Positions 1-64,000 of a DNA stretch of 64,000 nt are shown here, piece by piece. The translations under genes and the position numbers were made by a program. Source of the DNA: Eubacteriales bacterium. GTDB lineage: Bacteria; Bacillota; Clostridia; Oscillospirales; CAG-272. Positions within the stretch are counted from its first letter, which is position 1. Every line of letters starts with the position of its first letter. The stretch covers positions 1,343 through 65,342 of the forward strand of contig JAZRIJ010000083.1 in assembly GCA_045645205.1 (NCBI GenBank), given 5' to 3'. Under the pieces are notes generated by a model. The model did no database searches and was not told the origin of the DNA. It was given only the letters and a program-made list of their open reading frames with translations.

Positions 1-147
1 TGACAGTTTGTCCGGTAGTTTTGGATACTAATACATATATGATTGCGAAAATTTCTTCCTTATTATATATAGTGCCGCTTAACTCTATATAAGAAAACAT
101 TTTTGCACGATATTATAACTCAATAAATATTTTACAGGTATTATTAA

Positions 148-648
148 ATGACACAAACACAAGAATTTGTTAAACCTACAGAAAAAATAAAGGAACAGCC
201 CTTGAAAGTATGCTTTGTCTGCACAGGTAACACCTGCCGCAGTCCAATGGCTATGGCCGCACTTAATGCTTACGGTAAAGGAAAATATATTGCAGAATCA
301 GCAGGGATTATGGCAGACAATGGCGCTCCCATTAACACCAAAGCAAAGGAAGCTTTGGCTAAAGCAGGAATTGAATCCACCTACGAAAACAACTACGATG
401 CTCACATTGCCCGACAGTTAAACATGGGCATTATGGAATCAGCGAACAAAATAGTTGCCGTCGGAACAGGCCACGCCATGATGATCATTCAGGCTTTCCC
501 GCTTTGTGCCTCTAAGGTCACGTCCTTTAAACAAAGCATAACCGACCCCTTTGGTCAATCCCAAGAAGTATACGACAAGTGTTTGTCTGAAATAATTGAT
601 CAAATAAAGGCTATGTTTGCATTGCCCGACGGTGATCAAAATGGATAA
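148..648 (+). CDS. low-molecular-weight protein phosphatase (Tyr/Arg phosphatase family)
   Basis: 166-aa ORF. The N-terminal P-loop VCFVCTGNTCRSPMA is the C-X5-R-S signature of the LMW-PTP fold. The stop overlaps the next start (ATGGATAA). Confidence 0.75.
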   Translation: MTQTQEFVKPTEKIKEQPLKVCFVCTGNTCRSPMAMAALNAYGKGKYIAESAGIMADNGAPINTKAKEALAKAGIESTYENNYDAHIARQLNMGIMESANKIVAVGTGHAMMIIQAFPLCASKVTSFKQSITDPFGQSQEVYDKCLSEIIDQIKAMFALPDGDQNG

Positions 649-1087
649 GCTTATCATTTTACCTACTGAACAATCGCACCTTGACAAAATTTTCGAAATT
701 GAAGCTATATGTTTTTCTTCTCCATGGTCCAAAAAAAGCTTTGCTGACGGCATGGCAAATAAGGATATACAGAGCTATTTTACGGCATTGTATAACGGAG
801 AGGTCGTCGGATATATATGTTTATTTCATTTATTTGAGGAAAGCGAGTTGCTTAATATTGCAGTCAGTCCCAACTACCGAAAGCTTAGAATAGGACAAAG
901 CTTAATAGACTTTATGTTTAATTACTTAAAAACAAAAAATATAAGCCGAGTTACACTTGAAGTAAGGGAGTCAAACGTACCGGCAAAAAATCTTTATATA
1001 AAAAACGGCTTTACCCCAATCAGAATACGAAAAAATTACTATACATCCCCAATTGAAAATGGGATAGTTATGGAAAAACATCTTTAA
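641..1087 (+). CDS. rimI: ribosomal-protein-alanine N-acetyltransferase (GNAT)
   Basis: GNAT fold motifs (LLNIAVSPNYRKLRIGQSLI) and position directly upstream of tsaD. I moved the start to the ATG at 641, which overlaps the upstream stop, rather than the track start at 617. Confidence 0.8.
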   Translation: MDKLIILPTEQSHLDKIFEIEAICFSSPWSKKSFADGMANKDIQSYFTALYNGEVVGYICLFHLFEESELLNIAVSPNYRKLRIGQSLIDFMFNYLKTKNISRVTLEVRESNVPAKNLYIKNGFTPIRIRKNYYTSPIENGIVMEKHL

Positions 1088-1111
1088 ACCAGACTTGAAA
1101 GGATAACTTAA

Positions 1112-2119
1112 ATGCTGATTTTAGCCATAGAAAGCTCATGTGATGAAACAGCAGCTTCAGTTGCATACATCGACCAAGCAACCCAAAATATTGAAATAAA
1201 ATCCTCAATAATTGCAAGTCAAATAAACATACACGCCCTTTACGGAGGAGTCGTTCCTGAAATTGCAAGCAGAGCGCACGCAGAAGCTCTGTCGAAAATA
1301 ACCTATGAAGCACTTGACAAATCAAATACTACGTTAAAAGATATTGACGCCGTTGCTGTCAGCTATGCCCCCGGACTTATTGGCGCCCTTCTTACGGGAG
1401 TTAACTTTGCAAAAGGACTTGCTTTTGCAAACAACAAGCCTCTGATTCCCGTAAATCATATTAAGGGACATATTGCCGCATCATATATTGAAAACAATAT
1501 AAAACCTCCATTCTTGGCGCTTGCCGCATCTGGAGGACATACATCAATTATAAATGTAAAAAGCTACACCGATTACGAAACAATCGGCAGAACAAGAGAT
1601 GATGCTGTCGGTGAATGTTTTGATAAAATTGCGCGAGTCATGGGCATACCCTACCCAGGCGGCGCAGAAATGGACAGACTCGCATCTGTCGGAAATAAAG
1701 AAGCAATAAAATTCCCTTCAGCAGCAGTTTCTGGCGAAAACCTTGATTATTCGTTCAGCGGCTTGAAGACAGCAGCAATAAACTATTTACACAATGCCGA
1801 ACAAAAAAATGAAAAAATATGTAAAGAAGATGTTGCAGCCTCGCTGACCAAAACAATAGTTGACTCTATCATAATAAAGATAGGCGCGGCTATTGAACAC
1901 TATGGTTATTCTACGGTTGTATTAGCAGGCGGAGTTGCAGCAAACTCACACTTAAGAGAAGGTCTAAAAAAGTTTGCCGAAAATAAAAATTTAACCATTG
2001 CCATACCCTCACTGAAGTATTGCGGAGATAACGCCGCTATGATTGCTGTTCAAGCATATTATGAATTTCTTGAAGGGAATATTGCCAAAACGGACCTTAA
2101 TGCAGTTGCGCGTCCGTAA
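1112..2119 (+). CDS. tsaD: tRNA N6-adenosine threonylcarbamoyltransferase TsaD (Kae1/Gcp family)
   Basis: 335 aa. MLILAIESSCDETAASV start, VNHIKGHI metal-binding motif and a GGVAANSHLR C-terminal block typical of TsaD. Confidence 0.95.
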   Translation: MLILAIESSCDETAASVAYIDQATQNIEIKSSIIASQINIHALYGGVVPEIASRAHAEALSKITYEALDKSNTTLKDIDAVAVSYAPGLIGALLTGVNFAKGLAFANNKPLIPVNHIKGHIAASYIENNIKPPFLALAASGGHTSIINVKSYTDYETIGRTRDDAVGECFDKIARVMGIPYPGGAEMDRLASVGNKEAIKFPSAAVSGENLDYSFSGLKTAAINYLHNAEQKNEKICKEDVAASLTKTIVDSIIIKIGAAIEHYGYSTVVLAGGVAANSHLREGLKKFAENKNLTIAIPSLKYCGDNAAMIAVQAYYEFLEGNIAKTDLNAVARP

Positions 2120-2138
2120 GTTTTTTATCAACATTAAG

Positions 2139-2277
2139 GTTTTCCACACCTGTGGAAAACTTTGTTAGTAAACTTTTTGTGAACCCATTTTTTCCTTTAT
2201 AATCGCTAAAACTTAGGGAGAAATGTGGAAAAACCTGTTAGTTTTGTGGAAAAGTTACACTCAGTCCATGTGGAAAA
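2139..2277. promoter_or_regulatory. extra-origin DnaA-box cluster (five exact TTTTCCACA/TGTGGAAAA 9-mers)
   Basis: Boxes lie at 2140-2148 (TTTTCCACA) and at 2151-2159, 2224-2232, 2245-2253 and 2269-2277 (TGTGGAAAA). The first two form the perfect palindrome GTTTTCCACA-CC-TGTGGAAAAC. The same 9-mer is used in the oriC of this window. Confidence 0.6.
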
Positions 2278-2302
2278 CTTAAATTTTTTTATTAGACGGT
2301 GA

Positions 2303-2944
2303 TTGTTTGTGAACAATGAAAAAGGTAAGAGACCAACAAAAAAGAATATGGAATACATCTGTATCTCAAAATCTACTATTTTAAGACTCCCCTACTACTT
2401 GCGCACCCTGCGCGGTCTTCTTGAGTCTAACGTATTTAGAATTTCTTCAACCAGACTGGCTAAAATGATGAACCTTACAGCCTCGCAGATCAGACAGGAC
2501 TTGTCAGCCTTCGGCGCATTTGGACTTAAAGGCTATGGCTATGATGTCAAAACCCTTTATACTTCAATTCTTGATATTGCGGGGGTAAGAGACGAATATT
2601 CGGCTGTTATTCTCGGTACAAAAGAAATGATAACAATGCTGACATCACGTCCTGTGTTTACGAGACAGGGAGTTGCGCTCAAAAAAATATTTGAAGTAAC
2701 AAATATAGATGCGCTTGAAAAATTTAGAGATTATTGCAAAACACATTCCGTTGATATTATTGTGTTGGCAACAGAAAGCTGCATTACAAAAAAAGCTGTG
2801 GAGACTATAAAAGAGCTTAATATTAAGGGAGTTTGGAATTTTTCCGATGTAAATCTTGACCTTAATATACCGGTTAAAAATATTTGGATAGATGATTCTC
2901 TTATGACACTCTGCTTTGAAATAAGCAGAAAAAATCAAGAATAA
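2303..2944 (+). CDS. Rex-family (redox-sensing repressor-like) protein with a degenerate NAD(H)-binding motif
   Basis: The N-terminal winged helix matches Rex (ISKSTILRLPYYLRTLRGL, ASQIRQDLSAFGAFGLKGYGYDV). In place of the Rossmann G-x-G-x-x-G it has AVILGTKEMITMLTS. The true start may be the GTG at 2309, 6 nt after GGTGA. Confidence 0.7.
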   Translation: MFVNNEKGKRPTKKNMEYICISKSTILRLPYYLRTLRGLLESNVFRISSTRLAKMMNLTASQIRQDLSAFGAFGLKGYGYDVKTLYTSILDIAGVRDEYSAVILGTKEMITMLTSRPVFTRQGVALKKIFEVTNIDALEKFRDYCKTHSVDIIVLATESCITKKAVETIKELNIKGVWNFSDVNLDLNIPVKNIWIDDSLMTLCFEISRKNQE

Positions 2945-2959
2945 AATAAGGATAGATTT

Positions 2960-3937
2960 ATGAAGTTTAAATTTGTAAACACAAACGGACTAATAACCCT
3001 TCCTAAAGTGCCCTTGCTGAACAAAATCGAAAATGCTTCGGAAACCGAAATAAAGGTTTTGATATATGCATCGGCAACAGCAGAAAACGGGACGTTTGAT
3101 GAAAAGTCAATACAAAAGCTGTCCGGACTTGACTTGACAGAAATTATAATTGCTCTCCAATTCTGGCGCGGAGCTGAGGTTTTGGAATTGGTTGATGAAA
3201 ACAAAAATGTAAATGCCTCGTCTAAAACTGATCGAAAACCTTCTAAGGCTTTGCAAAAAAATGACATTCCGACTTATTCGGGCGAAGAAATTGAAAGAAT
3301 TTTTGAAAACAATGCCGAAATAACATTGCTTATTGATGAATGTCAAGAATTGGCAGGGAAAATATTTAATCCTCTTGAAATAAATAAAATTGTTTCCTTG
3401 TACGATTACTTGGGATTGTCAAGCGAATATATTCTTTCAATCTACGACTATTGCAAAAAGAATAACAAAACTACCGTTCATTATATAGAAAAAACAGCCT
3501 TCAACCTCTACAACGAAGGAATTGATACCGATGAAAAGCTTCGCGAATATTTAAAAGATAAAGAAATAATACACAGCTTTGAGGGAAAAATTCGACGTAT
3601 TTTCGGGTTAGGAAGCAGAGCACTGTCTAAAAAAGAAGCAGATATTGTTAAAAAATGGATAAAGGAGTTTAATTTCCCCCTTGAAGTTATTGAGTATGCA
3701 TACGAGCTGACAGTCAATGCTACCAGCCGCCCGTCACTTCCTTACGCAAATAAAATAATGTTAAAATGGTTCAACGCAGGCTATACCACCTTAGAAGAAG
3801 TGAAAAATGACAAGTTTGATTTTAAAAAGAAAAAAGAAGGAAATCCTCCCGCAGAATCAAGCTTTGATAATGATGAATTCTTTGAAGCTGCTCTGAAGCG
3901 AAGCTACGATAATATAGGTAAGAAGAGCACCAATTAA
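2960..3937 (+). CDS. DnaD-domain replication initiation/helicase-loading accessory protein (DnaD / B. subtilis DnaB-like)
   Basis: 325 aa with two DnaD-type C-terminal repeats (LSSEYILSIYDYCKKNNKTTVHYIEKTAFNLYNEGI and EVIEYAYELTVNATSRPSLPYANKIMLKWFNAGY). It sits directly upstream of the loader ATPase. Confidence 0.7.
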   Translation: MKFKFVNTNGLITLPKVPLLNKIENASETEIKVLIYASATAENGTFDEKSIQKLSGLDLTEIIIALQFWRGAEVLELVDENKNVNASSKTDRKPSKALQKNDIPTYSGEEIERIFENNAEITLLIDECQELAGKIFNPLEINKIVSLYDYLGLSSEYILSIYDYCKKNNKTTVHYIEKTAFNLYNEGIDTDEKLREYLKDKEIIHSFEGKIRRIFGLGSRALSKKEADIVKKWIKEFNFPLEVIEYAYELTVNATSRPSLPYANKIMLKWFNAGYTTLEEVKNDKFDFKKKKEGNPPAESSFDNDEFFEAALKRSYDNIGKKSTN

Positions 3938-3981
3938 TAATAAAACTTCTAACAAAAAAACAATAGTAAAGAGGTATAAAA

Positions 3982-4947
3982 ATGGCATATAACCGTGAAA
4001 ATTTTGTCAGACTAAAAAACGAATATGAGACAAAAAAGCGTAATGCTGTTTCTGATGCAGAAACGAGAACTGCAGTAATACACGCAAAATATCCCGAAAT
4101 AAAAGAAATTGATAATGAGCTTCGGGCAACAGGCATAAATATTATGCGCGAAGCTATGAATGGCAAAGACGGCCTTGAAAAAAGACTTAAAGCTATTGAA
4201 GAAAGAAATGCCGAGCTTCAGAAAAAAAGAATATATATCCTTGAAAAATACGGACTTCCTGCCGACTGCACCGATATTAAGTACGAATGTACAAAATGTA
4301 TGGATACGGGGTATATTGGAATTGAAATGTGCAGTTGCTTTAAAGCGGCGTTAGCAAAAAGCGCATTTGAAAGCTCAGGGCTAGGATCACTTCTCAAAGA
4401 GCAATCGTTTGAAAGCTTTGATCTGTCTTTTTATCTTGAAAACAAACAGAATTACGAAAAAATGCAAAAGTCTCTCGAAATATGCAAGAGGTACGCAAAC
4501 CTCTTTGACAAAAATTCGGGAAGTCTTATACTTATGGGCGCAACAGGACTTGGAAAAACGCATATCTCAACATCAATAGCAAAAGTAGTTATAGAAAAAG
4601 GTTATGATGTTGTATACGACTCCGCCCCCAACATTTTTAATGACTTCAACAAAGAACAATTTAAAGACCAATCGGGACTTACTAATAAATATTTTGACTG
4701 CGACCTGCTTATTCTTGATGACCTTGGAACCGAAATGCATACCGCGTTTACCGTTTCATGTCTCTATAACCTTGTAAATACGCGACTCAATTCAGGTAAA
4801 AGTACCATAATCAATACTAATCTTAACTTTGATGAGTTACGCAAGACTTACACGGACAGAATAACATCACGTATGTTCGGTTGCTTTGAACTTCTTATGT
4901 TTAGCGGTAAGGATATCAGACTGCAAAAACTGCAAAGAAATATGTAG
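3982..4947 (+). CDS. replicative helicase loader ATPase (DnaI/DnaC-type, IstB-like AAA+)
   Basis: Walker A LMGATGLGKTH, Walker B DLLILDDLGTE, and an N-terminal Cys cluster CTKCMDTGY..CSC resembling the DnaI zinc module. Confidence 0.8.
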   Translation: MAYNRENFVRLKNEYETKKRNAVSDAETRTAVIHAKYPEIKEIDNELRATGINIMREAMNGKDGLEKRLKAIEERNAELQKKRIYILEKYGLPADCTDIKYECTKCMDTGYIGIEMCSCFKAALAKSAFESSGLGSLLKEQSFESFDLSFYLENKQNYEKMQKSLEICKRYANLFDKNSGSLILMGATGLGKTHISTSIAKVVIEKGYDVVYDSAPNIFNDFNKEQFKDQSGLTNKYFDCDLLILDDLGTEMHTAFTVSCLYNLVNTRLNSGKSTIINTNLNFDELRKTYTDRITSRMFGCFELLMFSGKDIRLQKLQRNM

Positions 4948-5057
4948 TTTTACTTTCTTTGTAAAACATATTGTATTTTAAGAATAATACTGTATAATAG
5001 ATGTGGTAATTATAACTGTAAAAAATAAATTATTTATATACGAAGAGGATATTATTT

Positions 5058-6335
5058 ATGAAGTATTCTGAACTTTCAAAAATTGAATTGCTTAACCTTA
5101 AAGAACAGCTTACAGCCGAATATGAAGGACTGAGAGCCTTGGGACTTAAGCTTGATATGTCAAGAGGAAAGCCTGCACCTTCGCAGGTCGATATTTCCGA
5201 TGGTATTCTTACCGCAATCACCGACACCAAGGACACAAAAAGTGAAAGCGGCGTTGACTATCGTAATTATGGAATTCTTGAAGGTATTCCCGAAATAAGA
5301 GAAATGTTCGGTAAAGTTTTCGGAGTACCCGCAGAAAACGTTATTGCCTGCGGCAACTCCAGCCTTAACCTTATGTACGATGCATTTGCCAGAGCATACA
5401 TATTTGGTCTCCCCGGCGCTAAACTTCCTTGGGGTAAGCAGGAAAAATTAAAGTGGCTCTGCCCTGTTCCCGGGTATGACAGACACTTTGCTATATGCGA
5501 ACGCTTCGGCATAGAAATGATAAATATTGAAATGACACCTACAGGTCCCGATATGGATAAAATAGAAGAACTTGTCGCAAATGATGAAACCATCAAGGGT
5601 ATCTGGTGCGTTCCGAAATACAGTAATCCTCAGGGTATTACTTATTCTGATGAAACAGTACGCCGCCTTGCCGCTCTAAAACCCAAGGCTGACGACTTCC
5701 GTATTTTCTGGGACAATGCTTACTATGTACACCCGATTTCAAAAGATGAAAAGCTTCTCAACATCTACGAAGAGGCTCACAAAGCAAGTAATGAGGATAT
5801 ATTCTTTGAATTTTCATCTACCTCGAAAATTACATATCCCGGCGGCGGTGTATCGTTCATTTTTGCAAGCAAGAACAACATAGACTATATTAAGAAGCAA
5901 ATGACTGTTCAAACTATCAGCTTTGACAAAATAAATCAGCTTCGTCATGTTAAATTCTTTAAAACACCCGAAAATGTTATTGAACACATGGAAAAGCACG
6001 GTGCTTGTCTTAAGCCTAAATTTGACGCTGTTTGTGAAACCTTTGAAAAAGAATTTGCAGGTCTCGGTATTGCTGAATGGGTCAACCCCAACGGCGGTTA
6101 CTTTATTAGTCTTGATATTATGGACGGTTGCGCAAAACGCGCCCATGCACTTGCAAAGGATGCCGGTGTAACACTTACAAATGCAGGTGCAACATATCCA
6201 TACGGTAATGACCCCAGAGACAGAAACCTCCGTATCGCCCCATCCTATCCTACCCCCGAAGAGCTTAAAAAAGCTATCGGAGTTCTCTGTGTCTGCGTTA
6301 AACTTGCAGCAGTAGAAAAATTGCTCGAAAAATAA
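5058..6335 (+). CDS. PLP-dependent aminotransferase (class I/II fold)
   Basis: 425 aa. Includes the DMSRGKP motif, a SSTSKITYPGGG block with the likely Schiff-base lysine, and a NLRIAPSYP C-terminal motif. Confidence 0.7.
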   Translation: MKYSELSKIELLNLKEQLTAEYEGLRALGLKLDMSRGKPAPSQVDISDGILTAITDTKDTKSESGVDYRNYGILEGIPEIREMFGKVFGVPAENVIACGNSSLNLMYDAFARAYIFGLPGAKLPWGKQEKLKWLCPVPGYDRHFAICERFGIEMINIEMTPTGPDMDKIEELVANDETIKGIWCVPKYSNPQGITYSDETVRRLAALKPKADDFRIFWDNAYYVHPISKDEKLLNIYEEAHKASNEDIFFEFSSTSKITYPGGGVSFIFASKNNIDYIKKQMTVQTISFDKINQLRHVKFFKTPENVIEHMEKHGACLKPKFDAVCETFEKEFAGLGIAEWVNPNGGYFISLDIMDGCAKRAHALAKDAGVTLTNAGATYPYGNDPRDRNLRIAPSYPTPEELKKAIGVLCVCVKLAAVEKLLEK

Positions 6336-6396
6336 TAGACACAGTAACTTTTAATTATATTTGCTTAATACAGTAAGAATATATTTATAAAAAACT

Positions 6397-6443
6397 ACAC
6401 GCATTTAAAGTTAGTAAAGACCTTAAATGCGTGTAAATTTTTT
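6397..6443 (+). terminator. intrinsic terminator after the aminotransferase gene
   Basis: 12-bp stem ACACGCATTTAA / TTAAATGCGTGT followed by a T-run. Confidence 0.6.
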
Positions 6444-6513
6444 ATAATATTATTGAATATTTAATTTTATAAAAAGTTCTTAGACTCTCTTAATATTTAA
6501 ATATATTAACTTA

Positions 6514-7071
6514 TTAAACACTTTTTGTTACTTTAAGATGTTTTTTAATTCTGATTTTATTTACTAACATCCATACAGCTCCTACAAGAACTACTATTGC
6601 TGCTACATAAAATATGTAATAAGCCGCCCCCCAGTTATACGAACTGCTTGGAATAATACCACGCTCTGTATAATCACAATTTTGAATATAAAAAACACAA
6701 AAGGCTAAAATATCAAATACGATAATAGCTATGGGCTTTTTAAAAAATGAAAACAGCATAGAAATCAAAGAAAAACCACCAATTAAAGCAACTAAAGTAA
6801 CATAGAAAATACCGTAAGATGTATTACCCCAAATTTGCTCACTTAGTTTACTGTATAAATTTGTATATTCAATCATTGATATGTTTTTCATTTGTTTTGC
6901 AGTTATATTTAACTCTTTATAAACTAATTCATTTGGGTATTCGTTTATTTTTTCTGCTTGCTCCACTGTTGCAGTCGCGTATGGCATAAATATCGTTGAT
7001 ACCATTAAAATAGTTCCTACCAAAACTATAATAAAAGGAATTAATAATTTATCTTTTTTAAATTTTTTCAT
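6514..7071 (-). CDS. hypothetical integral membrane protein
   Basis: 185 aa with several hydrophobic segments. I recognise no motif. Confidence 0.5.
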   Translation of the reverse strand: MKKFKKDKLLIPFIIVLVGTILMVSTIFMPYATATVEQAEKINEYPNELVYKELNITAKQMKNISMIEYTNLYSKLSEQIWGNTSYGIFYVTLVALIGGFSLISMLFSFFKKPIAIIVFDILAFCVFYIQNCDYTERGIIPSSSYNWGAAYYIFYVAAIVVLVGAVWMLVNKIRIKKHLKVTKSV

Positions 7072-7095
7072 TTTTCTACCTCCGACACAAACCTA

Positions 7096-7848
7096 TTAAT
7101 AAGCTACTTCTGCAAGTTTTTCGGCAATTTTTAAAAGCTCTTTTGAATATTCAATTGCATCATTTGTGTTTTCTAACTCGTAAGTAATGTCATCTGATTT
7201 TTCTGACCATTCTACCATTTCAGAAACCATATCCATATAATCGGATAAAATGGACATATCTGTTGGATTATTCTTATATTTTTCAACAATTACTATGTAC
7301 TTATCTACCCATTCCTCATATTCTTTTAAAAACTGTCTCCAATCTGTATTAGATATTGAGACATCTGTGGACTGAACATTATCTGCATCGCTATCATCCT
7401 CATTATTTTCCGGTGTGTCGCTGTCATTTAGATTTGGAATTTCCTGATTATTTGACACTCTATTTAAGTATATTTTATCGCCATAGTAATCAACACAAAT
7501 TTTACCATTAATAATAGAACATCTTTCATTATCTATCATAATAATATTGTCCGATTTTAGCCAATTAACTAAGTCTCCATATTCATCATCGTAGATATAA
7601 GCTTTTCCACCATTTTTTAAAATAATATAGAAATCACTTAAATCATCACCCTCTATATTATTCCATTCATTAACGGAAAATTTTGATCCTTCATATTCGA
7701 TGTATTCTACTTTCCATGTTCCGCTAAAGTCATCTACTGTTTCTTGTGTCCCGCTATTCTCTTTGTCATTTACGTTTTTTTCTTGTGTATTACATGCTCC
7801 CAAAAATAAGCACATAATTAACGTCAAAACAATTAGTATTTTTTTCAT
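7096..7848 (-). CDS. hypothetical lipoprotein
   Basis: Signal peptide with lipobox MKKILIVLTLIMCLFLGAC, an acidic linker and a helical C-terminal domain. Confidence 0.55.
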   Translation of the reverse strand: MKKILIVLTLIMCLFLGACNTQEKNVNDKENSGTQETVDDFSGTWKVEYIEYEGSKFSVNEWNNIEGDDLSDFYIILKNGGKAYIYDDEYGDLVNWLKSDNIIMIDNERCSIINGKICVDYYGDKIYLNRVSNNQEIPNLNDSDTPENNEDDSDADNVQSTDVSISNTDWRQFLKEYEEWVDKYIVIVEKYKNNPTDMSILSDYMDMVSEMVEWSEKSDDITYELENTNDAIEYSKELLKIAEKLAEVAY

Positions 7849-7999
7849 TTCTTTTCCTCCGGCAATTTAAAGATTATATTTCCTTGTTTACACCATTATA
7901 TATCCTATATTTCCATTTGTCAAGTAAAATATATCTTTTTTTTCCGTATTTTTGGGTTATAGTGGATTTATACTATATATAATAATGGAGGTATGTGGT

Positions 8000-8314
8000 A
8001 TGGATTATATTGAATGGTTTTACAAACGATTGACAGAGCTTCGTATTCAAAAAGGCGTATCTGCTAGAGATATGAGTTTATCGTTAGGTCAAAGTGAAAG
8101 TTATATAAATAAAATTGAAAACAAACGAACATTACCATCTCTCACGGGTTTTATATATATTTGTGAGTATTTTAACATTACACCGCAAGAGTTTTTTAAT
8201 GTAAATGCTGTTGCTCCTCAAAAAACAAAAGCACTTTTACAAGAATTTGAAAAATTACCTCCCACACAAGCTGACCATATTCTTCAAATTATAAAAGACT
8301 TAAACGATAAATAA
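8000..8314 (+). CDS. XRE-family helix-turn-helix transcriptional regulator
   Basis: HTH_3-like region LRIQKGVSARDMSLSLGQSESYINKIENKRTLPS. The start is placed at the internal Met (MDYIEWF) after GGAGG. The track ORF starts at 7952, and the start is uncertain by a few nt. Confidence 0.7.
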   Translation: MDYIEWFYKRLTELRIQKGVSARDMSLSLGQSESYINKIENKRTLPSLTGFIYICEYFNITPQEFFNVNAVAPQKTKALLQEFEKLPPTQADHILQIIKDLNDK

Positions 8315-8353
8315 ATAATTCATCAAAGTATGCTACAAACAAGCATGAAAATA

Positions 8354-8396
8354 CCCCGACAGACTTTTTAAACTCTGTCGGGGCTTTGTTTTGTTT
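8354..8396 (+). terminator. intrinsic terminator after the XRE gene
   Basis: Stem CCCCGACAG / CTGTCGGGG followed by CTTTGTTTTGTTT. Confidence 0.65.
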
Positions 8397-8498
8397 AATA
8401 AATTCATTGTTTATTTTTTTCTTTACAAACTTATTATTTTTGTTTCTTATCTAAAATTTTGTATTTATATTACAGAAGCACAGAATCAGCCTATTCCC

Positions 8499-8981
8499 TT
8501 ATGCCTCTGTATATAATTCGTCGTAGTACCAGCGCATTGGGTTTTCGTATATATATTTCGCAATCTCATCATAATCCGCTTGACTACGAATAATGTGCTC
8601 ATGAAATGAAGTCTGAAATACTTTATCTAAAATTCCGTTCTTTTTACATTCTTTGGTTGTTAGCGATTTATACGCGCATACAATATCCATAATTGTAGGG
8701 CGGGGGCTTGCTCCCGCCGCTTTATTCTCCATAATAAAAACAATATGAATATGGTTTGGCATTATCACATATCGATCAATTTTCAGATAAGTGTATCTTT
8801 CCTCTAACAGCAACAATTGTTTTTCTGCAATCTTTCCGTATTTTGTATGTACAACACCATTTATTTCGGCGGGAGCAAGCCCCCGCCCTACAATGTACGA
8901 TAATATGCATCGTCTGTTTTGTGTACAAATCTCAAGCCTATGATGCTTCCTTTTCGGTAATTCTTTTTTCATTTTCCCCAT
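8499..8981 (-). CDS. Y1 (HUH) transposase-like protein, IS200/RayT (REP-associated tyrosine transposase)-like, possibly N-terminally shortened
   Basis: HUH motif in VIMPNHIHIVF and a C-terminal SFHEHIIRS..Y..IAKYIYENP block typical of the Y1_Tnp fold. No flanking IS ends are visible. Confidence 0.55.
   Translation of the reverse strand: MGKMKKELPKRKHHRLEICTQNRRCILSYIVGRGLAPAEINGVVHTKYGKIAEKQLLLLEERYTYLKIDRYVIMPNHIHIVFIMENKAAGASPRPTIMDIVCAYKSLTTKECKKNGILDKVFQTSFHEHIIRSQADYDEIAKYIYENPMRWYYDELYTEA
8695..8719. repeat. left arm of a 25-nt perfect inverted repeat (GC-rich, itself hairpin-forming)
   Basis: GTAGGGCGGGGGCTTGCTCCCGCCG is the exact reverse complement of 8867-8891. It lies inside the Y1 gene and encodes AAGASPRPT. 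Confidence 0.85.
8867..8891. repeat. right arm of the 25-nt perfect inverted repeat
   Basis: CGGCGGGAGCAAGCCCCCGCCCTAC is the exact reverse complement of 8695-8719 and encodes VGRGLAPAE. Confidence 0.85.
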
Positions 8982-9140
8982 CCTATTATATTATAAAATG
9001 GTCATCTCTGCCGAAATTTATAAACCTCCTTATGAGAAGCTATCAAATGGGTTCTTTTTTTAAATATGACAATTCTCTTTTTTGGTCAATACCAATAACT
9101 ATACAAGTGTTAATTATAAACCAGTGTGTTCGTTTATTTT

Positions 9141-10292
9141 TTATAATGCAACGCCCATAGCACCGTAAATATGGCCGCCCGAAAGCAAATGTTTCTTTAT
9201 AGCCGAAGCAAAACTGCTTTTTTCAGGAAGTTCTTCGAGAGGTGTATCGGGAGAACAGACAAAAACATACTCGAAAACATCATGTCCGTTGCTCTTCAAC
9301 GGAAATTTTTCAAATCTGTCCGCAAACTTTGTAAGGTTTGTTTCCTTGCCTATAATGGACTTTATTTGCGGATCGATAAGCCATGTCAAGCAGAAAAACG
9401 CCTTGAAGCCTCCAAAACACTGATTTACAATATCTCTGCCCCTTTCGGTATCATTTTCGCAGGACTCGGAATCAAGCTTTCCTCCGGTAGGAATATGGTA
9501 GTTTATTATTCTATCACCCTTCGTAAGAACCTTTTTCCATTCACTCTTTTCAAGTCTTCTCTTAACATTCTTTGCAAGACCATTTTCAATAAGATAACCC
9601 TCGTAATATGTATCGGTCTCAATTATATCTGCAAAAAAACTTCCATCTGTATCCTCACAGTCAATACTGCCGAGAACCTGTCCGCTTCTGTGGAAGGTTA
9701 CTCCATTAGGCAAAACAGCAAGCTTACCATTGTTTTCAAAAACATCAAAGTCCTTATTATATTTGCAAATTTCAAAATTAAATCTACCCACGCGGATAAT
9801 TTCACATCTGATAAATTTCAACATCCATGTAACATAACATGATATTCCATAACGGTGAAAAAGATCAACATAATCCTGTGTCTGATTTTCAAACATATTC
9901 AGCGTTGCATCAATAACATCTTCAGGCACTCCTTTTTCTCTCAAATCTTCAACCATCTTAGGAACACAGTGAAGTAGAGAAAACATAGGAAGAAAATCAT
10001 ATTTTTCATCCTCAAGCTTTTTATTGGGAGAGCAAAGTGCGTTTATTGCGGGCATATCCTTTGCTTTCATTGCTTCATAAAGAAAATAACAATAAATAAT
10101 GTTATCAGAATCTTTAACTACCTCGTCGCGTATTCTTGCAACATCATCTTTCATATAAGTAAAAATTGAGTATTTCTCAAAATTCATTATATCATTTTTA
10201 TTTTGCTCATACTGTAATTTTGCCCTGTCATAATATTCGGCAAACTTTTCTAAACGAGCTTCTATGTCATATTTTTTCAAAAAATTTTCCAT
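9141..10292 (-). CDS. hypothetical protein (possibly an N-acyltransferase-like two-domain protein)
   Basis: 383 aa. The start is set at the ATG preceded by GAGGTG. Functional assignment rests only on weak recollection of similar Clostridial proteins. Confidence 0.4.
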   Translation of the reverse strand: MENFLKKYDIEARLEKFAEYYDRAKLQYEQNKNDIMNFEKYSIFTYMKDDVARIRDEVVKDSDNIIYCYFLYEAMKAKDMPAINALCSPNKKLEDEKYDFLPMFSLLHCVPKMVEDLREKGVPEDVIDATLNMFENQTQDYVDLFHRYGISCYVTWMLKFIRCEIIRVGRFNFEICKYNKDFDVFENNGKLAVLPNGVTFHRSGQVLGSIDCEDTDGSFFADIIETDTYYEGYLIENGLAKNVKRRLEKSEWKKVLTKGDRIINYHIPTGGKLDSESCENDTERGRDIVNQCFGGFKAFFCLTWLIDPQIKSIIGKETNLTKFADRFEKFPLKSNGHDVFEYVFVCSPDTPLEELPEKSSFASAIKKHLLSGGHIYGAMGVAL

Positions 10293-10475
10293 AAAAAACA
10301 CCTCACAATATAATTATTATACATATTTATAATTATATTTTCAAGATATATACCAAAAAATATATTTTTATTGCAAACTTTTACTTGTTGTGTAACACTT
10401 ATTGACTTTAACATCAATATTTGATATACTTATAACATGTAAAATTAACAAGAATATAACAAGAGGATAAGTAAT

Positions 10476-11018
10476 ATGAAATGGCTTATAGCATCTGACA
10501 TTCACGGCTCTGCATACTACTGTGAAAAACTTCTTAAAGCATTCAGTGAAGAAAAAGCAGACAAGCTTTTGATACTTGGTGATGTGCTTTATCACGGACC
10601 GAGAAATGACCTTCCAAAAGAATACGCACCAAAAAAAGTTATTGAGCTTTTAAATAATTTGAAAAATAAAATAATGTGTGTCAGAGGAAACTGTGATACA
10701 GAAGTAGATCAGATGGTGCTGTCATTTCCTGTTCTTGCCGACTATGCAATACTGACAGTAGGCAAAAAAATGATTTATGCAACACACGGACATAAATACA
10801 ATCCCAATAATCTTCCCCCACTTCAAAAAGGTGATGCACTTCTCTTTGGACATATTCATGTTCCGAAATGCTATGAGGAAAACGGTATTCTTATTCTAAA
10901 TCCGGGATCGGTTTCTATTCCGAAAGAAAACTCAGATCATTCCTATATAGTGCTTGAGGACAACAAGCTGTGTTGGAAAAACCTTAACGGAAAAGAGTAT
11001 AATAGTTTTATTTTATAA
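10476..11018 (+). CDS. yfcE: YfcE-family metallophosphoesterase (phosphodiesterase)
   Basis: Calcineurin-like motifs SDIHGS, GDVLYHGPRN, VRGNCD, THGH and GHIH. Confidence 0.8.
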   Translation: MKWLIASDIHGSAYYCEKLLKAFSEEKADKLLILGDVLYHGPRNDLPKEYAPKKVIELLNNLKNKIMCVRGNCDTEVDQMVLSFPVLADYAILTVGKKMIYATHGHKYNPNNLPPLQKGDALLFGHIHVPKCYEENGILILNPGSVSIPKENSDHSYIVLEDNKLCWKNLNGKEYNSFIL

Positions 11019-11045
11019 TAATTTACCGAAAGGAACTATAGGTTT

Positions 11046-11963
11046 ATGAACATTCTTCACATGAAATATGCGGTGGAAGTTGCAAAAACAGGTTCAATAA
11101 ATAAGGCATCAGATACACTTTTTGTTGCTCAGCCTAACCTTAGCCGAGCGGTAAAAGAGCTTGAAGCCGACCTGGGCATAACCATATTTGACCGTTCCGC
11201 CAAGGGAATGGTACTGACTATCGAAGGCAGAGAGTTCATAAACTATGCAAAACAAATATTGCATCAAATCGACGAAGTTGAACATATTTATAAGTATGGT
11301 AAGATTGAAAAACAAAAGTTTTCGGTATCTGTTCCCCGCTCCGGATACATTTCCGAAGCATTTTCACGTTTTTCCAAGTATATTGATACCACAGATGCTG
11401 AAATATTTTACAAAGAAACAAACTCATGGCGCGCTATAAACAACATTTTAGCCTCCGACTATAATTTGGGTATTGTACGTTACGCAAAAGAGTACGATAA
11501 ATATTACAAGGTTATGCTTGAAGAAAAGGGGTTAATCGTTGAAGACATAACCGAGTACAGTTACAAGCTTGTTGTTAACAAAGAAAGCCCCCTTGCAAAT
11601 AAAGAAACAGTCATGCTCTCCGAGCTTTCTTCATTTATAGAAATAACCCACGCCGATTCCTCCATTCCTTCACTCCCATTTGCAAATACAAAAAAGAACG
11701 GGCTGAATGCGAGCGATGACAGACGCATATTTGTTTTTGAAAGAGCAAGCCAATTTGATCTCTTGTCGGAAAATAACCAAACTTTTATGTGGGTCTCACC
11801 AGTACCCGAAAAACTGCTTAAATGTTATGGGTTAGTACAGAAAAAATGCGATGAAAGTAAGACTGTTTACAAAGATGTGCTTATATATAAAAAAGATTAT
11901 AAACTATCAAAATTGGATATGCTTTTTATTGAAGAACTTCAGAAGACAAAACCCATTCAATAA
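11046..11963 (+). CDS. LysR-family transcriptional regulator
   Basis: N-terminal HTH (MKYAVEVAKTGSINKASDTLFVAQPNLSRAVKELEADLG) plus a ~200-aa substrate-binding domain. Confidence 0.8.
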   Translation: MNILHMKYAVEVAKTGSINKASDTLFVAQPNLSRAVKELEADLGITIFDRSAKGMVLTIEGREFINYAKQILHQIDEVEHIYKYGKIEKQKFSVSVPRSGYISEAFSRFSKYIDTTDAEIFYKETNSWRAINNILASDYNLGIVRYAKEYDKYYKVMLEEKGLIVEDITEYSYKLVVNKESPLANKETVMLSELSSFIEITHADSSIPSLPFANTKKNGLNASDDRRIFVFERASQFDLLSENNQTFMWVSPVPEKLLKCYGLVQKKCDESKTVYKDVLIYKKDYKLSKLDMLFIEELQKTKPIQ

Positions 11964-12228
11964 AAAATAAGTATTAAGTACCTTTATATATAATACATAA
12001 TAAATAACAGATATATCAATAAGTATAATACAGATATACCTCTTTTGTTATTCCCAAAAAATAAGATATGTGTTATAATAATTTTAATGAAAAAACTTTT
12101 ATATGTTAATGTTATAATGCTTACATTGACTTTTGATAAAGGATAATAAATAATACCATTTTGTAGGAAATCATGTTTAAATAACAGAATTTTTGTATTT
12201 TGCGCAGTATAAAAGCGAGGTAATTATT

Positions 12229-12849
12229 ATGAGAAAAACTGTATCACGCGCTACATTAGGGAGAGTTCCTGTTTATTTAAAATATTTGAAATCTTTGCCT
12301 GAAAACGAAAAGTTTATATCAGCAACAAAAATTGCAACAAATCTTAAGCTGGGCGACGTATTGGTAAGAAAAGAGCTCCAAATGATAAGTGGTGACGGTA
12401 AGCCCAAAGTCGGATATGAAAAAAATGATCTTATGGAGAAACTCGGTAAATATCTTGAAAATATAGACAAAAGAAACCACGCTGTTATTGTAGGCGCCGG
12501 TAAGCTTGGCTGCGCACTGCTGGGTTATCCCGGTTTCCGTGATTTTGGTGTAGATATTGTCGCGGCATTTGATAATGATAAAACAAAAATCGGAACAATT
12601 GTAGGTGAAAAGCAGATATATCCGATAAACGATTTCAAGAAGTTTTGTCTTGAAAACAATGTCAATATTGGTATAATTACCGTACCCGGAGCTTCTGCTC
12701 AATGTGTGTGCGATGAGATGGTTGAATGTGGTATAAAGGCAATTTGGAACTTTGGTCCGGCATGTCTCGATGTTCCGGAAAACATTATAGTTCAGCAAGA
12801 AAACCTCGCTCTTTCTCTTGCATATCTGAACGTTTTAATAAAAGACTAA
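12229..12849 (+). CDS. rex: redox-sensing transcriptional repressor Rex (canonical)
   Basis: Winged helix RATLGRVPVYLKYLKSL and an intact Rossmann motif VIVGAGKLGCALLGY followed by AAFDND. The start is moved to the ATG at 12229, after GCGAGG. Confidence 0.85.
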   Translation: MRKTVSRATLGRVPVYLKYLKSLPENEKFISATKIATNLKLGDVLVRKELQMISGDGKPKVGYEKNDLMEKLGKYLENIDKRNHAVIVGAGKLGCALLGYPGFRDFGVDIVAAFDNDKTKIGTIVGEKQIYPINDFKKFCLENNVNIGIITVPGASAQCVCDEMVECGIKAIWNFGPACLDVPENIIVQQENLALSLAYLNVLIKD

Positions 12850-12962
12850 ACACAAAAACTAAATGGACTCGTATGGTCCATTTTTTACTTTGTTTAAAAG
12901 ACTTGTAATTATTTTTTGTTTGATGTAGAATACAGATAAGAAATCTTTTCAATGGAGATAAT

Positions 12963-13904
12963 ATGAAAAATAAAAACCCTTTTGAAAATTCTGATACAAA
13001 CAAACGCTATTATACCTATGATTGTTACTTAAAACGCCGCTTTGGTAAAAAGTGTGTAAAAATTGCGCTTGACGGAGGCTTTACATGTCCTAATATTGAC
13101 GGTACAATATCCTACGGCGGTTGTATTTACTGTTCAGAAAAAGGTAGCGGCGACCACACTCCTCCCTGCAATATTCCATTAACCGAGCAGTTTGAAATAG
13201 GTAAAAAAATTGTAGGCAATAAATGGTCTGACGTTTTCTATATCCCCTATTTTCAAGCACACACAAATACCTATGCTCCTCTTAAAATACTTAAATCAAA
13301 GTTTGAAAAAGCTCTATTATTGCCTGATACAGTGGGACTAAGTATATCTACTCGACCGGACTGTTTGGATGATAATGTTGTTAGCTACCTTCAAGAGCTG
13401 TCAACACGAACATATCTAACTGTTGAGCTTGGGCTGCAGTCAGCCAATGATAAGACTCTTAAGCTTATTAACCGAGGTCATACCTACCGTCAGTTTGTAA
13501 ATGGCTACAACAAACTTAAAGAAAAAGGCATCAACACATGCATACATATAATAAACGGACTTCCCGGCGAGGATTATAATGATATGATGCATACAGCAAA
13601 GTGTGTTGCAGACCTTAATCCCCATGCATTGAAAATACATTTACTTTATATATTGAAAAATACCCCCTTGTCAGATATGTACGAAAGGGGAGAATTTAAT
13701 GCGCTTGAACGCGATGAATATATAAAAATAGTGTGCGATCAGTTAGAGATTATGCCTAAAAATATTGTTATTGAAAGGGTAACGGGAGACGGAGTTAAGA
13801 ATGATCTTATAGCTCCCTTGTGGAGTACAAAAAAAACCATAGTAACAAATGAAATTGACAAAGAATTTGTAAAACGAGGTACTTTTCAGGGTTTTTTGTG
13901 CTAA
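12963..13904 (+). CDS. radical SAM protein, TIGR01212/YhcC-like family
   Basis: Cys cluster CPNIDGTISYGGCIYCS and an elongator-type radical SAM core. Confidence 0.75.
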   Translation: MKNKNPFENSDTNKRYYTYDCYLKRRFGKKCVKIALDGGFTCPNIDGTISYGGCIYCSEKGSGDHTPPCNIPLTEQFEIGKKIVGNKWSDVFYIPYFQAHTNTYAPLKILKSKFEKALLLPDTVGLSISTRPDCLDDNVVSYLQELSTRTYLTVELGLQSANDKTLKLINRGHTYRQFVNGYNKLKEKGINTCIHIINGLPGEDYNDMMHTAKCVADLNPHALKIHLLYILKNTPLSDMYERGEFNALERDEYIKIVCDQLEIMPKNIVIERVTGDGVKNDLIAPLWSTKKTIVTNEIDKEFVKRGTFQGFLC

Positions 13905-14091
13905 CTACCTAAAATTTCCATTCATATTTTTACATAATCGTGCCCATGAACTTTTGTAATACTACTTGCATATGAGAGATTTTTGGTGTATAATAAATAA
14001 AAGACAGCAATCTTTTTGAATTTATTTGTATATTTTTCATAACCGCTTTATTGTTTTTAAAGGGGAAAATGAATAGAAGGAGATACTCATT

Positions 14092-16155
14092 ATGGGAAAA
14101 GTTCTTACACAAGACATTAGAAACATTGTATTACTGGGGCACGGCGGATGCGGTAAAACATCAATTGCCGAGGCTGCATTGTATTTGACAAAGGCGACCG
14201 ACAGATTGGGTAATCCATCTGCTGGAAATACTGTCTGCGACTATGACCCTGAAGAAATAAAAAGAGGATTTTCACTTTCCGCTTCTTTGGCGCCTGTTAT
14301 GTGGAATGACACAAAGATAAATTTTATTGATACCCCCGGATACCTCGATTTTGAGGGTGAAGTTGTTCAGGCTATCCGCGTTGCTGACAGTGCGCTTATT
14401 TCCGTTGATGCAAAAGCAGGTATTGAAGTTGGTACAAAGCTTGCTTGGGATAACGCGACAGATGCGGGTATTCCAAAAGCATTTTTTATAAACAAGTTTG
14501 ATGACAAGGAAGCAAGCTTCGACAAGGTTTTTGAACAGCTCAAAGAAGCTTTCGGTACATCTGTTTGTCCTCTTATAATTCCTTGTGAAACAAATTCAAA
14601 CAGATTTGTTCACTTGGCTACAATGAAAGAGCTTATCTATGAAGCTGACGGAAGCTTTACGGAATTTGATATATCTGCCGAGGACCGTGCTGTTGCCGAA
14701 AAGTACCACGAAGCTCTTATGGAATCAGTTGCCGAAACAAGCGACGAGCTTATGGAAAAATATTTTGCAGGCGAACACATTTCAAAGGCAGAGGTTTTGG
14801 AAGCTTTGAAGAGCGGCCTTCTTAACGGTACTATTGCGCCTATTCTCTGCGGAAGTGCTGTTAAGCTTTGGGGTATTGCATCACTTCTCAACGTTTCTGT
14901 TGCATCCTTCCCCGCATTTACAAACCATGAAACAGAGAGCGTTGTTGAAAACGGAGAAATTACAGAAAAAGAAATTGAAGTTGACGGCACGACAAGTATA
15001 TTTGTATTCAAGACAGTATCCGACCCATTCGTAGGCAAGATGTCTTTCTTCAAGGTTATGAACGGTGAACTGCGCCGTGATATGACTCTTAAAAATATGA
15101 GAAATGAAAACAGCGAAAAATTTGCGCACTTCTATATAATGAGAGGAAAGAAGCAGACTGAGGTCGACACACTTTGCTGCGGCGATATAGGTATGATACC
15201 CAAGCTTTCGGGCACTGATACAAACGACACTCTTTCTACAGAAAATGTATTGCCCTACGCTCCCACAGTATATCCCGAATCTGTATTTACAATGGCAGTT
15301 TCTCCAAAGGCTAAGGGCGATGAAGATAAGATTTCCCAGGGAATAAGCAGACTCCTTGAGGAAGATAACACTCTTAAATATGAAAATAACACCGAAGTTA
15401 AGCAGATACTTATATCAGGTCTCGGAGATATTCACCTTGATGTTGTTATTTCAAAGCTTAAGTCCAGATACAACACCGCAGTTGAAATGTCAAAGCCGAA
15501 GATTGCTTACAGAGAAACAATCAAGAAAAAGGTTCAAGTTGAAGGTAAGCATAAGAAGCAGTCAGGCGGAAGCGGCCAGTACGGACACGTTAAGATTACA
15601 TTTGCTCCCGGAGAGGATTTGGGTCTTACATTTACACAGAGCGTTGTGGGCGGAAGCGTTCCCAAGAACTACTATTCCGCAGTTGAAAAAGGTTTGCTTG
15701 AGGCTATGCAAAAAGGCGTCCTTGCAGGCTTCCCCGTAGTAAATCTTGCGGCTGACCTGTTTGACGGCTCTTATCACCCCGTTGACTCAAACGAAATTTC
15801 CTTTAAACTTGCGGCTATCCTTGCTTACAAGGCAGGTCTTGCTCAGGCAGCTCCGGTTATTCTCGAACCCGTAGGTCTTCTTAAGGTAAGAATACCCACA
15901 GATATGATGGGTGATGTTATCGGTGATATAAACAAGAGACGAGGCAGAATCCTCGGTATGAATGCCGACGAGCACAAGAAAGGATATTCCATTATTGAAG
16001 CGGAAGTTCCGAAATCAGAAATGCTCGACTACGCTATTATCATGCGCGCTATCTCCGGCGGTCTCGGAAGATACACATTTGAATTTGTACGCTACGAAGA
16101 AGTTCCCGGAATGGTTTCCCAGAAGATAATCGAAGCGGCTCAAAAAGCAGAATAA
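14092..16155 (+). CDS. elongation factor G family GTPase (EF-G paralog, EF-G2-like)
   Basis: 687 aa. G1 motif GHGGCGKTS, DTPGYLDF, NKFD, and EF-G domain IV/V blocks (HKKQSGGSGQYGHV). Confidence 0.85.
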   Translation: MGKVLTQDIRNIVLLGHGGCGKTSIAEAALYLTKATDRLGNPSAGNTVCDYDPEEIKRGFSLSASLAPVMWNDTKINFIDTPGYLDFEGEVVQAIRVADSALISVDAKAGIEVGTKLAWDNATDAGIPKAFFINKFDDKEASFDKVFEQLKEAFGTSVCPLIIPCETNSNRFVHLATMKELIYEADGSFTEFDISAEDRAVAEKYHEALMESVAETSDELMEKYFAGEHISKAEVLEALKSGLLNGTIAPILCGSAVKLWGIASLLNVSVASFPAFTNHETESVVENGEITEKEIEVDGTTSIFVFKTVSDPFVGKMSFFKVMNGELRRDMTLKNMRNENSEKFAHFYIMRGKKQTEVDTLCCGDIGMIPKLSGTDTNDTLSTENVLPYAPTVYPESVFTMAVSPKAKGDEDKISQGISRLLEEDNTLKYENNTEVKQILISGLGDIHLDVVISKLKSRYNTAVEMSKPKIAYRETIKKKVQVEGKHKKQSGGSGQYGHVKITFAPGEDLGLTFTQSVVGGSVPKNYYSAVEKGLLEAMQKGVLAGFPVVNLAADLFDGSYHPVDSNEISFKLAAILAYKAGLAQAAPVILEPVGLLKVRIPTDMMGDVIGDINKRRGRILGMNADEHKKGYSIIEAEVPKSEMLDYAIIMRAISGGLGRYTFEFVRYEEVPGMVSQKIIEAAQKAE

Positions 16156-16162
16156 AATATAA

Positions 16163-16205
16163 CCCCTTGAAAAAGAAATGTAAAAATCTTTTTCAAGGGG
16201 GTTTT
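16163..16205 (+). terminator. intrinsic terminator after the EF-G paralog
   Basis: 13-bp stem CCCCTTGAAAAAG / CTTTTTCAAGGGG followed by GTTTT. Confidence 0.7.
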
Positions 16206-16253
16206 AAATTCTATATTATAACGGGAGGGGAAAATCCCCTCCCGAAATTATTT

Positions 16254-17477
16254 TTATTTTACAATAGCCTTATGGAAGATCTTCTTACCTTTACGTATCT
16301 TTGCGCCTGCTTTAAGTGCATCTTCTGATACAATAACATCCATAGTAGCAACCTTTTCTCCGTCAACAGATACGCCGCCCTGCTGAATAAGGCGTTTTGC
16401 TTCGCCTCGGCTTGCGGCAAGACCGCATACCATCATAAGATCAACTATATTCATTCCGTTTTCTGCTTCAGATGCATTGATTTCAGTGGTAGGCATATTG
16501 GAATCATCTCCGCCGTTGCCCGAGAACAATGAACGTGAAGCTTCTCTTGCCTTTTCTGCTTCTTCGTTACCGTGAACAAGTGCTGTAAGCTCAAATGCAA
16601 GAACATCTTTTTTCTCGTTTATGCGGCTGTCTTCCCATTTTTCCATTTCTTCAATTTCTTCAAGGGAAAGGAAAGTGAGCATTTTTATGCATTTCATAAC
16701 GTCGGCATCACCGACATTTCTCCAGTACTGATAAAATTCAAAGGGAGATGTCTTGTTGGGATCAAGCCAAACAGCGTTGCCTGCCGTCTTACCCATCTTT
16801 TTGCCCTGTGAGTCGGTAAGGAGAGTTATAGTCATAGCGTTTGCATCCTTGCCAAGCTTACGTCTGATAAGCTCCGTACCGCCAAGCATATTTGACCACT
16901 GATCGTCGCCGCCGAACTGGAGGTTACAGTCAAAGTTCTTGTAGAGATAGTAGAAGTCATACGACTGCATGATCATATAGTTAAATTCAAGGAAAGAAAG
17001 TCCTTTTTCCATTCTTTGCTTGTAACATTCTGCTCTAAGCATATTGTTTACGGAAAAGCAAGCGCCTACCTCGCGAAGCATTTCAACATAGTTCAGCTTG
17101 AGAAGCCAATCGGCGTTGTTTATCATCATTGCCTTGCCTTCGCCAAACTCAATAAATCTCTCCATCTGTCTCTTAAAGCACTCTGCATTGTGGTCTATAT
17201 CCTCTTTTGTGAGCATCTTTCTCATATCGGTACGTCCGGAAGGGTCTCCTATCATTGTTGTACCGCCGCCTATAAGCGCAATAGGCGTATTACCTGCCAT
17301 CTGCAAGCGCTTCATAAGAGTAAGAGCCATAAAATGCCCTGCAGTAAGACTGTCTGCCGTACAGTCAAAGCCAATGTAAAACTTAGCTTTTCCATTATTC
17401 ACAAGCTCGCGAATCTGCGGCTCATCGGTTACCTGCGCAATAAGCCCTCTCGCTTGCAATTCTTCATAAATTCCCAT
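16254..17477 (-). CDS. tyrS: tyrosine--tRNA ligase
   Basis: 407 aa. HIGH-type motif (LTAGHFMAL), KMSKS-type motif (KKMGKTAG) and a C-terminal S4 domain. Confidence 0.95.
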   Translation of the reverse strand: MGIYEELQARGLIAQVTDEPQIRELVNNGKAKFYIGFDCTADSLTAGHFMALTLMKRLQMAGNTPIALIGGGTTMIGDPSGRTDMRKMLTKEDIDHNAECFKRQMERFIEFGEGKAMMINNADWLLKLNYVEMLREVGACFSVNNMLRAECYKQRMEKGLSFLEFNYMIMQSYDFYYLYKNFDCNLQFGGDDQWSNMLGGTELIRRKLGKDANAMTITLLTDSQGKKMGKTAGNAVWLDPNKTSPFEFYQYWRNVGDADVMKCIKMLTFLSLEEIEEMEKWEDSRINEKKDVLAFELTALVHGNEEAEKAREASRSLFSGNGGDDSNMPTTEINASEAENGMNIVDLMMVCGLAASRGEAKRLIQQGGVSVDGEKVATMDVIVSEDALKAGAKIRKGKKIFHKAIVK

Positions 17478-17525
17478 GTCTGTCTTCCTCCAAAATAATA
17501 AGACTAAATATTCAAATGTAAATTC

Positions 17526-18071
17526 TCAATAAGTCGGACTGTTCAAATACCATTTTCCTTCATCTAAAATAAGAGTTATCTCGGTTTCTCCGCCGTCCTC
17601 GTACTCGGCTGTAACAACAACCATACCTCTGTTCTGCTTTTTGATAACAGCGCTGTCGATTTTGATGTTACCCTGCACATTAAACCCCTTATTCAACTTA
17701 TCCACCTTAAGAACTCCGTTTATTTCCAAGTATCGCGGGTCTATATCATCACTGTCGGTAAAGATAGCATCCTTTATCTCTTCAAGATAGCCGTCTGAAA
17801 ATACTTCCGATGCCTTATTTAAGATCTCATCGATAGTCTGATATTTGCTTTCCTCTGTTACTGTCATGTATCGGTTGTTCGTTCCATCGTCGGTAAAGGG
17901 CAGTCCCTCTCCCCAAAAGATCTCGTTCATCTCGTAGGATAGCGGCAACAGTCTTTCAAGCTCGGCTCTGACCGTTTCGTCTGTCATACTTCCTCCGCAG
18001 GAGCAAAGTATCACCGTCATAACAAGGCAAAGGATAAACAGTATTTTATTCTTCAGCTTTCGAAGTTTCAT
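17526..18071 (-). CDS. hypothetical lipoprotein
   Basis: Signal peptide with lipobox [14 protein letters not shown]. The start is placed at MKLRKL, and its 5' end overlaps the gyrA 3' end. Confidence 0.5.
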
Positions 18072-20514
18072 TTTCGTCTTCCTCTTTTTGAACCTTTGCA
18101 AAATTTACGATAGAAGCACCCTCGGACAGTCTCATTACGATAACGCCCGCAGCCGTTCTGCCATAGGTTGAAATACCCGAAACAGGTGTTCTTATAATCG
18201 TTCCGTCATTTGTAATAAGCATAATATCTTCCGTTTCATCAACAGGTGCAATATCAGCAATTCTGCCCGTCTTTTCTGTCAGCTTATGGCATATAACGCC
18301 CTTTCCGCCTCTGTTATGAACAGGGAAATTACTGAACTCTGTTCTCTTACCAAATCCATTTTCGGTTATAAACAACAATGTCTTGCTGTCATCAACAACA
18401 GCAGCTCCCGCAACACAATCTCCATTGGTAAGTCTGATCGCAATAACACCTCGTGAGGTTCTGCCAACCTCTCTCGCCTTGCTTTCTGCAAAACGAACTG
18501 CAAAACCGTTCTTTGTTGCAACAACTATTTCATTTTCACCCGTTGTATGAGATACAAATACCAGCTCATCACCATCGTCAAGATTTATTGCTTTTTTGCC
18601 GCCCTTACGCTGATATGCATATTCTTCAACAGGAGTACGCTTAATGATACCGTTTCTTGTAACCATTGTCAGATATCCGCCCATGTCAAAGCGTTCCATA
18701 TCTATCATGGCTGTTATCTTATCGTCTTTTTCAATTTCAAGAATATTTGCAATATTCGTTCCCTTGGCAGTCCTGCTTGCCTCTGGAATAAGATATGCTT
18801 TCTTTGTAAATACCTTACCTTTTGAAGTAAACATCATAAGGTTTGCATGGCTGTCTGCAGAAACCACCATTTCAACAAAGTCTTCCTCTTTAGTAGTCAT
18901 ACCGATAATACCCTTTCCGCCTCTGTTTTGAGCGGTATAAGTGTCAGCCGCGCGGCGCTTGATGTAGCCTGCGTGTGAAAGGGTGATAAGACATCTGTGA
19001 CGTTCAATAAGATCTTCAAGAACGATCTCTTCTTCAAGTGGAACACATTCGGTCTTTCTTCCATCTGCATATTTTCTCTTTATTTCAAGCAAGTCAGTTT
19101 TAATAATATCTTTGATCTTGTTTTCGTCAGCCAAAATTCCGCGAAGCTCCTCTATCTGCGCATAAAGCTTTGCAAGTCTGTCCTCAACCTTTTGTCTTTC
19201 AAGACCGGAAAGACGTCCCAAGGTCATTTCTACAATTGCTTGAGCCTGTATTTCGGTTAATGCAAAACGTTCCATTAGCTTTGCCTTTGCATCGGGAATA
19301 GACGCGCTTGCTCTGATTATGTTTATTACTTCGTCAATATTATCTGTTGCAATCTTGTAGCCTTCGTTAATATGCGCCTCATGAAGCGCCTTTTCAAGTT
19401 CAAATTTTGTTCTTCTTGTAATAACATCTTCCTGATGCTGAATGTAGTAGGTCAATACTTCCTTAAGGTTAAGAACCTTTGGAATATTATCAACCAGCGC
19501 AAGCATATTAACAGCGCATGTATCCTGAAGCTGTGTATACTTATAAAGCTGATTGAGAATTATCTGACAGTTTACATCATGGCGGCATTCAATAACTATA
19601 CGAATACCGGTTCTTCCAGATGATTCATCTCTGATATCGCGAATACCCTCAATACGCTTGTCCTTAACGCAGGCAGCCATAGTTTCGACAAGGGTTGTCT
19701 TGTTTACCTGATAAGGAATTTCTGTTACTATAATTCTATGTTTTTCTTCTTCAATAACCGTCTTTGCTCTGACGATGACTCTGCCTTTTCCAGTTGTATA
19801 TGCAGAATAGATACCCGTACTTCCGCAAATCATAGCTCCGGTGGGAAAATCGGGTCCCTTGATGTATTCCATAAGCTGTGTTATTTCGGCATCGGGATTG
19901 TCCATAAGAAAGATCGTGCCGTCAATAACCTCGCCCATATTGTGAGGGGGAATGTTTGTCGCCATACCAACAGCAATACCGATAGAACCGTTGACTAGCA
20001 GATTGGGGAATCTTGCGGGAAGAACAGTAGGCTCTTTCAATTTATTATCAAAATTTGGCATAAAGTCAACAACATTTTTTTCAATGTCGTTCATCATCTC
20101 ATCGGAAATACGGTGCATTCTTGCCTCGGTATAACGGTATGCAGCAGCGCTATCGCCGTCAATATTACCAAAGTTACCGTGTCCTTCAATGAGAGGATAA
20201 CGCAAAGAGAATGTCTGCGCCATTCTTACCATTGTGTCGTAAACCGCCGCATCACCGTGAGGATGATAACGTCCAAGCACGTTACCTACGGTGGTAGCCG
20301 ACTTTCTAAATGGCTTATCGTGGGTTAAATGATCCTCGTACATAGCGTAAAGAATACGTCTGTGAACGGGCTTCAATCCATCTCTGACATCGGGAAGCGC
20401 TCGGGACATAATAACGCTCATAGAATAATCAATAAACGATTTTTTAACCTCTTTTGCCAATCCTACGTCTGTTATTTTTTGATTAATAAATTCCAAGTTC
20501 TCGTGATTATCCAT
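18046..20514 (-). CDS. gyrA: DNA gyrase subunit A
   Basis: 822 aa. Includes the active-site region [11 protein letters not shown], a QRDR-like [15 protein letters not shown] segment and C-terminal beta-pinwheel repeats. Confidence 0.97.
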
Positions 20515-20556
20515 TTTTTTACCTTTCGGGATTTTATTTTAAGATATTTTTAACAA

Positions 20557-21486
20557 TTAATTTTTTATTTCTCTGACTTCAACTCTGCATAAATTACCGT
20601 CTATTGTTTGTCTATCAGGCAAATTTGTACCTTCAAGCTCAACCTTTGAAAGACTTGCAGCGGAAGCAAATTGCAAAGCTCTTATTATATCCATATCATT
20701 GGTTACGGCATAGACATATGAAGCAAGAAACGTATCTCCCGCACCCGAAAATCCTTTCGGCTTGACCTCGGGATTTATAACACGATAGTTTCCCGCTCTA
20801 CCTGAATAACAAGCGCCCTTTTTGCCCAAAGTAAGTATAATTTCAATGCCTGTTCTATTGTAAAAACTAATTGCCTCTTCTATATACTTATTTTCGTTTG
20901 GAGTATATCCAAGTAATTGACAGAATTCTTCTCTGTTCGGTTTTATAAGATACGGTCTTTCCTCAACAGCTTCATTTAATGCCTGTCCGGATATATCTGT
21001 TATAACCGTTTTTCCTTGCAATTTCAAAGCACCCACAATCTTACGAACTGTATCATTCCCCAGTCCCGACGGTGTGCTTCCTCCGATTATAAATATATCG
21101 GCAGGCGATTTTTTAAGTCCATCAATCAGATCTTTCAGCTCATTATCTCTTATAGGACCGCCCTTTTCATTTATCTCAGTTTCCTTGTTATCACTATCGG
21201 TTATTTTAACATTCATTCTCGTTTCGGCAATCGTAGATGTAAAATCACAAGTGATACCCTCTTCAGCTAAAATATCGGTAAGCATTTTTCCGCATCTACC
21301 ACCGTTAAAGCCATAAACAAAGCTATCCACATTAAGTTTTTTCAACATACGGGAAACATTTATTCCCTTACCGCCTGCATTTACAACGGCAGAATTAACT
21401 CTGTTCAAAGCTCCTACGGACAGACTGTTTTCGTATATAATATTTCTGTCAATAGCAGGATTAAGTGTTACTGTTGCAATTTTCAT
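20557..21486 (-). CDS. 1-phosphofructokinase-family hexose kinase (PfkB/FruK/LacC family)
   Basis: MKIATVTLNPAIDR start, GGKGINVS, and C-terminal GAGDTF of the PfkB ribokinase fold. Confidence 0.8.
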   Translation of the reverse strand: MKIATVTLNPAIDRNIIYENSLSVGALNRVNSAVVNAGGKGINVSRMLKKLNVDSFVYGFNGGRCGKMLTDILAEEGITCDFTSTIAETRMNVKITDSDNKETEINEKGGPIRDNELKDLIDGLKKSPADIFIIGGSTPSGLGNDTVRKIVGALKLQGKTVITDISGQALNEAVEERPYLIKPNREEFCQLLGYTPNENKYIEEAISFYNRTGIEIILTLGKKGACYSGRAGNYRVINPEVKPKGFSGAGDTFLASYVYAVTNDMDIIRALQFASAASLSKVELEGTNLPDRQTIDGNLCRVEVREIKN

Positions 21487-21504
21487 ATTTTTAAATACAC
21501 TCGG

Positions 21505-23439
<1,935 letters not shown>

Positions 23440-23517
23440 TTATTGATCAGGCCTTTGCCCTAAAACCCATTTAAAAAACGTTTTTAAAAAATGGTTATAT
23501 AATTTCTTTATTTTTTA

Positions 23518-23766
23518 TTATCTTATTTCCTTATCGGTCAGTCTTCCGTAAAGAGATTTTGGCGCTAACTGGGACATATATACTTTATCTTTTGTAAGAA
23601 TAATTGATTTAGGTATTTCGTCAACAGTAGTAATAAGCCTACCTTTTTTTTCAGCTCCGTTCAAAAATTTCTGAGTTACTTTTGACACAGTTGCGTTATC
23701 CATATCAAAAATACCTATTATATCTTTTTCTCTTATGTTTTTTTTATTGCCAAGATGAATATACAT
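23518..23766 (-). CDS. remB: DUF370 protein, RemB/YaaB-like
   Basis: 82 aa. MYIHLGNKKNI..IIGIFDMD resembles B. subtilis RemB, and it occupies the same recF-gyrB position. Confidence 0.75.
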   Translation of the reverse strand: MYIHLGNKKNIREKDIIGIFDMDNATVSKVTQKFLNGAEKKGRLITTVDEIPKSIILTKDKVYMSQLAPKSLYGRLTDKEIR

Positions 23767-23785
23767 ATCTTTTTTCTCTTAAAAT

Positions 23786-24865
23786 TTATTTAATTCTTGT
23801 GTATTTGCCTTGATTTACCTCAATAACATTTCCGGCAACATTTTGCAGACCGTTCTTTTCACAGCTTGTTATAATAACCTGACATTTCTTTATGCCGTTT
23901 GTTACATATTCTTTTCTTTTTGAGTCAAGCTCACTGAAAATATCGTCAAACAAAAACACGGGATACTCACCTGTAATTTGTCTTGATATTTCTCCCTCTC
24001 CCAATTTCATTGCAAGGGCAAGACATCGTTGCTGTCCCTGTGAACAAAAGTTCCTCGCTTCTCTTCCGTTAAGAGAAATATCTATATCATCTTTATGGAT
24101 TCCGTAAAGAGTCGTTCCTGCTTGAATTTCTTTATCAAGATTTTGTGTAAGCTTTTTTAAATATTCTTCTTCGCCCAGGACTTTGTTATATTCCAAATGA
24201 GTACTTTCCCTGCCGTTTGTCATATCGTTGAAAAACTCATTAACATGACCGTCAAGTATTTTTACATACTCATATCTTTCACGGGAAATAAGAGCCGCTT
24301 CTCTCGCAAGATAGGCAGACCAAAGTTCAATTGTCCTGTTAAAAGACTCTTTATCTTCTTCATAATTTTTTATAAGCATATTTCTTTGGTTGAGAATATT
24401 GTTATATTTTTGAAGTGAAGCAAGATAAATCGGCTTCAGCTGACATATAGCCCCGTCAAGAAAATATCTTCTTTCTGCTGGTCCGTCTTTTATAACAGAT
24501 AAATGTTCGGGACAAAACAGTACGGCTCTGAAGTAACCGACAAAATCGGATAATTTTTTTATATTAACACCGTTTTTGTAGCAATTCTTACGGCTTCCCC
24601 TCACAAGTTTAATTTCCATCTCATGAGGTCTTACCGAATCTTCAAAATTCATCTTAACAGAGCTGACATCTTTTGAAAAATTTATAAGATCTCTGTCTGA
24701 TGAGGTTCGAAAACTCTTTCCGTGAGCAAATAAATAAATTCCTTCAAGTGCGTTTGTTTTTCCCTCGGCATTATTTCCGTAGAAAATATTTACTCCTTTA
24801 CAAAATTCAATATCTGCGCTTTCTATATTTCTAAAGTCTTTAAACTTTATTTTTTTGCAAACCAT
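23786..24865 (-). CDS. recF: DNA replication and repair protein RecF
   Basis: Walker A GNNAEGKTNALEG, signature SQGQQR and Walker B FLFDDIFSELD. Confidence 0.92.
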   Translation of the reverse strand: MVCKKIKFKDFRNIESADIEFCKGVNIFYGNNAEGKTNALEGIYLFAHGKSFRTSSDRDLINFSKDVSSVKMNFEDSVRPHEMEIKLVRGSRKNCYKNGVNIKKLSDFVGYFRAVLFCPEHLSVIKDGPAERRYFLDGAICQLKPIYLASLQKYNNILNQRNMLIKNYEEDKESFNRTIELWSAYLAREAALISRERYEYVKILDGHVNEFFNDMTNGRESTHLEYNKVLGEEEYLKKLTQNLDKEIQAGTTLYGIHKDDIDISLNGREARNFCSQGQQRCLALAMKLGEGEISRQITGEYPVFLFDDIFSELDSKRKEYVTNGIKKCQVIITSCEKNGLQNVAGNVIEVNQGKYTRIK

Positions 24866-24875
24866 AGAATTAACT

Positions 24876-26009
24876 TTATTTCATTCTTGTGGGAAGTGTT
24901 ACAAAGAGGAACTTAGATTTTTCTTCCTCTACAGGCTCAATTACCATAGCGCGAAGAGGACCTGACATTGAAAGCTTTATTTTTTCAACTCCGCAAACAC
25001 GGAGCGCTTCAAGCAGATAACGGCAGGTAAATGCTATTTCAAGATCAGCACCGTTCTTTTCAATGGCAACTTCATCATAAACATTACCCGATACCGCATT
25101 TGCCGTAATAACAAGAATATTATCATTAAAATTACATTTAACAAAATTTCTTACCTGAGCCTTTTCTTCACTGATAAGAGCAGCTCTTTCAAGACTGTCC
25201 ATAAATTCATCTGTATTCACTTTAACAAAAATGTTATTGTCTTTCGGAATATATCTATTGTAGTCGATATATTGACCTTCAAGAAGCCTTGTAAAAAAAG
25301 TAAGGTTTTCTATATTAAATAAGGCATGTTTTGAGCCTATTCTGATGTTTACAAATTCTTCATCACTGTCATTTAAGAACTTCATAAGTTCAATAAGAGT
25401 TTTACCGGGAACGATAAAGCTCATATCGGAGGATGCCTCTTCATTCTTCTTTATATCACATTCCTGCTCAGTATAAGCAAGTCTAAAGCTGTCGCAGCTT
25501 ACGGCAACTATTTTTGAGCCTTTAACTTCAAAATAAACACCGCAATAAATAGGTCTTTGGTCAGTTTGCGCTACTGCAAATATTGTACGGCTTATCATTG
25601 CTTTCATAACACTTTGAGGTATTGTAAGCTCCTTACCTGAGTCAACGGTAGGTGTACTGGGAAAGTCAGAACCCGGAAGAGCGGGCATACTGAACTCAGA
25701 ACGACCGTTTGTTATTTTTGTCATGCACTTTTCGTCTACCTCTATAGTAATATCGCCATCTGAAAGTGTTTTTACGATTTGATTAAGTCGAATAGCGTTT
25801 ATAACATATTCTCCTTCTTCAAGAACCTTAGCCGGAATAGTTGTGGTAATTCCTTTTTCAAGGTCATACGCAGTAACAGTTACACTGTCGTTTCCTTTTG
25901 TTGTAACAAGAATACCGGCAGTTGCAGGTATAATATTTTTTGTGGATACAGCGCTCATTGCTGCAGTAAGAACTGAATTAAGTATGTTTTTTTCGAATAT
26001 AATTTTCAT
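24876..26009 (-). CDS. dnaN: DNA polymerase III beta sliding clamp
   Basis: 377 aa with three-domain clamp length, and positioned between dnaA and recF. Confidence 0.95.
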   Translation of the reverse strand: MKIIFEKNILNSVLTAAMSAVSTKNIIPATAGILVTTKGNDSVTVTAYDLEKGITTTIPAKVLEEGEYVINAIRLNQIVKTLSDGDITIEVDEKCMTKITNGRSEFSMPALPGSDFPSTPTVDSGKELTIPQSVMKAMISRTIFAVAQTDQRPIYCGVYFEVKGSKIVAVSCDSFRLAYTEQECDIKKNEEASSDMSFIVPGKTLIELMKFLNDSDEEFVNIRIGSKHALFNIENLTFFTRLLEGQYIDYNRYIPKDNNIFVKVNTDEFMDSLERAALISEEKAQVRNFVKCNFNDNILVITANAVSGNVYDEVAIEKNGADLEIAFTCRYLLEALRVCGVEKIKLSMSGPLRAMVIEPVEEEKSKFLFVTLPTRMK

Positions 26010-26398
26010 TTTTTATATTCCTTTCTTGTATATAGCTGTTATAATTTACTCTGTTTTGTTTTTCTGTAAAAAATCGCATAAAATATATATATAAGAGATT
26101 GTAGTAGTAATAGTAATAGTAGGTGATGTGGAAACTGTGGAAAATTTAAAACCTAAGCTTTTTAAGGGTATTATTTTCATATTTCTCCCTGTTAATATTT
26201 TTATGAAAAATAGTGGAAATTATTGTGGAATCAAAACTTTTTCAACTAATGTAGTTTTCAGAAAATAAATCAACAAGTTTTTAATGGAAAACTTTTGTGT
26301 GGAAAACTTATACATTAATTAGAAGAAACAGTAAGTAATGCTGTTTTTTCATAACAAAAGTTTTCCACATCATTTTCAACAGGTGTTGAAAAAATATG
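26010..26398. other. chromosomal replication origin oriC (dnaA-dnaN spacer)
   Basis: AT-rich tract at 26068-26100 and trios at 26102-26122. DnaA boxes: 26127-26135 TGTGGAAAC, 26136-26144 TGTGGAAAA, 26212-26220 AGTGGAAAT, 26224-26232 TGTGGAATC, 26298-26306 TGTGGAAAA and 26361-26369 TTTTCCACA. Confidence 0.8.
26102..26122. repeat. DnaA-trio-like array (TAG TAG TAA TAG TAA TAG TAG)
   Basis: Seven tandem trinucleotides of the TAG/TAA type lie between the AT-rich tract and two abutting DnaA boxes. This is the arrangement described for B. subtilis oriC. Confidence 0.6.
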
Positions 26399-27820
26399 TT
26401 ATTTCATAGATATTTCATTCATAAGCTCACTGATTTCAATTTCAAGAAGAGAGTTTTCTCTAATATCGGTTTCAATTTTATTCAGGGAAGATTTTATGGT
26501 AGAATGGTCTCTTGAAAAAATGTTACCAATTTTTTTTAATGAGAGGTCAGTCATATTCTTTATAATATATATACAAATATGTCTGACAGAAGCAATTTCT
26601 TGATTTCTCTTTGTACCTTTAAGGTCAGATTCTGAAATGCTGTATTTTTTAGTTACCTTGTCGAAAATTCTTTCTATAGTTACGTTAACAGGTTCATTCT
26701 TTGATACAACGTCGGATATACAGTCCTGCGCCAATGTTACATCAATAACTGAGCCTTTTAAAAAAGAATGGGCCGCGAGTGTCTTGACAGCGCCTTCTAT
26801 TTGGCGAATATTATTTCTAAGATTTTCGGCAAGATAGTCAAGCACATCAGGCTGAAATATTACACCCAGTTTTTTTGCTTTATGCTTTATTATAGCTGTT
26901 CTCAATTCGTAGTCCGGAGGCTGTATGTCAACTATAAGACCTCCTTCAAAACGGGTGCGGAGTCTTTCTTCAAGAGTCTTTATCTCCCTAGGAGGTCGGT
27001 CGCTTGTTAAAATAATCTGCTTTCCGGCATCATAAAGAGCGTTAAACGTATGAAAAATTTCTTCTTGAGTAGATTCTTTACCTGCAATAAACTGTATATC
27101 GTCTATAAGCAGAATATCAGTTTTGCGAAACTTGTCTCTAAATTTTTCTCTGAAGGAAACAGGAGATTTTTTACTGAGATTTTCAATAAGCTGATTTGCA
27201 AAATCTTCGCCTCGAACATAAATAATATTTGCGTACGGATTATTTTTAAGAACAAGATTATTTATAGCGTAAAGAAGATGAGTTTTACCCAGTCCGCTTT
27301 CACCGTAAATAAATAAGGGATTAAATTGTGTTGCAAGTGAGTTACAAACAGCAATACAGGCTTCATAAGCAAATTTATTTGAATTTCCCACAATAAAGTT
27401 ATCAAAAGTATATTGTGTGTGGTAGGATGGGAAAATATTACTTGCCTGTTCAAATGAATTCTCTTCAAAATCGTCATCAGACTTAATTTCTGATTCTTTG
27501 TCTGTGAGTATAGGTTCTGAAGGAAAATTTTTAATTTTTCCTTCAATATAGGGAGTCAGATCCGGTTCTCCGTTCTGTCTTGAAAGCACGGTAACATAAA
27601 CCGGATAACCAAGCAACTCTTCAAGATACTGCTTAATTGTAGGCAAGTGTTTATCTTTTATAATTTTACATTTCAAATCGCTGTTGTTTACAAGAACGGC
27701 ATCGGTGTCGTTCAAGACTTCGAGTTTAAGGTCGTTGAACCACAACTCTATAAAACCGTCGGCATAAGTTTTTCTTAAATTTTTAACAACGTTTGCCCAA
27801 AGGTCGTCTAAAAACTGCAT
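26399..27820 (-). CDS. dnaA: chromosomal replication initiator protein DnaA
   Basis: AAA+ Walker A GESGLGKTHLL, Walker B LLIDDIQF and domain IV (RNQEIASVRHICIYI, DHSTI). The start is set at MQFLDDLW (ATG ending at 27820). The 29 upstream codons in the track ORF are AT-rich promoter sequence. Confidence 0.97.
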   Translation of the reverse strand: MQFLDDLWANVVKNLRKTYADGFIELWFNDLKLEVLNDTDAVLVNNSDLKCKIIKDKHLPTIKQYLEELLGYPVYVTVLSRQNGEPDLTPYIEGKIKNFPSEPILTDKESEIKSDDDFEENSFEQASNIFPSYHTQYTFDNFIVGNSNKFAYEACIAVCNSLATQFNPLFIYGESGLGKTHLLYAINNLVLKNNPYANIIYVRGEDFANQLIENLSKKSPVSFREKFRDKFRKTDILLIDDIQFIAGKESTQEEIFHTFNALYDAGKQIILTSDRPPREIKTLEERLRTRFEGGLIVDIQPPDYELRTAIIKHKAKKLGVIFQPDVLDYLAENLRNNIRQIEGAVKTLAAHSFLKGSVIDVTLAQDCISDVVSKNEPVNVTIERIFDKVTKKYSISESDLKGTKRNQEIASVRHICIYIIKNMTDLSLKKIGNIFSRDHSTIKSSLNKIETDIRENSLLEIEISELMNEISMK

Positions 27821-27979
27821 AAAAAAATTTTTTCCCTTCTGAAAAATAAAAAATGAATAAATTGCATATATATAATTTATTATAACATATATAATTATAA
27901 TATGCAAGGCACTTTAAGTAAAATTTGTCTAACTTTTTTAAAAATTTCCATTATAATCGGCAAAAAAAAGAAAAAGCAC

Positions 27980-28008
27980 TTGACAAGTCGGGGGTTTTAT
28001 GTAATAAT
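27980..28008 (+). promoter_or_regulatory. putative sigma-A promoter of rpmH-rnpA
   Basis: TTGACA, then a 16-17 nt spacer, then TAATAAT, about 45 nt upstream of rpmH. Confidence 0.45.
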
Positions 28009-28052
28009 AAAGAATACCGTTGAGTATTTAGAAGTTGAAGGAGGTGCGTACA

Positions 28053-28187
28053 ATGATCAGAACGTATCAGCCTAAAAAACGCCAGCGCAAAAAGGAACAT
28101 GGTTTCAGAAAAAGAATGAGAACCGCCGACGGCAGAAATGTGTTGAAGAGAAGACGCGCAAAAGGCAGAAAACGGCTCACATATTAA
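28053..28187 (+). CDS. rpmH: 50S ribosomal protein L34
   Basis: 44 codons, [44 protein letters not shown], preceded by GGAGG. It is absent from the ORF track because it is under 60 aa. Confidence 0.93.
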
Positions 28188-28223
28188 TGACATAGACGTT
28201 TTTTTACATCGCATGTCAGTTAC

Positions 28224-28256
28224 AAAACCGCCGAAACTCTCGGGGGTTTTTGTTTT
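28224..28256 (+). terminator. hairpin plus T-run between rpmH and rnpA (attenuator or partial terminator)
   Basis: AAAACCGCCGA / TCGGGGGTTTT stem with one mismatch, followed by TGTTTT. Confidence 0.45.
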
Positions 28257-28300
28257 ACAACGGAAACAAAAAGAATATACAAGGGAGGTTATAAATATTT

Positions 28301-28672
28301 ATGAAATATAGAGCTATAACCGAAAATCACTTGTATAACAAGGCATACAAAAAGGGTAAAAAAATAGTGGCACGAAACGTTGTTATATATGTTTTACCCG
28401 ACCGTCATGCCATAAGACTGAGAAAAGAAAATCCAAAAAAAGAGTTTATAAACCGTGTCGGACTTACCGTTACAAAAAAAATAGGCGGTGCGGTTACCAG
28501 ATCCCGCGTCAAAAGAATTATAAGAGAGGGATACCGTCTTACTGATAAAGAGTATGGTATCAAAAAAGGAAATCTTATAGTTCTCGTCGCAAGGGACACC
28601 TCGGTAAACGCAAAATCGACGGAACTTAAAAATGATATGGTTTATGCTTTTAAAAAATTAGGTATGATATAA
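28301..28672 (+). CDS. rnpA: ribonuclease P protein component
   Basis: 123 aa, basic, with the RNR-type motif [18 protein letters not shown], downstream of rpmH. Confidence 0.9.
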
Positions 28673-28899
28673 TGAAAAGGATTTTCGTAAAATTAATCAG
28701 ACTCTATCAAAAATATATCTCGCCTCTAAAAAGTAAGCCCTCATGCAGATTTTATCCCACATGCTCGCAGTATGCTATTGAGGCATTGGAAATTCACGGA
28801 TTTTTTAAGGGCAGTATTCTTTCAATATGGAGAATACTGAGATGTAACCCTTTTTGCCGCGGAGGTATTGATCCCGTTCCCCAAAAAAAGAAAAAATAA
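28672..28899 (+). CDS. yidD: membrane protein insertion efficiency factor YidD
   Basis: 75 aa containing [29 protein letters not shown]. Its start overlaps the rnpA stop. Confidence 0.9.
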
Positions 28900-28935
28900 T
28901 AGTTTTATATTTTTGTAAAAAAAGGAGAAAAAACT

Positions 28936-30054
28936 TTGATAGACGCAATTCTTAAAGTGTTTGGCTATGTAGTTGAGTTTTGTTACAATATCGGTGGACA
29001 GAACTACCTCATAGGTCTTATATTATTTGCAATTATTGTAAAATTGGCAATGTTGCCTTTAAGCATAAAGCAGCAGAAAAATTCAATTAAGCAGGCTAAG
29101 CTTCGTCCGAAAGAAATGGCTATCCGCAAGAAATATGCGGGAAGAAACGATCAGCCTACTCAGCAGAAGATTCAGAATGAAATAATGGATCTCTATACAA
29201 GAGAAAACTTTAACCCTATGGGCGGCTGTCTACCTCTGCTTATTCAGCTCCCCATATTGCTCGGTCTATATCAGGTAATTATCAGACCCCTTGAATTTCT
29301 TTGCCGTGTTCCAAAGGAAGTGGTTAATTCAATTATAAAGAGTGAGGCTGTTGTTGAACAGAAAATAACATCGCAGATTGAGCTTATAAATTATTTAACG
29401 AAAGATAACGGAAAGAATTTTGCTGATTTTGCATCTCAGTTAAAGGATTATGTTTCCTCATTTGAAGAACTCCCAAATTTTACGCTTTTCGGAGTAAATC
29501 TTGCCGAAATACCCTCAATTAATGAAATATCCATACTTTTGCTTGTTCCCGTATTGACTTTTGTAATAAGCTTTTTGTCTATGAAGATAAACAAAAAGTT
29601 TACCTATAATGCAAACGAAGGTATTCAAACAGATCAAGCAACAGGCTGTTCCACTAAACTGATGGACTGGATGATGCCTTTGATGAGTGTATATATTACA
29701 TTTATCGTTCCTGCGGTTATCGGTATATACTGGATGTTTAATAATATCTTTGGTACTGTTCAGCAGATAATTCTTGCAAAAGTTATGCCTATACCGAAGT
29801 TTACAGAAGAAGATTACAAGACAGCTGAAAGGGAAATTAACGGTAAATCCAAAAACAGTAAAAAATCTTCTGCTAATAACAACGGAGAGAACGGCGGAAC
29901 AGGTGAAAAGAAAAAGGTACGCTCTCTCCATAGAATAGACGAAGAGGACTATATTGCTCCGGAGCCGGAAAAGAAAAAGGCAGAAGAGCAGATATACGGA
30001 CTTAAAAGTATGATAGACAAGCCGGAGCTTAAAGACGATAGCAAGAAAAAATAA
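28936..30054 (+). CDS. yidC: YidC/Oxa1-family membrane protein insertase
   Basis: Conserved core NPMGGCLPLLIQLPIL and multiple TM segments, with a long Lys/Glu-rich C-terminal tail. TTG start after AAGGAG. Confidence 0.9.
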   Translation: MIDAILKVFGYVVEFCYNIGGQNYLIGLILFAIIVKLAMLPLSIKQQKNSIKQAKLRPKEMAIRKKYAGRNDQPTQQKIQNEIMDLYTRENFNPMGGCLPLLIQLPILLGLYQVIIRPLEFLCRVPKEVVNSIIKSEAVVEQKITSQIELINYLTKDNGKNFADFASQLKDYVSSFEELPNFTLFGVNLAEIPSINEISILLLVPVLTFVISFLSMKINKKFTYNANEGIQTDQATGCSTKLMDWMMPLMSVYITFIVPAVIGIYWMFNNIFGTVQQIILAKVMPIPKFTEEDYKTAEREINGKSKNSKKSSANNNGENGGTGEKKKVRSLHRIDEEDYIAPEPEKKKAEEQIYGLKSMIDKPELKDDSKKK

Positions 30055-30111
30055 ATTACGATAAATAGTGTGCTGTCATTGACAGCGCTTAAATAAAGGA
30101 GAAACAAAAAG

Positions 30112-30762
30112 ATGATACGCGAGGTTATAGTTTTTGGAAAAACAGTTGAGGAAGCTATTCAAAATGGGTTAAAGGAACTTGGAGTTAGCTCGGAAAACGC
30201 GGAGTACGAGATTATTGAAAACGCAAAGAAGGGATTTCTTGGATTTGGAGAGTCTCCGGCAAAGGTCAGAGTATTTTGCAATGTCAATGCAGGAAAGAAA
30301 GCTGTTGATTTTGTTACTACACTTGTAGCAAATATGGGACTGGATGTTCAGGTTAAGGCAGAAACAGTCAATGAAAAGAATACAAAAATAACACTTGAGG
30401 GCGAATCGGCGGGTATGCTTATCGGTCATCACGGTGAAACACTTGACGCACTTCAGTATCTTGCAAATCTTACGGCAAACAAAGGCGATGATGAAGACGA
30501 TTATTCAAAAATAACCGTTGATATTGAAAACTACCGTTCAAAGAGGGAAGAGACTCTCAGAACGCTTGCAAGAAGAATGGCATCAAGGGTCCGCAAAAAC
30601 AACAGAAGTATGACTCTTGAACCTATGAACCCCTATGAAAGACGTATTATACATTCGGAAGTACAAAATATAGAAGGTGTATCTACCTACTCGGTAGGTA
30701 CAGACGACAATCGTAAGATTGTTATTTGTCCTGAAGACAGGGCAAAACACAGAGGAAAGTGA
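30112..30762 (+). CDS. jag: Jag/KhpB RNA-binding protein (Jag_N, KH and R3H domains)
   Basis: R3H motif LEPMNPYERRIIHSEV, and its position after yidC. Confidence 0.88.
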   Translation: MIREVIVFGKTVEEAIQNGLKELGVSSENAEYEIIENAKKGFLGFGESPAKVRVFCNVNAGKKAVDFVTTLVANMGLDVQVKAETVNEKNTKITLEGESAGMLIGHHGETLDALQYLANLTANKGDDEDDYSKITVDIENYRSKREETLRTLARRMASRVRKNNRSMTLEPMNPYERRIIHSEVQNIEGVSTYSVGTDDNRKIVICPEDRAKHRGK

Positions 30763-30815
30763 AGAAATGTCACTTTTTAAAAAATTCTCTTGAAAAAATA
30801 TTAATTTACAGTAAA

Positions 30816-30858
30816 AAAGCAGGATGCTTGAAAATTGAAACTTCCTGCTTTTTTTTTG
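30816..30858 (+). terminator. intrinsic terminator after jag
   Basis: Stem AAAGCAGGA / TCCTGCTTT followed by a run of T. Confidence 0.7.
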
Positions 30859-30962
30859 TACTTTTTTCAAATTATACTTATTTTAAAATAAAATTTGTTT
30901 TCTATTGAAATTTGGTAAGTTATGTTATATAATTATAAAAAAATATATTGGAGTGCGTAAAC

Positions 30963-32114
30963 ATGAGTAAATGGGTATCAGCTTGGGGTGTTCCAACTTC
31001 TTTTGTTGTAGAGGGAGTGGGAAACCTTATTGATAACACAACCTTCAGACACGTTTTTTATAACCCTATAAAAGGCGAAAAAGTTAGGATTCGTTTTACG
31101 AATAAATATGGCAGCGAAGATGTAAAGATTGACGGAGCTTCTATTTCCGAGTGGACCGGAAAAGGTCCTGCAATTGTTCCCGAAACCTTAGTTAATGTTA
31201 CTTTTAAAGATAACGGTAATGTTATCAAGGCAGGAGAAGAACTGGTTACCGATGCTGTTGAATTTGTACTTGAACCCCAAAAATATTATGTTTTGAGCTA
31301 TTATTTCAAGGATGCGACAAGGCTTGTGACCGGTTATAACAAATTTCCTGAAGACACGTTAGCTCCATGTTGGTTAGGCAGAGGAAACTTTGTAAACTTC
31401 GAGGAATTTCCTATAAAAGAGCGACGTGAAATTATTAATTACGTCTTTTTATGCGGTGTTGAAGCGCTTTCTACAGAGGATACACACGCTGTTATGGCGT
31501 TTGGAGACTCTATAACTGCAAGACCTTGGCCTGATTATCTTGCTCGACGTATCAACAATGAGGGTTATACAAACCGTTCCGTTGTCCGTAAGGCTATTGG
31601 TGGAAACAAAATTTTGAGAGATTACAGAGATTGTCTTTTTAGACGGGGAATGGGTTGTGCAGCTATTGAGCGTTTTGAAATGTCCATAAAACAGGTACTT
31701 GGAGTTGATAAGGTTGTTATGCTTGAAGGAATAAACGATTTGTATCATCCCAGAAAAAACGATCCTTTATCTAAAATGGATGAGCTTCCCACGGTAGATG
31801 AGCTTATTGAAGGCTACAAGATATGCTGTGATATTGCTCATAAATATGGTGCGAAATTCTATCTTGCTACTATTCTTCCCACAGCGCACATGGAATTGCT
31901 GGGCGACGGCAGAGAGGAGATAAGACTTGCCGTAAACGAATGGATAAGAACAAACGACTATATTGACGGATTTGTTGAGTTTGAAAAGCAGGTTGCAGAC
32001 AAGAATAACCCTCATATTATGGCAGAGGAATATGACTGCGGCGATAAATTGCATCCAAACAACGAAGGATCTATGGCTCTCTGTAATGCTATTCCCGAAC
32101 ACATATACAAATAA
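30963..32114 (+). CDS. SGNH/GDSL-family hydrolase
   Basis: Block I AFGDSITA, block III GINDL and block V DKLHPN. The start is set at the ATG at 30963, 8 nt after GGAG. Confidence 0.7.
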   Translation: MSKWVSAWGVPTSFVVEGVGNLIDNTTFRHVFYNPIKGEKVRIRFTNKYGSEDVKIDGASISEWTGKGPAIVPETLVNVTFKDNGNVIKAGEELVTDAVEFVLEPQKYYVLSYYFKDATRLVTGYNKFPEDTLAPCWLGRGNFVNFEEFPIKERREIINYVFLCGVEALSTEDTHAVMAFGDSITARPWPDYLARRINNEGYTNRSVVRKAIGGNKILRDYRDCLFRRGMGCAAIERFEMSIKQVLGVDKVVMLEGINDLYHPRKNDPLSKMDELPTVDELIEGYKICCDIAHKYGAKFYLATILPTAHMELLGDGREEIRLAVNEWIRTNDYIDGFVEFEKQVADKNNPHIMAEEYDCGDKLHPNNEGSMALCNAIPEHIYK

Positions 32115-32120
32115 AAAAAT

Positions 32121-32160
32121 AAAGCTGATTATGAAATTTGTCCATAATCAGCTTTGTTTA
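32121..32160. terminator. bidirectional terminator hairpin between convergent genes
   Basis: 13-bp stem AAAGCTGATTATG / CATAATCAGCTTT flanked by an A-run and a T-rich tract. It overlaps the ogg 3' end. Confidence 0.6.
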
Positions 32161-32993
32161 TTATATCGTTCATAGTAGAACAGATATTGTTGTATCATGC
32201 CTGCAAACTGACCTAAATTTGTTATACAAAGACCTTGCGGATAGTACTTTTCAAGAATTCTTTTTACCCAAACGTCAACAGGAAATGCGTCCGTTTTGTT
32301 AAAGCCGAACAGCAGAGCGCAAGAGGCTACCTTAAGACCTACTCCTTTTATCTGCATAAGGTATTCCAAAGCTTCTTTTGTTGTCATTTCGTCAATAAGC
32401 GTAAGGTCTATTTTTCTGTTTGCAACCTTTTCTGCCGCATCAAAAATATATTTTGCGCGAAAGCCTGTTTTTAGTTCAAATATTCTGTCTGATCCTGCCT
32501 CGTAAAGCGCTTGTGCCGTAGGAAATGCATAGTGCTCATCGTCAATTTTTTCTCCGAATTGTTTTGACATATTGAAAATAATCTTTTTTATTCTCGGTAT
32601 ATTGTTGTTTTGCGAAATAATAAATGAGCAAAGAGCCTCCCACCCGTCTTGGCGTAAAATACGAATACCGCTTCCATACTCAATAGCTTTGCTTAAGGTC
32701 TCATCATTTTCCATTCTTTTCAGAATATCGCTGTCAACAGCGGAATAGTCTTCGTCGAGGGCAAGATAATGACAAAAACGAGCGTCAAAGTCATTTTTGG
32801 TTATGCCCCTTATAATAACAGTTGTATTATCAGGCTGCTCAAATCGTAAAAACTTACCAAAAGCAACCCCTTCAATACCGTTGTTTACAGGATCAAATCT
32901 AAAACACTGTCCGCAGTCAAATATTTTTGACACGGAAAAACGGTCAAGGTCCGATATTTCGAGATAATCCTTTTTTTCGTTTACATTAAACAT
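32148..32993 (-). CDS. ogg: 8-oxoguanine DNA glycosylase / HhH-GPD family base-excision glycosylase
   Basis: N-terminal FDCGQCFRF block and an HhH-GPD region IKGVGLKVASCALLFGFNKTDAFPVDVWVKR. Confidence 0.7.
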   Translation of the reverse strand: MFNVNEKKDYLEISDLDRFSVSKIFDCGQCFRFDPVNNGIEGVAFGKFLRFEQPDNTTVIIRGITKNDFDARFCHYLALDEDYSAVDSDILKRMENDETLSKAIEYGSGIRILRQDGWEALCSFIISQNNNIPRIKKIIFNMSKQFGEKIDDEHYAFPTAQALYEAGSDRIFELKTGFRAKYIFDAAEKVANRKIDLTLIDEMTTKEALEYLMQIKGVGLKVASCALLFGFNKTDAFPVDVWVKRILEKYYPQGLCITNLGQFAGMIQQYLFYYERYNKQS

Positions 32994-33080
32994 TTACAAA
33001 TCCTTTTTTTAAAAACTATTGTTTATTTCTTTTTAGAATGGTATAATATTTCCATACAACATACTTAAAGGGGAAATTAT

Positions 33081-33761
33081 ATGGAAAAAATATATACAAT
33101 ACCCGTAAATGAGGCATTTGATGCCTGCGCGGAAGATAAATCAAATGGGTGTCCTTTCTGCGAGATGTTCAGAAAAGTACAGGAAAATGAGCTTGAACTT
33201 ATTCTCGGCGCATCCATGATGGAACCGGATGTGCGTATTAAAACAAACGAGATGGGTTTCTGTGATAAACATTTTACTATGATGCTTAAAAGAAAAAACA
33301 GGCTTGGACTGGCATTGATGCTCGAGAGCCATCTTGCCCATATTGCGAAAGAATCGAGCGGATTTAACGTTATGAAAAAGGTCGAAAAGATAAACGAAAG
33401 CTGTTATATTTGCTCAAGAATAAATTACCACATTGACAGAATGTTCGAGACTGCCGTATGGCTTTACGATACCGACAGAGCCTTCGAGGACAAAATTAAA
33501 AATCAGACATACTTTTGTATGCACCACTATCATAAGTTTATTACGGCAGGCAAAAATGAGCTGAACAGAAAAAAATTTGCCGACTTTGAACGCTTGGTGT
33601 CAAAGGTAAACGAAACATATCTTGCCGAACTCAGCTCAGATGTAAGCTGGTTCTGCAAAAAATTTGATTACCGATATGACGAAGAGCCTTGGGGCAACGC
33701 TAAAAATGCTCCCGAAAGGGCCATAAAGTTTTTGACGGGAAGCCTTACGGAAACGGAATGA
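33081..33761 (+). CDS. Cys/His-rich hypothetical protein (DUF6062-like)
   Basis: 226 aa containing CPFC, FCDKHF, CYICSR and FCMHHYHKF motifs. Function unknown. Confidence 0.5.
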   Translation: MEKIYTIPVNEAFDACAEDKSNGCPFCEMFRKVQENELELILGASMMEPDVRIKTNEMGFCDKHFTMMLKRKNRLGLALMLESHLAHIAKESSGFNVMKKVEKINESCYICSRINYHIDRMFETAVWLYDTDRAFEDKIKNQTYFCMHHYHKFITAGKNELNRKKFADFERLVSKVNETYLAELSSDVSWFCKKFDYRYDEEPWGNAKNAPERAIKFLTGSLTETE

Positions 33762-33808
33762 TTGGAAATTAATGACCCATGAACGAAGAATAGTGAATAA
33801 TTATGGTG

Positions 33809-33846
33809 GAAATTTGCCTTGAAAAAGGCAAATTTCTTCTTTTTTA
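33809..33846 (+). terminator. intrinsic terminator after the Cys-rich protein gene
   Basis: 12-bp stem GAAATTTGCCTT / AAGGCAAATTTC, GAAA loop, T-rich tail. Confidence 0.7.
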
Positions 33847-33887
33847 ATCTCTTTTTTGGGGAGAACTTAGACTCAAGGTATAAAATA

Positions 33888-35066
33888 TTACGCTTCGGGC
33901 TCAATCTTTATTGTTTGGAGTGACTCTATAGCCTCTTTTTCAAGAGCTTCTATATTCAGTTTCTTTTCTTGTTCGAGAATTTGGGAGATCTCAGGTCTTG
34001 TCTTAGGGTGTTTGGGTGTAAATACCGTACAGCAGTCCTCATAGGGAAGGATAGATGTCTCGAATGTGTTGATCTTTCTTGAGATCGTAATAATTTCTTC
34101 CTTGTCCATACCGATACAAGGTCTAAACACGGGCATATTTACAACAGAATCTGTAACATTAAGTGCCGCCAATGTCTGGCTTGCCACCTGTCCCAAGCTT
34201 TCACCGGTAATAAGAGCGTGGCACTTATTAAGGTTTGCAATTTTTTCTGCAAGACGCATCATAAAGCGACGGAGTAGAAGAGTAAAATATTCCTCGTCGC
34301 ATAACCTTTTCAGCTCCTCCTGTATATGTGTGAGTGAAATAACATTTAAATAAATATTACCGGAATAGATTGCTACAAGTCTTGCAAGCTGTAATACTTT
34401 TTCTTTTGCTCTTTCGCTTGTATATGGAAAGCTTTCAAAATGAATTGCATCAATTGTTAGGCCTCTTTTTGCCATCATATAGCCTGCAACCGGACTGTCA
34501 ATACCGCCGGAAAGGAGAAGCATTGCTTTACCGTTTGAGCCGACTGGCATACCACCTGCACCCTTGACTGCTCCTGCGTGTATATATGCATTTGTTTCAC
34601 GAAGCTCTATACGTATTGTAATATCGGGATTGTCCATCTTTACTTTAAGTTCTGGCAAGACTTCAAGAACAGCTCCGCCTACCTCTGCGGCGAGCTGGGG
34701 GGAGGTCAACGGAAATTTTTTGTCAGACCGTCTTGCTTCAGCCTTAAAAGTTGTTTTACCTTCAAAAAATTTGGGCAGATATTGAGCTGCCTTTTGTTTT
34801 ATATCTTCAATATTTTTTTCGCAAACAACGGCGCGGCTTACAGATACGAAGCCAAATACCTTCAAAGCAGCTTCAAAAGCACCGTCAATATCGGCTAAAT
34901 CGTCTGTGGCTTCAACATAAGTCGTTGACTGTGATGCATATATCTTAAAATTCCCGTAAGGTTTAAGACATTCCTTAAGTCTTTTGGACAGCAGGTCTTC
35001 AAACCATTTTCTGTTCAGTCCCTTAAGAACCAATTCACCCTGTTTGCACAAAAGAATTTCTTTCAT
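33888..35066 (-). CDS. thiI: tRNA 4-thiouridine(8) synthase ThiI
   Basis: THUMP N-terminal domain and the PP-loop LLLSGGIDSPVAGY. At 392 aa it has no rhodanese domain. Confidence 0.9.
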   Translation of the reverse strand: MKEILLCKQGELVLKGLNRKWFEDLLSKRLKECLKPYGNFKIYASQSTTYVEATDDLADIDGAFEAALKVFGFVSVSRAVVCEKNIEDIKQKAAQYLPKFFEGKTTFKAEARRSDKKFPLTSPQLAAEVGGAVLEVLPELKVKMDNPDITIRIELRETNAYIHAGAVKGAGGMPVGSNGKAMLLLSGGIDSPVAGYMMAKRGLTIDAIHFESFPYTSERAKEKVLQLARLVAIYSGNIYLNVISLTHIQEELKRLCDEEYFTLLLRRFMMRLAEKIANLNKCHALITGESLGQVASQTLAALNVTDSVVNMPVFRPCIGMDKEEIITISRKINTFETSILPYEDCCTVFTPKHPKTRPEISQILEQEKKLNIEALEKEAIESLQTIKIEPEA

Positions 35067-35171
35067 AATATACTTTCCTTTTCATACTGTAATCTGGCTT
35101 TAATTTTACACTAATTCACGCCTTATGTCAAGACGGAATTGTGGATGCTGTTTTTTTGGTATAACACTTAT

Positions 35172-35197
35172 AAAAGCCCGAAAAAATCGGGCTTTTT
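35172..35197 (-). terminator. terminator hairpin after the thioesterase gene
   Basis: AAAAGCCCGA / TCGGGCTTTT stem. On the minus strand it is followed by TTTTAT. Confidence 0.5.
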
Positions 35198-35204
35198 CAC
35201 TATA

Positions 35205-35927
35205 TTATCTTCTGTCTGTCATAATAAAAGACTCGGAATTGATCTGTCCGTCATCTCTTACGGTTCTGAAATAATATCCGTCTTCGTCTTTTCCCCTATA
35301 GACTTTTATCGTCGAGCCGAGAGGAGCTTCCGTTCTGTAATTTATGATCGCCGTAATAACGCGGTTATATTTACTGTCGGGCAGATAATCGCAAAACACA
35401 TCAAGATAATTGGTGTTGTTCATATGCATATTAACATCGGTATCACTGTAGTTTACGGTATATTCGCCGTGCAGACCAAGCTCTATGTCCGAGGGTATTT
35501 TAAACCTTGACGGAATGTCAAGCTCAAGCAAATTAGGCTCTGTGTCAAAGCCAAATTGTATTTCATTTACCCGGAAAAGCTTTTTTTCCTTTGTGTCTAT
35601 TAACGCAAAAACCGCAACCATTTCTGCAACCAGATCGTCTCTTCCGAATACTCGCGAACATCGGTAAAAGCTTGCACCTTTACTTTCAACTGCCCATGTT
35701 TCCACACGTATGTTGTCAAAAGCGTGAAGTTCTTTGTAAAAGCTAAGGTTTATTTTGCTTAGAATAAACGTTTTGTTGTCAGCTCGAAGTTCGTTGTTTG
35801 ACGGTCCGTATTTCAGTAATTGCAGATTAGCTGTTTCGTGCATATAACGCAGTATTGACGACGGTCTTACAGCACCGTTAAAATCACAGTCATGACTGTT
35901 AATTCTGTATTCTTCCGTGTAGATCAT
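35205..35927 (-). CDS. acyl-[acyl-carrier-protein] thioesterase
   Basis: 240 aa with a double hot-dog layout. The N-terminus YRINSHDCDFNG..LRYMHETA is typical of the FatA/B-like bacterial family. Confidence 0.7.
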   Translation of the reverse strand: MIYTEEYRINSHDCDFNGAVRPSSILRYMHETANLQLLKYGPSNNELRADNKTFILSKINLSFYKELHAFDNIRVETWAVESKGASFYRCSRVFGRDDLVAEMVAVFALIDTKEKKLFRVNEIQFGFDTEPNLLELDIPSRFKIPSDIELGLHGEYTVNYSDTDVNMHMNNTNYLDVFCDYLPDSKYNRVITAIINYRTEAPLGSTIKVYRGKDEDGYYFRTVRDDGQINSESFIMTDRR

Positions 35928-35954
35928 AAAACAAAATCGGAATCATGTAACAAA

Positions 35955-36920
35955 TTACATTTTGCCGTTTGACCCAAGAACGTTAACAATCTTGTGAGCG
36001 ACCATTTTCCGAACTTCGTCTCTGCCTACCTTGAGGTATTCTCTGGGGTCGAATGCAGAGGGAGTATCAGCAAATACTCTGCGGATACCTGCTGTCATAG
36101 CAAGTCTGATATCGGAGTCAATGTTGATCTTGCATACTGCCATACCTGCAGCCTTTCTCAGTTGCTCTTCGGGAATACCGATAGCATCGGGCATCTTGCC
36201 GCCCTTTTCGTTGATCTCCTTAACAGCTTCCTGAGAAACGGAGGATGCACCGTGAAGAACGATGGGGAATCCGGGGAGTCTATTTTCAACTTCTTCGAGA
36301 ATATCGAAGCGGAGCGGAGGGGGAACAAGAATGCCGTTTTCATTTCTTGTGCACTGATCGGGAGTAAATTTATATGCGCCGTGGCTTGTGCCTATTGCAA
36401 TTGCAAGGGAGTCAACGCCTGTGCGGCTTACAAATTCTTCAACCTCTTCAGGACGTGTGTAAGAAGAATCTTCAGCAGATACCTTAACATCATCTTCAAC
36501 GCCTGCAAGTCTTCCGAGTTCGCCTTCAACAACACAGCCGTGTGCATGTGCATAATCAACAACCTTCTTTGTAACAGCAATGTTGTCCTCGAAAGAATGG
36601 TGAGAACCGTCTATCATAACAGATGTAAATCCGCCGTCAATACAAGCCTTACAAATTTCAAAATCTGCGCCGTGGTCAAGGTGAAGAGCAATGTCAATAC
36701 CAGTATCTCTGATAGCAGCCTGCGCCAATGCCATAAGGTACTCATGCTTTGCGTACTTTCTTGCGCCTGCGGAAACCTGAAGAACTACGGGAGAGTTAAG
36801 TTCCTGTGCAGCCTCTGTAATAGCCTGAACAATTTCCATATTATTGATGTTAAAAGCGCCTATAGCGTAACCGCCCTCGTATGCTTTTTTGAACATCTCT
36901 TTTGTTGTAACTAATGCCAT
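35955..36920 (-). CDS. fba: class II fructose-1,6-bisphosphate aldolase
   Basis: 321 aa. Motifs HLDHG, GELGRLAGVED, SHGAYKF and LHGASS. Confidence 0.93.
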   Translation of the reverse strand: MALVTTKEMFKKAYEGGYAIGAFNINNMEIVQAITEAAQELNSPVVLQVSAGARKYAKHEYLMALAQAAIRDTGIDIALHLDHGADFEICKACIDGGFTSVMIDGSHHSFEDNIAVTKKVVDYAHAHGCVVEGELGRLAGVEDDVKVSAEDSSYTRPEEVEEFVSRTGVDSLAIAIGTSHGAYKFTPDQCTRNENGILVPPPLRFDILEEVENRLPGFPIVLHGASSVSQEAVKEINEKGGKMPDAIGIPEEQLRKAAGMAVCKINIDSDIRLAMTAGIRRVFADTPSAFDPREYLKVGRDEVRKMVAHKIVNVLGSNGKM

Positions 36921-36951
36921 GATGTAAACTCCTTATATTTTAAATATATTA

Positions 36952-37272
36952 TTATTCTTCTTTTCCGTTAAGTCGATCGAGCCAGATGAGTCCGATATCC
37001 ATTGCATCAAAAAGGCCGTTTCTGTCAAACTGTTTTACCACTCTTTCGTGAGGGGGGAGGGATGTGTCAGTGCTGAGTACCTGCAAAATTATTTTGTCGG
37101 GTATTTCTGTTTCCTTGCCTTTATCATCCTTAATTTTTTTATTGCTTAAAACCATCATAAACAAAACATATTTGTCGGACATACTGCCGTAACAGAAGGT
37201 ATTTCCCTCTCTCAAAAGAGGCTTGCCTCTAAATATAAGGTTTTGTCCTTCAACATATTTTTTTTCAGCCAT
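36952..37272 (-). CDS. hypothetical protein
   Basis: 106-aa ORF with a plausible start. I recognise no motif. Confidence 0.4.
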   Translation of the reverse strand: MAEKKYVEGQNLIFRGKPLLREGNTFCYGSMSDKYVLFMMVLSNKKIKDDKGKETEIPDKIILQVLSTDTSLPPHERVVKQFDRNGLFDAMDIGLIWLDRLNGKEE

Positions 37273-37371
37273 TTATTATTCCGCCTCCTCTAATAAATTA
37301 TATAATAATCAAGTTATATAATACTACAAAACGCTCGTTATGTCAAGAATAACCTAAAAATGAAAGCCTGT

Positions 37372-38514
37372 TTATTCCGCGATGTACGGTATTTTTTTTA
37401 AGAAAACATCAGAGCTTTTTGTTTTTTCACACATCAGAGTCAGAAGATTATCCGAGAATATATTAAATTCTGCTTGCTTTCTTGCTGCGCCTTCAAGTTT
37501 TTTATAGTGCGCCGGCTTTGTCAAAACGGCAATATTACCCTCTTTTTGTATTCTGCGTATAAGCTTTCTTCCCTCTTGATTACAAGCCAAAACCTGTGTA
37601 AACATCGGTCTTTCTTTCAGCATAGCTGTCGTTACACCTGTCATGCCGTTTAATATACACCGTCTTATCTTTGCGTTTGTATAGGACTTGCCCGACATTT
37701 TTTTCATAAGTTCTGCCAAGTCAACGCTTTCTTTTGAGCATTTTATAAGTTTGTCGGCAATACCGTTTGTCATACCTTCAAAGTTTTTTAAATATTGCGC
37801 ATTGGCAGTCCTGTAATATGAAATTATTGCCTTTTCTGCAAAATCTAAACAATATCTATCAGAAAATTCAAATAGATTAACAACATTTTCGGGTATCATA
37901 TTAAAGCTGTTTTTTTCATTTAGTAGTCTTCTTGACTCTGTTGCCGAATAGCCGATTTCCCGTTTGTATGTTACGGGAACAATATTACTGTTTAGCTTTT
38001 TGAGAGCAGAAATATACTCAACTCCCAAAATGTCATTGGGCTTAACGGGAATATTTTCTCCGTAAAGTTCATTGTAAATATTTTCACGTAAAGCTGCAAA
38101 AGGTTTGTCCTTGTTGTTTTTGTCAGTCCTTGCATTTTTCATTGCAAGTAAAAATTCTTTTGACATAAGTTTTTCGCTTATTCGGTTAAGCTTATTAATA
38201 TCACCGCATTCACAACCAAAGCACAATTCGTCAATAATATTCAACGAATCGGCTATTCCTACGCCGCCAAAGGCAAAAAACTCTGCCGCTGAGCATGAGT
38301 ATGGATAGGGCAATTCGAGCACTAAATCAGCTCCCGACATCACCGCCGCTTTTGCTCTGTCATATTTATCAAATATAGCGGGTATTCCACGCTGAACAAA
38401 ACCGCCGCTCATTATGCAGACAACAAGATTGTTTTGTTGCTTAATGGTGTCGAGTTGCTGTTTATGACCCTTATGAAAGGGATTGTATTCGCAAATTACC
38501 GCAGTTATATTCAT
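37372..38514 (-). CDS. tmcAL: tRNA(Met) cytidine acetate ligase (YlbM/UPF0348 nucleotidyltransferase)
   Basis: N-terminal AVICEYNPFHKGHKQQL (HxGH nucleotidyltransferase motif) and a 380-aa length typical of the family. Confidence 0.7.
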   Translation of the reverse strand: MNITAVICEYNPFHKGHKQQLDTIKQQNNLVVCIMSGGFVQRGIPAIFDKYDRAKAAVMSGADLVLELPYPYSCSAAEFFAFGGVGIADSLNIIDELCFGCECGDINKLNRISEKLMSKEFLLAMKNARTDKNNKDKPFAALRENIYNELYGENIPVKPNDILGVEYISALKKLNSNIVPVTYKREIGYSATESRRLLNEKNSFNMIPENVVNLFEFSDRYCLDFAEKAIISYYRTANAQYLKNFEGMTNGIADKLIKCSKESVDLAELMKKMSGKSYTNAKIRRCILNGMTGVTTAMLKERPMFTQVLACNQEGRKLIRRIQKEGNIAVLTKPAHYKKLEGAARKQAEFNIFSDNLLTLMCEKTKSSDVFLKKIPYIAE

Positions 38515-38681
38515 AAATTTAATATTTTTTCCTCAAATTTTCAATTTTTAAGTTAAAATTAACGTTAAAACCTTGAAATTTTCCAAATAATACTGTAAAA
38601 TAAGATGATTGTAATATATTATAACATATTTTTAGGAAAATAAAAATACTTTTTCATAATTTTTTTGGAGGTTTATACAAA

Positions 38682-39884
38682 ATGAATGTACTCGTTGTAA
38701 ACGCAGGAAGCTCCTCGCTTAAGTATCAGCTTTTTGATACAACAAAAAATGAAGTTATCGCAAAGGGCATTTGCGAAAGAATTGGTATTGACGGCAGAAT
38801 TGAACACAAGTGCAACAATGAGAAGTATACAGAAGAGACAGCTATCCCCAACCATACAGTTGCTACACAACTGGTTGTTAAGTATCTCACAGATGAAAAA
38901 ATGGGATGCGTTAAGAGCATGGATGAAATTGAAGCTGTAGGACACAGAATTGTACACGGCGGAGAATATTTCTCGGAATCAATGCTCCTTACAGATGAAG
39001 TTCTTGAAAAGCTTGAGCTTTGCCGCGACCTTGCTCCCCTTCATACAGGTGCTCATATTATGGGTATTCAGGGATGTCTCGAAGCTATGCCCGGCAAGCC
39101 TCAGGTTCTCGTATTTGATACAGCTTTCCATCAGACAATGTCCAAGCAGGCATATATGTACGGTCTTCCCTATGAAATGTACGAAAAGTACCATATCCGC
39201 CGTTACGGCGCGCACGGTACTTCTCACAGATATGTTGCTGCAGAGGCTGCAAAGCTTCTCGACAAGCCTGTTGAAGAAACAAAGATTGTTACTTGCCATA
39301 TTGGAAATGGTTCTTCTATTTCTGCGGTTAAAGGCGGTAAGTGCATAGACACAAGCATGGGCTTTACCCCCCTTGCAGGTGTGCTTATGGGTACACGATG
39401 CGGAGACATTGACCCTGCTATTGTAACATATATTATGAAAAATGAGGGTTATACCCCCGATGAAATGAGCGACTTTATGAACAAGAAGTGCGGCTTCCTT
39501 GGTCTTTCCGGAATTTCATCCGACGCTCGTGATATTGAAGCAGCTATTCGAGAAGGAAATCAAAGAGCTGAAATTGCCGCTACAACCCTTGCATATCAAA
39601 TTAAAAAGTATATTGGCGCATATGCGGCGGCAATGGATGGACTTGACGCAGTTATTTTCACAGCAGGAATGGGTGAAAACAACCCGGAACTTCGTGACAG
39701 AGTATGTTCAAATCTTGAAAACTTTGGTATTAAGCTTGATAAAGAAGTAAATTCAAAAGCGTCCAGACAGCCAAATACAGTTCTTCTCTCAACTCCCGAC
39801 TCCAAGGTTAAAGTTTACCTTATCCCGACAAACGAAGAGCTTGTTATCGCATCTGACACTGAAAATATTGTAAAAGCTCTCTGA
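38682..39884 (+). CDS. ackA: acetate kinase
   Basis: MNVLVVNAGSSSLKYQLF start, AVGHRIVHGG and GAHGTSHRYV motifs. Confidence 0.95.
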   Translation: MNVLVVNAGSSSLKYQLFDTTKNEVIAKGICERIGIDGRIEHKCNNEKYTEETAIPNHTVATQLVVKYLTDEKMGCVKSMDEIEAVGHRIVHGGEYFSESMLLTDEVLEKLELCRDLAPLHTGAHIMGIQGCLEAMPGKPQVLVFDTAFHQTMSKQAYMYGLPYEMYEKYHIRRYGAHGTSHRYVAAEAAKLLDKPVEETKIVTCHIGNGSSISAVKGGKCIDTSMGFTPLAGVLMGTRCGDIDPAIVTYIMKNEGYTPDEMSDFMNKKCGFLGLSGISSDARDIEAAIREGNQRAEIAATTLAYQIKKYIGAYAAAMDGLDAVIFTAGMGENNPELRDRVCSNLENFGIKLDKEVNSKASRQPNTVLLSTPDSKVKVYLIPTNEELVIASDTENIVKAL

Positions 39885-39903
39885 TTATTAATTCCAATAT
39901 ATA

Positions 39904-39945
39904 AAGAATCCGCACAAAATAATTTGCGCGGATTCTTTTTATTTT
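39904..39945 (+). terminator. intrinsic terminator after ackA (overlaps the mnmE 3' end)
   Basis: Stem AAGAATCCGC / GCGGATTCTT followed by TTTATTTT. Confidence 0.6.
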
Positions 39946-41312
39946 CCTATGCAAAATCTTCCAAAGATATTGTGAACCACGTCTTCGGTAACCTTCCGTC
40001 CGTCAAGGTTGCCGAGTTCCGACAAGGCAAGCTCAAGCTCCATTCCGGCAATGTCCTGTGTAAAGCCTTCGTTCAGCGCGTTTATTGCGTTATCTATATG
40101 AGAAATTGAGTTACATACAGATGCAAATTGGCGTGCGTTTGTTACAACGCATGCAGAGGAATATTCAATTTCTCCATCAATATAAATTTTCTCGATAAGT
40201 TCAATAAGCTCATTTTTTCCTGTGTTCTCTTTTGCTGATATACCGACAACGTATTTTGTTATGTCTTCAAACTGCTTTTTATTCAGTTTTGTTCCTATAT
40301 CGATTTTGTTTAAAACAATGATAACGGTTTTGTTTTCAAGCTCTTTAAGTTGTTTTATAACTTCTTTGTCCTCAGTATCGAGTTCGTTTGAACCGTCAAA
40401 AACGGCAAGAATAAGCTCTGCGTTTTCTACTTTTTCAATAGCTTTCCTAACGCCTATTTCCTCAACGGTGTCATCAGCGTTGCGGATACCTGCGGTGTCG
40501 CAAAGGCGAAGTAAAACATGTCCTGCCGATAGCGTCTCTTCAACGGTGTCTCTCGTTGTACCTGCTATGGGAGTAACAATTGCGCGTTCCTCTCCAAGAA
40601 GCATATTTAAGAGGGAGGATTTACCCGTGTTAGGCTTGCCTGCAATAACGGTATTTAGACCCTCGCATACGGCTCTGCCCGTTTTGTATGATTTTCGTAA
40701 GTCTTCAAGGCTTTGTCTTATTTGAACAAGGCTTGTTTTCATATTGTCAACCGAAATATCGGTAAGATCTTCGTCGGGATAGTCAATATAAGCATAAATA
40801 CTGCTTACTATAGTCATAACAGAATTATATATTTCGTTAACTCTTCGGGAGAGTCTGCCGTCAGCCTGAGAGGCGGCAAGAGCCACTTTAGACTCGCTTT
40901 GGGCATCAATAAGGTCAATAACCGACTCAGCCTGAGAAAGTCCCATTTTGCCCGATAAAAATGCCCTCTGGGTAAATTCGCCCGGACCTGCGGGTAATGC
41001 TCCTGCCAAAAAAGTTGATTCAAGCACCATTTGAGACAGCAGAATACCGCCGTGGCAGTGTATTTCTGCCGCATCTTCGCCCGTATATGACTTTGGCGCC
41101 TTAAAATATACAGCCATTCCTCTGTCTATTATCTTACCTTCTTTGTAAATATCACCGTAAACTAAGGTGTTTGGAGGATAATCGCATATATTTTTATTTC
41201 CCGTCGGCTTGAATATTTTCGATACTATTTCAAAAGAGTTTTCTCCCGATAATCTTATAACGGCTATACCGCCTTTGCCGAAGGGGGTCGATATTGCAGA
41301 AATGGTATTCAT
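39939..41312 (-). CDS. mnmE: tRNA modification GTPase MnmE (TrmE)
   Basis: 457 aa. G domain GKPNTGKSSLLN, DTAG and NKID, plus the C-terminal CIGK tetrapeptide. Confidence 0.93.
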   Translation of the reverse strand: MNTISAISTPFGKGGIAVIRLSGENSFEIVSKIFKPTGNKNICDYPPNTLVYGDIYKEGKIIDRGMAVYFKAPKSYTGEDAAEIHCHGGILLSQMVLESTFLAGALPAGPGEFTQRAFLSGKMGLSQAESVIDLIDAQSESKVALAASQADGRLSRRVNEIYNSVMTIVSSIYAYIDYPDEDLTDISVDNMKTSLVQIRQSLEDLRKSYKTGRAVCEGLNTVIAGKPNTGKSSLLNMLLGEERAIVTPIAGTTRDTVEETLSAGHVLLRLCDTAGIRNADDTVEEIGVRKAIEKVENAELILAVFDGSNELDTEDKEVIKQLKELENKTVIIVLNKIDIGTKLNKKQFEDITKYVVGISAKENTGKNELIELIEKIYIDGEIEYSSACVVTNARQFASVCNSISHIDNAINALNEGFTQDIAGMELELALSELGNLDGRKVTEDVVHNIFGRFCIGK

Positions 41313-41335
41313 ACGGTTTTGTCCTGTCTTTCTTT

Positions 41336-43054
41336 TTAAGCGTTTTGTCTGAATTGAAGCTTGTACAGGTCGGCATAAATGCCGTTTTCATTTATAAGCT
41401 TATTATGGTCGCCCTGCTCAACTATCTTTCCATCGGATATAACGGCTATTTCATCGGCATTTTTTATTGTTGAAAGCCTGTGAGCGACAACAATGGTCGT
41501 TCTGCCTCGGCACAGTTCGTCCAATGCCTGCTGAATAAGAATTTCCGTTGTGTTGTCGAGAGCACTTGTTGCCTCGTCAAGAATAAGTATAGGCGGATTT
41601 TTTAAAAATACTCTCGCAATACAAAGTCTTTGTTTCTGACCGCCGGAAAGTCTGACACCGCGTTCGCCTATAACTGTGTCATATCCATGTTCAAGGCTCA
41701 TTATGTAATCGTGAATGTTTGCGCGTTTTGCCGCCTCGATAATTTCCTGTTCGGTCGCGTCAAGCCGTCCGTAAAGTATATTATCACGCATACTTGCGTT
41801 AAACAAATAAATATCCTGCTGAACTATACCTATATTCTTACGCAGAGATTCAAAGGTAATACCTTTTATATTCATACCGTCAACAAGTATCTCCCCATCT
41901 TCTATCTTATAGAAGTTGGGTATAAGATGACATATTGTAGTTTTTCCGCCTCCGCTCGGACCTACCAAGGCAAATGTCTTGCCCTTTTCAATCTTTAGGT
42001 CAATATTGTTCAGAACCTCTTTTTCGGTGTCATAACTGTATGAAACGTTTTTAAATTCGATATGACCTTCAAGTCTGTCAACGTCAATAGCGTTTGGCGA
42101 CTGTTCTTCGGGGACTGTATCAATTATTTCAAGAAATCTTTCAAATCCCGTAACACCGTTCTGGTACTGCTCCATAAATCTTATAAGAGTATTGACAGGA
42201 CCTAAAAACAGGTTTATTGATACAACGAAAGCCGAGTAATCGGCAAAATTGATTTGTCCGCTGTAAAGAAATAGGCCGCCCGCAATAAGTATTGCGACAT
42301 TGAAAATATCGGTAACAAAGGTAGTCATGGAGTGGAACTCGCCCATGGCTTTGTATGCATCTCGTCTTGCTTCCTGGAATTGCCTGTTACCGTCCTCGAA
42401 CTTCTCTTTTTCTTTTTCGGAGTTAGTGAACGCCTTTGTAACACGGATACCGGAAATACTGCTTTCTACCGAGGCATTTATAATGCCTATTGCCTGTCTG
42501 CTTGCCATAAAAGCATTACGCATCTTCTTTCTTGTTTTTACCGAGACAAAAATAAGCAGGGGTACACAAAGAAAGATTATCAGAGCAAGCCAAGCATTTA
42601 TAGAAACAAGGTATGCAAATGAAATTACAACAGAAACTGTAGAAATAATAACGTTTTCCGGACCATGATGGGCAAGCTCGCTTACATCATTAAGGTCACT
42701 CGTCATACGGGTCATAATTTTACCTGTTTCATTATTGTCATAAAACGAAAAAGGCAGTTTTTGCAGGTGCGTAAAAAGTTCGCTTCTCATTTGCGCTTGC
42801 ATTTTAACACCCATAATATGTCCCTGATATTGAATAAAATAGTTTAGACCCATTCTGACAGCATACAACAAAAATAAAGATATGCCGAAAATAATTATCA
42901 TTCTGTAATTTTTGTTGGGAATAAGGTCATTGAGCATAGTTCTTGTAACCATAGGATACAGTATTCCCACAAGTGATACCAAAAGAGAAGCTGTCATATC
43001 TAAAATAAATATCTTCTTATGTGGTCTGTAGTAAACCAGAAATCGTTTCAACAT
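41336..43054 (-). CDS. ABC transporter, fused permease/ATP-binding protein (exporter type, MsbA-like)
   Basis: Six-TM N-terminal domain, Walker A GPSGGGKTT, signature LSGGQKQR and Walker B ILILDEATSALD. Confidence 0.85.
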   Translation of the reverse strand: MLKRFLVYYRPHKKIFILDMTASLLVSLVGILYPMVTRTMLNDLIPNKNYRMIIIFGISLFLLYAVRMGLNYFIQYQGHIMGVKMQAQMRSELFTHLQKLPFSFYDNNETGKIMTRMTSDLNDVSELAHHGPENVIISTVSVVISFAYLVSINAWLALIIFLCVPLLIFVSVKTRKKMRNAFMASRQAIGIINASVESSISGIRVTKAFTNSEKEKEKFEDGNRQFQEARRDAYKAMGEFHSMTTFVTDIFNVAILIAGGLFLYSGQINFADYSAFVVSINLFLGPVNTLIRFMEQYQNGVTGFERFLEIIDTVPEEQSPNAIDVDRLEGHIEFKNVSYSYDTEKEVLNNIDLKIEKGKTFALVGPSGGGKTTICHLIPNFYKIEDGEILVDGMNIKGITFESLRKNIGIVQQDIYLFNASMRDNILYGRLDATEQEIIEAAKRANIHDYIMSLEHGYDTVIGERGVRLSGGQKQRLCIARVFLKNPPILILDEATSALDNTTEILIQQALDELCRGRTTIVVAHRLSTIKNADEIAVISDGKIVEQGDHNKLINENGIYADLYKLQFRQNA

Positions 43055-43089
43055 ATAATTACTCCTTTTTAGAAAATTAATAACGTTCT

Positions 43090-43863
43090 TTAGATAAAAA
43101 ACGTAGGCTCTTTTCGGGATGCAACCTTGAGTAATATACCTTCGAAGCCTGCTAAGGCGCGGGAGGTTATATTAAATGCAATTTCGGGAGTGTTGTTTTC
43201 TTCACTCAAATGTCCAAGCATAAAATTTTTGGTGCCATGTTCGGCAAGAAAACGCGCAAATGCTGCGCAGTCATAGTTTGACAAATGTCCGTGCTCGGAA
43301 CGTATTCTGTCCTTAAGATGCTGAGGATATGAACCTATTTCAAGCTTCTTATCGTCATAATTTGACTCAAGAACAACGCTGTTGCATTTTAGAAGAGCAT
43401 CAACCGCCGCCCTGTCAATGTAACCCATATCTGTGGCAATTCCAAACTTGTCTTTTTCTGTTTCAAATGTATATCCAACGCAGGCGGAGCTGTCGTGAGA
43501 TGAGTAAAATGACCTTACTGTAAGTCCGTCTAAAACACACTGGAAGTTAAGCTCGTGTTCAACAATGTTTTTTGTCTCAGGATACTTAAATCTATATTCT
43601 TCTGCCGATGGTCTTGTCATATGTATGGGGATATCACTCTTCTTGGATAGCACGGCAAGACCTTTAACATGATCAATATGCTCATGTGTTATAAATATTG
43701 CCTTTATGTTAGTTATATCCGAGCCTAAAAGTCTCAGCCTTTCGCAAATGCACCTTGCTGAAATACCGGCATCAATAAGCACCTCGGTATTACCGCTTTT
43801 TAAGTAATATGCGTTACCGCTTGAGCTTGCCGCCAAAGCCGTAACGCTGATTTTATTGTTCAT
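43090..43863 (-). CDS. MBL-fold metallo-hydrolase (YycJ/WalJ-like)
   Basis: HxHxDH motif THEHIDHVKG, 257 aa. Confidence 0.8.
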   Translation of the reverse strand: MNNKISVTALAASSSGNAYYLKSGNTEVLIDAGISARCICERLRLLGSDITNIKAIFITHEHIDHVKGLAVLSKKSDIPIHMTRPSAEEYRFKYPETKNIVEHELNFQCVLDGLTVRSFYSSHDSSACVGYTFETEKDKFGIATDMGYIDRAAVDALLKCNSVVLESNYDDKKLEIGSYPQHLKDRIRSEHGHLSNYDCAAFARFLAEHGTKNFMLGHLSEENNTPEIAFNITSRALAGFEGILLKVASRKEPTFFI

Positions 43864-43908
43864 TTTTCCACCGTTTGTATTTAATATATTATGGATGACG
43901 GGTATATT

Positions 43909-44352
43909 CTACTTTACCAAAAACAGAAGATACAGCATATCAAAAAGCAGAGTAAATATTAGCGGAATAAGGACAAAAAGCAGTTTTTTTGCCTTTTTTC
44001 TGCTTTTCAGCAGGTTTTCAATAAATTCTTCTTTTTGCTTGTCTGTCATATCATCCCGAAGCTGTTCTTTTGTGGGAATATCATTGGACATGCCTCTGTT
44101 CATTATTATAAAAATTGCTGCAAGCACCGCTGTTGCTATAATGTAAACAGTAACAACAATGTCAAGTATAAGCCTGATGTTATATATTTCTGCTAGCTTC
44201 AGCCCCAGCTGATACAGTCCGAATATTACGACGAAGTAAAGCAAAAGTTTGCCGAGCAGCCGCCAGTTAAACTCAGCGAAAGACTTTTTAACCGCATTCT
44301 TTGCCTCACTTTCGGGGATAAAGCTTCTTCTCTTCTTTTTCTTCTTTGACAT
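43909..44352 (-). CDS. hypothetical membrane protein
   Basis: 147 aa with a basic N-terminus and three hydrophobic segments. Confidence 0.45.
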   Translation of the reverse strand: MSKKKKKRRSFIPESEAKNAVKKSFAEFNWRLLGKLLLYFVVIFGLYQLGLKLAEIYNIRLILDIVVTVYIIATAVLAAIFIIMNRGMSNDIPTKEQLRDDMTDKQKEEFIENLLKSRKKAKKLLFVLIPLIFTLLFDMLYLLFLVK

Positions 44353-44497
44353 TTTAAATAACCTTTACGGCGCCGTCATTTCTTACTCAAAGTGCCACAC
44401 AGTTTCCCTCGCCGAACACCTTTTCTATTTTAATTTTTGTAGAGTTTTCTTTTCTTGTATATGTTTTTTATCATCTGTTCTTAAAAATTTAAGTATT

Positions 44498-44908
44498 TTA
44501 ATTAAATTTTGCAAGCTCATTAAGAGTAAACTTATAAAGTCCCTGAGCCATTATTGTCAGTTTTTTTGCTGTTGCCTTGTCTATATTAAGCGGAAAGTCG
44601 GGCGGATAGCGTGTCTGTATATAGTAGTTATTCAAAGCGACACATTCATCTATCCAGTCAAAAAATCCGTTGTTTACCTTAGCGGCAGTTTTGCATAAAA
44701 ATATTATATTATGACCGTCGGGAGCGTATCCCTTTTGGGCAAGCATAAAGGCTTTCAGAGCCTTTTCAATAGCCTGATGAGAGTGAAACGCCGACAAGAG
44801 CAAGGTGTGTGGATTTTTCCGTAACTGAGATGCGGCGTGTAGGTCATTTTCGGCATATATCATCCAGTCGGTGTAAGCCTTGCTGTCCTTGGATTTATGC
44901 CTTGCCAT
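44498..44908 (-). CDS. HEPN-domain protein (putative toxin of a HEPN/MNT module)
   Basis: 136 aa. HQAIEKALKAF and YYIQTRYPPD blocks are typical of PF05168-type HEPN. It overlaps the upstream MNT gene by 14 nt. Confidence 0.7.
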   Translation of the reverse strand: MARHKSKDSKAYTDWMIYAENDLHAASQLRKNPHTLLLSAFHSHQAIEKALKAFMLAQKGYAPDGHNIIFLCKTAAKVNNGFFDWIDECVALNNYYIQTRYPPDFPLNIDKATAKKLTIMAQGLYKFTLNELAKFN

Positions 44909-45245
44909 ACACCACGCACCCCTTTCGCGCTATACGGGAGGCAAAGCTATCGCTTTGTTGTGTTAAATTTTCCCATTCCGACGGACTGTATAAAAAAATG
45001 TCGAAAGGAATCTCGCTGTCTATTTCAATATAAGCCTTTTTTATCCATGCGTTCTTATCGTTTGTGTTTGCAACAACGCAAACATCAAGGTCGGTAACAG
45101 TATTTTCATTTTCACTTCGTTTAACGCCAAAAACAATGATCTTTTCAACCTGAAAAAGCCTCTTTATCTCGTTACATATAAAACCTATTTCTTTTGATTC
45201 GCATAAATTGCCTAACATATTTGTATAACACCCCCATATATGCAT
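44895..45245 (-). CDS. nucleotidyltransferase-domain protein (MNT, putative antitoxin)
   Basis: IIVFGVKRS..TDLDVCVV is a minimal NTase G-S/DxD-type motif. The start may be the internal Met at 45218. Confidence 0.65.
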   Translation of the reverse strand: MHIWGCYTNMLGNLCESKEIGFICNEIKRLFQVEKIIVFGVKRSENENTVTDLDVCVVANTNDKNAWIKKAYIEIDSEIPFDIFLYSPSEWENLTQQSDSFASRIARKGCVVYGKA

Positions 45246-45506
45246 TTTGTCTTAAAATAAAGTATAACATACAAAGAGGTAAATGTAAAGAAAAATTATT
45301 AATGTGCCAAACAAGTTTTTTATTTTATAAACCTTTAAGAACTGAAAGGAGAGAGAAAAATAAAAAAAATAATTTAAAAGAATTGAAAAAATGAATTGGA
45401 GTTTGTGCGGTATTTTGGAGTAACAAACAAAAGCTTGTGAGATTGGAAAAGCAATTATACCGGATGTTACTATGTTTGTTCATTATGATACAATTGAAGT
45501 AGATAA

Positions 45507-45707
45507 ATAAAATTAGATTTACAACGAGGAATCCAAAGACTGTATTATTTTGCAACCAAAGGTATTAGTCCTGAAGGTGTATATGTACGGCAAGGCACAT
45601 TAGCTGCTCCATCAACCGCATCTCGTTTGCTTCGACATATGGTAAATGACGGATTGTTTATTCAAAAAGGAAGTGCAAGAAGCACTAAATATTATTTGGC
45701 TAATTAA
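45507..45707 (+). pseudogene. start-less C-terminal remnant of a winged-helix-tailed protein (as in Fic or AAA-type regulator tails)
   Basis: An open frame with no start codon ends in APSTASRLLRHMVNDGLFIQKGSARSTKYYLAN. Another short fragment lies in a different frame at 45424-45510. The identification is tentative. Confidence 0.3.
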
Positions 45708-45767
45708 TAAAACAAAAAGGGAAAACTTTTTGAAAGAAGTTTTCCCTTTTGTGCTTATAATTTTATT

Positions 45768-46844
45768 TTATCTCTTAACTCTTGCATTTCCGCCATAGAT
45801 AGCCCAAACCTGATCTTCATCGGAAGGCTGTGCATAGTCAGTGAGGAATGTTGTCGCCATAGCGCCTGTTGCCCAACCGAATTTAACCCATTTTTCAGGT
45901 TCCCAACCTTTAAGAATGGAGTAAAGCAGACCGCCTACGAAGCCGTCGCCGCCGCCGATTCTGTCAAGAACACGGATCTCGCGAGGTTCTTCAATGTACC
46001 ATTCGTCGCCAACCAATGTTATAGCGCCCCAGAGGTGAGCATTTACGTTAATAACCTGACGGAGTGTTGTAGCAAATACCGATGTTTCGGGGAATGCTTT
46101 TTTAACTCTTGCGGTCATTTCCTTGAAGTTTTCAATCTTGGAAGCAATATCTTTGCCGCCTGCTTCAGGACCTTCAATGCCGAGGCAAAGCTGGAAGTCT
46201 TCTTCGTTACCAATAAGAATATCGGAAACACTTGCAATCTCTGTAAAGATGTCGTGCAATTCCTGTTCTCTGCCCTCCCAGAAGGATGCTCTGTGGTTAA
46301 GGTCAAAGGAAATAAGTGTGCCGTACTTTTTAGCAGCTCTTGCAAGCTCAAGGCAGAATTTGCTTGTTTCGGGAGAAAGGGCTGCGATAAGACCGGAAAG
46401 GTGGAGTATCTGAACGCCTTCTTCGCCAAAAATTCTTTCGAGATCGAAGTCTTCAAGGCAGAGTGTTCTGCCTACTTCGCCTGCTCTGTCATTGGTAACA
46501 CGGGGACCTCTTAAGCCGTAACCGCTGTCAGCAATGTTGAACTGGTGGCGGTAACCCCAAGGTCCGCCTTGCTCTATTTCTTTACCCTCGTAGTCCATAC
46601 CTCTTGCGCGAAGATTTTGTTTAATAAAGGCTGCAATGGGACTGCCCTTTACAAACTTTGTGAGAACCTTAACAGGAAGACCGAGATAAGAAGAAATGCT
46701 TGCAACATTTGTTTCTGCGCTTGTTGCCTGCATACGAAACATATCGCTTGCGGCAACGGGCTGACCGTTTTCGGGAGTAATTCTAACGCCCATACTTGTG
46801 GGAACCACAAGGGAGTATTTACAATTTTTCTTAAGTTCTTTCAT
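45768..46844 (-). CDS. PfkB-family sugar/sugar-acid kinase (KdgK-like)
   Basis: 358 aa with a C-terminal DRIGGGDGFVGGLLY anion-hole motif of the ribokinase fold. Confidence 0.75.
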   Translation of the reverse strand: MKELKKNCKYSLVVPTSMGVRITPENGQPVAASDMFRMQATSAETNVASISSYLGLPVKVLTKFVKGSPIAAFIKQNLRARGMDYEGKEIEQGGPWGYRHQFNIADSGYGLRGPRVTNDRAGEVGRTLCLEDFDLERIFGEEGVQILHLSGLIAALSPETSKFCLELARAAKKYGTLISFDLNHRASFWEGREQELHDIFTEIASVSDILIGNEEDFQLCLGIEGPEAGGKDIASKIENFKEMTARVKKAFPETSVFATTLRQVINVNAHLWGAITLVGDEWYIEEPREIRVLDRIGGGDGFVGGLLYSILKGWEPEKWVKFGWATGAMATTFLTDYAQPSDEDQVWAIYGGNARVKR

Positions 46845-46880
46845 AATAATTCTCCAATCGAAATAGTTTATTGAAGTGTA

Positions 46881-48332
46881 TTAGACCACATAGTTAGAAG
46901 CTGCAGTATCGCCGCCTTCACCTGTCCAGTTGGTGTGGAAGAACTGACCGCGGGGAGCATCTGTACGTTCATATGTGTGAGCGCCGAAGTAGTCTCTCTG
47001 AGCTTGGAGAAGGTTTGCGGGAAGCTTTTCGCAACGGTAACCGTCATAGTAAGAAAGCGCTGTTGTCATAGCGGGAGCGGGAATACCGTTGGAGATAGCG
47101 GCAGCGCAAACACGGCGCCAACCTGCCTGTGCGTTATCCATAACATTCTTAAAATAGGGATCAAGGAGAAGGTTTGTAAGTCCGGGGTTGTTGTCAAAAG
47201 CTTCTTTAATCTTGCCGAGGAATACGCTTCTGATGATACAGCCGCCTCTCCACATGAGAGCGATACCGCCGTAGTTGAGGTTCCAGCCGTATGTCTTAGC
47301 TGCCGCGCGCATAAGTGTGTAGCCCTGAGCGTAAGAAACGATCTTTGCCGCAAAGAGAGCATCTTTGATGTCGGAAATAAACTGAGCCTTGTCGCCTTCA
47401 AACTTGGGGGTAGGTCCTGTGAGAACTTTAGAAGCTTCAACGCGCTCTTCCTTAATAGCGGAAAGGCAGCGTGAGAATACTGCTTCGCCGATAAGTGTCA
47501 GCGGAACGCCTTCGTCAAGTGCCGCGATACCTGTCCACTTACCTGTACCCTTCTGACCTGCTGTGTCAAGAATCTTGTCAACGATAGCAGAGCCGTCTGT
47601 GTCCTTGTAACCGAGAATATCACGTGTGATCTCTATGAGATAGCTGTCAAGGTCGCCCTTGTTGTATTCTGCAAAAATTTCGTGCATTTCGTCAGCTGAA
47701 AGACCGAGGTAATCACGCATAAGCTGATATGCTTCGCAGATGAGCTGCATATCGCCGTATTCAATACCGTTGTGAACCATCTTAACGAAGTGGCCTGCAC
47801 CGTTTTCGCCAACCCAGTCGCAACAGGGTGAGCCGTCTTCAACCTTAGCGCAGATAGCCTGGAAAATAGGCTTAACTGATTCCCAAGCTGCAGGTGAGCC
47901 GCCGGGCATCATGCTGGGGCCTTTAAGCGCGCCTTCTTCACCGCCGGAAACACCGGTACCGATGTAAAGGAGACCCTTTGATTCAACATATGCTGTTCTG
48001 CGCGCAGTATCCGGGAAGTGTGAGTTACCGCCGTCAATAATGATGTCGCCTTCTTCAAGAAGGGGGATGAGCTGTTCAATCGTGCTGTCAACAGCGCCGC
48101 CCGCTTTGATCATCATCATAACCTTACGGGGCTTTGCGAGAGAGTCAACAAGCTCCTGAAGGCTGTATGTGCCTACAATGTTCTTACCCTTTGCTCTGCC
48201 TTCAACAAAGCTCTTTACCTTTTCTGTTGTACGGTTGTAAACCGACACGGTAAAGCCGTGGCTTTCCATGTTCATAACGAGGTTTTCACCCATTACGGCA
48301 AGACCAATAAGTCCGATGTCTGATTTTTTCAT
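46881..48332 (-). CDS. gnd: NADP-dependent 6-phosphogluconate dehydrogenase (decarboxylating)
   Basis: GLIGLAVMGENL Rossmann motif plus GNSHF, VSGGEEGA and HNGIEYGDMQLI blocks. The start is moved to the ATG at 48332 (MKKSDIG). Confidence 0.92.
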   Translation of the reverse strand: MKKSDIGLIGLAVMGENLVMNMESHGFTVSVYNRTTEKVKSFVEGRAKGKNIVGTYSLQELVDSLAKPRKVMMMIKAGGAVDSTIEQLIPLLEEGDIIIDGGNSHFPDTARRTAYVESKGLLYIGTGVSGGEEGALKGPSMMPGGSPAAWESVKPIFQAICAKVEDGSPCCDWVGENGAGHFVKMVHNGIEYGDMQLICEAYQLMRDYLGLSADEMHEIFAEYNKGDLDSYLIEITRDILGYKDTDGSAIVDKILDTAGQKGTGKWTGIAALDEGVPLTLIGEAVFSRCLSAIKEERVEASKVLTGPTPKFEGDKAQFISDIKDALFAAKIVSYAQGYTLMRAAAKTYGWNLNYGGIALMWRGGCIIRSVFLGKIKEAFDNNPGLTNLLLDPYFKNVMDNAQAGWRRVCAAAISNGIPAPAMTTALSYYDGYRCEKLPANLLQAQRDYFGAHTYERTDAPRGQFFHTNWTGEGGDTAASNYVV

Positions 48333-48405
48333 TATTATTCTCCATTCCGCCGCTGATTTCAGCGGCAAATTATATTATAAATTTTTATTTTTCTTAGTTT
48401 ATAAT

Positions 48406-49233
48406 CTAAAACATTTCTTTGATCAGGTTGTACGGTATCTTCAGGTTTCCGTAGCCTACGCCTAATTTTATATGCGGCTTGTTTGCTCCGTGAAAGTCTG
48501 TACCGCCTGATATTTTGAGGCCGTACTTTTGGGCGAGGGCTTGATATTCTTCCTGCATCTTGTCGTCATACTCGGTATAATAACCCTCGAGACCGTCAAG
48601 TCCGGCATTCTTTAGACTGACAACATAGGCTTCAAGCTCTTTGTCTTTCATTTTTGTCAAATGCAAATGGGCAAGATAAGCTTTTCCGCCTGCATTTTTT
48701 ATAAGTTTTACAGCATCCTCCGGTTGCAAAAGCCTAAGACTGTTAAAAGCCGGTCTTCCCTTTTGCAGATACAGGTCAAATGCTTCTTTTACCGAGTTGA
48801 CATACCCTTTGTTTTCCATAACCTTTGCAAAATGAGCCCTGCCTAAGTTACCTATAGGCGAAAGCTTTCTTGCATCTTCAACCGTTATGTCAAAACCCAG
48901 CTTCTGTAATGCCTCTGCTGTTCTTTGGTTGTTTTGCAGTCTCAATTCTTTTGCGAGGTCGATAGCGGCAACAAGCTCGGAATTATATATGTCTATGCCA
49001 TATCCCAGTATATGAGTTTCTCCTGTTGATACAGCCGAAAACTCAATTCCGGGTATAACCTCGATTCCGTACTTTTTCGCTGCTTCGATAGCTTCAGCAA
49101 CTCCGTCAACTGTATCGTGGTCAGTCAATGCTATTGCGCGTAGCGAGCAGTGTTTTGCCAACGCAACAAGGTCTGTAGGAGACATTGAGCCGTCGGAAAA
49201 ATGTGAATGTGTGTGAAGATCAATGTAATCCAT
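48406..49233 (-). CDS. PHP-domain phosphoesterase (TrpH/YciV-like)
   Basis: MDYIDLHTHSHFSDGS start motif, TDHDT and a C-terminal GGTDFHG. The start is placed at the internal Met so that TAATG overlaps the upstream stop. Confidence 0.75.
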   Translation of the reverse strand: MDYIDLHTHSHFSDGSMSPTDLVALAKHCSLRAIALTDHDTVDGVAEAIEAAKKYGIEVIPGIEFSAVSTGETHILGYGIDIYNSELVAAIDLAKELRLQNNQRTAEALQKLGFDITVEDARKLSPIGNLGRAHFAKVMENKGYVNSVKEAFDLYLQKGRPAFNSLRLLQPEDAVKLIKNAGGKAYLAHLHLTKMKDKELEAYVVSLKNAGLDGLEGYYTEYDDKMQEEYQALAQKYGLKISGGTDFHGANKPHIKLGVGYGNLKIPYNLIKEMF

Positions 49234-50489
49234 TACTGAATTTTGTCTTTCGTTGCCCACAGCCCCAGAGCGGGATTGCTGATATAAAATATTTCCTCGC
49301 CATCAACGGTGTTGTAGCCGTCAACAAGCTTTGTAATATCGTATTTTTTGATCGCCTCTTCGTAAGGCATATATTTGAAGTTTACGCCCTCGACCTCTTC
49401 TTTTGTAATCTTGCGCGTTGCGTAGGTTATGCTGAATCTGTCGTCAGAAGAACCGTGAATAAGGTGAGCTGCTGTAGAAAGGTTGTTTGCAAGATCCTCA
49501 TTTTCGTTTACTAATTCAAGAACTCTTTCTCTGCCCACATAACCGTATTTTCTGATAAGTTTGTCATTTTCGCTGTCTTCGCCGAACTTTGCAACCTCGG
49601 GAGCGAGAACGATAAGTTCACCGCCGTCGGCAATTGCCATTCTTGTTCTGTAGACGGCTTTGTTGCCCAGCCAAGTGCTCTTAAATTCTCTGCCGTCAAG
49701 ATAAACGACAACCTTTTTCAAGGGTTTATCAAGGTAGTTGAGATTTTTTTCTTGACTCAAAGCAACCGCTTCTTCAAACAGCTTTCTTTCTCTTCCGATA
49801 AACAAGCCATGAATATGAACATCATCGCCGGTGTTGGTTGTAACGGTGAGAACATACATGAGCGGAATGTTTTGTATAAAGTTTTCTTCGGCGTAGTCAA
49901 ATACTTTTCGTACCGGAGAGAAATCTTTGCCCATAATTCTTTCCATACCGTAGAACGCTCCAAGCATATGAGAACTGTTTATCATTGAACTGCCGCCGCA
50001 ACCGACAAAGATGTTTTTTGAGTAGTTTGCCATACCTACGACCTCATGAGGAACGACCTGACCCATGGAGATTATCAAGTCATATTCTCCGGAAACCAAA
50101 CGTTTGTTTACTTCAACGTCAATTTTGGTGTTTACAAGACCTTCGGATACTTCAGATACAAATTCAGCAGGAACTTCGCCCAGCTTTACAACGTCTGTTT
50201 TCCAGTTGTGTCCTAAAAATTTTTCATAGGGAATATCCTCGCCGAAAAACATCTTACACTCAGCTTCAGACATAAGCTCGTGAGTGCCTAGTGCAGGCAT
50301 AATGTCAACGATACAGTTGTCTTTCAAAAGGTTGTAATACATAGAACAAATTTTACCTGCGCCCGAATACAGTCTTGTGTGGTCGGGGGGGAGGAGTAAA
50401 ACTTTTTTAAGTTTTTTATTTTCTATAGACTTTTTAAGGGCATCGAGAAGTTCGATATCGCCTATTCCCTGTTCGCTTTTTATAACCAT
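49233..50489 (-). CDS. LarA-like (lactate racemase domain, DUF2088) protein
   Basis: 418 aa. PPDHTR near the N-terminus, and VVPHEVVGMANYSK with the same P-H-x3-G-x5-K spacing as the LarA PHYFAGFSGGRK cofactor-lysine region. Confidence 0.6.
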   Translation of the reverse strand: MVIKSEQGIGDIELLDALKKSIENKKLKKVLLLPPDHTRLYSGAGKICSMYYNLLKDNCIVDIMPALGTHELMSEAECKMFFGEDIPYEKFLGHNWKTDVVKLGEVPAEFVSEVSEGLVNTKIDVEVNKRLVSGEYDLIISMGQVVPHEVVGMANYSKNIFVGCGGSSMINSSHMLGAFYGMERIMGKDFSPVRKVFDYAEENFIQNIPLMYVLTVTTNTGDDVHIHGLFIGRERKLFEEAVALSQEKNLNYLDKPLKKVVVYLDGREFKSTWLGNKAVYRTRMAIADGGELIVLAPEVAKFGEDSENDKLIRKYGYVGRERVLELVNENEDLANNLSTAAHLIHGSSDDRFSITYATRKITKEEVEGVNFKYMPYEEAIKKYDITKLVDGYNTVDGEEIFYISNPALGLWATKDKIQ

Positions 50490-50740
50490 TTTATTACCTG
50501 CCTTTACGTCTGATTATGTACAAAATTTACCACTTTATATTTTACCACATGATTTTACTAAAAGCAATAGATTTTTTTATGTTGTTTTTGGTATGATTAT
50601 ATGCCAAAAAGTAAGCTTGTTATACTGTTTATTTTGTTTTTTTGAGTGTGAATGCATATATAAACAGGATAATTTTTGCATAAAAATAATTGCAAAAATG
50701 AGTCTTGTGTTAAAAAAGTCCGATAAACAGGCTTTTTATG

Positions 50741-50774
50741 CAAAACAAAAGGCACACCTTTTTGGTGTACCTTT
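50741..50774 (-). terminator. intrinsic terminator after the solute-binding protein gene
   Basis: 11-bp stem with one mismatch, followed on the minus strand by TTTTGTTTTG. Confidence 0.6.
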
Positions 50775-50787
50775 AATTTATGTAAAG

Positions 50788-52251
50788 TTATTTAAAATCT
50801 TCGAAATTGGAGTAGATATTTTGAATACTTGAGTTTACAGCTCTTTGAATTTTTGCATAGTTTCTGGCAATATTTGACTGTTTGGGGTCAACGTCCAAAA
50901 CTTTGCTCGCCAAGTCTCCAAAGTTGTAGTAAAGACCAAGATCATATACGCAGTTGTTGCGAAGAATATGAAGGGATTCTTCTGACTCATCATCTCTTGC
51001 GAATCTTCTTGTAAGAAGAGTATCAAACCAAGCGGGAATAACAGTAAAGCTGGATACATAGTTCATATCTTCAATAATAGTTGCTGTACGTTCAAGATTT
51101 TTGTTGATTGACGGAAGTGCGAAAAGGTTGTTGTTAGCAGGATAAATTGTTTGATACAACTCTTGGTTTTTATCATACTTGGGGAAGGGAACAACACCAA
51201 AATCGCTTTCCATTTCAGCAAATTCGTAAAGCGCGCCTTCACTTGTGTAATGGAAGAGGTACAAGTCTTGTGTAAACAGACTGCGGAGATAACTGAACTT
51301 GTGGTTGAACTGTGCACTGTCAAAGGAAGGGGTAGAACATGTCATACAAAATGAAATTGATTCATTGGAAAATACTTGTTTGAGCTTTTCGTAGAGGGTA
51401 ACAGTCTTGTCGCCATCGGACAAGAGTGTAACTTGAGGGTAACCATTTTCGTCATTTGTTGTAGCTCTAATCCCGGAAGCATAGAGGAACATTCTTGGGT
51501 TGTGGTGTTCCATAAGAGTACCGTACTGGTCAACTTCTGTCATGTTTCCGTCATGATTTAAGTCAACGGAAATGGATGACACCATTTCTGCCCAGTTATC
51601 AATTGTCCACTCATTATTTTCCATATATTCATATGGACTGGTAAGCTGAAAGTCTTCAACAAGCTTTTTGTTAAAGAATACGCAAAAACCAATTGTATGT
51701 ATATTGAGTGCGCAGTTTGCAAAATAGAGCTTCTCGCCAATCATAAGCTGGTCTTTGGATCTGCTGTCCCAATACGATTTATCCCAATCGAACAGTTCGA
51801 TGTCAAGCAGGTTGTAAAGCAGGTTTTCCTGAGCCATAACAGCCAATCTTTTGCCTGATGTAAGTATAGCGTCAAAATCGGTGGAACCACCCATAACCTG
51901 CGTTCTAACTTCTGTAGTAATATCAGAAACGTTTAGCTGTTTAATTTTTATGTTGTACTTTTCTTCAATTATTGCGTTTCTGCGTGCAATGGCACTGTCG
52001 AGAACTTCACCTTCTTCATCCTTTGAGATAAGATAATTTGTGTTATAAGAAGTGCCGAGGTTGGTTATAAAGGTAAATTCATGTCCCTTGTAGTCTGTTT
52101 TTGGAAGATTTGGGTTTTCGGCTGTACCTGCAATTACGCCATCATTATCTTCATTATTTTTTTCTTCATCCTTGTTGCAGGCGGTAAACATTGATATTAG
52201 CATTAATGAAACCAAGAGCAATGCTAAAAGTTTGGTAAAAGTTTTTTTCAT
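50788..52251 (-). CDS. ABC-transporter-type extracellular solute-binding lipoprotein (carbohydrate type), orphan
   Basis: Lipobox LISMFTACN, 487 aa, with the Trp/Tyr-rich composition typical of family-1 sugar SBPs. There are no adjacent permease or ATPase genes. Confidence 0.65.
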   Translation of the reverse strand: MKKTFTKLLALLLVSLMLISMFTACNKDEEKNNEDNDGVIAGTAENPNLPKTDYKGHEFTFITNLGTSYNTNYLISKDEEGEVLDSAIARRNAIIEEKYNIKIKQLNVSDITTEVRTQVMGGSTDFDAILTSGKRLAVMAQENLLYNLLDIELFDWDKSYWDSRSKDQLMIGEKLYFANCALNIHTIGFCVFFNKKLVEDFQLTSPYEYMENNEWTIDNWAEMVSSISVDLNHDGNMTEVDQYGTLMEHHNPRMFLYASGIRATTNDENGYPQVTLLSDGDKTVTLYEKLKQVFSNESISFCMTCSTPSFDSAQFNHKFSYLRSLFTQDLYLFHYTSEGALYEFAEMESDFGVVPFPKYDKNQELYQTIYPANNNLFALPSINKNLERTATIIEDMNYVSSFTVIPAWFDTLLTRRFARDDESEESLHILRNNCVYDLGLYYNFGDLASKVLDVDPKQSNIARNYAKIQRAVNSSIQNIYSNFEDFK

Positions 52252-52496
52252 ATGATCCTCCTAAAAGTAGATATGTTTAAATATTTGCAAAAGAATTTAA
52301 AAGAAATATACATATCTTGTTTGTAATTTTACCAAAAAAATATATCAATGTCAAGAGGGTATTGTGTATAATTGCTGTTTTTGTTAAATGTGTTAAAAAA
52401 ATTAGTTTTCAGTTACAAAATATACATTATATATTGTTGATTTCCACAAATTAGACTTACTATTACTTGTGTTTATACTTTTTATTTAAATTTTTA

Positions 52497-52525
52497 TTGA
52501 CATATTGATTCAAATGTTATAAAAT
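52497..52525 (+). promoter_or_regulatory. putative sigma-A promoter of the rny leader
   Basis: TTGACA, 17 nt, TAAAAT, about 190 nt upstream of the rny start. Confidence 0.45.
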
Positions 52526-52713
52526 AAGACTAATATGGGTAAATGTTGTGTTTACTATGTGGCAATGAGTGTGTGACGGAGGTGCTCGTATGTCATTCAG
52601 TATAGTCGGTCTGATAGGATTAAGAGCAACCGTTGTTACATTATGAATTGTCGTTGGTATTATAATTATATTTGCTTGTAAAAAATGAATATTGACTAAG
52701 GAGGTGCACTATT

Positions 52714-54258
52714 ATGATTGAAGCTATAATCGGAATCTTAGCCCTTGCAGTCGGTATTGCTGTCGGAATGGTTTTGGGAATTGCTTACCGAAAGAAAGTA
52801 ACAGAAGCAAAGATAGGCTTGGCGGAAGAAAGAGCCAAGAAGATCGTTGAAGAAGGTGAAAAGGTAGCAGAAACCAAAAAGAAAGAAGCTCTTATTGAAG
52901 CAAAAGAAGAGATACTTCGTTCAAGAAATGAGCTTGAGCGTGAGATCAAGGAGAGAAGAAACGAAGTTTCGAGACTTGAACGTCGTGCCGTTTCAAAAGA
53001 AGAGGCTCTTGAACGCAAGATGGACTCTCTCGAAAAAAAGGACGAACAGTTAAACCGCAAGATCAAGGAAAACGAAGAATTAAAGGAACAGCTTGAAGTT
53101 ATTCGTGTACAGCAGCAGGAAAAGCTGGAGCAGATAGCGGGTGTTACCGCAGCTGAAGCTAAAAAAGAGCTTGTACAGCGTATTGAAGACGAGGTCAAGC
53201 ATGAGGCAGCTCAGAAAATCGTTGAAATCGAAGCCCAGATCAAAGAAGAGGCGGAGGACAAGGCGAGGAACATTATTTCGCTTGCTATTCAGCGTTGCGC
53301 GGCAGACCACGTGTCCGAGACCACGGTATCCGTTGTTCCGCTTCCCAATGATGACATGAAGGGAAGAATTATCGGCCGAGAAGGCAGAAATATTCGTGCA
53401 ATCGAAACACTTACGGGTGTTGATCTTATAATTGATGATACACCCGAAGCAATAACCCTTTCGGGATTTGACCCGATCAGAAGAGAAGTTGCGAGAATTA
53501 CTTTGGAAAAACTCATTTCCGACGGAAGAATACATCCCGCAAGAATTGAGGAAACAGTTGAAAAGGCTCGTAAGGAAGTTGAAAATACTATTAAACAGGC
53601 AGGAGAAAAGGCAATATTTGAGACAGGTGTTCATGGTGTGAACAATGAACTTGTTAGAATGCTTGGTAGACTTAAGTACCGTACAAGCTACGGACAGAAT
53701 GTACTCCGCCACTCCATTGAGGTTGCCCACCTGTCAGGTATGATAGCCGATGAGATAGGCGCTGACAGCACTCTTGCTAAAAGAGCAGGTTTGCTCCATG
53801 ATATTGGTAAGGTGCTTACACAAGAGGTAGAAGGCTCTCATGTACAGCTCGGCGTTGACCTTGCCAAGAAGTACAAGGAGAACAAAGAGGTTATTCACGC
53901 TATTGAGGCACACCACAACGATGTTGAGCCACGCACTGTAATTGCTATGATAGTTCAGGCTGCAGATGCAATTTCAGCTGCAAGACCGGGCGCGCGCCGT
54001 GAGGACCTTGAAAACTACATCAAGAGACTCCAGAAGCTTGAAGAAATTGCAAATAGCTTTAACGGTGTTGAAAAATCCTACGCTATTCAGGCAGGACGTG
54101 AAGTTCGTATTATGGTTAAGCCAAACGAAGTAAACGATGAGCAGATGGTACTTATTGCAAGAGACGTTGTAAAGAAGATCGAGGAAAACCTTGAGTATCC
54201 GGGTCAGATCAAGATCCACGTTATCAGAGAAAACCGTGCGATCGAATATGCAAAATAA
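52714..54258 (+). CDS. rny: ribonuclease Y
   Basis: N-terminal TM helix, coiled coil, KH domain ([13 protein letters not shown]) and HD domain ([16 protein letters not shown]). Confidence 0.96.
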
Positions 54259-54375
54259 ATTTTGAGCATTGTGTCTATACGCACAATTTTCACATATAAA
54301 TTTATATAGAACTAATTCGAAATCAAAAAACGGAAAATTTACCGTTTAATATATATTTATATGCGTTTCACGGGT

Positions 54376-54410
54376 ATCACAGTCCGTATGTCAAACATAC
54401 GGATTGTGAT
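54376..54410 (+). other. 15-bp hairpin in the rny-ymdB spacer
   Basis: ATCACAGTCCGTATG / CATACGGATTGTGAT with one G-T pair and a TCAAA loop. There is no clear T-run. Confidence 0.5.
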
Positions 54411-54479
54411 ATTGTTGTATTATGAGGAAAGTTAGATAAAAAATAATAGATGTAAATACCGCATAGAAGGGTAATATTT

Positions 54480-55259
54480 ATGAGAATTTTAGCTTTGGGT
54501 GATATTGTAAGTCCCGGCGCTGTTGATGGACTTAAGAATAAGCTTTGGAAATATAGAGATTGTGAAAAGATAGATTTTGTTATTGCAAACGGCGAAAACG
54601 CAAGTAGGGGTAACGGTATTGACGCCAATACTGCGCAGATGATACTTGACTATGGTGTTGACGTTATAACGGGCGGAAACCATATATGGCAGAAACACTC
54701 CCTTCGTGAATTTCTTGATTCAAGCAGTTATATAGTTAGACCTATGAATTTCCCCGGAGAGTGCGCAGGTAACGGTTTTACCATTCTTGACTGTAAGGGA
54801 TTAAGAATACTTGTTATGAATGTGTCGGGAACTGTTTTTATGGAAAGCTTAAATTGCCCTTTTTTGTCTGTTGAAAAGTGTCTTGAAAATCAAAGAGGGA
54901 AGTATAATTTGAGCTTGCTGGATATTCATGCCGAGGCAACGGGTGAAAAATATGCGTTGGCAAGATATTTTGACGGAAAGATCAACGGTATATTTGGTAC
55001 GCATACCCATGTGCAGACGGCAGACGAGCAGATATTGCCTGATGGAACGGGGTATATAACCGATCTCGGTATGTGCGGACCTAAGGATTCAATACTGGGA
55101 GTAAAGAGTGAGCTTATTATAGAAAAAATGAAAACAAAGATGCCGGTTAGGTTTGAGTTTGCTGACGGTGAGATAGAGTATAACGGGGTTATATTTGAAT
55201 TTGATACGGCTGAAATTCAAAATGTTAAAACAGTAGGAGTAAGAAGAGTTAGATTTTAG
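54480..55259 (+). CDS. ymdB: TIGR00282-family metallophosphoesterase YmdB
   Basis: MRILALGDIV, ANGENA, GGNH and GTHTHVQTAD motifs, and its position after rny as in B. subtilis. Confidence 0.9.
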   Translation: MRILALGDIVSPGAVDGLKNKLWKYRDCEKIDFVIANGENASRGNGIDANTAQMILDYGVDVITGGNHIWQKHSLREFLDSSSYIVRPMNFPGECAGNGFTILDCKGLRILVMNVSGTVFMESLNCPFLSVEKCLENQRGKYNLSLLDIHAEATGEKYALARYFDGKINGIFGTHTHVQTADEQILPDGTGYITDLGMCGPKDSILGVKSELIIEKMKTKMPVRFEFADGEIEYNGVIFEFDTAEIQNVKTVGVRRVRF

Positions 55260-55413
55260 GTATAAAGAAGTTTCAAAACATTTCTATAAAAATGTAATGC
55301 ATTGCCAAATACAAAGGTTGACCATATAATATAGTAGTTGTGTTTCAACATATGTTTGAGATAACATATATAAGAATAAATCTAACGAATTAATTGAACG
55401 GAGATTGTATTAT

Positions 55414-55674
55414 ATGGAAATACTGAAGGTATCATCTAAGTCAAACCCAAATCTTGTAGCAGGGGCGTTGGCAGGCGTTATAACCGAAAAGAAGCAATCC
55501 GAATTGCAAGCGGTTGGTGCAGGCGCGGTAAATCAGGCTGTTAAGGCAATTGCGATAGCAAGAGGTTTTCTTGCACCGTCTGGTATTGAGCTTATTTGTG
55601 TTCCGTCGTTTTCTGAGGTAACCATAAATGACGATGTCAGAACAGCAATAAGACTGCAAGTCAGCGCGAAATAA
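55414..55674 (+). CDS. spoVS: stage V sporulation protein S
   Basis: MEILKVSSKSNPNLVAGALAGV..AVGAGAVNQAVKAIAIARGF is near-identical in pattern to B. subtilis SpoVS. The ATG is 9 nt after GGAGA. Confidence 0.92.
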   Translation: MEILKVSSKSNPNLVAGALAGVITEKKQSELQAVGAGAVNQAVKAIAIARGFLAPSGIELICVPSFSEVTINDDVRTAIRLQVSAK

Positions 55675-55822
55675 TAAGTTTGAACTGCGCTATGTCATTT
55701 AAATAAAATTTCCCCGCCGAGAGCCTTTGCTGCATTTGAGGATGATACGGCGGGGATTAATTATACTTTTACATCGATACGTATAGAGGAGAGTTTTTGG
55801 AGCTGTTTTTTTATTGATAATA

Positions 55823-55851
55823 TTGACATTTTTTATTAATGATGATATACT
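55823..55851 (+). promoter_or_regulatory. near-consensus sigma-A promoter of small RNA copy 1
   Basis: TTGACA, 17 nt, TATACT with an extended -10 TG. A TTTTTATTGATAATA upstream block is shared with copy 2. Confidence 0.65.
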
Positions 55852-55857
55852 GATTGT

Positions 55858-56081
55858 GCGAAACAAAACTCAATAAGCAGACTGTAGGAGTATTCTCTTT
55901 TTATTTTAGGGAGTAGTATACTCTTTTTATCTGTTTGTAAGTTTATCTTTTGAACTTGGAAAAAATGCAAATTCCACTTGATAAACTTACAGGATATTCC
56001 TTGTTTGTTCGAGTTTTGTTTCGCGACAATTGGGGTTTGCGTTTTTCGGTGCGCGGCTTTGACTGCGCACTTTTTTGTTTT
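55858..56081 (+). ncRNA. candidate structured small RNA, copy 1 (about 224 nt), family unknown
   Basis: 14-bp closing stem GCGAAACAAAACTC (55858-55871) / GAGTTTTGTTTCGC (56011-56024), an inner 12-bp stem TGTAAGTTTATC / GATAAACTTACA, and a terminator GTGCGCGG-CTTTGA-CTGCGCAC plus TTTTTT (56049-56076). Confidence 0.6.
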
Positions 56082-56170
56082 TAAAAACACATACTCCAAA
56101 TTGCTGCGACGCAATCTGTATTTCACAGATGTTATCACGTAATTTAAACTGTCCATTTTTATTGATAATA

Positions 56171-56199
56171 TTGACATTTCTTATTGAAAATGATATACT
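56171..56199 (+). promoter_or_regulatory. near-consensus sigma-A promoter of small RNA copy 2
   Basis: TTGACA, 17 nt, TATACT with an extended -10 TG. It is a repeat of the copy 1 promoter block. Confidence 0.65.
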
Positions 56200-56205
56200 A
56201 TCAAT

Positions 56206-56364
56206 GCGACACATCTGAATAAGTTTACCATAATAGGTGCATTTTTAATTTGGTAAAAATGCATCCTCTGTTTTTGCACCTTTATGGTATAAAAACGATG
56301 TGTCGCAGCATTCGAGGCAATGCATTTTTCGGTGCGTGGCTTTGGCTGCGCACTTTTTTATTTC
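56206..56364 (+). ncRNA. candidate structured small RNA, copy 2 (about 159 nt), paralog of copy 1
   Basis: 10-bp closing stem GCGACACATC (56206-56215) / GATGTGTCGC (56297-56306), an inner stem CCATAATAGGTGCA / TGCACCTTTATGG, a GCATT-CGAGGC-AATGC hairpin, and a terminator GTGCGTGG-CTTTGG-CTGCGCAC plus TTTTTT. Confidence 0.6.
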
Positions 56365-56491
56365 GAAAAAAACATATACTCCAAATTGCTGCGACCAATA
56401 TAGAGATTTATCCGTATGGAGGGCAAATAATTATGTTGCTCATCATACGGATAATATCTTTTTTAGGTGAATAGGGGATATATTGACTTTT

Positions 56492-58144
56492 TTACAGTTT
56501 CTTATATTCAATATAATCAAAGTTGCTTTCTTTGCTTCTTTTTTGCATTGTTTCGTGGATAATACCATGCAATTGTTTTGCTTGTTCCCGTTGGTTCAGG
56601 GATTCATCCGGATAAAAAGGACCGTCTATGTATACGGTCATTTTCGGACGTTTAAAAAATTTATGCTTTGTGTATACAGCTGTCATACAGAATGACGGTT
56701 TTTTTGTTCTGACCGGATACAAAAACGATGCTTCCGAAAAGGGGCGTATGCCCGTATAATATTCCCATACGTGAGCTTCGGGATAAACAACAACGGCGTT
56801 GCCTGAGTTTATCCTTGTTACAACAGCGTCGGACAATTTTTTTAGTCCTGTGATGCTGTCGGGAACAGGAAGAGCACCAAGGTAGGGGAGTGCTTTTCCT
56901 ATTCCCTGCATACCCAAATTGGAGGGAGAGCATATCGTATATATTCTTTTGGGCAGAGCTGCAAGTGCGGGTATTATAACGTCGCCAAACGGCTGTGTGT
57001 GGTTTCCGAAAATAAAACACCCGCATTTAGCTTGTTTTAAGGCTGTTTTGTTTTTTATACTAATATGAAGAATCGCTTTACAGTACAGTCCGCCGAGAAT
57101 TACCGCCGCCCCGTATGTAAGATGAGAAAGAAAGGCGGCTTTTGCACCCCTTCTTACCCAAACATAATCGTCGGACAGCTTAAATTCCTGTTCTGCTGTT
57201 TTTACAAAATCTTGGTCAAAGCTTTTGTAATATCTTGTTTTATCAATGCGCTTCACAGACCCTTTTGCTCCCGTCGTCGTGCTTTTGATTTTTTTCATAT
57301 ATCCTGCAATATCACTTATGTCAAATTCTGCGGTATATTTTTTCCCGTATGCTTTCTCGTAGCATTCGAGCTTTTGCATATAGTCTTTTTTTTGCATTTC
57401 ACGACTGTTTTCGCGGGCTGACTTATTTTTGTCGGGATATATGGTATCGAGCACGTGTATTTTGTATTTTACTTTTGAGAATTCTTCATTGTCAGCCTCG
57501 TTTGTTTCTTGTATTTCCACAAAACAGCTTATTATGGGAACATTCAGCTTCGCGGCATAGTAATAAGCTCCCGGTTTTACTGTTCGGGGCTTTCTGTAGT
57601 TGAACCACATTTCCTGCTCGGGATAAATAAGCACCCACTCGTCCCGACCTACAAGCTCGGAAATAATATCGCAAAACTCCCTCTGCATATAGTGCATATT
57701 TCTTGAAATGGGAATAGTGTCGGCATAGTTCATGATAAATCCCAAAAAGCCGTGCATTGCAAAATTGGTCTCTTGCGCAACGGTGTATATCTTTTTTTTG
57801 CCGGCTTTTTTTGCCATATAACGCATAGTTGTATTGTCAATGGGGTTGAAATGATTACAGGTTATAACAGCACCTCCGTTTATTGAGGATAGCTTTTCGA
57901 TACCAAATATTTCGGAGTCTTTGTTCAGAACTTTTGACAGAAGATTGGCGGTATTTCGGGCAATAAATGTCTTAAGCATATAGTTTGTTTTGCTTCTGTT
58001 ATCCAAAAATCTATGTACTATCATTTCGCTTTGTTCGGGAGAAAGAGCAGGATCACCTGTTTCAACCTTTATATTAAGCTCACCCGACTCCGTTGCTCTT
58101 TTTATATTTTCAATAACTTGTAGCTTGCTTCCGCCGATTATCAT
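56492..58144 (-). CDS. tandem two-domain acyltransferase (two PlsC/LPLAT-like domains)
   Basis: 550 aa. The first domain has ITCNHFNPID (H-x4-D) and VLIYPEQE. The second has FIFGNHTQPFGD and VVVYPEAH. The start overlaps the upstream stop (ATGA). Confidence 0.65.
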   Translation of the reverse strand: MIIGGSKLQVIENIKRATESGELNIKVETGDPALSPEQSEMIVHRFLDNRSKTNYMLKTFIARNTANLLSKVLNKDSEIFGIEKLSSINGGAVITCNHFNPIDNTTMRYMAKKAGKKKIYTVAQETNFAMHGFLGFIMNYADTIPISRNMHYMQREFCDIISELVGRDEWVLIYPEQEMWFNYRKPRTVKPGAYYYAAKLNVPIISCFVEIQETNEADNEEFSKVKYKIHVLDTIYPDKNKSARENSREMQKKDYMQKLECYEKAYGKKYTAEFDISDIAGYMKKIKSTTTGAKGSVKRIDKTRYYKSFDQDFVKTAEQEFKLSDDYVWVRRGAKAAFLSHLTYGAAVILGGLYCKAILHISIKNKTALKQAKCGCFIFGNHTQPFGDVIIPALAALPKRIYTICSPSNLGMQGIGKALPYLGALPVPDSITGLKKLSDAVVTRINSGNAVVVYPEAHVWEYYTGIRPFSEASFLYPVRTKKPSFCMTAVYTKHKFFKRPKMTVYIDGPFYPDESLNQREQAKQLHGIIHETMQKRSKESNFDYIEYKKL

Positions 58145-59094
58145 AGACGTATTTTTACACCGCTTTCAAATATTTTTTTAAACGTAACATCATTTTTGGT
58201 TATAGCCAAGCCTCTTTCAATCAAAAGCTTGAGACAGCTTTGGTCTGACTGCTTTTTTTCATCGGAATAGTTTTCCTTATATAACTTAATTTCATCAATG
58301 TATCCGCTGTCGGCGGCATATTTCCAAAAGATACTGCCGTACTGGATATTATCATAGCACCAGGGTTTTGAGAACAGATTATAATGTATAAGCTTTATGT
58401 CGTCTCGAATAGGCAGTCTGTCATTTGGCATAATATCCCATACATCGGGAAGATAGTATATATTTTCGGCGCAGATAGCGTTTAAATAATCTTGGTCGGG
58501 GGCAATGCAGTCAAAATGATATGTGTTAAGAAGGTTTAGAAACTGTTTTTCAATCTGCTTCTCGCGTAAAAGCTTAAGGTTCATAAGCAGAACGCCCGAA
58601 TTTATGTACTTATAACGGTCAACACCTACGGCATCCTCCATATATGATGCAAGCTCGGGAACGTCAACGACTGAGGCATCCTGACAAGCACCTATGTAGT
58701 TGTTTCCAATATCAATATCGTAAAGCTCTGCCAAATCTCCCGTGAGAACAACGTCGCTGTCAATGTAGATTCCCTTGTTATATTCGGGGAACATCAGAGG
58801 GATAAAGAGCCTGAAGTAAATAGTAAGTGTAAAGTAGTCGCAACGGAGGCGGTTGGACATTCTGTCGGTTATTTCTTCCAGTTCATTTGACATGGGAACA
58901 AACATTATTTTAAAATTTTCGGTTTCAAGTGCAGATATTTTTTGCTTGTTTTCTTCCGAAAGCTCTTGAATCAGGATTATAGCCTTGTATTCCCTGTTTT
59001 TTGAGGCGTTTTTTATAGCTGAATTTAATGCTGTTGCAAGATAAGGGGCATAGTTGTCGTCAATTGAAAAGAATATTGGTATTATGTTGTTCAT
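58141..59094 (-). CDS. glycosyltransferase family 8 protein
   Basis: IPIFFSIDDNYAPYLATALNSA, a DSD motif (IYIDSDVV) and an HYN..KPW C-terminal motif typical of GT8. Confidence 0.8.
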   Translation of the reverse strand: MNNIIPIFFSIDDNYAPYLATALNSAIKNASKNREYKAIILIQELSEENKQKISALETENFKIMFVPMSNELEEITDRMSNRLRCDYFTLTIYFRLFIPLMFPEYNKGIYIDSDVVLTGDLAELYDIDIGNNYIGACQDASVVDVPELASYMEDAVGVDRYKYINSGVLLMNLKLLREKQIEKQFLNLLNTYHFDCIAPDQDYLNAICAENIYYLPDVWDIMPNDRLPIRDDIKLIHYNLFSKPWCYDNIQYGSIFWKYAADSGYIDEIKLYKENYSDEKKQSDQSCLKLLIERGLAITKNDVTFKKIFESGVKIRL

Positions 59095-59129
59095 TTTTTA
59101 TCTCCTTTAAAATAATTTATTTTATGTTA

Positions 59130-59981
59130 TCAGTTTTGTAAGAATAAATTTTTAAACATTTTGCACTCATTTGTTAGATCATCGTAACGATGTGTTTTCA
59201 TAATACTATGCATCCTATCTGTTTGCCATGGCTTGACTGTAACCGCTTTAAATAGGGGAAAAAATTTAAAAAATGTGGAAAAATGCCGCAAAACTGTGTT
59301 TTTGTTTTCAAATTTTTGCTCGTTGTATTTTTGGGGAAGTAACAGCTTATGCCTTGACAGCTTGTTGATGGCTGATTGATCAGGCATCAACATTTTTTTC
59401 TCTGCACAAAGCTTTTGGCATTTGGTAAAAAGTCCGGTCATTTTTATTTTTTTCATATTAAGAAGCAAAACACCCGAGTTTATATAGTCAAATTTTAAAA
59501 AATTGTTTCTGAAAAACCACTTTCCGTATCGATCAAGAACTCCTCCCAACTCATAGTTTTCAATATTTGTACCATATAATTCTTCTATGTCTTTTAAACA
59601 TACAATGTCATAATCAAGATACAGGATTTTGTCGGGTAAAATCTCAATTTTGTCTGCAAAAAGTCTTAACATACACATAGGTGTAAAGCGTGTTTCCAGA
59701 TTGGCTGTTACAGGGTTTTTTATAAACATTGCTGACACGTCGATCAGGGTAACAGAGTTATTGGTGTTATATGTTTTTGCGTATTTTTCAAGGGCTAATG
59801 CTGTGTTGTTATCTAAGGGCAGATACTTTTTTCCTTGCCATTCACAGCCCGCTGTCATAACATATATGTGAAGCTCTGTTTTTGTGTTTTGTAAAAGTGA
59901 TATGACGGACATTATAAGTCCGTCGGAAATATTTTTATCTCCGTAGTATAAAATATTTATGGCAGTATTGCCTCCTCTCAA
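59130..59981 (-). CDS. glycosyltransferase family 8 protein (start codon uncertain)
   Basis: INILYYGDKNISDGL.., LYLDYDIV (DxD) and RHFS..KPW. The track start is a TTG at 59981 immediately followed by GAGAGGAGG, so the real initiation site is unclear. Confidence 0.7.
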   Translation of the reverse strand: MRGGNTAINILYYGDKNISDGLIMSVISLLQNTKTELHIYVMTAGCEWQGKKYLPLDNNTALALEKYAKTYNTNNSVTLIDVSAMFIKNPVTANLETRFTPMCMLRLFADKIEILPDKILYLDYDIVCLKDIEELYGTNIENYELGGVLDRYGKWFFRNNFLKFDYINSGVLLLNMKKIKMTGLFTKCQKLCAEKKMLMPDQSAINKLSRHKLLLPQKYNEQKFENKNTVLRHFSTFFKFFPLFKAVTVKPWQTDRMHSIMKTHRYDDLTNECKMFKNLFLQN

Positions 59982-60227
59982 AAATGTGTTTGCAAAATTC
60001 GGAAAACTATGGCACTATTATATTTTTTGTGCAACAGAAAAACAACCCACTTGTGAGATAAACCGCTATACTGTTTGTTTTTGGTTTTGTAGAGTGGTAG
60101 AACGGCAACTCTACTACTAAGAGAGAACGGCTTATCTGGCTGACTTTTTGACTTGATTTTTTGTTTTATATGTGATATAATAAATTTAATAGTTAAATAT
60201 ACCGTTATAGAAAAGGGGACTGTATTT

Positions 60228-60827
60228 GTGGAAGAAATGAAGCGTGTTATTGCGAAGAACATAGCCGAGCTTCGCCAATCGAAAGGGATAACACAACTGG
60301 AAGTAGCGGAAAAACTGAATTATTCCGACAAAGCAGTGTCCAAATGGGAGAGGGCGGAGTCTGTTCCCGATATATTTGTTTTGAAACAGATAGCCGATCT
60401 GTTCGGCGTTACATTAGACTATCTCGTGAGCGAAGAACATAAAACGGTAATTTTGGGAACACCCGAAGAGGAGACAAAAAAGAAACGCAAGCAGATTGAC
60501 ATAATGAGTCTTTCCGTTGCGTTGGTGTGGCTTATAGCTACATTGGTTTTCGTTATACTTGATATTACGACAAATATAAGACTGAGTCATTACCTTTGCT
60601 TTGTATATGCAGTTCCTGTATCGGCGATCGTGTGGCTCGTGTTTAACTCTGTATGGTTTAACCGCAGAACGAACTACATAATTATATCCATTCTGATGTG
60701 GTCAGTGCTGTTGTCATTTTTGGCATCATTTCGGACTTTTGGGATAGACATAAAAATGCTGTTGTTGCTCGGTGTGCCGGGACAGATAATAATTTTTATG
60801 TGGTCAATGCTGGGCAGAAGAAAGTAA
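60228..60827 (+). CDS. membrane-anchored XRE-family HTH regulator
   Basis: HTH region IAELRQSKGITQLEVAEKLNYSDKAVSKWERAES followed by four hydrophobic segments. The start is proposed at the GTG at 60228, 8 nt after AAAGGGGA. An ATG at 60237 is the alternative. Confidence 0.7.
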   Translation: MEEMKRVIAKNIAELRQSKGITQLEVAEKLNYSDKAVSKWERAESVPDIFVLKQIADLFGVTLDYLVSEEHKTVILGTPEEETKKKRKQIDIMSLSVALVWLIATLVFVILDITTNIRLSHYLCFVYAVPVSAIVWLVFNSVWFNRRTNYIIISILMWSVLLSFLASFRTFGIDIKMLLLLGVPGQIIIFMWSMLGRRK

Positions 60828-60907
60828 AAATTAAATAATTTATATACATATATCAGAGCGAATGTAACGTTAGAGGCTCCCATTGTGTCAACAATGGGAG
60901 CCTTTAT

Positions 60908-63283
60908 CTATATCTCCTTTACCCTTATTATTCCTATGCTTACATCATCGCTTCTTGTACAGTTATCAATGGCATTATACAGTATTTTGTCTGCCATTTT
61001 TTGTAGGTCATTTTCCCATGAATAAGTTAGGATGTTGCTGACTCTGACTGTATCTTCCGACGATTGCCCCACACCGTCACTTACCATTACGATAACATCC
61101 CCGTCTTCCAGCTCAAATTTAACCTCCTCTGCGTTTATTTCTTTTGTTATACCTACAGGCATAGTATTTGAAGCAATTCTGAATAGCTTGTCCCCCCGTA
61201 ATATATATGAAGCTACAGCTCCGCTTTTTATAAAGCTTGCATGACCGTTTAACAGATCAATTTCAAGTAGGTCAACCGTTGAAAAACATTCGGTATTTTT
61301 ACTTCTTATAAAGTTGTTCAGCATTTCCATAGCAACAGGCTTGCTGTTACCGGCTGTCAGCATTTTTTTAAGGAACACACCGCACAGCCGTGAGGTAAGT
61401 GCCGCCTCTCTGCCGCTGCCCATACCGTCGCTTATGAGAGAATAAAAATAGTCGTTGTTGTTTTCAAACATACAAACAAGGTCGCCGCAAAAGTGCTCGT
61501 TTTTCTTTGTGTTTGATGCGGCTGCGTATTCAACACCAAATTTTCTTGCCGAGTCAAGAGTCATTGTCACGTAGTCGCCCTCTACCTCAAATGAAGGCTG
61601 GGTCAGCTTTGCGCAACAAATATTTTCAAAACATTCCTTTATTTCGTTGGCGGGCATTTTCATACTGCCGAGGTCAACTCCACCCGCAACTATTGACAGC
61701 TTTCGTTTGCCGTAAACGCATATATTTCGCGCCGAAAATTTAATATGCTTTATTGCCTCGGTAAGCTTGGCTCTTGTATCCTCGTCGGGCAGATATTCTC
61801 CGCAGTTTGCCATGACTGCCGCAGACAGCAGGTGCGCCATTGACTCGTAATCCATAGCAAAGATCTCGGTCTTGTTTTGGCTTATCATTTTTTCAAGCAG
61901 GCTTGCGTGTTCTTCGTTTATTTTTTCAAGTATTCTGTCCATATGGCGACAACGCTGAATCATATAGCTATCAACCGCATTGTTTTCAACGTAGCCTTTA
62001 TCACAAAGCTCTTTTGCAATTTTTAAAAACACATCTTGTGTGGAAGAAAACTCTTTTTCCCAACAAATGCTTTTGAAAAAGCACTTAGGGCAATATGAGT
62101 CGCAAACCTTGTCGCATATTTGCCGTGTATCTATTATTCCCGGTCTTCTTGTTCTGTCGCTTAATGTATAAAATACTTCGGATAGCTCAGAAAATGCTTC
62201 GGAGAGATTATTAAACTTTTTTTCTGTATCTCTCTGTCGTTTTTCTGCAAGCATAGCTGTTATATCGGCACTATCGGTATTTTCTGTGTATATATTGTAA
62301 AGCTTAAGCTTTGGAAGCCAACCGAAATTTGCAAAGGGGAAGAATATTAGACATGTGCAGAAAAACTCGGGAGCATAAAGTGTAAGGCTGTTCCATCCCT
62401 CGACATATATTGCGCATAATATGCTTAAAAAGCATGATACAGATAGAGCAGATGCTGTTCCTAATTTCCATAATGCGCCTGCAGTCATACCCATAAGAGC
62501 AAATACGGGAGACAACACAGGGTTGCACATAAAGCCGCAGGCAAGACCGTATATACCGCCCCGAAGAAATCCGGTTGTTTTCGACATGTAAAGGGTTATT
62601 ATTCCTGCTGCAAGCAGGCCTACAGAAAAACCCAAAATGTATATTTTTGACAGAGCGAGCGCCACAGAGCATATTACGGCTGTAAGACCTATTTCTTTTT
62701 TTATGCTGTATTTGTATTTTTCATCAATTAGATAATCATATAGCTTTATAAACATAGGGACTGTTATGATTTCAAAAATCCCTCCGAATATATCGTAGTA
62801 CAGAAAGCCAAATATTGCCGCGCGATACATGCTGATAAGGAGAGAGGCGCTGAAACCCTCTATAAGTCTGTACTTCACACTTTCCCCAAACAGTGCAAAT
62901 TTTTTATTTTTCATACCAAAACTGCGGTATACTAATATTCTTGCTATATAAAGTGCCGTATATATAAGAAACAGGGAAAGGGCTAACCCTGTTTTTTCTG
63001 TTGCTGCTGATACGGCAAGACCTATGTAAATAAAACTGACATATTTTCTTGATGCTGACAGATATGCTGTTCCCAGCGGTATTGCCGAATATGCAATCGC
63101 CATTGTTCCAAAGAGATACCCCAATACTCCGTTCAGAAATACAGAGCCAAGCATCTTTAACAGTTCGGGGAGTCTTTGAAATATCTCATCCCTTGTTTTT
63201 GGCAGTTCTCCTATATACATCCCTATGTATTCGTCTAAAAACTGTTTTGCCGATTTTTTTATATCAGTTTTTTTGCTGTCCAT
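60908..63283 (-). CDS. spoIIE: stage II sporulation protein E (PP2C phosphatase with polytopic membrane domain)
   Basis: 791 aa. About 10 N-terminal TM segments, a central regulatory region and a C-terminal PP2C domain (ISDGMGSG, VMVSDGV). Confidence 0.9.
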   Translation of the reverse strand: MDSKKTDIKKSAKQFLDEYIGMYIGELPKTRDEIFQRLPELLKMLGSVFLNGVLGYLFGTMAIAYSAIPLGTAYLSASRKYVSFIYIGLAVSAATEKTGLALSLFLIYTALYIARILVYRSFGMKNKKFALFGESVKYRLIEGFSASLLISMYRAAIFGFLYYDIFGGIFEIITVPMFIKLYDYLIDEKYKYSIKKEIGLTAVICSVALALSKIYILGFSVGLLAAGIITLYMSKTTGFLRGGIYGLACGFMCNPVLSPVFALMGMTAGALWKLGTASALSVSCFLSILCAIYVEGWNSLTLYAPEFFCTCLIFFPFANFGWLPKLKLYNIYTENTDSADITAMLAEKRQRDTEKKFNNLSEAFSELSEVFYTLSDRTRRPGIIDTRQICDKVCDSYCPKCFFKSICWEKEFSSTQDVFLKIAKELCDKGYVENNAVDSYMIQRCRHMDRILEKINEEHASLLEKMISQNKTEIFAMDYESMAHLLSAAVMANCGEYLPDEDTRAKLTEAIKHIKFSARNICVYGKRKLSIVAGGVDLGSMKMPANEIKECFENICCAKLTQPSFEVEGDYVTMTLDSARKFGVEYAAASNTKKNEHFCGDLVCMFENNNDYFYSLISDGMGSGREAALTSRLCGVFLKKMLTAGNSKPVAMEMLNNFIRSKNTECFSTVDLLEIDLLNGHASFIKSGAVASYILRGDKLFRIASNTMPVGITKEINAEEVKFELEDGDVIVMVSDGVGQSSEDTVRVSNILTYSWENDLQKMADKILYNAIDNCTRSDDVSIGIIRVKEI

Positions 63284-63649
63284 TTTAAACCTCCGTGTTT
63301 TTTTGCTTATTTACTGTAAAAGCATTTTACAACAGAGTTAAAAAAATCTTTGTCGGCATATGTAAAGCGTATAATATTTTATTTTGACGGAGAAGATATA
63401 AAAAAAGATTATTTAATTATTTCCCGAATATTTTGTGTTGCATTTGGAATTATATAGCTTTGTTAAGTCAGAATTTGGTGTACGTTTATTTGATTGGCAC
63501 AACTTCTGTATATGTAATACTATGATAATGGAAGGCTAAAAACTTTATATTACGGCCTTTGCAATAATTTTATGTTTTTCTTAAAAATGTTGATTAAAAA
63601 ACAGGATGATGCGGCAAAAATAATTTTGAACAGAGAAGTAATCAAAAAA

Positions 63650-64000
63650 ATGGAGAGTGAATTGATTTTGACGGTAAAACGAGGAGATATTTATTATGCG
63701 GATTTAAGTCCCGTTGTGGGAAGTGAGCAGGGAGGACTGCGGCCTGTTCTTATTATACAAAATGACGTAGGAAATAAGTACAGCCCAACTGTTATTGCGG
63801 CGGCAATAACGAGTAAGTTAGGGAAGTCAAAAATGCCCACTCACATAGATGTATATGCGGATAAATTCGGGCTTGCAAAGGATTCCGTTATATTGCTCGA
63901 GCAAATACGTACAATAGATAAAAAAAGACTGAAGGAAAAAATGGGACATCTTGATACAAGTGTAATGCAACAAGTAAATGATGCATTATCTGTATCATTT
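63650..64000 (+). CDS. mazF: MazF/EndoA-type endoribonuclease toxin (partial, runs off the window)
   Basis: [46 protein letters not shown] is near-identical in pattern to B. subtilis EndoA. The start is uncertain: ATG 63650, in-frame ATG 63587, or a TTG near 63662. Confidence 0.85.

Follow-up and report, generated by a model that had tools for sequence, protein, structure and literature searches.

A conserved cluster of putative DnaA boxes behind tsaD, 24 kb from oriC, in an uncultured gut member of the Clostridia

Why do five exact copies of a 9-mer found at the replication origin stand some 24 kb from that origin, between tsaD and a group of helicase-loading genes? The locus belongs to an uncultured gut bacterium of the Clostridia (Eubacteriales bacterium, CAG-272) and was analysed in a stretch of 64,000 nt (JAZRIJ010000083.1, positions 1,343-65,342), called here the window, in whose numbering positions are given unless another sequence is named. 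A sequence-only reading of this DNA had proposed that the copies titrate DnaA or place the helicase-loading genes under its control. The explanation that we favor, with a probability of about 70%, is that positions 2125-2277 are a non-origin DnaA-box cluster, lying 24 kb from oriC and matching the cluster DBC[gcp-ydiF] of Bacillus subtilis in its position, and that DnaA binds it cooperatively. The cluster adds an example to a class of elements that is already known; it does not define a new class. The case is carried by four observations: the identity of the motif with the oriC boxes, its conservation, the paralogy of one half of the cluster with an origin module, and the absence of origin features.

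The density of the motif is far above its background. An exact search of the window recovered TTTTCCACA at 2140(+), 2151(-), 2224(-), 2245(-), and 2269(-), five copies within 139 bp as previously described, and outside the cluster at 26136, 26298, and 26361, in the dnaA-dnaN spacer, and at 59274. The earlier statement that the cluster and the three oriC boxes share one 9-mer was thus borne out, as was the estimate of about one or fewer chance occurrences in 64 kb. Dinucleotide shuffles of the window gave 0.95 +/- 0.99 copies against the nine observed, and nine or more copies were reached in none of 100 shuffles. With the stringent consensus TTWTNCACA, 15 sites were found in the 64 kb, a third of them (5/15) in the tsaD-rex cluster, and the background away from clusters was 0.09-0.2 per kb. 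In ten relatives, about 70 kb of DNA flanking the cluster contained no further exact TTTTCCACA. The lone copy at 59274-59282 lies in an AT-rich stretch that is apparently intergenic.

The assignment of oriC to about 26 kb is sound. The genes there are gyrB-recF-dnaN-dnaA, encoded on the minus strand, and then rnpA-yidC-jag, encoded on the plus strand, and the cumulative GC-skew minimum lies near 26 kb. The dnaA-dnaN spacer (oriC2, 26010-26398, minus strand), our reference for the box motif, holds a three-box module (26361-26392), a box pair (26127-26144), and a run of seven DnaA-trios, TAGTAGTAATAGTAATAGTAG (26102-26122), followed by GTGA and then by TGTGGAAAC and TGTGGAAAA, with an AT-rich stretch adjoining. 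From the oriC set by gene order, skew minimum, and trios, the cluster is 23.7 kb away, in agreement with the 24 kb first noted; the distance is about 18.7, 14.7, and 17.4 kb in three relatives. A box pair combined with DnaA-trios and an unwinding element is the arrangement described for B. subtilis and for oriC2 of C. difficile, where the trio is CACCTACTACTATTACTACTATGA (PMC7561715), and TTTTCCACA/TGTGGAAAA fits the DnaA-box consensus TTWTNCACA (PMC5835720). Since TGTGGAAAA sits beside the trios and the AT-rich stretch, it is most simply a DnaA box used at the unwinding site of this organism, and TTTTCCACA is a well-supported candidate for the DnaA box of the clade. The boxes of the origin region concentrate in the dnaA-dnaN spacer; the oriC1 region upstream of dnaA (27821-28300) is practically devoid of DnaA boxes in the window and in two related contigs (L082 and L085). 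Inside dnaA, near its 5' end, a sequence one mismatch away from a clostridial-type Rex site (TTGTTAA-N4-TTAACAA, 27772-27789) was considered and set aside as probably due to chance, four relatives having 4-5 mismatches there.

The initiator itself also differs from its better-known homologs. The DnaA of the clade keeps R399, D433, and H434 and carries P423K, T435S, and H439S (E. coli numbering), so that three of the six base-contacting residues differ from those of E. coli and B. subtilis DnaA. The P423K change in domain IV (26402-26740) does not extend beyond the closest relatives (DnaA identity of about 73% or more), and the substitutions accompany the use of TTTTCCACA/TTTTCAACA in place of TTATCCACA. 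Those changes fit a shifted box preference, the specificity being read here from the oriC boxes.

The genes around the cluster were assigned by domain matches, which agree with the Rex-like, DnaD-type, and DnaI-type genes of the sequence-only reading. The spacer (2120-2308) extends from the tsaD stop codon (2117-2119) to the GTG start of the rex-like gene (2309). On its 5' side lie a low-molecular-weight phosphatase gene, then rimI, and tsaD itself (gcp; 1112-2119, plus strand), an ORF with a Pfam TsaD match at E = 8e-92. On its 3' side, all on the plus strand, lie genes for the Rex-like regulator (2309-2944; Pfam Rex N-terminal domain), for a DnaD/DnaB-type helicase-loading co-factor (2960-3937; DnaB_2 domain), and for a DnaI/DnaC-type helicase loader ATPase (3982-4947; IstB/DnaA-ATPase domain). 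The GTG start of the rex-like gene was placed from the alignment of 11 sequences with a TsaD identity of 82-88% (alignment A1), and a ribosome-binding site, GGTGA, precedes it at 2298-2302. The three genes are separated by gaps of 16 and 44 bp, and no plus-strand terminator was found between rex and dnaI. There is no ydiF homologue at the locus, and the gene next to tsaD, the rex-like gene, is on the same strand. In the window's Rex-like protein, Pfam recognized no CoA/NAD(H)-binding Rossmann domain, and ILGTKEM stands where GxGxxG is usual; the homologue in a more distant lineage (L010, 6284-6994 of that sequence) has GAGNLG and is a canonical Rex. It may be that the window protein descends from Rex but has stopped sensing NADH. 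The plus-strand genes rimI-tsaD-rex-dnaD-dnaI and an aminotransferase gene (window 1-6400) lie to the left of oriC, head-on to the leftward fork, and in three relatives with both genes on the contig dnaA is on the strand opposite to tsaD. The sequencing runs that hold the locus are DNA only, a sheep gut metagenome among them.

Within 153 bp the tsaD-rex spacer holds five exact TTWTNCACA boxes, one TTATCAACA, and two degenerate boxes. The outer box TTATCAACA (2125-2133, plus strand) has one mismatch to TTATCCACA, and its TCAACA core is present in seven of the 11 aligned sequences. Boxes 1 (2140-2148, plus strand) and 2 (2151-2159, minus strand), both exact copies of TTTTCCACA and both conserved in the alignment, form the left and right arms of a perfect palindrome, GTTTTCCACA-CC-TGTGGAAAAC (2139-2160), which was found again 20 bp past the tsaD stop and which, as an RNA hairpin, could also terminate tsaD transcription. 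The center of the palindrome (2149-2150) is CC or GG among the close relatives, which is what an inversion of the entire palindrome would produce. A degenerate box, TGTTAGTAA (2163-2171, minus strand), corresponds, by local alignment, to the third box of the oriC2 three-box module. Boxes 3 (2224-2232), 4 (2245-2253), and 5 (2269-2277), all exact, on the minus strand, and conserved in the alignment, are direct repeats 21 and 24 bp apart, the spacing given by the first reading; in four relatives (L001, L002, L005, and L009) box 4 reads TTTTCAACA. Between boxes 3 and 4 lies the second degenerate box, TGTTAGTTT (2236-2244, minus strand), with TGTTGAAAC at the equivalent place in the distant lineage L041.

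Other conserved elements lie between these boxes on the plus strand. The block TTTTTGTGAAC (2174-2184) is conserved in the alignment and could be a weak -35 or a half-site for another factor; the part TTGTGAAC (2177-2184) stands out there as a conserved block as well. Further along are the 8-mer GGGAGAAA (2216-2223), which is invariant in the alignment and has six copies in the 64 kb, and the conserved block GTTACAC (2254-2260). A possible -10 had been pointed out at 2198-2203, and a TATAAT is indeed there, with TAnnnT in nine of 11 relatives, but a promoter could not be made of it: the nearest -35-like hexamer is TTGTGA at a spacing of 15 nt, none was found at 16-18 bp, and a consensus scan of 1900-2500 returned no sigma-70-type promoter.

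A comparison of the spacer with oriC2, taken from the window and from L082 (the same contig as L009), L085, L206, and L207, suggested where half of the cluster came from. In local alignments from four genomes, the roughly 40 bp that follow the tsaD stop align with the first 40 bp of oriC2 past the dnaA stop, with scores of 34-43 against shuffle maxima of 29-38 in the aligned orientation. Both modules have the layout box(+)-N2-box(-)-N3-box(-)-AAAC-TTTTTG, and they differ in that the copy behind tsaD has the degenerate third box TGTTAGTAA and is followed by neither trios nor an unwinding element. By this alignment, the palindrome and degenerate third box behind tsaD are best described as a copy of the first 40 bp of oriC2. 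The window's own oriC2 holds the palindrome TTTTCAACA-GG-TGTTGAAAA, and the exchange of C for A that distinguishes TTTTCAACA from TTTTCCACA is also seen among the true oriC2 boxes of the window and of L082, L085, L206, and L207, including boxes adjacent to the trios. The 8-mer GGGAGAAA is also shared: it recurs at 26182-26189, directly after an TTATCAACA-type box in oriC2, in all four genomes compared for it (the window, L082, L206, and L207), and could be the site for a second factor.

The inverted pair is found well beyond this clade. When metagenome contigs were searched for exact matches to TTTTCCACA-N2-3-TGTGGAAAA, 120 contigs (L086-L205) with a GC content of 0.24-0.71 were returned. Origin-region genes were present on 29 of the 35 contigs with enough flanking sequence, dnaA was within 1 kb on 22 of those 35, and tsaD was on none. 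Across that whole GC range, the pair was seen in an rnpA/rpmH-dnaA neighbourhood. Because the metagenome copies with informative flanks are mostly beside dnaA, the palindrome is a dnaA/oriC hallmark in many phyla and not a dispersed repeat, which the sequence-only reading had named as an outcome that would count against it. As an arrangement for binding the initiator, the inverted pair seems to be very widespread.

Conservation was followed in species-representative genomes scanned with TsaD, which gave ten close relatives (82-88% identity), about 35 family-level relatives (52-67%), and 35 loci of other phyla. The ten close relatives are uncultured Oscillospiraceae/Eubacteriales MAGs, most of them labelled as ruminant gut. 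The order rimI-tsaD-(rex)-dnaD-dnaI is kept throughout the family. The check proposed at the outset, conservation of the cluster in related genomes, came out in its favor: the cluster is at the same positions in all ten close relatives and recurs in four distant lineages (L010, L038, L040, and L041; 55-67% TsaD identity), all of which contain rex. In the alignment of 11 sequences, the box columns are 97% identical as against 78% for the remaining spacer. Three of the distant lineages (L010, L038, and L040) have an inverted box pair just after tsaD, with spacers of 3, 3, and 16 nt, while L041 has tandem boxes in place of the inverted pair. Since the exact 9-mer is kept with differing spacers, it is the sequence that is conserved and not only the pairing. 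At the family level the distribution is patchy (4/35), and no cluster was found in the 35 loci from other phyla.

The distribution also indicates what the cluster is associated with. It was found in none of the 25 relatives in which dnaD directly follows tsaD and is missing in five of the 20 rex-containing loci, those five having short spacers. The cluster starts 6-20 bp past the tsaD stop. In L010, an isocitrate/isopropylmalate-dehydrogenase-like gene is inserted between the cluster and rex, and the cluster remains at the 3' end of tsaD. The cluster thus goes with the 3' end of tsaD and with rex rather than with dnaD-dnaI, and its absence in 25 rex-less relatives and in five of 20 rex-containing loci means that it is dispensable for dnaD-dnaI expression in general. 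The dnaD-dnaI pair directly follows tsaD in 25 family-level relatives (L012-L036, L044, and L047), with gaps of about 14-50 bp in most; with tsaD and dnaD nearly contiguous in the rex-less relatives, tsaD-dnaD-dnaI is probably co-transcribed in the family. On the other side, most contigs of the close relatives (L001-L009 and L011) end about 2.2-2.8 kb upstream of tsaD, which suggests that an assembly-breaking repeat, possibly a group of rRNA or tRNA genes, lies a short way to the left of where the window begins.

Could the repeats be something other than a DnaA-box cluster? If the palindrome were only the intrinsic terminator of tsaD and the remaining copies were incidental, one would expect a stable hairpin close behind the gene, and this is what the RNA fold shows (20 bp past the stop codon, -17.3 kcal/mol, z = -2.8), together with a terminator-like match. 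In L006 and L009, TTTTCAACA/TGTTGAAAA replaces TTTTCCACA in the palindrome, and both arms have been altered together (C to A, G to T), which looks compensatory. However, the same change is found in the unpaired direct-repeat boxes, which have no pairing partner (boxes 3 and 5, or two of three, in L006; boxes 3, 4, and 5, or three of three, in L009), and those three boxes are as well conserved as the arms, so that the refuting case first envisaged, a terminator with the other boxes unconserved, does not apply. The arms keep the exact origin 9-mer in lineages whose TsaD identity falls as low as 55% and whose spacers differ (2, 3, and 16 nt), the same palindrome marks dnaA neighbourhoods across phyla, and the U-tract is weak, its UUUGUU tail being partly consumed when the stem is extended by pairing with the upstream AACA. 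We therefore find it unlikely that termination is all that the palindrome does, and a terminator role may coexist with DnaA binding. A small leader peptide (ATG 2223, MWKNLLVLWKSYTQSMWKT) whose codons include boxes 3-5, or a structured RNA leader, would account for spacings divisible by three (21 and 24 bp) and for a frame that is open in 11 of 11 sequences with an ATG, TTG, or GTG start. The GGAG is just 2 nt from the start codon, though, conservation is block-wise and shows no periodicity at third positions, L006 and L009 have Leu codons in place of Trp, and the stop position varies, giving predicted lengths of 19-51 aa. No Rfam match was found within 1900-2500, and the spacer has no supported RNA structure beyond the palindrome. 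A leader is very improbable on these grounds.

The neighboring gene suggests another candidate, the Rex-like regulator, for which the repeats would be autoregulatory operators. The Rex operator consensus is TTGTGAA-N4-TTCACAA or TTGTTAA-N4-TTAACAA, with the half-site TGTGAA, which TGTGGAA in the repeats resembles; the conserved TTGTGAAC block could be read in the same way, and the cluster is present in 15 of the 20 rex-containing loci as against 0 of the 25 rex-less ones (Fisher p = 4e-8). This correlation is confounded by lack of space, because the rex-less loci have almost no spacer, and in L010 the cluster precedes the dehydrogenase gene rather than rex. Neither form of the operator was found with up to 3 mismatches in 2120-2308, the half-sites of the palindrome are in the reverse order of those in a Rex operator, and the motif equals the origin boxes that lie beside DnaA-trios, all of which makes Rex a decidedly unlikely owner of the sites. 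A second or cryptic replication origin was also considered, as the density of exact boxes is above that of oriC2 and a copy of an oriC2 module is present. Yet 2120-2308 contains no DnaA-trio run, where oriC2 has seven trios, and no comparable AT-rich unwinding element, and the GC-skew minimum is at about 26 kb and not at 2 kb. With no trios and the skew minimum elsewhere, the tsaD-rex cluster was rejected as oriC, and we give the idea of a further origin there hardly any credence.

We return, then, to a non-origin cluster occupied by DnaA. The cluster consists of two sub-arrays: a nearly symmetric inverted array (2125-2171), a copy of the three-box module that opens oriC2 after dnaA, and an array of three direct boxes (2224-2277) with a degenerate box between them and the shared GGGAGAAA in front. 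DnaA would bind cooperatively across about 150 bp, and the array, which is replicated early after initiation, would tie up several initiator molecules. From its sequence and position we infer that the cluster is bound by DnaA, titrates it, and blocks transcription; that is, DnaA is probably sequestered there, close to oriC, and transcription kept from running into the rex-like, dnaD, and dnaI genes. As the cluster lies inside a probable tsaD-dnaD-dnaI unit, bound DnaA would stop RNA polymerase that has read through from tsaD or started at a weak local promoter, high free DnaA would lower the expression of the helicase loaders, and the palindrome may double as an RNA hairpin that terminates tsaD. 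Sequestration and transcription block could both hold together. Control of the loader genes by DnaA is plausible, but the idea of a feedback on these genes is weakened by the absence of the cluster wherever dnaD directly follows tsaD.

A wider scenario may be put forward tentatively, and we consider it more doubtful than probable. In it, a DnaA site at the 3' end of tsaD would be ancient in Firmicutes (Bacilli and Clostridia), and a copy of the oriC2 module would have been recruited here inside the tsaD-dnaD-dnaI unit, where the initiator would directly throttle the synthesis of the DnaD/DnaB-type protein and DnaI, possibly with a Rex-derived regulator lacking the NADH-binding domain and with a co-factor site at the shared GGGAGAAA. 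The occurrence of a cluster at the same position in uncultured Oscillospiraceae-type Clostridia suggests that the association with tsaD is old or has been repeatedly selected.

Among known systems, the E. coli datA locus resembles the cluster in having about five DnaA boxes outside oriC and in lowering the available initiator; the two are not homologous in position, and datA acts mainly by IHF-dependent hydrolysis of DnaA-ATP (PMC5835720). A locus of the datA type has its IHF site between essential boxes, and for the hydrolysis, a biochemical activity, the sequences of Firmicutes offer no proxy. A second parallel is with the B. subtilis genes dnaA, ywlC/tsaC, and yydA, whose repression by DnaA was shown by depletion and overproduction of DnaA (PMC2533591). 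At these promoters the box clusters overlap the promoter or the leader and DnaA is a transcription factor, as it may be here. Like tsaD, ywlC is a t6A tRNA-modification gene.

The closest match, closer than the B. subtilis analogy first drawn, is a DnaA-bound cluster directly downstream of gcp (= tsaD). Six DnaA-box clusters outside oriC bind DnaA in vivo in B. subtilis, one of them between gcp and ydiF (PMC2533591, PMC3245932). This cluster, DBC[gcp-ydiF], is highly conserved in Bacillus species with a role reported as unknown (PMC2533591, PMC3245932, PMC4447404), and it is among the strongest binders in vitro, where the apparent Kd for ATP-DnaA is 0.15 uM and ATP is markedly preferred (PMC4447404). 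Its deletion alone left the oriC/terC ratio unchanged, and deletion of all six clusters led to early initiation (PMC3245932). The cluster described here shares with it the dense boxes directly downstream of tsaD, the location outside oriC, the non-origin character, and the conservation among relatives. The neighbourhood is similar too, rex (ydiH) lying two genes away in B. subtilis. A DBC was defined by at least four closely spaced intergenic DnaA boxes (Ishikawa 2007 / Okumura 2012), as are found in the tsaD-rex spacer, with a density/affinity score A above 0.3. The score A of the cluster, computed with B. subtilis weights, is 0.14, which is below the 0.3 threshold and is the maximum of the window; the organism's own oriC2 scores only 0.03, so these weights do not transfer, and the score rises to 0.46 if TTTTCCACA is given the top weight.

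The two clusters differ in their boxes (TTTTCCACA/TTTTCAACA here, TTATCCACA in Bacillus), in their distance from oriC (24 kb as against about 640 kb in B. subtilis), and in that DnaA binding is demonstrated for the Bacillus cluster and predicted from sequence for ours. The natural TTTTCCACA/TTTTCAACA variants, together with P423K, T435S, and H439S, offer material for the evolution of initiator specificity. The surroundings differ as well: DBC[gcp-ydiF] lies between the 3' ends of convergent genes, where no promoter is involved, whereas here tsaD is followed by a gene of the same orientation, with the helicase-loader genes dnaD and dnaI behind it, so that, unlike in the convergent Bacillus spacer, a transcriptional effect is possible. 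The role of the Bacillus gcp/tsaD cluster has been unclear since 2007; the placement seen here could couple the availability of the initiator to helicase-loader expression, and such a coupling would give clusters of the gcp/tsaD type a concrete and testable function.

Follow-up and report, generated by a model that had tools for sequence, protein, structure and literature searches.

Two units in an Oscillospirales window as probable copies of a widespread, riboswitch-like attenuator leader RNA family

The window considered here, the whole 64-kb stretch of DNA that was analyzed, contains a pair of paralogous units. Both have a near-consensus promoter, and in both the RNA has a closing stem and a conserved 3' module and ends at an intrinsic terminator. 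The two are best taken as copies of a large leader-RNA family not described before; no description of it was found in the literature, including two large motif catalogues. Each unit would be a copy of a widespread riboswitch-like transcription-attenuator leader RNA of the Oscillospirales, a reading to which we give a probability of about 0.7. Covariation supports six helices, four of which make up a relay of mutually exclusive pairings: P3, between a 5' arm and a mid strand; P4, a long-range pairing of the mid strand with a 3' arm; the antiterminator (AT), between the 3' arm and the 5' strand of the terminator; and then the terminator itself (T).

The two units of the window

All features described here lie on the forward strand. 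The promoter of unit 1 (55808..55851) begins with an A+T-rich upstream block, followed by the -35 element TTGACA (55823-55828) and a TG-extended -10 element, TGATATACT (55843-55851). That of unit 2 (56156..56199) has the same upstream block, with TTGACA at 56171-56176 and TGATATACT at 56191-56199. In both, TTGACA, a 17-nt spacer, and TATACT give an 11/12 match, with TG ahead of the -10 (55823-55851 and 56171-56199). A 21-nt block, TTTTTATTGATAATATTGACA, and an 18-nt one, ACTCCAAATTGCTGCGAC, each occur in exactly two copies in the 64 kb, where chance would predict 0.02 to 0.04. The closing stem of unit 1 is GCGAAACAAAACTC/GAGTTTTGTTTCGC (55858-55871 with 56011-56024), that of unit 2 is GCGACACATC/GATGTGTCGC (56206-56215 with 56297-56306), and the terminator hairpins with their T6 tracts span 56048-56076 and 56331-56359. 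The preliminary description had placed promoters, stems, and terminators at these positions, and all were confirmed. It had also described a conserved 3' module beginning with a small hairpin. The module is present and conserved, but the hairpin before TTTTTCGG is not an independent element: its strand is the 3' arm, whose partner is either the middle of the RNA or the terminator.

Unit 2 is the canonical family member. Its RNA (56205..56359, about 155 nt) matches covariance model (CM) R1 over the full model length, with 145.5 bits and an E value of 2.7e-24. P1 pairs 56205-56215 with 56297-56307 and is followed by the junction J1/2, UGAAUAAG (56216-56223). P2 pairs 56226-56233 with 56283-56290, and its top helix joins GGUGC (56236-56240) to GCACC (56276-56280). 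The 5' arm is GGUGCAUUUUU (56236-56246), the mid strand GGUAAAAAUGCAUCCUC (56252-56268), and the 3' arm GAGGCAAUGCAUUUUU (56314-56329). The terminator consists of a 5' strand (56331-56340), a loop (56341-56344), a 3' strand (56345-56354), and U6 (56354-56359). The energies are -12.2 kcal/mol for P3, -14.9 for P4, -6.9 for AT, and -16.3 for T, and when the RNA is cut after the terminator 5' strand and folded, P3 and AT are both present.

Unit 1 (55858..56076, about 219 nt) is an atypical member, scoring 84.5 bits against the same model (E = 2.8e-13). In its fold, P1 pairs 55858-55871 with 56011-56024, and the J1/2 sequence AAUAAG (55872-55877) adjoins a 65-nt insertion that forms an extra branch hairpin (about 55873-55938). 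P2 follows (55937-55946 with 55981-55990), and then come the mid strand GGAAAAAAUGCAAAUUCC (55958-55975), the 3' arm GGGGUUUGCGUUUUU (56032-56046), and the terminator (56048-56071, U6 to 56076). P4 has -17.9 kcal/mol, the P3 hairpin is absent (0.0), and AT is weak (-5.8). Lacking P3 and with so weak an AT, unit 1 is biased to termination and should terminate constitutively.

A large family in the Oscillospirales

A search for homologues had been proposed in the preliminary description. Three pattern scans recovered more than 200, with covariation in support, almost all of them from Oscillospirales MAGs. Two independent pattern scans returned at least 119 and at least 120 stretches, with nearly all of the matches listed in MAGs of Oscillospiraceae, Acutalibacteraceae, Ruminococcaceae, or other Clostridia from gut and rumen. 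Metagenome scans with locus-specific patterns found no match, exact-protein searches with SpoVS and the acyltransferase were likewise empty, and no unit was seen in 80 loci around homologues (at most 59% identity) of the acyltransferase that is encoded convergently to the units.

A -10-like hexamer is found in 105 of 109 units, mostly 4 to 5 nt upstream of P1 and in 72 cases with a TG extension, and pairing of the RNA begins at its 5' end, at about +1. Sequence conservation reaches 90% or more in outer P1 (UGCGAC/GUCGCA), in AAUA of J1/2, and in CA of the linker, and the conserved core comprises 110 nt with a long pseudoknot. When the 3' module was left out of the scan, 125 of the 127 instances still had the 3' arm, the hairpin, the U-tail, and then a Shine-Dalgarno (SD) sequence.

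Does this belong to a known class of RNA? Rfam 15 at the gathering score gave no match in the 64-kb window, in agreement with the preliminary description, which could name no family, and none on the units of 18 typical loci. In E-value mode, the window region and 13 short loci yielded scattered chance matches only and no recurring family. Classes that went unmatched include 6S, tmRNA, SRP, RNase P, T-box, c-di-GMP-I/II, preQ1, SAM-II, ZTP, and Clostridiales-1, among others.

A multicopy, intergenic, and at times tandem sequence with truncated copies might also be a mobile or repeat DNA element (MITE- or REP-like), its terminal inverted repeats merely resembling P1, and the conservation of both P1 halves in sequence would suit such an origin. 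This is nevertheless very improbable. The units have a strong orientation and distance bias toward a downstream ORF, and the promoter and the 3' arm/terminator are conserved even though they lie outside the inverted repeat. The changes in P1 are compensatory (one pair is GC in 63 sequences, CG in 21, UA in 8, and AU in 6), only 2 matches were found in 2.9 million viral contigs, and 596 kb of related genomic loci contain no unit. The near absence from viral contigs also led to a phage origin being rejected.

Covariation and mutually exclusive helices

Two alignments were examined, and since all sequences come from one order, their relatedness inflates the counts of compensatory changes given here. 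In the first (98 sequences), P1 reaches 99.9% pairing, and 7 of its 8 pairs show compensatory changes; P4 is 93.2% paired (9 of 14 pairs), P3 88.4% (5 of 9), and the top of P2 80% (8 of 8), while controls with slid partners are 15 to 60% paired. The second comprises 101 CM-aligned matches found by a search from which the 3' part was left out. Here the terminator is 99.3% paired (8 of 9 pairs compensatory), AT 90.0% (4 of 8), and the two halves of P4 98.9% and 86.2%. Mutual information with APC correction recovered the same helices. The preliminary description had argued for selection on RNA structure, and this is supported. The two window transcripts also form folds far more stable than their shuffled versions (z = -7.3 and -7.0). 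The preliminary observation that a C-to-T substitution in the terminator stem preserves a G-U pair extends to the family, 71 members of which have UG at that same pair and 27 CG. The alternative pairings that the preliminary description noted in the second copy are likewise real and general, corresponding to P3 versus the top of P2.

AT and the terminator cannot form together, and AT draws on the same 3' arm as P4. By eye, no stretch of the aptamer complementary to the 5' strand of the terminator was found; the antiterminator, which is the 3' arm, emerged from folds of truncated transcripts. Of the 98 units cut behind the terminator 5' strand and folded, about 70 had that strand paired with the 3' arm. 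Partners were also swapped among units. For AT, native partners average -7.18 kcal/mol, compared with -6.19 +/- 0.19 for swapped ones, and for P4 the values are -15.96 versus -13.65 +/- 0.22; in neither case was any of 300 permutations as low. Ideas invoking a triple helix, T-box-like UGGN:NCCA pairing, or UTP pausing for the U/A tracts and an invariant GG were dropped as speculation. The GG is accounted for by an extension of the P3 stem and by UUCG/UUUG loops, and intramolecular helices account for the conserved strands.

The sequences do not code for protein. The RNA starts at P1 without an SD sequence and the ORFs crossing the two units differ in frame, so that coding was rejected, as the preliminary description had anticipated, and with it a leader peptide. 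An AUG in the mid strand is not conserved; among 99 sequences, one of its columns has U 77 times and C 22 times. A type I toxin was also set aside, no hydrophobic peptide being read on the minus strand.

Could the leader simply be a constitutive 5' UTR module? In such a portable promoter-leader cassette, P1 and the compact fold would stabilize or insulate the mRNA and the terminator would be leaky. The paired 5' end would serve this purpose, and the cassette does precede many unrelated accessory genes, 63 of which are singleton families. We consider a nonswitching module quite unlikely, as P3/P4, P4/AT, and AT/T are all kept by compensatory changes, which is hard to explain without switching, and a strong terminator ahead of the SD sequence (median -16.3 kcal/mol, plus U6) would waste expression.

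Position relative to genes

Two claims of the preliminary description find no support. It took the units for free-standing small RNA (sRNA) genes rather than leaders, and it regarded the missing plus-strand gene as an argument against a riboswitch or leader. An SD-led ORF on the same strand lies within 150 nt downstream of 170 of 194 units (88%), compared with 34% of random positions, and within 40 nt of 72%, compared with 12%; the enrichment over background is 2.6-fold and 6-fold, respectively. The 3' module has the form of an antiterminator/terminator platform, and the missing gene is a peculiarity of the window locus.

What still speaks for sRNA genes? Transcripts of about 155 to 220 nt might act in trans by binding target mRNAs or a protein, with the ORFs of relatives being coincidental or reached by read-through. 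In the window, the units have a strong promoter of their own, an efficient-looking terminator, and no co-oriented gene next to them. Across the family, the terminated fold is thermodynamically favored, some 3 to 4% of members look similarly orphaned (e.g., L220, L172, L099, L104, and L178), about 3% precede another unit, and trans-acting riboswitch leaders are known from Listeria (SreA/SreB) and Enterococcus (EutX). Against this stand the same-strand, SD-led ORFs directly downstream of 88% of units and a covarying antiterminator competing with the terminator, which would be purposeless in a constitutive sRNA. Free-standing sRNA genes are thus an unlikely explanation.

The downstream genes are heterogeneous with a bias toward the cell envelope. 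BspA-type LRR surface proteins are encoded by 44 of the 170, lipobox-like starts occur in 45, and hydrophobic N termini in 103. No genes for making, breaking, or transporting a ligand were seen among the top 25 Pfam families or by motif search, and a motif search of the 170 genes found none encoding GGDEF or EAL domains.

A proposed relay and its signal

The attenuator reading can be worked out as a mechanism. A sigma-A promoter would start the RNA right at P1, and two alternative folds would then be open to it. In the OFF state, P1 and the full P2 would form and the mid strand, AAAAAUGCAUGCUC, would pair with the 3' arm, GGAGnnAUGCGUUUUU, beyond P1. The resulting P4, a long-range pseudoknot helix of 14 to 16 bp, would leave the terminator hairpin free to form and stop transcription. 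In the ON state, the 5' arm would engage the mid strand locally as hairpin P3, and the free 3' arm would take the terminator 5' strand (AT), allowing RNA polymerase to read into the gene some 15 to 40 nt on. With P3 formed, the mid strand keeps its GCUCU end single-stranded, and GGAG of the 3' arm could use this end as a toehold. Since the top of P2 strips UGC from P3, a correctly folded P1-P2 domain would push the relay to termination. The median energy of P4 plus T is about -32 kcal/mol, versus about -17 for P3 plus AT, and with the OFF fold so much more stable than the ON fold, switching must be kinetic or need a stabilizing factor.

What would set the balance? We infer that the relay controls termination and that a signal binding the conserved core of P1, internal loop, P2, and P4 tips it one way or the other, this signal being a small molecule and not a protein. 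Our guess, judged from the regulon, is a global cell-state or envelope cue.

The same attenuator might instead be read by a dedicated RNA-binding protein or through contact with RNA polymerase in the manner of NusG/LoaP or put, the orphan units of the window then being titrating decoys. A regulon without ligand-related genes is unusual for a metabolite riboswitch, and this one is heterogeneous and envelope-rich, with no ligand-metabolism genes seen among those checked. Sequence conservation of the kind seen in outer P1 is more typical of recognition by a protein, the junctions are conserved as well, and the thermodynamic dominance of OFF makes an ON-stabilizing factor plausible. However, the units are dispersed, with none beside a regulator, and the known targets of protein-dependent antitermination (RAT, ANTAR, and the LoaP hairpin) are far smaller than the 110-nt core. 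A protein sensor is therefore a minority possibility, though a serious one.

The window copies

Each window unit has its own promoter and terminator, and in the 64-kb window no downstream gene follows either of them, unlike 88% of homologues. Cis-regulation hence cannot be their present role. Unit 2 is to all appearances a complete switch, and the absent cargo gene is a peculiarity of the locus and not of the element. The copies may be relics of a decaying tandem array, or they may yield short, abundant transcripts with a role in trans, such as decoys for the family's binding partner, whatever that is.

The sequences beyond the terminators bear on their history. The preliminary description had noted a conserved post-terminator element. 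It is indeed found after both copies, but it is confined to this locus and is not a family feature. Element 1, ACACATACTCCAAATTGCTGCGAC (56087..56110), has a -10-like CATACT followed by a strand like the 5' side of P1, and UGCGACGCAAUCUG runs on to about 56119. Element 2, ACATATACTCCAAATTGCTGCGAC (56372..56395), has a -10-like TATACT, then UGCGAC, and then CAAUAUAG; as read from the sequence, a 9-bp pairing is possible between this element and GUCGCAGCA (56303-56311) in unit 2. Both look like truncated starts of further units, and comparable truncated starts follow units in three other loci (L178, L005, and L008). Downstream of the window copies, UUGCUGCGAC, part of element 1, is perfectly complementary to GUCGCAGCAA, the family consensus covering the P1 3' strand and the linker, the family's most conserved strand; the observation touches on action in trans.

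A long hairpin (56411-56451), followed by U6 to 56460, comes next, and its membership in the family is uncertain. Within this neighboring feature (56411..56474) are an SD sequence, GGAGGG (56418-56423), and a 13-codon ORF, MLLIIRIISFLGE (56433-56474). The hairpin drew spurious miRNA-like matches in the E-value mode of Rfam. It probably serves either as a further stop for transcription that has read through unit 2 or as the convergent operon's own terminator. Antisense control of that operon through read-through from unit 2 is unlikely, because the hairpin and U6 (56411-56460) stand between them.

Taken furthest, the proposal would be a new riboswitch class in which the pseudoknotted core senses a global small molecule (e.g., a nucleotide second messenger or an envelope-related metabolite), the relay sets the repertoire of BspA-type proteins and lipoproteins in gut and rumen Oscillospirales, and the window copies act in trans on sibling leaders as decoys or regulators. 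We put this forward tentatively, well short of even odds.

Significance

In the gut of humans, livestock, and rodents, the Oscillospirales rank among the most abundant bacteria and among those least often cultured, and to our knowledge the control of surface proteins in them is essentially undescribed. Hundreds of members, a switch architecture, and a regulon in which BspA-like LRR proteins and lipoproteins predominate would point to a hitherto undescribed, lineage-wide regulatory signal. If a ligand exists, the family would constitute a new class of orphan riboswitches whose expression platform is unusually explicit; if the sensor is a protein, it would define a new antitermination regulon. 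Because covariation reveals all four relay helices, in vitro transcription could test the switch directly. In genome annotation, a covariance model of the family would put a name to an "intergenic repeat" that recurs in many Oscillospirales MAGs and would show where the genes behind it have their true 5' ends.

Comparison with known systems

The family has the general properties of an attenuator, namely, a 5' leader position, a terminator before the SD sequence, a mutually exclusive antiterminator, and a covarying structured domain, with the leader position found family-wide and not at the two window copies. Its closest architectural relatives are the preQ1-I, fluoride (crcB), and ZTP (pfl) riboswitches. 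Like these, it is a 5' leader that begins at the aptamer, has a pseudoknot between a loop and the 3' tail whose 3' strand is reused in the antiterminator, places its intrinsic terminator just ahead of the SD sequence, and is repeated many times within a genome, in some cases in tandem. It differs in having no match to their Rfam models, a pseudoknot helix of 14 to 16 bp as opposed to 4 to 7 bp, an added "anti-pseudoknot" hairpin, P3, that makes a four-helix relay, and downstream genes without a metabolic clue.

The trp/pyr-type and T-box attenuators are similar in that a chain of mutually exclusive helices (1:2, 2:3, 3:4, and 4:5) leads into an intrinsic terminator. The leader described here, however, contains no leader peptide ORF or SD sequence, unlike the trp/pyr type, and no specifier loop, T-box sequence, or match to RF00230, unlike the T-box, and its downstream genes are not those of amino acid or nucleotide biosynthesis.

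In regulon, the nearest likeness is to the c-di-GMP-I/II riboswitches of Clostridia. Those of Clostridium difficile have many dispersed copies before genes for surface proteins and adhesins and other heterogeneous genes, with platforms of the terminator type. However, the family has no match to RF01051 or RF01786 even at an E value of 5 to 10, and its consensus sequence and helix layout differ. Finally, SreA/SreB of Listeria and EutX/Rli55 of Enterococcus and Listeria are terminated riboswitch leader transcripts that act as sRNAs. The window units resemble them as terminated leaders without cargo, and a function in trans is a lead by analogy.

Two tandem units and their RNA family

The two paralogous units lie in tandem on the forward strand at 55806-56400. 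Each has its own promoter (55823-55851 for unit 1 and 56171-56199 for unit 2), in which a -35 TTGACA, a 17-nt spacer, and a TG-extended -10 TATACT give 11/12 matches, and each ends in a G+C-rich hairpin followed by T6 (56048-56076 and 56331-56359). The 64-kb window has exactly two copies each of a 21-nt upstream block and an 18-nt post-terminator sequence, against 0.02 to 0.04 expected by chance. Pairwise alignment shows a divergent interior, with an insertion of about 65 nt in unit 1 relative to unit 2, between near-identical promoters and 3' ends. The two transcripts are much more stably folded than their dinucleotide shuffles (z = -7.3 and -7.0). Together, these features bear out the paired units, with promoters and terminators, of the preliminary description.

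Do they belong to a known family? It had matched them to none, and Rfam 15 agrees: no family reaches the gathering score anywhere in the window, while a relaxed search of 55806-56400 returns chance matches only. Nor does any Rfam family fall on the units of 18 typical and 13 short loci with homologues, and no published description was found in the literature. This is a real RNA family, apparently undescribed so far. One homologous locus, L135, carries sub-threshold matches to the Rfam Gut-1 RNA at positions 1-151 (40.8 bits, below the gathering score of 50, the match being cut by the contig end), about 90 nt upstream of its unit (L135:244-404).

Across GTDB, with each species represented by a single genome, the 3' module TTTTCGGNGCGNGGCNNNNGCNGCGCNC matched at least 119 stretches; another anchor within the RNA (GGTAAAAAYG, 30 to 60 nt, TGTGTCGCAGCAA) matched at least 120, few in common with the first scan. 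Among the matches listed, a few chance ones aside, all come from MAGs labelled Oscillospiraceae, Acutalibacteraceae, Ruminococcaceae, Ruminiclostridium, Faecousia, Eubacteriales, or Clostridia, from human, rodent, rabbit, chicken, and ruminant gut. A separate scan of viral contigs yielded only two hits. Several assemblies among those listed hold more than one unit (e.g., CANRMX01, with four on three contigs), and tandem arrays with one promoter per unit occur at loci L001, L004 (three units), L021, L074, L077, and L211. In the longest array seen, L004:6396-7058, a gene for an XRE-family regulator is preceded by three tandem units, each of which seems to have a -10 of its own.

Structure and covariation

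In the consensus of the 98-sequence family alignment, P1 mostly starts 4 to 5 nt 3' of an extended -10. Its 5' strand (5'-UGCGACACAAnU) is followed by J1/2 (GAAUAUU), a variable P2 ending in AAGUAUGC, a 5' arm (AUUUUU together with the UGC before it), a short loop, the mid strand (GGUAAAAAUGCAUGCUCU), UUUUCGCAUACUU with the P2 3' strand, the P1 3' strand (AAAnUUGUGUCGCA), a GCAAUC linker, the 3' arm (GGAGCUAUGCGUUUUU), and lastly CGG, the terminator hairpin, and U6. Units are typically 145 to 180 nt long, and the covariance model built from the alignment has 163 positions.

The helices covary. P1 is paired in 99.9% of cells, with compensatory changes at 7/8 pairs; P4, the long-range pairing of mid strand with 3' arm, in 93.2% (9/14); P3, the local hairpin of 5' arm with mid strand, in 88.4% (5/9); and the top of P2 (AAGUA plus UGC with GCAUACUU) in 80% (8/8). 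Slid-partner controls pair in 15 to 60% of cells. P3 usually forms a hairpin some 10 bp long, closed by a loop of the UUCG or UUUG type, beneath which an invariant GG pairs with YY. APC-corrected mutual information also picks out P1 (here extended to about 12 bp), the top of P2, P3, P4, and the terminator, and adds no further long-range pairs. Since the mid strand is common to P3 and P4, and UGC to P3 and the top of P2, these helices cannot all be present together. A subfamily in the alignment lacks the U5 5' arm (L007, L010, L011, L026, L035, L068, L070, L090, and L105); in it, GCAUAC pairs instead with GUAUGC within the mid strand, and in L007, the member worked through, P4 is longer (16 bp). 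The "anti-P4" function seems to be retained in a different register.

The 3' arm has a further partner. When each of the 98 units was cut after the terminator's 5' strand, (G)UGCGURGC, about 70 folded an 8-bp antiterminator (AT) that joins this strand to GCUAUGCG in the 3' arm, with UUUUUCGG as its loop. Because the first search pattern had fixed the terminator sequence, the counts were redone on 101 covariance-model hits from loci found without the 3' module in the pattern. There the terminator (T) is 99.3% paired (compensatory at 8/9 pairs), AT 90.0% (4/8), the two halves of P4 98.9% and 86.2%, and P3 90.2%. In the set found this way, the 3' arm, hairpin, and U-tail are present in 125/127 instances, mostly with GGAGG and a start codon next. 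Exchanging 3' arms and terminator strands between sequences (300 permutations) raised the mean energy of AT from -7.18 to -6.19 +/- 0.19 kcal/mol and that of P4 from -15.96 to -13.65 +/- 0.22 kcal/mol, with 0/300 permutations as low as native in either case. Covariation, AT folds, and partner swaps together describe a relay of mutually exclusive helices, P3, P4, AT, and T.

Downstream genes

What do the units precede? For 194 of them, 300 nt or more of sequence is available downstream. In 170 of these (88%), the next 150 nt bring a co-oriented ORF of 40 codons or more led by a ribosome-binding motif (SD), and 72% have an SD-led ORF within 40 nt; the corresponding rates for 2,000 positions drawn at random from the same loci are 34% and 12%. 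The earlier reading of independent small RNA genes rather than leaders is therefore overturned at the family level. The downstream genes are highly heterogeneous, with 63 singletons. The largest BLAST cluster, BspA-type leucine-rich-repeat surface proteins, holds 44/170 (Pfam LRR_5 in 27/148), and lipobox-like starts occur in 45 products and hydrophobic N-termini in 103. Smaller recurring families are DUF6809, XRE HTH, AbrB/MazE-like, zinc-ribbon, and small Cys-rich proteins and ABC ATPases. A motif search found no GGDEF or EAL among these genes, and the 25 most frequent downstream Pfam families include no transporter or enzyme that suggests a ligand.

The window locus

The covariance model matches exactly two units in the window. 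Unit 2 (56205-56359, forward strand) scores 145.5 bits, at the top of the family range, and has all family elements, with P3, P4, AT, and T at -12.2, -14.9, -6.9, and -16.3 kcal/mol. Unit 1 (55858-56076, forward strand; 84.5 bits) departs in three respects: P2 bears an additional branch hairpin, no P3 forms (0.0 kcal/mol), and AT has two mismatches beside a strong P4 (-17.9 kcal/mol). With P3 missing, AT mismatched, and P4 strong, unit 1 should terminate constitutively. Identity between the units is mosaic: 55808-55851 and 56042-56110 are almost identical to 56156-56199 and 56325-56395, respectively, whereas similarity falls below 50% in P1, P2, and the interior. Such near-identical flanks around a divergent interior suggest that units of the family have recombined with one another, by gene conversion or by shuffling of segments, rather than just duplicated and drifted.

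That no gene follows, as first noted, holds for both window units, though not for the family. Unit 1 is followed by unit 2's promoter. Between unit 2 and the 3' end of the convergent acyltransferase/GT8 operon lies a long U6-tailed hairpin (56411-56460). The stretch 56411-56474, a long near-perfect hairpin (UCCGUAUGGAGGGCAA...UUGCUCAUCAUACGGA, with U6 next), encloses a strong SD (GGAGGG) and a 13-codon ORF, MLLIIRIISFLGE; it could be a terminator that also serves the convergent operon, what is left of the start of a lost cargo gene, or a gene for a micropeptide. Directly 3' of spoVS, a G+C-rich hairpin without a clear U-tract (CCCCGCCG...CGGCGGGG, 55715-55757) is presumably the spoVS terminator, separating that gene from unit 1's promoter. 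No units lie near homologues of the neighboring acyltransferase in 80 other genomes, and the window's own lineage was not found in any collection queried, so the ancestral cargo was not recovered.

The post-terminator element, described as conserved, is so in both window copies and leaves no trace in the remainder of the family. Its layout, a -10-like (C/T)ATACT, 6 bases, and UGC-UGCGAC, resembles a unit start, the last part matching the start of the P1 5' strand, and after unit 1 it extends into a full-length P1 5' strand (UGCGACGCAAUCUG). Intact units at L178, L005, and L008 have comparable truncated or internally deleted unit starts on their 3' side. From this resemblance and these parallels we read the locus as probably two intact units and two remnants arrayed in tandem. 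In addition, UUGCUGCGAC (56093-56110 and 56378-56395) is the exact reverse complement of GUCGCAGCAA (56303-56311), the P1 3' strand plus linker and the most conserved strand of the family. In trans or on a read-through transcript, it could unzip P1 of its own or sibling leaders; the complementarity may equally be a by-product of its being a truncated P1 5' strand. The window units are best taken as copies of a riboswitch-like attenuator orphaned at their own locus, perhaps relics, perhaps trans-acting RNAs.

Proposed mechanism

From the helices, their covariation and mutual exclusivity, the promoter placing +1 at P1, and the gene context, we infer that the family is a two-state transcription attenuator. 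In the ON state, the mid strand would be kept in P3 and the 3' arm on the terminator's 5' strand (AT), letting polymerase read through. In the OFF state, P1 and full P2 would form, so that P3 would lose its basal UGC; the 3' arm could then bind the exposed GCUCU toehold through its GGAG, P4 would zip up, and, with AT blocked, the terminator would form. Median energies are -8.4 for P3 and -8.2 for AT versus -15.7 for P4 and -16.3 kcal/mol for T, which makes OFF the thermodynamic sink. On such energies the ON state must be a kinetic product or factor-stabilized.

Where would a signal act? By nucleotide count, about 12 nt of linker must span the top of P2 and the bottom of P1 once P4 forms. The RNA then has to bend sharply at the conserved asymmetric internal loop, which would make this loop an obvious site of action for a ligand or protein. 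The main alternative to sensing by RNA alone is a protein sensor, which would fit both the unusual sequence conservation of outer P1 and a regulon in which no ligand-metabolism genes were seen. For the attenuator itself, a signal bound by the conserved P1/internal-loop/P2/P4 core would most likely promote P4 docking and termination, on the model of the pseudoknot-type riboswitches.
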